From an uncultured virus (IMG/VR IMGVR_UViG_3300034946_000506) (Duplodnaviria; Heunggongvirae; Uroviricota; Caudoviricetes): a stretch of 20,000 bases of DNA. The translations under genes and the position numbers were made by a program. The notes beneath the pieces are model-generated. The model was not told where the DNA came from and ran no database searches. It was given only the letters and a program-made list of their open reading frames with translations. How positions within the stretch are numbered: position 1 is the stretch's first letter; each line of letters begins with the position of its first letter. Shown one piece after another: positions 1 through 20,000 of the stretch. The DNA lies in IMG/VR virus record IMGVR_UViG_3300034946_000506. The stretch is one strand, 5' to 3'.

Positions 1-1019
1 AATTCGACCTTAATGTGGTCTTTATCAAGGTCAGTCTCTACAGCATCAACATAAGTATCTAATAATTCACCTGTATCTTCTAGAGATACTTTAGAATCTT
101 CAACGCTTTCACCTAGATATTCTTCAAAGCTTTCAGCAATTTTAAGTTCATACGTATTAATACTTTGTAGTCTATCAACAAATCTATCAAACATGTATAG
201 ATCACTTTTATTTAAAACAATCAACTTAATAAACTTGTGTTCAAATTCAGATACATCAATATCATTATAATCAGTTTTAGTATCATCATAGATTATTTTT
301 TTAAATATAGTAATAGGATTACGAACCGGAATAACTTCTCTAGTTTCGGTATCTAAGATATGGAAATACTTAGGATCATCACAATCAGACCAAGTAAATT
401 CCATTTGACCACCTAGGTAATGAACATTCCCTTGACTTGATTTAGTATGAAAATGACCTGTTAAAACAGTTTCAAATCTAGAAAATATATCAGCATTCAT
501 ACCATGTGGATTGGTAATACCAGCCATTAATTCAAAACCTTTTAATTCAAGATGTGCACCAAGAATAGAAGCTTTACACGACATAGCCCACTTAGTGTAT
601 TCTTCATAATTGGCATTATTAATCCATGGTATAACACCAACTTTACAACCATCATAATCAAGAACAGTAGGTTTCATTATGATGTTTATATTTGAAGTAA
701 AGTAGCCGAGTAATTCCTTGAGTGAACATAATTCATTCGTATTCTTGAAATATACGTCGTGGTTCCCTGGTATAATGTCCATTGTGATCCCCATATCACG
801 CATAGGCTCAAGAAAATGCTTACGATTCGCGTTGAGGGCTTTGAAGTTAACGAACTTTCGGTGTTCATAATAATCACCTAAGTGTAATATGTTAGTTATA
901 TTATGTTCTTTAAGATACGGAAAAAAGATTTCTTCGTAAAATCTACCCTGATAATTTAAAAATATATCAGAAGAATTTCTTACACCACAATGTGTATCAT
1001 TTAATATTGCTACTTTCAT
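1..1019 (-). CDS. gp47: Recombination endonuclease subunit, T4 gp47-like (SbcD/Mre11 metallophosphoesterase); 3' end runs off the window
   Basis: Absent from the ORF track because it has no stop in the window. Manual translation from ATG at 1019 gives MKVAILNDTHCGVRNSSDIF...LHLGDYYEHRK...IIPGNHDVYFKN..., showing the DxH, GD and GNHD motifs, with a GHFH motif near 450-460. It follows gp55 as in marine T4-like phages. Confidence 0.93.
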   Translation of the reverse strand, partial: MKVAILNDTHCGVRNSSDIFLNYQGRFYEEIFFPYLKEHNITNILHLGDYYEHRKFVNFKALNANRKHFLEPMRDMGITMDIIPGNHDVYFKNTNELCSLKELLGYFTSNINIIMKPTVLDYDGCKVGVIPWINNANYEEYTKWAMSCKASILGAHLELKGFELMAGITNPHGMNADIFSRFETVLTGHFHTKSSQGNVHYLGGQMEFTWSDCDDPKYFHILDTETREVIPVRNPITIFKKIIYDDTKTDYNDIDVSEFEHKFIKLIVLNKSDLYMFDRFVDRLQSINTYELKIAESFEEYLGESVEDSKVSLEDTGELLDTYVDAVETDLDKDHIKVE

Positions 1020-1021
1020 AA

Positions 1022-1597
1022 TTATACCATAAATAATTCTAGTTTTTCTTTTTCTTTTTCTATCTTAGCAAACTCTTTGATCTTTGCATCTTTGGTTCTG
1101 ATCTGATCTATTCTGCTTCTTAATGTATCTACGTATGCCATAGTTTGTTGAGCACCTGAATCATCCATACCCATAGCAGCAAAATCTTCAATACCCATTT
1201 TTTCAATGAATTTAAACTTAATATCTTGTTGCTTCTTCTCTTTGGTTATACGCCTAATAAAAGCAAAATAACAAATCTGAGTAAAATATGAAAATGCATT
1301 AGGATTACCAGTACGTGTAGCAGTTTCTATCTTATAGTTATTAATTGCTCTTAAACAGTTTTCTACACCATCCATAACCATTTCTTCACGATAAGTATAC
1401 CGAACAAAGTTCGGTCTGTGAGACAGTCCTTCAGATATTTTCATGAAACAAGTAGCAATATAATTAGTAACTTTAGGTACTTCTACTTCAGCTTCTCTAG
1501 CAGCATTTGCTGTTCGAACATACTCAACAACTGCAAGGGAAAACTCCTTGTTATTCACATAATGTGGTTTAGCTTTTGGTTTAATTTTTTCAGTCAT
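1022..1597 (-). CDS. gp55: Late-transcription sigma factor, T4 gp55-like
   Basis: Motifs HYVNNKEF, LSHRPNFVRYTYREEMVMDGVENCL and NPNAFSYFTQICYFAFIRRI are characteristic of gp55. AGGAG Shine-Dalgarno at 1604-1608. Confidence 0.96.
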   Translation of the reverse strand: MTEKIKPKAKPHYVNNKEFSLAVVEYVRTANAAREAEVEVPKVTNYIATCFMKISEGLSHRPNFVRYTYREEMVMDGVENCLRAINNYKIETATRTGNPNAFSYFTQICYFAFIRRITKEKKQQDIKFKFIEKMGIEDFAAMGMDDSGAQQTMAYVDTLRSRIDQIRTKDAKIKEFAKIEKEKEKLELFMV

Positions 1598-1622
1598 ATA
1601 TATCTCCTAAAATAATATATCT

Positions 1623-1652
1623 ATTATATCACAGTTTACTGCAAAAGTAAAC
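1623..1652 (-). promoter_or_regulatory. Sigma70-type (T4 early-like) promoter for gp55/gp47
   Basis: Minus strand reads G-TTTACT-N17-TATAAT with an extended TG (TGTGATATAAT), and an A/T-rich UP-like tract lies upstream at 1653-1690. Confidence 0.85.
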
Positions 1653-1696
1653 AATTATTTTTAATTAATTTATTTTCAATTTATTTCACTCTGGCC

Positions 1697-1726
1697 GTTT
1701 ACATTCAGTGAGAAATGTGATATAAT
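1697..1726 (+). promoter_or_regulatory. Divergent sigma70-type promoter facing antisense into the Sm-like gene and uvsW
   Basis: Plus strand reads G-TTTACA(1698-1703)-N17-TATAAT(1721-1726) with TGTGATATAAT, the same architecture as the gp55 promoter. No credible plus-strand ORF lies downstream. Confidence 0.75.
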
Positions 1727-1764
1727 ATAGATACTGCCGGGGAGGTAAGGGGTATACTATATTA

Positions 1765-2142
1765 TTAATGTATTGTAGTACTCGATTCATCGGTGGGAAA
1801 GATATCTTCTTTTAGTTCGTACTCTTCAGCTTCATATTCAAGATCATCGAATGCTGGAAATTCTTTAGAATCATCTTGTAATGAATATCTTACGTAGGAT
1901 TCTTTTGTCTCTGTTATTACTGGAGTATGATTGATGACAAACCTTTTCATTATCTTAAATACTTTACTATCAGAGAAAGGAAACCAATCGACAAATGTAT
2001 ACACTCCAGAGAGTGAGATCCTCACGGCCGCAGGACGTTCAACAATAAAAGATTTATCATTTGAACTTTGAACATAACAAATTATATCTTCACCGCTCGT
2101 AAGCTTGAAGTGTCTAATATCTACTTCTTTTATAGTTTCCAT
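1765..2142 (-). CDS. Sm-like (Hfq/LSm-fold) putative RNA-binding protein with acidic C-terminal tail
   Basis: N-terminal IRHFKLTSGEDIIC...WFPFSD pattern resembles, from memory, the phage Sm-like family of marine T4-like/cyanophages. It lies between uvsW and gp55. C-terminal tail DDLEYEAEEYELKED is acidic. Confidence 0.6.
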   Translation of the reverse strand: METIKEVDIRHFKLTSGEDIICYVQSSNDKSFIVERPAAVRISLSGVYTFVDWFPFSDSKVFKIMKRFVINHTPVITETKESYVRYSLQDDSKEFPAFDDLEYEAEEYELKEDIFPTDESSTTIH

Positions 2143-2147
2143 TTATA

Positions 2148-2155
2148 TATTTATA
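2148..2155 (-). promoter_or_regulatory. T4 late promoter (TATAAATA) overlapping the uvsW stop codon
   Basis: Exact TATAAATA, followed by 5 nt and then the ATG at 2142. Confidence 0.75.
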
Positions 2156-3659
2156 TCCTTATATCGTGTACTTTGTAATCGAATTTTTCTCTGCTGTATA
2201 TTCTGATTCTTTCTGCCGCATGTAATAACGTATAGTTTTTCTTGCTTTTCCAATGTAAATCATCTGCAATATCAAACACCTTAGTATTCATACCATCAGA
2301 TGATTTTCTTAAACCTCTTCCGATACTTTGTAAGACTCTGATTTGTGACTTACTAGGTGATGCAAAGACAATATTATGTAAACGCTTAATATTAATACCT
2401 GTAGAGAAAGTGCCCATGCTAGCCACAATAATCGCGTTATCTTGTTTTTCTGTGATTGCTCGTATCTCTTCCCGCGTGTCCACATCGGTTTCACCTGAGA
2501 CATAAAATAACCTCCTAGTATTTCTTGGTAATTCTTCAAATTTCTTCTGTAATATATCATGTAATGGTTTACCATGTTTTTCAACAAACTGAAACAGTAT
2601 AAGTGTATTACCATCTTGATCCATAGCTAAATTTGATATAAAATTATTCCTAGGTCCATACTTTACAATAAAATCTATTTCATCTTGGTATTTCATCTTA
2701 GATACCAATTTACAATATTCATCGCTATACTTTAATAACAATACAAATATATCTAATTGTGCTAACGAATTTTCTTCAATTAACTTCTTAGTAGTTGTAA
2801 CTTTATAAACTGGACCAAATAAACCTTCTAATACTAATTGATGTGTTTGTGTTCCATCTAAAGTTCCAGTAGTTCCAATTCTATATTCAGCATTTGCACA
2901 CTTTTCTAAGATAGACGTAAGTGACTTAGCTTTAAAATTATGTGCTTCATCACCAATAACCATACCAAAATCTTGGAACCAATTACTTTGTAATTTATAT
3001 ATTGATTGCCAGGTAGTGATTATGATCCGTTCTTTAATATTGTACTTTTCTTTTCCTGCATATATCTTATGACAATTCTCTTGACTGTTCCATTCGTCTT
3101 TCTTTGAATAATCACCAAAATCTGAATACATTTGTTCGACTAAAGAAGTTGTTGGCACTATTAGTAATACACTTTTATCGTATATATCTAAATAGTATCT
3201 AATTGCTAGATATATGATTAAGCTCTTACCTGATGCCGTAGGGCTCAATAATAAAGCCTTTTTATCTGTCAGAGTGCGCGAGAGTGCATCCAACTGATAG
3301 TGCCTGGGGGATATATCATCCCCATTCACGCTGAGTGATATAGTCTTAAGGAAGCTTTCTATGTCATGCAATTCCTCAGTATCAGGCCTTCCAAACGTCG
3401 AATTGTCCTCAATAATCAATTCATAGTCCCTAGCTAGGGCAAATTCCTTCAGATACTTAAACAAACCACCATATATTACCTTCTTTCTAAGGTCAAATAG
3501 GCGTATTTTGCCATCCCACATCCTATTTTTGTAAGCTGGCATAAATTTATAACCCGGAACAAAGAAACAGAAGTGCTCTGTCAATTCCATCTCTATCCCT
3601 GGTTCCGTAGCTAAACTTAAGAAGACTTCATTCTTCTTTTTAACAATAATTTGTTCCAT
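2151..3659 (-). CDS. uvsW: UvsW DNA/RNA-DNA helicase (SF2)
   Basis: Walker A SPTASGKS, DEAH, TGT and QSIGRGLR motifs, plus N-terminal FMPAYKNRMWDGKIRLF. Start overlaps the uvsY stop (TAATG). Confidence 0.96.
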   Translation of the reverse strand: MEQIIVKKKNEVFLSLATEPGIEMELTEHFCFFVPGYKFMPAYKNRMWDGKIRLFDLRKKVIYGGLFKYLKEFALARDYELIIEDNSTFGRPDTEELHDIESFLKTISLSVNGDDISPRHYQLDALSRTLTDKKALLLSPTASGKSLIIYLAIRYYLDIYDKSVLLIVPTTSLVEQMYSDFGDYSKKDEWNSQENCHKIYAGKEKYNIKERIIITTWQSIYKLQSNWFQDFGMVIGDEAHNFKAKSLTSILEKCANAEYRIGTTGTLDGTQTHQLVLEGLFGPVYKVTTTKKLIEENSLAQLDIFVLLLKYSDEYCKLVSKMKYQDEIDFIVKYGPRNNFISNLAMDQDGNTLILFQFVEKHGKPLHDILQKKFEELPRNTRRLFYVSGETDVDTREEIRAITEKQDNAIIVASMGTFSTGINIKRLHNIVFASPSKSQIRVLQSIGRGLRKSSDGMNTKVFDIADDLHWKSKKNYTLLHAAERIRIYSREKFDYKVHDIRI

Positions 3660-4105
3660 TACATCCCGCTAGTAAATTTATTCCATTCAATAATATTTTT
3701 AATATTTTGGTGACGCCATTTAACATTCTCTAAAATTTCTTTTAATGTATCAATGAGCTCTTGCGTATAATGCATCTTAGCTTGATGTTCTTGTATTAAT
3801 GGATCTGCATCGTACCATTTATCCATATCGCCTTTAAGTACTGTAAGACCATTCAATGGATCATAGGGCCATCCTTTTGAGTCCATTTCCATTTGAGTTA
3901 GTTTACCATTATAATGCATAAACTTATCTCGTAATAATACCTTAAATTCAAGATCTAATTTTCTAAATCTAAGTTTATTTATCGAGTATAGTTCTAAGTA
4001 CTTCGAATGAAGTTTTGCTGAGTCTCTAGCGGATTGGTCTAATTGAAGTTCATCAATAATAGAATCTTTTTTCCACATCTCAAGTATTGTTTCTAGGTTA
4101 TTCAT
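3659..4105 (-). CDS. uvsY: UvsY recombination mediator
   Basis: 148 aa with WKKDSIID...KLHSKYL and IKNIIEWNKFTSG; adjacent to uvsW. Confidence 0.92.
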   Translation of the reverse strand: MNNLETILEMWKKDSIIDELQLDQSARDSAKLHSKYLELYSINKLRFRKLDLEFKVLLRDKFMHYNGKLTQMEMDSKGWPYDPLNGLTVLKGDMDKWYDADPLIQEHQAKMHYTQELIDTLKEILENVKWRHQNIKNIIEWNKFTSGM

Positions 4106-4152
4106 AATGTATCCAGTAATGTATATTCTAATGTATATTCTAATATATATTT
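4105..4152. repeat. Four tandem 12-bp repeats in the uvsY leader
   Basis: taatgtatccag (4105-4116) / taatgtatattc (4117-4128) / taatgtatattc (4129-4140) / taatatatattt (4141-4152). Confidence 0.85.
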
Positions 4153-4159
4153 ATTTATA
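4152..4159 (-). promoter_or_regulatory. T4 late promoter upstream of uvsY
   Basis: Exact TATAAATA on the minus strand. Confidence 0.75.
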
Positions 4160-4176
4160 AGGCGTGGAGAAGGTAC

Positions 4177-4563
4177 TTAAAACGCTCTATTAATTACTAT
4201 TTGGTTATTGATTATTACTACCGCAATCCCCATATTCATAACATTAAGAGTTGTTTCTCGAGACAGTACGTCGGGTTCGGCCCTAAGCGCAGCATATATT
4301 AACAGATTTGACAGTAGTTTAAGCCCTACAATTTTTTCGCCCGAAGGGCTCTTGCCATATAAAGGATTAACTTCCTCTAGACACTCGGTAAGAGGCTTAT
4401 CACTGGTACACTTTAATCCTTCATAAGTTTGCAATGTGTCTACCGTTTGTAAGGCTAGAAAGTATTTGTATTTGGCTTGTTCCTTTTCTGTCCAATCATT
4501 ATATCCAGTACCAGCACAACCACTAAGAAAAACTAATAAAAGGAAAGTTAAACTATTTCTCAT
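4177..4563 (-). CDS. Hypothetical membrane lipoprotein
   Basis: Signal peptide II MRNSLTFLLLVFLSG|C (lipobox LSGC), a DTLQT...EVNPL motif, and two hydrophobic C-terminal segments. Confidence 0.75.
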   Translation of the reverse strand: MRNSLTFLLLVFLSGCAGTGYNDWTEKEQAKYKYFLALQTVDTLQTYEGLKCTSDKPLTECLEEVNPLYGKSPSGEKIVGLKLLSNLLIYAALRAEPDVLSRETTLNVMNMGIAVVIINNQIVINRAF

Positions 4564-4580
4564 AAGTACTTTACTCTTAA

Positions 4581-5039
4581 CTATTTTATTTCAAAATAAG
4601 TATATTTCAATGTCACGTCAGCTTGTAAATATTCAATATCAGTTTGTTGAGTAGAGAATTCTATTGCTGATAAATTCGTTGGAAAACAATCTCTAAAAGT
4701 AATTTCTTTTGTTACATTATTGTGACTACTTAATATAGCCAATGTAGCATCCGACTTAAAGGTCTCTCCCTTTTCAATTATGTTATGCATCCAGTTAAAC
4801 ATTTCAATATAGTTTTCTAAATTTTCAGTTATATTAAAACGTATTGATAAATCACCAAAAGCAATTCTGTCTCCAGTAAAGGCAATATTAGATCCCTTAT
4901 AAGGCGATGGTGATTCTCCTAAAGTTAGATCTGGTAGTGTTACTGAAGTACAAAAGTATTCAACATTAGAATACTTTGTAGAATCTAGCTTGAACTGAAA
5001 CCCTGTGGGACTTAAAAAGTTTTTATTTGTAGTAGTCAT
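4581..5039 (-). CDS. gp3: Tail tube terminator / tail completion protein, T4 gp3-like
   Basis: NFLSPTGFQF...VEYFCTSVTLP...FRDCFPTNLSAIEF (tail-tube fold). Its position after gp23 and before uvsY is typical of marine T4-like phages. Confidence 0.85.
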   Translation of the reverse strand: MTTTNKNFLSPTGFQFKLDSTKYSNVEYFCTSVTLPDLTLGESPSPYKGSNIAFTGDRIAFGDLSIRFNITENLENYIEMFNWMHNIIEKGETFKSDATLAILSSHNNVTKEITFRDCFPTNLSAIEFSTQQTDIEYLQADVTLKYTYFEIK

Positions 5040-5044
5040 ATATC

Positions 5045-5052
5045 TATTTATA
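5045..5052 (-). promoter_or_regulatory. T4 late promoter for gp3
   Basis: TATAAATA-gatat-ATG, located just after the gp23 terminator. Confidence 0.8.
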
Positions 5053-5070
5053 CATCTAAAATCTTAAGAT

Positions 5071-5099
5071 AAAAAAAGGGACCCCGAAGAGTCCCTTTT
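5071..5099 (-). terminator. Rho-independent terminator after gp23 with C(UUCG)G tetraloop
   Basis: Minus strand AAAAGGGACTC-TTCG-GGGTCCC-TTTTTTT. Confidence 0.93.
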
Positions 5100-5120
5100 A
5101 AACTGTAACCTAATTAAAGA

Positions 5121-6485
5121 TTAGCTGTTTTGCATAATTCCATCAACTCTAAAGATTCTAAAGTAAGGATTAGCACGATCAGCACCAGTAGTTCCATCAG
5201 TAGCTACGAATGGATTTGCAACCATACCATAACGAGTCTTGAAACCAATTTTTGGCTGGAAGTCTTGCTCACCGATTGCTTTGACCATAGTTAAAGGAAC
5301 ATATGGGCAATAGAAGATACCTGCATCGTACGGAGTATTACCTCTGTATCCAACAGTTACGTAATCGGGGTTAGTACCAGTAGCATATGGATCTACATAT
5401 ACTTTGAACTTACCGTTAAGAACACCAGCAAAAGTATTACCAGTATCATCAACATTCAAAGAAGTAGATAGTGCAGGACTATAGTCCAACATTCCAGAAG
5501 CAGCAAGTACTGAAGCAACGTCAGAAGAACAGATAACGTAGTTACCCTTTCCTCGTCGAGTTTCTTTAGCAATTACGTTAGCTTCTCTTTCGATTTGCAT
5601 GATAAGACCTTTAGCCTTCTCTGCCAACCATCGGCCATCTGAATCAGTATGCAAGTTAAAGATACCTTTAACAGCAACACTTGCTTGCAAAGCGCCTAGA
5701 GTAGCTTTTCTGTTTACTGTTCTAACAACTTCTCTGTTGATTTCCGCAAGGATTTCAGAAGAAAGGATATTAGCAAGCTCGCCTTCAGCGTCTAAACCGT
5801 GGACTGCTTTAAGATCTTGAGCAAGTTCCATAGTGTATTCAGCTTTAAGAGCTCTTGACTTAGCAGTAACAGTAGCTTTGTCGATTGAGAATGCCATCTC
5901 GCCGAAAGTAGTACCACCACCATCGCCAAGTGCTTCTGCAGCTGCAGTAGAAAGACCACCAGCAACATCAGAAACGATCTCACCAGAAGTTTCACCAGTT
6001 GCTAATGAATTATCTCCATCATCAACAGCAGCTTCAAGACCAGAAGGTCCAGCTTCTTGAGTAACAGAAGCGTCACCAGAGAAAGAAGCATTAGCTTCGT
6101 TATGAAGAGCTTCAGCACCACTTTGGTTAGTATATCGTGACTTCATTGCAAAGATAAGACCAGTAGGTCCGCTCATTGGTTGAACACCAGCAATATCATA
6201 AGCGATAAGATTAGGCATTGCTCTTCTTACGAGAGAGATCAATACTGGATCAAATCCTTTGATAGCACCAGCAGTTGCACCCATACCAGCTCCAACAACG
6301 TTATTTGCTGCTTCTGTCATGAAGTTACCTTGCTGAGCTTGTGCTTCTTCTCTTGCTGAGATTTCTTGATTCTCTAAAAGACGTGCAACACAAGCTGCCT
6401 TGTGTGCGTCTCCGATGGATGGAACGTCACTGTGCTCGAGAACCGGAGCCCATTTTTCCATTAAGTTTTTGTCTGCGTTAAACAT
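5121..6485 (-). CDS. gp23: Major capsid protein, T4 gp23-like
   Basis: Motifs LVRRAMPNLIAYDIAGVQPMSGPTGLIFAM, AKSRALKAEYTMELAQDLKAVHGLDAE and FQPKIGFKTRYG. Start reassigned from 6566 to the ATG at 6485 (MFNADK..., AGGGG SD), because 6566 lies inside gp22. Confidence 0.97.
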   Translation of the reverse strand: MFNADKNLMEKWAPVLEHSDVPSIGDAHKAACVARLLENQEISAREEAQAQQGNFMTEAANNVVGAGMGATAGAIKGFDPVLISLVRRAMPNLIAYDIAGVQPMSGPTGLIFAMKSRYTNQSGAEALHNEANASFSGDASVTQEAGPSGLEAAVDDGDNSLATGETSGEIVSDVAGGLSTAAAEALGDGGGTTFGEMAFSIDKATVTAKSRALKAEYTMELAQDLKAVHGLDAEGELANILSSEILAEINREVVRTVNRKATLGALQASVAVKGIFNLHTDSDGRWLAEKAKGLIMQIEREANVIAKETRRGKGNYVICSSDVASVLAASGMLDYSPALSTSLNVDDTGNTFAGVLNGKFKVYVDPYATGTNPDYVTVGYRGNTPYDAGIFYCPYVPLTMVKAIGEQDFQPKIGFKTRYGMVANPFVATDGTTGADRANPYFRIFRVDGIMQNS

Positions 6486-6504
6486 TTTAGTTTCCCCTAT
6501 TAGA

Positions 6505-7614
6505 CTATTTGTTATATTTTGAAATAGCAGATGTGTATCTAGCCATAACATCACTGATTCCGGCATCTACCGTATCAGTACCAACTAAGTTTTGAGCTTC
6601 ATCTACTGATTCTTGAGCTTCAGATTTGAAGTATGATTCTTTAACAACGTTAACTTTCATTTCGAAAGTTTCGGCTGAATCAAAATCAATATCTTCTACC
6701 AAAGATGCAAGCTTTTCAGCTTCAGTCAATGCTAGCCCAGAAGAAGCTTTTCTTACTATCTCAGCTCTTTCCAATCCGGAAACAGACTCAGTTAGCTTGA
6801 TATTCTCTTCTGTTGATTTATTCAAAGATTCTTCCAGTTCAGCGACCTGCTCGGCGAGTTCGTCGATCATATCAACCTTACCTTCTGGAACTTCAATATA
6901 ATGCTCTTTGAACACTGATTGTAGAGAAGTCATAAAGTCTTCAGCAATTTCAGTCCTAAGACCAGTAGTTACTGTAGCTTCATTTTCTGTCATCCAGTTA
7001 GAAACTACATAGTTAAGGTAAGAATCTACCTTCTCTACAAGCTCAGACTTGATTTCAGTTACTTCTTCTTCAAGGTTTTGAACGTACTCAGATTCTAGTC
7101 TTTCGATCTCTGCACTTACTTTAGATTTTAAAGCAGCTTCAAAGATTATCCCAGCTTTCACTTGGAAACCGTCAGACAGAGTAGCTTCTTCAGCTACCAA
7201 TGTTTCTAAATCTTCAGAATAGTCAATATGAGTAACGTCAACATCAACGTCCTCTTTAGTAACTTTCTTAGTTTCTTCAACATCATCTCCGCCTTTTATT
7301 GATTTAACAACACTAGCGTAGATTTTCTGTGCACCTTCTTTTTTAGACTTTTTCAACATATCATTTACTGATGCCATGATAGCAGCTTTAGTTTTCGGCA
7401 TTTCAACTACAGGCTCTTCGTCTTCGTCGTCTTCATCATCTGCAGACTCCTCAACTTCTTCCTCTTCGTCTTCATCCTCATCTTTAGCATCATCTTTAGC
7501 TTCTACGATTTCTTCGTCTTGAACTTGTTCGTCTTCAACGAGCTCCTCGTTTTCAAGCTCTTCAGTTTCTGATACGTCTTCGACTAATTCATTTTCGATT
7601 TTGTCATTAGACAT
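6505..7614 (-). CDS. gp22: Prohead core scaffolding protein, T4 gp22-like
   Basis: Very acidic N-terminus, IFEAALKSK and VDSYLNYVVSNWMTEN motifs, location between gp21 and gp23, AGGAG SD. Confidence 0.92.
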   Translation of the reverse strand: MSNDKIENELVEDVSETEELENEELVEDEQVQDEEIVEAKDDAKDEDEDEEEEVEESADDEDDEDEEPVVEMPKTKAAIMASVNDMLKKSKKEGAQKIYASVVKSIKGGDDVEETKKVTKEDVDVDVTHIDYSEDLETLVAEEATLSDGFQVKAGIIFEAALKSKVSAEIERLESEYVQNLEEEVTEIKSELVEKVDSYLNYVVSNWMTENEATVTTGLRTEIAEDFMTSLQSVFKEHYIEVPEGKVDMIDELAEQVAELEESLNKSTEENIKLTESVSGLERAEIVRKASSGLALTEAEKLASLVEDIDFDSAETFEMKVNVVKESYFKSEAQESVDEAQNLVGTDTVDAGISDVMARYTSAISKYNK

Positions 7615-7628
7615 AATTTATTCTCCTA

Positions 7629-8282
7629 TTAAGAATTTACAAGTTTAGAGAGGAAATTCTTAAAAGCTTTAATCTCAACATCAGATGAACTAATGCCTCG
7701 AGCCTCCTTGATTTCAGTCTCAATTTTCTCAATTTCTTGTGGACAAAGAATGCCATTCTCCCATATCCATTCAACACCTTCCATAATTCCATTGACAAAT
7801 GCCTCTGGAGCTGAAGGGTCCTGAACGATGTCTACAGTGGATAACATAAAGTCATCCTTCACATGCATAGCGCCATTCTTTTGTACAAGACTTCCCATAC
7901 CACGACTTGATACACCAAGCTTAACTCCACCTTCCAACAAACCAGTTACGATATTGCCCATTGGGGTGTTAAGTATCGATGCTTTTCCTATAACATTGCT
8001 GCCCTCAAATCTGAGTTCAGTAATCTTATGTGAAACTTTATCTAAGTTAATGGTAGGACCATCAGGGTGGTTTAATTCCCCAACTGCTCTACCAGTACTT
8101 ACTTGTTCTTTTACATATTTGTTAACAGCATTTTCTAAAATACTTCTTTCGTAAACTCTGCCATTTCTATTTTTAGCATCAGCTTGCATAAAGACACCTT
8201 CAATTACTAGGCTCTTTTTACCGTTAACTTTTTCTTCAAGGACCGTTAGGTCACTTTCCATATATTCTGCTATAAGTTTCAT
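7629..8282 (-). CDS. gp21: Prohead protease, T4 gp21-like
   Basis: IEGVFMQADAKNRNGRVY, GELNHP, GVSSRGMGS and DIVQDPSAPEAFV motifs. Confidence 0.96.
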   Translation of the reverse strand: MKLIAEYMESDLTVLEEKVNGKKSLVIEGVFMQADAKNRNGRVYERSILENAVNKYVKEQVSTGRAVGELNHPDGPTINLDKVSHKITELRFEGSNVIGKASILNTPMGNIVTGLLEGGVKLGVSSRGMGSLVQKNGAMHVKDDFMLSTVDIVQDPSAPEAFVNGIMEGVEWIWENGILCPQEIEKIETEIKEARGISSSDVEIKAFKNFLSKLVNS

Positions 8283-8298
8283 TTACTTATTTCCGTTG

Positions 8299-8469
8299 TT
8301 AGTCCTCTACTTTAGAGGCTTGTCTGTCTTGTATAGAAGAAGCAACTTCTATCTTCTTAGCATCAAGAGCAGCGGATAACTTATCGGCCATAATACTATT
8401 AAACTGCTTACTAGCTTCAACATTATTACCTGATTTTACGTTATCTATTAAGTTTTCAACACTCATCAT
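8299..8469 (-). CDS. Small prohead core protein (gp67-like by position), 56 aa
   Basis: Below the ORF-track cutoff. Translation: MMSVENLIDNVKSGNNVEASKQFNSIMADKLSAALDAKKIEVASSIQDRQASKVED*. AAGGA SD and late promoters lie upstream; it sits between gp20 and gp21. Confidence 0.8.
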   Translation of the reverse strand: MMSVENLIDNVKSGNNVEASKQFNSIMADKLSAALDAKKIEVASSIQDRQASKVED

Positions 8470-8476
8470 TTTTCCT

Positions 8477-8492
8477 TATTTATATATTTATA
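8477..8492 (-). promoter_or_regulatory. Tandem T4 late promoters for the head operon
   Basis: Minus strand TATAAATA-TATAAATA (8485-8492 and 8477-8484). Confidence 0.8.
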
Positions 8493-8497
8493 ATAAT

Positions 8498-9988
8498 TTA
8501 GATGTCAAGATCATCATCATCAGCAATTTCACCAGAAGCTTTTTCAGCTTCAATCTGCTTTTTAATGTCTGCGATCTCATCATCTGTTTGACGTAAAATA
8601 TTTTTACGAACCCATTCATTGGAAACATATTTTCCAACATATTCATCCATCTGAGCTAACATTTCAAATCTTTCTCTTGTTATTTCAGATTCTTTTAATT
8701 CACTAAAGTAATTATCTTCAATAAAATCAAAGTAAATATCTTCTTTCCACTTAGCCCAATCTTCTTTAGTTATAATACCCTTTAGCATTAATTGAGTTCT
8801 TAGTAGTTGTAGGAATAAATCACTAAATCTTTTACGTAATCTATCTAAAAACTTCTTAAATTTAACTTCATCTCTTGAGATCTCTGTAGATCTACCTAGG
8901 TTAAATCCTGACTCTTGTTCTAAACGATTAGCTGGAACGTTAAGAGACTTATATAATTTCTTTTGGAAGTATATAATATCATCGATCTGTCCAAGATTTT
9001 CTCCTCCAGGTAAGGTCGTAATTTCTGTACCTCTACCACCTTCTCTACGAGGTAAGAAGAAATCTTCAAGCATTGACATATGCTTACGGTCATCTTTAAT
9101 ATCTCCAGTAGAAGCATCATAAACCAATTTATTTCTATACTGGCTCATGATATTTTTTAAGTACTCTTCTGCTTTACCCTTTGGAAGGTTACCAACATCT
9201 ATATAAAAAATTCTTCTTTCTGGTGCTCTACTAATTCTGTAGATTACCAAAGAATCTTCCATCATTCTTAATTGATTAACTGGTTTAATTGCCTTATGTA
9301 AAAAAGATAATATTCTTTTACGACTTGGATCTAACATACCTGATGTACAATATGCTATAGAATCAGGATGTATTTTTAATCCTTGATTATTACCTACCAT
9401 ATTTCCATCTTGGAACAAGAAGTATTCTTCTTGCTTCTTAATAATATTGGCTCCAGTTCTAGGATCTTTTTCTTCAGTGATCTCTTTTACTTTTCTTAAT
9501 TTAGTTGGATCAATATATCTTAATTCTTGAATACCCTTTTGTGGGTTTTTATTATCAATAATAATATGATATGGTAATCTACCATCTACATACCATTTTC
9601 TAAATATATCATGTGAATAGCTATTAAAACGAAGTAGTGAGATAATATTCTCAAACTCTTCTTTCATAACTTTCTTTATTTGATCGGATGCTTCTAATTC
9701 ATCCATTACTATTTCTATTGGTGCTGACTTGTTATCACCTACTATAGCTTCATTAATAATGTCTTCTACAGCAGCATCGCACTCAGGATGTGAAGCAATA
9801 TCTCTATACTTTAAAATAAGTTCTACTTCATTTTTAGCAGTGTCTCCATCGATATCAACATACTGGCCAAAGTGACCTCCACTGTTGATAACACCAACAC
9901 CGTCCTCATCTGTATTTGGGACAAAAGAAGGGAGCTCTGGCTCATTCTTACCTTTTCTATTGACCTCAAAACCAAAAAATTCTGCCAT
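8498..9988 (-). CDS. gp20: Portal protein, T4 gp20-like
   Basis: KAIKPVNQLRMMEDSLVIYRISRAPERRIFYIDVGNLPK and EDFFLPRREGGRGTEITTLPGG motifs. Confidence 0.97.
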   Translation of the reverse strand: MAEFFGFEVNRKGKNEPELPSFVPNTDEDGVGVINSGGHFGQYVDIDGDTAKNEVELILKYRDIASHPECDAAVEDIINEAIVGDNKSAPIEIVMDELEASDQIKKVMKEEFENIISLLRFNSYSHDIFRKWYVDGRLPYHIIIDNKNPQKGIQELRYIDPTKLRKVKEITEEKDPRTGANIIKKQEEYFLFQDGNMVGNNQGLKIHPDSIAYCTSGMLDPSRKRILSFLHKAIKPVNQLRMMEDSLVIYRISRAPERRIFYIDVGNLPKGKAEEYLKNIMSQYRNKLVYDASTGDIKDDRKHMSMLEDFFLPRREGGRGTEITTLPGGENLGQIDDIIYFQKKLYKSLNVPANRLEQESGFNLGRSTEISRDEVKFKKFLDRLRKRFSDLFLQLLRTQLMLKGIITKEDWAKWKEDIYFDFIEDNYFSELKESEITRERFEMLAQMDEYVGKYVSNEWVRKNILRQTDDEIADIKKQIEAEKASGEIADDDDLDI

Positions 9989-10010
9989 TTTATTTACCTC
10001 AATATTATCA

Positions 10011-10031
10011 GAGGGGAGTTAGTCTCCCCTC
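10011..10031 (-). promoter_or_regulatory. GC-rich stem-loop between gp19 and gp20
   Basis: gaggggag-ttagt-ctcccctc: perfect 8-bp stem with no U-tract. Confidence 0.75.
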
Positions 10032-10039
10032 GTCTAATA

Positions 10040-10047
10040 TATTTATA
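10040..10047 (-). promoter_or_regulatory. T4 late promoter for gp20
   Basis: Exact TATAAATA just after the gp19 stop. Confidence 0.8.
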
Positions 10048-10053
10048 CCCCTT

Positions 10054-10581
10054 CTAAGAAGTAGTTCCAGACTCCCAATATTGTACTTGTAACTCAACTG
10101 TAAATTCTTCAATCTGGTTTTCATTATCGTATGAAAGTTCGATTGTAGAAAGATTAGTTGGGAAACAACCTCGCATATCGTAAGTCTTAGTTACTGCTCC
10201 TGCCTTATTTAGCTGCTCAACAACAATGTCAGCCATATAATCGGTAGGATTACTTTGACCTGTATTGTTATTATGTTCGCTGATACCATTCATCCATCTT
10301 TCGAATGCATTTCTTACTTCAAAACCAGTGTCATTAATAACTGTTAATGTTACTGGTTCAAAAGTTCTGTCGCCAGCCAATTGTAGTTGTCTGCCTCTGA
10401 ATAATACAGGAACAGGAGCTACGACTGATGAAGGAAACTGAGCACCCTTAATCATGAAAGAAGATAGTTCAACATCACCTTGAGCATAAGCAGGGAAGTT
10501 ACATGTTACTTTAAACATGTTAGAACGTGCACCACCTCCAACTAGCTTGGATTTAAAATCATCTACGCCTAAAATTGCCAT
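10054..10581 (-). CDS. gp19: Tail tube protein, T4 gp19-like
   Basis: GGGARSNMFKV, FRGRQLQLAGDRTFEP and FPTNLSTIELSYD...IEEFTVELQVQYW motifs. Confidence 0.95.
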   Translation of the reverse strand: MAILGVDDFKSKLVGGGARSNMFKVTCNFPAYAQGDVELSSFMIKGAQFPSSVVAPVPVLFRGRQLQLAGDRTFEPVTLTVINDTGFEVRNAFERWMNGISEHNNNTGQSNPTDYMADIVVEQLNKAGAVTKTYDMRGCFPTNLSTIELSYDNENQIEEFTVELQVQYWESGTTS

Positions 10582-10594
10582 TTTCTTCTCCTAA

Positions 10595-12295
10595 TTAACT
10601 ACCGGCGATTTCTGAGAAATCAACTCCGGTTCTTGTTGCAATAAAGTTAAGTGTTATGAAGTTAATGGATCTTGAAGGCTTGATAAAGATATCAGCAACA
10701 AATCGATTAGCATCAATTACTTGACCAGTATTATTTGTAGTATCACAAACTACTTTAAAGTCTGTTACTCCACGTCTGCCCTTAACATCTCTTAAGAATG
10801 GTTCAAGCATATTTCTAAACTGAGCTCTTGTAAACTCATCATTGAATTCAAAGAGTTGACCTTTAGCAGCAGTGCTAACAGCCTTCTCTAGTACAATGAA
10901 TAATCTCCGTACATTAATTCTATCAAATGCACTTGGCTTAGAAAGTAAAGTTTTATCGCCAAACAACATAGTACCTTGTCCAGGGAAAGAAACGAGAGGA
11001 TTAACTCTTGCTTTATAAAGCATGTCTCTATCAGCTTTCTTAGGATTATATGCTAATTTAGTAACTCCGAAGAGTTGACCTCTATTAACACCTGCAGGTG
11101 AGAACCATGCATCTGCAACAGTATCTGTATTAGCACAAAGGCCAGCACAAAGTCCTGAAGCTCCGATCCATCTGTAAGTGTCGTTATATTTGTCATAAAC
11201 ATAAACAGCACCTGAATCAGCAGAAGCATATGAAGTTGAATTTAGTCCGTCAACCCAAGCCTTTACTGTTGCAGCTGGAGTAGCGTTTCCAACTGAATCT
11301 TCGATTGGTGGAGATACAAAAGCCATACAATCTTTTCTTGCGTTACAAATAGTAATTAGATCAGTAGCAATAGCGTTTGATCCATTTGCATCAGGGTATG
11401 CAAACAATAGGTTTACATCAACAGTTTCTGAATCGGATAAAAGATCAAATGCAGTAGCAATTTCTCCTGCTGTAGGAGCGTTATCATCAGTACCACCGGC
11501 CATGGCCGAAGTAAGAACTGCTGTTCCAGTAACATAAGCAGTAGCACTTGCTTGACTAGCAAGTGATTCGCCACCGTCAGTCAATGCTGCGTTATGACCA
11601 GTCCACCAAACATACCTAGAAGAAGTATTAATTACATCCTTATAGTAGTTTGTAGTACCGTCAGATTTTTTAGCATCAGATGCTTGAGAAACGAATTGAA
11701 AAGTTTCTAGAACAGTTCCGGCAGTGCCAGTCCATGCTCCAGTTCTATCTATGATAGCTATGTGTAATTCGTCGTTAGAGTGTCCGCCAACAGCAGCTGA
11801 ATCTGAAGTTCCTGCAATTCCACTAAAGCTTGAAGAAGCTGGAAAATCTAAAACGCCGGCTGTTACATTAGTAAATTGCGCCCAAGCTGTTGCATTAGCT
11901 GGTACAATTTGAACATCAATTGCATTGCCTAGTACACCTGGGTACTTAGCAGCAAATCGGCCGTCATGAGATAAAGAGTCATAATGACCTTCATTCTTGA
12001 TTAGTTTAGCAGTTCCATCAGTCGCGTTTAAGTGACCTGAAGCTGCTCGTACTACTTTAAGTGCATTACCATACTTTAGGAATGATGCTGCTGTTAAAAA
12101 GTACTTAAAAGTATTGGAATCTGGTGATCCGAAGATATTAGCTAATTCTGTTTCTGAACCAACCGTCCTAACTTCTTCTACTGGACCCCAATTGAAAGAC
12201 CCGGCGAATCCACCAATACTGGTTGATACGGCAGGAATTACGCCCGTTGCGTCAATTTCTTTGACTTGGACGCCTGGTGATACTTGAAATGCCAT
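10595..12295 (-). CDS. gp18: Contractile tail sheath protein, T4 gp18-like
   Basis: MAFQVSPGVQVKEID, WFSPAGVNRG, FDRINVRRLF, FEFNDEFTR and IKPSRSINFITLNF motifs. Confidence 0.97.
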   Translation of the reverse strand: MAFQVSPGVQVKEIDATGVIPAVSTSIGGFAGSFNWGPVEEVRTVGSETELANIFGSPDSNTFKYFLTAASFLKYGNALKVVRAASGHLNATDGTAKLIKNEGHYDSLSHDGRFAAKYPGVLGNAIDVQIVPANATAWAQFTNVTAGVLDFPASSSFSGIAGTSDSAAVGGHSNDELHIAIIDRTGAWTGTAGTVLETFQFVSQASDAKKSDGTTNYYKDVINTSSRYVWWTGHNAALTDGGESLASQASATAYVTGTAVLTSAMAGGTDDNAPTAGEIATAFDLLSDSETVDVNLLFAYPDANGSNAIATDLITICNARKDCMAFVSPPIEDSVGNATPAATVKAWVDGLNSTSYASADSGAVYVYDKYNDTYRWIGASGLCAGLCANTDTVADAWFSPAGVNRGQLFGVTKLAYNPKKADRDMLYKARVNPLVSFPGQGTMLFGDKTLLSKPSAFDRINVRRLFIVLEKAVSTAAKGQLFEFNDEFTRAQFRNMLEPFLRDVKGRRGVTDFKVVCDTTNNTGQVIDANRFVADIFIKPSRSINFITLNFIATRTGVDFSEIAGS

Positions 12296-12357
12296 TTTTG
12301 TGTCCTCTCAATTTGAGTTTTTAATAAGTTTTCATAATACGGTTATATTCAATCAAG

Positions 12358-12375
12358 TTTATTTATATAAATAAA
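12358..12375. promoter_or_regulatory. Palindromic bidirectional T4 late promoter; the minus copy drives gp18
   Basis: TTTATTTATATAAATAAA is a perfect 18-bp palindrome containing TATAAATA on the minus strand (12360-12367) and on the plus strand (12366-12373). Confidence 0.75.
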
Positions 12376-12378
12376 GAT

Positions 12379-13980
12379 TTAAAGGTGCTCAAACTCAAAC
12401 CAAACATTACCTTCCCCGTCTCCAACTCCTTCTTGAGCTGGTTTATTACTTCCATCATTGATAATACCGAATGGCAGTAAGTCATCTTGTATTGCTTTTA
12501 ATTGTTCTCTATATAACATGTTTTTCATATCAATATTAGTTATCCCTTGGAATATATCTGTAGTTGTAAACCAACCAAACATAACTAAGTTCATAACTAA
12601 ATCATCATGGTTTGGTGCCTGAGCTTCATATGAATTACCACGAGCAACAAATGTACACATTTCTGATATAGTTTCTGCATCTATAATATGCAATTTCTTT
12701 TGTCCAATTAAGTCTTTTAACGTTGAACAACCAATCCTTTTTACTCTTCTGGTCATAGTAGCACCAATCGCATTTGCTTTAATCTGTGATTCTACAAACA
12801 TATTTTCGTATTCTAAATCATAATATAGACCGTTACAAACAACAGCGCCCTGATCATTTGACTCAACAATGATATAAGCTTCGTTATACATCATAGCATA
12901 TTTATAGCATATATCTGGTAATAGCATTGGAGATATATTATTATCTCTAAATACACACACTTGCTTAAATGGATTAACTGAAGTATCTATTAAAGTAAAT
13001 GTACTATAGTCTTGTCCTCTACCTTTTGCCACATCAACAGTCATAACATACTGGTGACCTTCCTTTGGCTTTTCGTACATAAATAAATGTTCATTAAAAC
13101 TCATCGGCCTCTGAGATTTCTGAGCTAGTAAATCACCTGCATCTATTAATGTATTTCCTCTTCCATGGAAATTGTTTCCAAATTCTTGGTCAAACTGTAA
13201 TTCAGAAGTATTAGATACAGTTTCATTTTTCCAGTTATCATCTCTTCCTGGAACATCCCACCAATCAACTCTAAAAGCTTTATATTCATTCGTATATGTA
13301 GTAGCACCTTCCCAGATTCTATGAAATACATTACCAATACCATTTGCTGTTGAAGTAATAATAACCTTTGTATCCTTACCAGAAGATACAACAGGATATG
13401 TTGATGTATAAAACTGTGCATCATTTTCAACAAAGGCAAACTCATCTAAAAACAATAAGTTAATAGATAAACCACGAATGGAACTACCTGATGTTGCCGA
13501 TGCGATGATCTTTGAATTATTACTAAATTCTATAGATCCTTTATTTAAAGCTTTACATCCTGGCTGTAAAAAGAATGGTAAATTTTCTAGCATTAATGTC
13601 ATTCGAGATAACATTTCTCGTGCAGTAGCACCTTTGTTTGCTAATACGGCAATTGTTTTTTCAGGGTGAAAACAAGCATACCAAAGTAAATATGCTACTG
13701 CTGAAATAGACTTTCCTGATTGTCTACATGCCAATACAATCGAAAACCTATTGTCATTAAAATGAGAGAACATATTTCTTTGATACGGATATAGATCAAA
13801 GGGAACCAAGCCTTCATCTAAAGAAATAACTTTTAAATATGTAGTTGCGAAATATGTAGGATCCATCATACAATGACGGTATTCTTTTATTTCATGTTCT
13901 GAGAATTCACTTTCTACTCCATCCTTTTTTACATTAGGATTTCCTAAATAGCCAAACTCACTGTTCCTTAGAGTCGACAT
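12379..13980 (-). CDS. gp17: Terminase large subunit, T4 gp17-like
   Basis: Walker A CRQSGKS, Walker B LLFLDEFAF, ITSTANG, and nuclease motifs DVAKGRGQDYS and HDDLVM. Confidence 0.97.
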   Translation of the reverse strand: MSTLRNSEFGYLGNPNVKKDGVESEFSEHEIKEYRHCMMDPTYFATTYLKVISLDEGLVPFDLYPYQRNMFSHFNDNRFSIVLACRQSGKSISAVAYLLWYACFHPEKTIAVLANKGATAREMLSRMTLMLENLPFFLQPGCKALNKGSIEFSNNSKIIASATSGSSIRGLSINLLFLDEFAFVENDAQFYTSTYPVVSSGKDTKVIITSTANGIGNVFHRIWEGATTYTNEYKAFRVDWWDVPGRDDNWKNETVSNTSELQFDQEFGNNFHGRGNTLIDAGDLLAQKSQRPMSFNEHLFMYEKPKEGHQYVMTVDVAKGRGQDYSTFTLIDTSVNPFKQVCVFRDNNISPMLLPDICYKYAMMYNEAYIIVESNDQGAVVCNGLYYDLEYENMFVESQIKANAIGATMTRRVKRIGCSTLKDLIGQKKLHIIDAETISEMCTFVARGNSYEAQAPNHDDLVMNLVMFGWFTTTDIFQGITNIDMKNMLYREQLKAIQDDLLPFGIINDGSNKPAQEGVGDGEGNVWFEFEHL

Positions 13981-14389
13981 CTATAGTTTTAACCTCATTC
14001 TCTTTATCATGTTTAGCAAATAGTCTTTGTAAATCCGTAGTACTACCAATAAATAAATTATTATTAGTTATCTCTTTCTTAGATTTAATATCGCCAGATA
14101 AATCTTTCTTATCTTTTTGTAAATCCATAAGCTTGCCAGTAACATCACCAATATCTTTTATAGCTCTAGATAATACTTCAAATGCTCGGGGGTGTTCAGA
14201 TTCTCTAGCCAGTTCTGCTAGGGTATCAAGAGACCTCACACCAGTTTCAATGAGATCTTTATAAGTTTTTCTTGAGAATTCATAATCATCTTTTACTTCT
14301 GATTCGTCTTTACTCATTTCAGGCTTTACTTCTTTTTTTGCTGGCAAGTTCTTATTCAGGTTTGCCTGCATCTTTTCTAATTTATCCAT
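13958..14389 (-). CDS. gp16: Terminase small subunit, T4 gp16-like
   Basis: DDYEFSR, ESEHPRAFEV and NNNLFIGSTTDLQ motifs; overlaps gp17 by 23 bp. Confidence 0.93.
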   Translation of the reverse strand: MDKLEKMQANLNKNLPAKKEVKPEMSKDESEVKDDYEFSRKTYKDLIETGVRSLDTLAELARESEHPRAFEVLSRAIKDIGDVTGKLMDLQKDKKDLSGDIKSKKEITNNNLFIGSTTDLQRLFAKHDKENEVKTIDVDSKEQ

Positions 14390-14396
14390 TATATAC

Positions 14397-15143
14397 CTAT
14401 GTTATACTTACGTTAACAGTATAGTTATCATCCTCATCAGCCGAAGTTGGCGTTATAGTAAAGTCCATATTTTCTAAAATATTCGTACCACCAGCATCAG
14501 CATTAAAATCAAGATTAATTTCTTTAATAATACCTTGATTACCAACAGGGCCAAAGTATTTCATCTTCATATTAAAATCAAACTGATATATTAAAGCTCT
14601 TCTTGTTTGATAATCACCTTCGTAATCATCTTGTATTGTCATACCAGTTAATATGATTGGAACATCTTGCTTATAAGCAAATCCAGTTACAGGTGTTATT
14701 GTTACTGTATACTCAGGCTGGAAATATGGAAGTATTTGTTCCATTATTTGTAGACCATCATCTTGATTTTTAGCCATTGCATACAAAGACATATTAATAT
14801 TATATGCAACAGCTTGTTTTATTGTTTTCTTTTTATTAGAATCTGTGGCATGATTTTCTATTATTTGATTTCTCTTAGCTAACTTTTGAGTAGAATCTAT
14901 ATCCATAGATGTTATTTCAAATCCCATCCTTGGAAGTTTAATAGCCATGGACGCATCTTGACCAGTAATAGAATCTAATCGTGATAAGAATTTTTGCTTA
15001 GGCCCATAAGCAAGTGGAACTTTTATTTGATTAAGTACATTTCCAGCACCATCTTGTCTAATGACACTTATATTATTAAATATAGTTCCAAATAAAGCTA
15101 CTGCTTTTCGAGTAGTGCCATGATAAAAGTGATTTCCAAACAT
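14397..15143 (-). CDS. gp15: Tail sheath stabiliser / tail terminator, T4 gp15-like
   Basis: HFYHGTTRKAVALFGTIFNNI, KVPLAYGPKQKF, LPRMGFEI and EQILPYFQP motifs. Confidence 0.93.
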   Translation of the reverse strand: MFGNHFYHGTTRKAVALFGTIFNNISVIRQDGAGNVLNQIKVPLAYGPKQKFLSRLDSITGQDASMAIKLPRMGFEITSMDIDSTQKLAKRNQIIENHATDSNKKKTIKQAVAYNINMSLYAMAKNQDDGLQIMEQILPYFQPEYTVTITPVTGFAYKQDVPIILTGMTIQDDYEGDYQTRRALIYQFDFNMKMKYFGPVGNQGIIKEINLDFNADAGGTNILENMDFTITPTSADEDDNYTVNVSIT

Positions 15144-16072
15144 TAATAAGTCTCCGATGCATCACCGAATGGATTAGTTTCAGTAAAGTCTAAGAATCCG
15201 TCTGCCTCGATCTCAAACCCGTAGTTTTGAGATTGGCTATCACTCGCGAATGATTCACTATCAGCAACGTTATATACATCAGTAATATGACAAGTAACTC
15301 CAGACTCTGATCCAACCAATCCTAACGTTGGAGATATGACAAAGTCCTTAGCTTCAGTACTTCCTGTGACTCCAATATTAGAAACAGAAATTGTTGCAGC
15401 AATGTCAGAAGTCTTAGTAAGAGTCTGAATTTCACCAGTAATACTTACGGCCGGACTTGTTGTAATTATTTGTGTTACAATCTCACCAAGAGTAAAGTGA
15501 TTACCTCCGATCGCAGTAACCTGCATACCAACTTGATATGAATTCTGAGCTTGAGTAGAATCGATAGCATCAACACCCGTCTCAAAATCTTCTTCATTAT
15601 ATTCAAACAAGCTACACTGCATTTTATATACAGGAAGATTAGACAATTGATAGAACGGCTTTTCATCTTCAACAAATGATATTTCAAAGAATGAATTTGA
15701 CATCGGTAAGAATATCAAATCACCTTCTTGAGGCTTATTAGTTTCTACAGTATTATTCCATATGCCCACTAAATTTTGCCATTGACGTCTGGAAATAACG
15801 AATGTAGCTTCGTCTCTGATCTCTAAACCAAATTTCTGGTATAGATCTCCAGCACCTTCAAATCCATCAGTGTTTTCAATATAAGCTTCTATTAAATATG
15901 CGTCATCAAATTTAGATGCAGTATCTTCGCCTAGTATGTTGTCTCTAGATATTAAAGTCCTTGGTATATAATATACATCTTGACCAAAAATTTTAAGAGA
16001 TTCAATAATTAAATCTTCATATAAATTTTGTTCGGACTTTACAGCCTGAGAGAAGTATACACTTCTTGGCAT
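15143..16072 (-). CDS. gp14: Neck protein, T4 gp14-like
   Basis: ESLKIFGQDVYYIPR, KFGLEIRDEATF, PQEGDLIF, FYQL and C-terminal DFTETNPFG motifs. Confidence 0.93.
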   Translation of the reverse strand: MPRSVYFSQAVKSEQNLYEDLIIESLKIFGQDVYYIPRTLISRDNILGEDTASKFDDAYLIEAYIENTDGFEGAGDLYQKFGLEIRDEATFVISRRQWQNLVGIWNNTVETNKPQEGDLIFLPMSNSFFEISFVEDEKPFYQLSNLPVYKMQCSLFEYNEEDFETGVDAIDSTQAQNSYQVGMQVTAIGGNHFTLGEIVTQIITTSPAVSITGEIQTLTKTSDIAATISVSNIGVTGSTEAKDFVISPTLGLVGSESGVTCHITDVYNVADSESFASDSQSQNYGFEIEADGFLDFTETNPFGDASETY

Positions 16073-16075
16073 ATC

Positions 16076-16822
16076 TTACCCCGTATAGAAGTCGACTGGC
16101 TGTTCCCAGTTTAATCTGACTTCTTCATTTAATTTTTCTATTTCTTCCTTAGCGTCTTCTAGTATTTGCCGACCATTGAAGGTTACTCCACCTGGCATTA
16201 CCATTCCTTCAAACTTAGAAAGATTGACGCCCCATTGCATTTTAATTAATGCAGTAAGATAGCGTTTTAAGAAGTAGTCATTATAGACATCAGTATAGGT
16301 ATTTGGATCTATTATTCTATAGCATTCCACAACAATATATCCACCAACTACTACTTGCTTAGACCAATCCATATCAATTCTTAATTGATTCTTATGTCTA
16401 TCAAAACTAACATGTTTATCATCAGAATCAACCAATAAGTCCAACATCGATAACCATTGTTGTGCCATTTCGTACTCAACAAGAGATCCCATATAACCTA
16501 AGGAATACATATCATTTAAATGTAATTGATATTGAATATCAAACATACCAGTAGCGTTGCTTTCTCTTAATGGAAATATTCTTATAACATCAGTAACTAA
16601 ATCTGGTATTGTAAGATAACCATTCGTAATATCAGCAGATGTTACTTCATGCTTTAAAAATACCTTTTCAATAGCATCGGCATGATAATGCTGATAAAAC
16701 TGTAAAGCTTCATCTACTCTATCTTCAACCTGATCGTCATCAACATTAATTTCAACAACTGGTGCACCAAGTGCTCGTAAGCAGTAGTCTATCAATGTTT
16801 GTCTTGAATTAGGTTTAGCCAT
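16076..16822 (-). CDS. gp13: Neck protein, T4 gp13-like
   Basis: YCLRALGAPVVEINV and QWGVNLSKFEGMVMPGGVTFNG motifs. Confidence 0.93.
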   Translation of the reverse strand: MAKPNSRQTLIDYCLRALGAPVVEINVDDDQVEDRVDEALQFYQHYHADAIEKVFLKHEVTSADITNGYLTIPDLVTDVIRIFPLRESNATGMFDIQYQLHLNDMYSLGYMGSLVEYEMAQQWLSMLDLLVDSDDKHVSFDRHKNQLRIDMDWSKQVVVGGYIVVECYRIIDPNTYTDVYNDYFLKRYLTALIKMQWGVNLSKFEGMVMPGGVTFNGRQILEDAKEEIEKLNEEVRLNWEQPVDFYTG

Positions 16823-16833
16823 TTTAAATTCCT

Positions 16834-17109
16834 TTAAGCAATAACGCCGACTGCTATTTTATTTTCGACTCCGTTACCTACTTCTACAATTCTAGCGTCA
16901 GTAGCAGCTTCATCATAAGTAGTACCATCTGCAGCGAAGCAGACATTAACAGATCTTGAATGCGTTACAGTACCATCTGTAAATGTTACTTTAATATCTC
17001 TAATACCTGTTAAAGTTTCGCTAATAGTTTCGCCTTCGTTATCTGGATCAGGCATCTCTTGAACTCTTGTCCCAGTAAAAGTCTCGTCCTTTGTATATGT
17101 AATTGTCAT
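16834..17109 (-). CDS. Hypothetical late protein (91 aa)
   Basis: AGGAG SD at 17116-17120 and its own late promoter; acidic, Thr-rich. No family recognised. Confidence 0.8.
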   Translation of the reverse strand: MTITYTKDETFTGTRVQEMPDPDNEGETISETLTGIRDIKVTFTDGTVTHSRSVNVCFAADGTTYDEAATDARIVEVGNGVENKIAVGVIA

Positions 17110-17147
17110 TTTTATCTCCTATATAACAATATTTAAATGTCTATATC

Positions 17148-17155
17148 TATTTATA
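17148..17155 (-). promoter_or_regulatory. T4 late promoter for the neck/terminase operon
   Basis: Exact TATAAATA on the minus strand. Confidence 0.8.
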
Positions 17156-17208
17156 TCAATTTTAATCTTAGTTTAAAAAGGTAAAGGTATAATAATTATT
17201 TCCGTCCT

Positions 17209-20000
17209 TTAGTTGTAATCACTTGATTTTATTAATCTATATTTTATCATAATTGTAATTGATACAAAAGGAGCCGCCGAAGACCAGGCCTGACCTCCAA
17301 ACCTGAAGTAAGTATTTACACCTTCTTTATAATCTCTTTGGGTTAGGGGGATATCTCTTTGTATAATTGTTGTACCGGCAGCATTACCAGCGGCACGTAT
17401 TTGAGTATTTGTAATTTGAGAAACTGTACCAAATCCACCTGAACAATTTTCTTGCCTTACTTGTATAACGCTAGGAACGACATGGCTTGATAATATCGCG
17501 GATGAACATTTCATAATAAACATACTTTCAAGTGGTACTACTAGGTATCCTGCTCGTCCCTGAACCATATATGTGTCATTACTGGCGCCTAAACTAGCAA
17601 ATTGCGCTTTGGTCATAGTAATAGAACTTTCATATTCAGCGCCTACAACTTTACCAGCAGAGTTGAGTCCTAAAATTACAGTTTCTCCATCACCATTAGC
17701 AATACGAGTTTCTTGGGCAGTGCCCTGAATACTTGGGCCGACCTGTCGTAAAGATCCTGAGCCTCCTGCGATATAAATATCAGCCGTATTTAAAGTACCC
17801 GTATATAAAGTATTCGAGCTACAGTTAAAACTAAGGCTAGCATCTTTATAAACAGTACCAGCAGCAATAGTACTATTGCTTGGATCGCCTAAAAGAAGTT
17901 TTAACGTGGTGTTACTATTTCCTTGGGTGTTAAATGTTACCTTCGTCGCGTAGTCTGCAACTAACCCTGAGCCTGCTCCGTCGTTACCATTAGTCCATAT
18001 TTTTTGCCAACCATACCCAGTGCCCCCATTTGCCCACCAACCTCTTAGATAGGTCTCTGAAGGATTACCTGATTGCATGACCATCTGCATACCGTGGTGA
18101 TATGTATTGCTCGCAGAATAATGAAGTGCTTGGAAACCATTCGAATGCCCGCTTGTTGGGCCATTTGAATGGCCCCAAAGATCAAGAAAACATGAGCCTC
18201 TATTAAACATGTCATTAAAATTAAGACTTGCCCAGCCTTGAGAGCCTGTTCTATAGGCTTCGGAGGTATTATCTTGTATTCTTGCCCTAACGCTAGTTTT
18301 TCCTGAAGTGCCCATCCAAGCCCTAGCATGACTAAGGTCATAATAGCGAAGATAAGCATCATCAGAAGCATAGAATCTATTGGGAACTTCAGTAGTTCTT
18401 GACCCAGAAATAGTATTAATCCAACCAGCATTTATATATCCATTAGAATCTGTTCTTACTATTTGATTAGCAACATTGTTTGTGGCTGTGTGTACATTTA
18501 AACCGTCTACAGTATCAGCATCAAGTCCAGAGCCTGAGCCATCATTACCCGAACCCCATATAGTTTTCCAAGCTGTCCACGCATCACTAGGAGATGCGCT
18601 ATTATCAGCATTTCTAAATTTTAGAAAATTACCACCATTTCCAGAACCATGACCACAAAGAATTTGGTAATCACCACCAGCGTCAGAACCACCTCTAGCA
18701 CCTACATGTAAAACTGAACCATATGAGGGAAATCCTTGGGTACCACTAACAAAAGCGGTCTGAAGGCCTGGCCCGGGATAGTTACCTGCAGTGGTAGAAT
18801 TTGACCAAACATAATTACCAGAAGTAGGTAATACTTTATTATTAGCTATAGTAGAGAAGTTAATATGTGGAGATATGCTAGCTCCAAAGGTCGAAGGGGC
18901 TTGATATCTTATATAACCATCTTCTGAACAATAAATTCTAGTTAATGTTGAACTTGTTGCTCCTGAAGTAGTATTGATCCAACCAAAGTCTACATAACCG
19001 CTACTATTACTTCTTACAACTTTGTTTACTTCATTATTTCTTCCAGCGTGCATGTCAAGGCCTTTTAATAGACCTGCATCTAAGCCAGAACCTGAGCCGT
19101 CGTTATTTATTCCCCAAACATTTCCAGTTACGACAGAATATATTCCTTCACCTAGTGCCCACTGTAAAGTACCGTTAGCTCTACCGTTTAATTGGTGGCC
19201 TAATCCGGGAGCAGAAGTACTTCCAACATTTGTGTGAGTGTACGAAAGTCCGTATAAATTTCCTATACCATTGCCGTCATCAGGTAAATTGTAAGCTGTA
19301 CCCATAGACCATACGTGCTGGTGTCTGGTTGAGGAATAAATTCCATAAACACCGCGACCATAGTTATTGGCAACAAGGGCTTTCTGTGTAGCCATTGTAA
19401 TCGTGCCAGAAAACGAGTCTGCAGTATCACTTCTTAGGAATGAAGATGCATGAAGACTATCTACCGTATCTGCATTACCACCATTTGCTGGGAGACTCGT
19501 TGGAAGTGTGATATAACTCGACCAGTTGGCTTCGTTAAGGACTCGTTTTAAACCTCCACCTTCGTCAACATAAAATGCACCGTTAGTGACTTTCTTAATA
19601 TCCCAACCGGCCCATGCACCGTCTAAGAATCCGTAATTTCCCGTTGATCCACCACCGTCCCAATACATTTGAAGACCATGTGTAGCATTTGATCCTTGTA
19701 GTACTAAACCACCGCTGGTAGTAGCGCCTTGATTTTTAAATTTTATACTATGGGTGGCAGTAGCTATTATCTGATCCTGGGACCCATCCATTGTTATACT
19801 AGTTGGAGAAGCTAACATGAATGCAGATGCATGTTGTCCATCAAGTAGATCTGCATCTAAGCCAGAACCTGAGCCGTCATTACCAGCGTGGAAGACTTTG
19901 TTGGCACCGTTTACGTAAACATCCTGTGCGTTGTAGTTGTTAAGGTATAGTTGACCATTGGCTCCAGAATCTATATGCAGGTTGTCATTAGAATTTCGTA
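17209..20000 (-). CDS. Modular tail fibre / receptor-binding protein; 5' end lies outside the window
   Basis: The frame stays open upstream of the listed Met at 19818 to the window edge (RNSNDNLHIDSGANGQLYLNNYNAQDVYVNGANKVFHAGNDGSGSGLDADLLDGQHASAFM). Gly/Ser/Asn-rich, with repeated NDGSGSGLDAD fibre motifs. Confidence 0.85.
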   Translation of the reverse strand, partial: RNSNDNLHIDSGANGQLYLNNYNAQDVYVNGANKVFHAGNDGSGSGLDADLLDGQHASAFMLASPTSITMDGSQDQIIATATHSIKFKNQGATTSGGLVLQGSNATHGLQMYWDGGGSTGNYGFLDGAWAGWDIKKVTNGAFYVDEGGGLKRVLNEANWSSYITLPTSLPANGGNADTVDSLHASSFLRSDTADSFSGTITMATQKALVANNYGRGVYGIYSSTRHQHVWSMGTAYNLPDDGNGIGNLYGLSYTHTNVGSTSAPGLGHQLNGRANGTLQWALGEGIYSVVTGNVWGINNDGSGSGLDAGLLKGLDMHAGRNNEVNKVVRSNSSGYVDFGWINTTSGATSSTLTRIYCSEDGYIRYQAPSTFGASISPHINFSTIANNKVLPTSGNYVWSNSTTAGNYPGPGLQTAFVSGTQGFPSYGSVLHVGARGGSDAGGDYQILCGHGSGNGGNFLKFRNADNSASPSDAWTAWKTIWGSGNDGSGSGLDADTVDGLNVHTATNNVANQIVRTDSNGYINAGWINTISGSRTTEVPNRFYASDDAYLRYYDLSHARAWMGTSGKTSVRARIQDNTSEAYRTGSQGWASLNFNDMFNRGSCFLDLWGHSNGPTSGHSNGFQALHYSASNTYHHGMQMVMQSGNPSETYLRGWWANGGTGYGWQKIWTNGNDGAGSGLVADYATKVTFNTQGNSNTTLKLLLGDPSNSTIAAGTVYKDASLSFNCSSNTLYTGTLNTADIYIAGGSGSLRQVGPSIQGTAQETRIANGDGETVILGLNSAGKVVGAEYESSITMTKAQFASLGASNDTYMVQGRAGYLVVPLESMFIMKCSSAILSSHVVPSVIQVRQENCSGGFGTVSQITNTQIRAAGNAAGTTIIQRDIPLTQRDYKEGVNTYFRFGGQAWSSAAPFVSITIMIKYRLIKSSDYN
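17953..19881 (-). repeat. Four NDG(S/A)GSGL(D/V)A(D/G) junction repeats in the tail fibre
   Basis: Copies at 19849-19881, 19072-19104, 18514-18546 and 17953-17985. Positions 19851-19878 and 19074-19101 are a 28-bp identical direct repeat (ctgcatctaagccagaacctgagccgtc). Confidence 0.9.

Follow-up and report, generated by a model that had tools for sequence, protein, structure and literature searches.

Between the genes for the late sigma factor gp55 and a protein of the Sm/LSm fold, an uncultured caudovirus (IMG/VR record IMGVR_UViG_3300034946_000506), a marine T4-like phage, bears an early σ70-type promoter which is directed against all long genes of the analyzed stretch (20,000 nucleotides, in the following termed the window) and is followed by a conserved leader. 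As all long ORFs of the window are encoded on the minus strand, this plus promoter has no gene to drive. With an early-class promoter lacking its own ORF and lying on the strand opposite to late genes, the element shows one of the features of an early cis-antisense RNA. We tentatively propose, with a little less than even confidence, that it gives rise to a stabilized non-coding early antisense RNA gating the late uvsY-uvsW-LSm operon. The features of the locus are as follows.

1022–1597, minus strand: gp55, late sigma factor gene (phrog_234 late sigma transcription factor, E 2.7e-50)
1623–1652, minus strand: early σ70-type promoter for gp55 (GTTTAC, TGnTATAAT)
1653–1696, no strand: A+T-rich spacer of about 44 bp between both −35 hexamers (85.7% A+T in the window)
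1697–1726, plus strand: orphan early σ70-type promoter opposed to all genes, best σ70 match of the window
1695–1821, no strand: match of a self-closing metatranscriptome contig (0 differences)
1733–1752, plus strand: predicted 5′ end of the antisense RNA (start inferred from the −10) with a hairpin within the C-then-G/purine tract
1753–1757, plus strand: TATAC word, constant in its distance from the −10 (TAYAY/GTAC conserved)
1765–2142, minus strand: gene of a Sm/LSm-fold protein (125 aa), the 3′ end of which would be the first target of the antisense transcript
2151–3659, minus strand: uvsW helicase gene (Pfam UvsW_N, ResIII, DEAD, Helicase_C; phrog_16)
3659–4105, minus strand: uvsY recombination mediator gene, heading the apparent late operon (phrog_231, E 6.8e-34)
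4152–4159, minus strand: T4-type late promoter box TATAAATA, 46 nt upstream of the uvsY start

Twin Early Promoters Between gp55 and the LSm Gene

Searching the 20-kb window for GTTTAC-N14-20-TATAAT resulted in exactly two matches, 1623–1652 on the minus and 1697–1726 on the plus strand, at a chance expectation of 0.07 and with two or more matches in none of 200 shuffled sequences. Both copies are arranged back to back, show the identical spacing GTTTAC-N18-TATAAT and possess TGTGATATAAT, corresponding to TGnTATAAT, so that the twin divergent promoters of the same architecture described in a preceding sequence-only reading are confirmed. A generic σ70 scan also returned the plus copy as top site of the window (TTTACA, 17 nt, TATAAT; 11/12, TG present), and among the 60 σ70 sites listed only the plus and minus copies bear the TG motif. 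Overall, the generic scan was not enriched in sites (75 versus 80.5 ± 9.8 in shuffles).

The minus promoter drives gp55. Its −35 hexamer represents one arm of the palindrome GTTTAC-TGCAAAA-GTAAAC, the layout of the gp55 leader, TATAAT-AGATATATTATTTTAGGAGATATATATG, matches that of other early leaders, and its promoter word is found again on the gene strand of relatives. The A+T-rich spacer at 1653–1696 is probably the UP-element region common to both promoters; in relatives, it shows a mean A+T content of 80.8% (n = 61) and exceeds the locus mean by at least 8 points in 52 of 61 cases. The plus promoter is indeed an orphan, as had been claimed, with no exception to the minus strand among the long ORFs and with an ATG at 1768 opening only 15 codons. 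The DNA it faces is exclusively antisense, comprising the Sm-fold gene and then uvsW and uvsY, and the postulated orientation of the transcript against the Sm-like gene and uvsW holds accordingly.

Conservation of the Plus Promoter in Related Phages

The plus promoter is kept beside the stop codon of the Sm-like gene in 59 of the 76 related loci having enough upstream DNA, and it was likewise found in C48C1, HTVC008M and the cyanophages P-TIM68, P-SSM2, S-SM1, and S-RIM2. Together with the conserved G tract described below, this extends the two elements singled out in the sequence-only reading to relatives. The −35 hexamer is TTTACA or TGTACA in some phages and TTGACA in cyanophages, and the spacer is variable, as it should be in a working promoter. 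Genomes used for comparison were the nearest records (G001–G003) and the named record C48C1; Megablast of the window against phages gave no match, and a distant-mode search against phages resulted in coding similarity only.

In G001 and G002, the early promoter word occurs 6 and 16 times, respectively, in forward orientation and only once in reverse, the latter being the plus promoter in both cases, at zero control matches. Coding in G002 is almost wholly one-stranded (103 versus 11 ORFs of at least 100 aa by strand), and no second copy of the plus element was found in either G001 or G002. In G003, a second reverse promoter precedes a real gene. Four loci contain an additional gene between LSm and gp55; the plus promoter still adjoins the LSm stop codon in three of them (L067, L070, and L071) and is lost in the fourth (L075). 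This links the plus promoter to the LSm/uvsW end rather than to the promoter of gp55. The two promoters may overlap or be separated by as much as about 45 bp. In cyanophages, both −35 hexamers overlap within one palindrome (CTTGACAAG and similar), hence the two promoters are not fully independent.

A Leader of Early-Gene Type Without a Gene

Judged from the position of the −10 hexamer, the plus-strand RNA would start about 7 nt downstream (around 1733), giving ACUGCCGGGGAGGUAAGGGG. In 63 distinct sequences, columns +8 to +13 past the −10 show 20–58% C, and columns +15 to +26 are composed of 73–96% purine and 0–12% C. By its sequence, this C-then-G/purine tract resembles an over-strong Shine-Dalgarno element in the 5′ leader of an early gene, with a mean pairing energy with the anti-Shine-Dalgarno sequence of −9.4 kcal/mol versus −6.1 kcal/mol for real leaders. 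However, the spacing between purine tract and ATG/GTG varies from 2 to 22 nt and is between 4 and 12 nt in only 19 of 58 elements, whereas in 11 of 15 real early leaders the Shine-Dalgarno spacing amounts to 4–9 nt. By these distances, the tract is not positioned for ATG/GTG; the leader is anchored to the promoter. Upkeep of such a strong Shine-Dalgarno mimic is left unexplained by a plain antisense role.

In 48 of 62 distinct elements, the TAYAY/GTAC word begins 25–30 nt past the −10 (at +26 to +28 in 42 of the 62). Real early genes of relatives have the same TATAC word ahead of their ATG, and in G003 the layout TATAAT...GAGGGAAGG-TATAC precedes a real 121-aa gene on the reverse strand. With this layout serving a real gene, the G tract is more plausibly assigned to a leader of the early-gene type. 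A second promoter or a sigma-dependent pause at TATAC was also considered and rejected, as conservation does not extend to the last base of the hexamer and a −35 at the right distance is missing.

Within the tract, the RNA of the window could form a hairpin from UGCC (1735–1738) and GGUA (1744–1747) enclosing the loop GGGGA. As the hairpin arms do not fall into common columns of the MAFFT alignment A2, hairpins and shuffles were evaluated for each sequence separately. A hairpin of at least 3 bp is possible in the tract-holding segment of 42 of 53 distinct leaders and in none of the other 11. Compensated stems are found (AUCC/GGAU, AACC/GGUU, UGUC/GACA, UUGGC/GCCAG, and UCUCC/GGAGA), and several leader stems rely on U-G pairs, which are possible only in the plus-sense RNA. 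The plus-sense RNA shows the more stable leader fold in 42 of 58 cases, the minus-sense RNA in 13, with three ties. The hairpin is weak, at a mean of −2.8 kcal/mol versus −1.6 kcal/mol for shuffles (mean z −0.90), and only 16 of 53 hairpins beat 90% of their own shuffles. Folds of the whole RNA (89–127 nt; 1695–1821 on both strands and 1733–1830) were not better than those of shuffles (z between −0.5 and −0.95). A conserved plus-strand terminator was not found, with terminator-like sites scattered over 22 of 59 loci versus 10 of 57 in a control stretch. Covariance models of Rfam 15 matched nothing at the locus and gave two weak matches elsewhere in the window (E 0.39 and 0.81).

In a marine metatranscriptome (run X2), a self-closing contig of 157 nt (depth 8.4, joint from 1821 to 1695) matches 1695–1821 without differences; such contigs show neither strand nor time nor true ends. 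This unit of about 127 nt is the only part of a 2-kb stretch recovered without differences from the run X2 library, the remaining pieces of which belong to other organisms. Run X1 covers only 1070–1308 and 2769–3000, and the absent cover of the locus permits no conclusion. The contig starts 38 nt ahead of the predicted RNA start, and an antisense model explains neither this nor the self-closure.

The Opposed Operon and the Proposed Early Gate

The first gene facing the plus promoter encodes a 125-aa protein which, in agreement with the earlier assignment as Sm-like, shows a profile match to PDB 3by7 (E 0.00099). Its structural model has a core pLDDT of more than 90, and Foldseek returned 3by7_A as best hit (E 1.3e-5, TM 0.90 on target, rmsd 1.3 Å), followed by spliceosomal and archaeal Sm proteins. 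According to this model, the neighbor has the Sm/LSm fold, in common with the marine-metagenome Sm/LSm-like protein 3BY7. The two proteins differ, however, in sharing only about 23% identity and in a disordered acidic tail of about 35 residues, ending with Thr-Ile-His, which is added in the protein of the window. The last LSm codon encodes His in 60 of 62 relatives, and the next-to-last residue varies between I, L, V, F, and Y, which is typical of selection on the protein. T4-type late boxes are found 11 times as exact matches in the window versus 3.49 expected, 9 of them on the gene strand, and a number of 11 was reached by one of 200 shuffles.

According to the reading favored here, the plus element would be a complete early expression cassette without a gene, consisting of σ70 promoter, hairpin leader and Shine-Dalgarno-like purine tract. 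The host RNA polymerase would fire the plus promoter early in infection, resulting in a non-coding RNA that would enter the late uvsY-uvsW-LSm operon from its 3′ end in antisense orientation and would be guarded against decay by its 5′-proximal hairpin and probably also by 30S binding to the purine tract. Pairing with the operon mRNA, together with head-on collision with polymerases reading the operon, would then hold down LSm and UvsW as long as σ70 promoters are active. When gp55-directed transcription takes over, the antisense promoter would fade and the operon be expressed from the TATAAATA promoter. The late box upstream of uvsY in the target operon argues for this sequence of events, as do the conservation of the promoter with its variable spacer, its being the sole reverse copy in G001 and G002, its persistence beside LSm in three of the four insertion loci, the promoter-anchored leader and the leader hairpins; the zero-difference contig at 1695–1821 is a weak hint only. 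The hairpin is weak, a conserved terminator defining a discrete RNA is lacking, and the promoter is lost in L075, all of which speak against the antisense reading.

Alternative Roles of the Element

It might be the promoter itself and not its RNA that works, either as back-to-back partner tuning the gp55 promoter, for which competition for polymerase or shared upstream contacts as well as supercoiling coupling may be the means, or as a head-on roadblock which may stop late-operon read-through into gp55. The overlapping −35 palindrome of cyanophages and the one A+T-rich upstream tract common to both promoters in the window would fit, as would the result that no terminator-like site was found between LSm and gp55 in the window. 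However, in three of the four insertion loci the plus promoter leaves the gp55 promoter and stays with LSm, the inter-promoter distance varies from overlap to about 45 bp, and conservation of a transcribed leader would be unexplained; we regard this role as unlikely. Somewhat less probable still is a short RNA acting in trans or with a protein partner, with the leader serving as partner of the Sm-like protein or as 30S decoy. The element always abuts the Sm/LSm-fold gene, and leader RNA and adjacent protein may form a phage-borne Hfq-like riboregulation pair. Moreover, the leader pairs with the anti-Shine-Dalgarno sequence more strongly than real leaders do, a unit of about 127 nt was recovered without differences from one RNA library, and a weak hairpin in the window ends 8 nt before 1821. 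Against such a short RNA, neither a conserved terminator nor a conserved 3′ end was found, Rfam gave no match, and the contig shows no strand or true ends. Finally, we assign a very low probability to translation of a mini-ORF and to a fossil nature of the cassette, left by an early gene that was lost from the reverse strand, with the ATG/GTG overlapping the LSm stop codon as a real start. An ATG or GTG does follow the leader in 60 of 62 distinct elements, the shortest forms show normal Shine-Dalgarno-to-start spacing, and a look-alike leader drives the real 121-aa gene of G003. The ATG/GTG, however, is present because a hydrophobic-His C-terminus of LSm is conserved on the opposite strand. 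In addition, ORF length varies from 1 to 90 codons with the start directly followed by a stop in 9 of 62 elements, C48C1 has ATT at the start position, cyanophage LSm genes end differently, and the tract-to-start spacing is as variable as 2–22 nt. A plus-strand peptide was thus rejected for want of a conserved ORF and for the misplaced Shine-Dalgarno element, and the fossil is disfavored because the element is conserved from pelagiphage-like to cyanophage lineages.

The sequence-only reading had proposed the plus promoter as part of a candidate R-loop replication origin. In such an origin, the G-rich 5′ RNA would stay on the C-rich template and, processed to a primer near TATAC, start the leading strand, and late UvsW, encoded by the operon faced by the transcript, would later remove the R-loop. 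We consider this improbable, and the same low probability is given to the cassette, placed head-on to uvsW, being the conserved, single transcript-primed origin of marine T4-like phages (Kyanoviridae and pelagiphage-like relatives). In favor of an origin are the strong, gene-less promoter, which judging by its near-consensus σ70 sequence at 1697–1726 would be active before the late phase, as is the promoter at the core of T4-type R-loop origins, and the conserved purine/G tract, nearly free of C and constant in its distance from the start. Hybrids of purine-rich RNA with a pyrimidine DNA strand are stable. The placing also parallels T4, where the oriF primer transcript proceeds from the uvsY promoter to the uvsW 3′ end. 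T4 origin R-loops, as described by Kreuzer and Brister (PMC3016281), need no specific sequence and are unwound by UvsW, and the T4 origin facts quoted in the sequence-only reading agree with those statements of that article. Furthermore, the element occurs once per genome stretch examined, and this number would agree with a prediction for Syn9, mentioned in a review (PMC2984593), of a single origin. The MotA-dependent middle promoter of T4 origins, with its MotA box at −30 (PMC3016281), was not found, the −35 (GTTTACA, TTGACA in relatives) being ordinary. An A+T-rich stretch following the G tract is present in the window, as had been noted (70% at +28 to +77 versus 64.5%), but is not conserved: the downstream A+T-rich unwinding element is absent in relatives (66.7% versus a locus mean of 65.7% A+T), with A+T at +28 to +77 raised by at least 8 points in 9 of 61 loci. 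Moreover, the first 20 transcribed bases (+7 to +27) are the most G+C-rich (41.2% A+T), and the A+T-rich tract is located upstream, between the promoters. An inflection in GC skew was observed neither in the window nor in 113 kb of the relative G002 nor in the complete C48C1 genome; the skew follows the coding strand. GC skew is not defining for an origin, and T4-type phages may show no replication skew. Further points against an origin are that a hairpin can take up much of the G tract and that in G003 a real gene is preceded by a leader of the same layout. As far as sequences can tell, the origin proposal gains nothing from the downstream A+T and skew tests, and the interpretation given in the sequence-only reading is partly supported. 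Should the cassette prove to be an origin, none would have been located before it in the marine T4-like phage family.

Comparison With Known Systems

Marine T4-like phages, to which cyanophages and pelagiphages belong, rank among the ocean's most abundant viruses. The plus element is short, sharply defined and common to this group, providing one concrete place at which questions of uvsW timing and of the origin can be addressed. As a regulatory antisense RNA, it would act throughout the family as an early gate dedicated to a late operon. Our literature search found no described antisense start beside gp55 in cyanophages, with the start-site and genome studies on Syn9 lying outside its scope; the latter (Doron et al., 2016; Weigele et al., 2007) may already show the start site or the place of the predicted origin.

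Stabilization by 5′-terminal elements is established for protein-coding mRNAs with the ompA-type 5′ hairpin and the STAB-SD of Bacillus cryIIIA. As in these cases, the plus leader shows a hairpin a few bases from the 5′ end and a Shine-Dalgarno-like tract not placed for a start codon, but in contrast to them it is not followed by a coding region. In T4, the strand opposite to late genes is transcribed early by the host polymerase, resulting in "anti-late" RNA by read-through from early units. We know of no dedicated, conserved and gene-less promoter for this RNA, and a search for literature on T4 "anti-late RNA" retrieved no paper.

With the T4 origins oriF (ori uvsY) and oriG, the element shares a pre-late promoter and a transcript not needed for a gene at the spot, and as with oriF the transcript would be aimed at the 3′ end of uvsW (T4 annotation), which is a late gene in T4 according to Kreuzer and Brister (PMC3016281) and in the window belongs to an operon preceded by a late box. 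However, the T4 origins employ a MotA-dependent middle promoter instead of the early σ70 type found here, their A+T-rich element is located downstream, where a G+C-rich and then average composition is seen in our case, and the oriF transcript doubles as uvsY mRNA, while no gene is served by the plus promoter.

Among antisense RNAs, CfrI of cyanophage S-PM2, which a review (PMC2984593) lists as the first one reported in T4-like phages, is comparable as a non-coding antisense RNA of a T4-like marine phage. However, it is located at psbA and a homing endonuclease gene, has a length of about 225 nt, is co-expressed with its targets and is unrelated in place or sequence to the gp55/LSm gap. Closer to the role favored here, early antisense transcripts against late genes have been proposed to damp the latter until the right time, and early phage antisense transcripts are conserved between diverged relatives, as stated in a study including phage PAK_P4 (PMC5563952). 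The 17 antisense transcripts mentioned there for PAK_P4 were detected by RNA-seq within structural genes, whereas the element described here, known from sequence, is a single cassette in an intergenic region, combining a consensus promoter with a conserved leader.

Back-to-back promoters between gp55 and the Sm-like gene

The source phage of the window is a marine T4-like myovirus, with Phage C48C1, Pelagibacter phage HTVC008M, Methylophilales phages and cyanophages as nearest named relatives in a distant-mode DNA search; megablast against phages found nothing closer. All long ORFs lie on the minus strand, giving the following layout:

3-1019, minus strand, gp47
1022-1597, minus strand, gp55
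1623-1652, minus strand, promoter serving gp55
1697-1726, plus strand, backward promoter without a gene (orphan)
1765-2142, minus strand, 125-aa Sm-like gene (LSm)
2151-3659, minus strand, uvsW
3659-4105, minus strand, uvsY
beyond uvsY, minus strand, tail-tube, major-head, scaffold and protease genes

Between the major head and tail-tube genes stands the window's strongest terminator-like hairpin (5074-5099, minus strand; 11 pairs, AAAAGGGACTC-TTCG-GGGTCCCTTTT, then a T run).

Between gp55 and the 125-aa gene, GTTTAC-N18-TATAAT occurs in two back-to-back copies, 1623-1652(-) and 1697-1726(+), and nowhere else in the 20 kb. The chance expectation is 0.07 and at least two copies were found in 0/200 shuffles, bearing out the twin promoters of the sequence-only reading. 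Both copies carry an extended -10 (TGnTATAAT), and the plus promoter is the window's best sigma70 match (11/12); a generic sigma70 scan of the window gave no overall enrichment (75 sites vs 80.5 ± 9.8). At 1634-1652, GTTTAC-TGCAAAA-GTAAAC is a perfect inverted repeat of 6 bp with the -35 of the gp55 promoter as one arm, and the word GTAAAC-TGTGATATAAT is seen again in several further early promoters from G001, the nearest of the related records used (60% of the window's sampled words in common).

A gp55 protein-guided scan of IMG/VR resulted in 589 confirmed stretches, from which the best 80 loci were retained, 76 having 250 nt or more of sequence ahead of gp55. Under a strict rule (backward sigma70-type promoter, then a purine/G tract, within 450 nt), the element is present in 59 of these 76 loci, confirming that promoter and G tract are conserved among relatives. 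By reading, the 17 failures comprise loci with a variant -10 or weaker tract (L032, L052, L054, L057-L059, L062, L068, L077, L079, L080), three with the promoter past an inserted gene (L067, L070, L071), L073, where it probably lies 350 nt upstream, likewise past an inserted gene, the doubtful L056, and L075, in which it is absent. The same pair with TTGACA -35 hexamers is found in C48C1, HTVC008M, P-TIM68, P-SSM2, S-SM1 and S-RIM2, and in cyanophages both -35 hexamers overlap within one palindrome. In a stack of 63 distinct sequences aligned on the -10 end (67 of 84 sequences passed the rule, L073 at a different place, ahead of a real gene), the hexamers are conserved while the spacer is free to vary, the pattern of a working promoter. 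Upstream of gp55 in three relatives (L008, L009, L014), the A+T-rich spacer between the promoters is flanked by a C-run and a G-run (CCCCTA...TAGGGGG) that could form a hairpin across it; the window is without such runs.

The promoter word TKTAC-N14-16-TGNTATAAT was searched in three related records, where it occurs 6 times forward and once reverse in G001, 16 times and once in G002, and 9 times and once in G003, with no match of a control pattern in any of them. The sole reverse copy in G001 and in G002 is the backward element. G002 codes almost exclusively on one strand (103 vs 11 ORFs of at least 100 aa); on its antisense strand just two G-rich purine 13-mers occur, one being the element. 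In the complete C48C1 genome, TTGAC-N17-19-TATAAT is present 18 times forward and 5 times reverse, the element among the latter.

The transcribed leader

Columns +8 to +13 of the stack (nt after the -10 end) are C-enriched (20-58% C); at +15 to +26, purines make up 73-96% (G 44-74%, C 0-12%). In 48 of 62 distinct elements, a TATAC-like word begins 25-30 nt past the -10 (+26 to +28 in 42), while the start of the Sm-like stop codon varies from +29 to +45. Since tract and TATAC keep their distance from the promoter while the stop shifts, their position is fixed relative to the promoter rather than to the neighbouring gene. The G tract looks like the leader of an early gene. Early leaders elsewhere in G001 and G002 contain a short AGGAG, their start falls at +23 to +33, and TATACTATG is seen repeatedly among them. 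The second reverse promoter of G003 shows the leader TATAAT-TAATAGAGT...GAGGGAAGG-TATAC-T-ATG; its ATG is the start of a genuine reverse-strand gene (121 aa, HExxH motif, PHROG matches), ruling it out as a second gene-less copy:

L096 831-1196 = G003 24830-25195, minus strand, 121-aa HEMVH gene (phrog_16532, phrog_10499, function unknown)

The promoter and leader of this gene resemble the orphan cassette, spacing included, as a paralogue would.

Part of the G tract pairs with the preceding C-rich bases. This hairpin has at least 3 bp in 42 of 53 distinct leaders, with stems varying by compensated changes, and is missing in 11. Several stems rest on U-G pairs, possible in plus-sense RNA only, and the plus-sense fold is the more stable one in 42 of 58 cases (minus-sense 13, ties 3). 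The hairpin is weak, with a mean z of -0.90 against shuffles and 16 of 53 beating 90% of their own shuffles. A 5'-terminal hairpin adjoining a ribosome-binding tract is a known recipe for long-lived bacterial RNA.

The Sm-like protein and its operon

A profile of 18 homologues of the 125-aa protein matches PDB 3BY7 (E 0.00099), and its AlphaFold model, confident in the core and with the acidic tail disordered, gives 3by7_A as top Foldseek match (E 1.3e-5, TM 0.90 on target), followed by Sm and LSm proteins; the assignment as Sm-like made from sequence thus stands. The acidic tail (1765-1860; homologue alignment A1) comprises about 35 residues and ends in hydrophobic-His (TIH in the window). 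All 18 homologues keep T123 and H125, and 60 of 62 relatives end on a His codon; the tail end suggests a C-terminal motif for docking to a partner.

The exact late box TATAAATA occurs 11 times in the window vs 3.49 expected, a number reached in 1 of 200 shuffles, and 9 of the 11 are on the gene strand. Two lie at the operon in question:

4152-4159, minus strand, late box 46 nt upstream of uvsY
2148-2155, minus strand, late box between the Shine-Dalgarno AAGGA and the Sm-like ATG, overlapping the uvsW stop

Due to the former, uvsY-uvsW-LSm looks like a late operon, and T4 uvsW is likewise late according to the excerpted source (PMC3016281). In the LSm-gp55 gap, no terminator-like site was found. 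A late start at the 2148-2155 box would yield a nearly leaderless LSm mRNA; this box may be chance in A+T-rich DNA.

RNA from the locus

A run search yielded three runs, two of them RNA libraries, each with a small share, and the third of unspecified kind; they were compared over 1000-3000. A 157-nt contig (depth 8.4) from the marine metatranscriptome run X2 covers 1695-1821 with zero differences; contigs carry no strand, start or end. It is self-closing, the last 30 letters repeating the first 30 and 1821 being joined to 1695, and the flanks were not recovered from this run. As the unit starts 38 nt ahead of the predicted transcription start, it is explained by none of the proposed models; a variant phage with a tandem duplication, a template switch on an abundant small RNA or a circular RNA could each account for it. 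The window has a weak hairpin at 1797-1813, 8 nt short of 1821. Across relatives, no conserved plus-strand terminator was found, terminator-like sites being scattered in 22 of 59; a control stretch gave 10 of 57 and the opposite strand 2 of 59.

Alternative roles of the element

Four loci carry an additional gene of 140-150 aa, with an HxGH motif, that separates the Sm-like gene from gp55:

L067 3586-4014, inserted gene
L070 3547-3969, inserted gene
L071 2178-2630, inserted gene
L075 1641-2093, inserted gene

The inserted gene has an N-terminal ...SAFDL(L/F)HAGH... motif and may encode a cytidylyltransferase-type nucleotidyltransferase. The backward promoter is lost in L075 and still sits directly at the Sm-like stop codon in the other three, which ties it to the LSm/uvsW end and not to the gp55 promoter, making a mere promoter role at gp55 unlikely. 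The ATG or GTG after the leader in 60 of 62 elements would suit a mini-ORF or fossil gene, but on the opposite strand this triplet is the last codon, His, of the Sm-like gene, and the residue before this His is variably I, L, V, F or Y, pointing to selection on the Sm-like protein. Among the 62 distinct elements, no conserved plus-strand peptide was found: the frame spans 1 to 90 codons, with an immediate start-stop in 9, and C48C1 has ATT at this position. A mini-ORF or fossil gene is very improbable. The orphan tract pairs more strongly with the anti-Shine-Dalgarno than 15 real leaders do (-9.4 vs -6.1 kcal/mol), and its distance to the ATG/GTG ranges from 2 to 22 nt (4-12 nt in only 19 of 58), compared with 4-9 nt in 11 of the 15. 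A small RNA partnering with ribosomes or with the Sm-like protein appears quite improbable.

From sequence, the orphan promoter, the G-rich RNA 5' part and an A+T-rich stretch had been taken as a candidate R-loop-primed replication origin with a transcript antisense to uvsW. In position, the parallel to T4 is real and favours this idea, as the oriF transcript in the T4 record lies on the strand opposite uvsW and likewise heads to the uvsW 3' end. The excerpted source describes R-loop formation at T4 origins as not sequence-specific and UvsW, from a late promoter, as unwinding R-loops (PMC3016281); an R-loop driven by the G tract is possible. However, the unwinding element of a T4-type origin was not found: the A+T-rich stretch after the G tract is not conserved among relatives, DNA at +28 to +77 in 61 of them having 66.7% A+T vs a locus mean of 65.7% and being raised by at least 8 points in only 9. 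The first 20 transcribed bases have 41% A+T; the A+T-rich tract instead sits upstream, between the promoters (80.8%, raised in 52 of 61). Nor did GC skew, proposed as a check, show an inflection at the element in the window, 113 kb of G002 (monotonic cumulative skew end to end) or C48C1, which is weak evidence against an origin, since skew tracks the coding strand in one-strand genomes. Altogether, an origin is improbable.

Proposed function and comparison with known systems

Tentatively, and somewhat short of an even chance, we consider the orphan promoter to be an early antisense RNA unit gating the late uvsY-uvsW-LSm operon. The sequences show the anatomy of the unit, its conservation and its lack of coding; for the RNA we infer start site, timing and effect as follows. 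Early in infection, host polymerase would fire in both directions from the common A+T-rich tract, the minus promoter giving the gp55-gp47 mRNA and the plus promoter a 5'-protected, non-coding RNA antisense into LSm and uvsW. RNA pairing and head-on polymerase collisions would then silence the late operon until gp55-directed transcription replaces that by sigma70.

In the literature searched, to which the Syn9 start-site paper and its supplements did not belong, no account of a backward promoter next to gp55 was found, and an earlier one is possible. T4 'anti-late RNA' is a known T4 antisense-RNA relative; the literature search found no paper on it. The excerpted source (PMC2984593) credits CfrI of S-PM2 as the first antisense RNA to be described from T4-like phages. 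In PAK_P3 and PAK_P4, antisense RNAs made early and directed at late genes have been reported (PMC5563952). The element is filed as a phage early antisense transcription unit, a kind already known.
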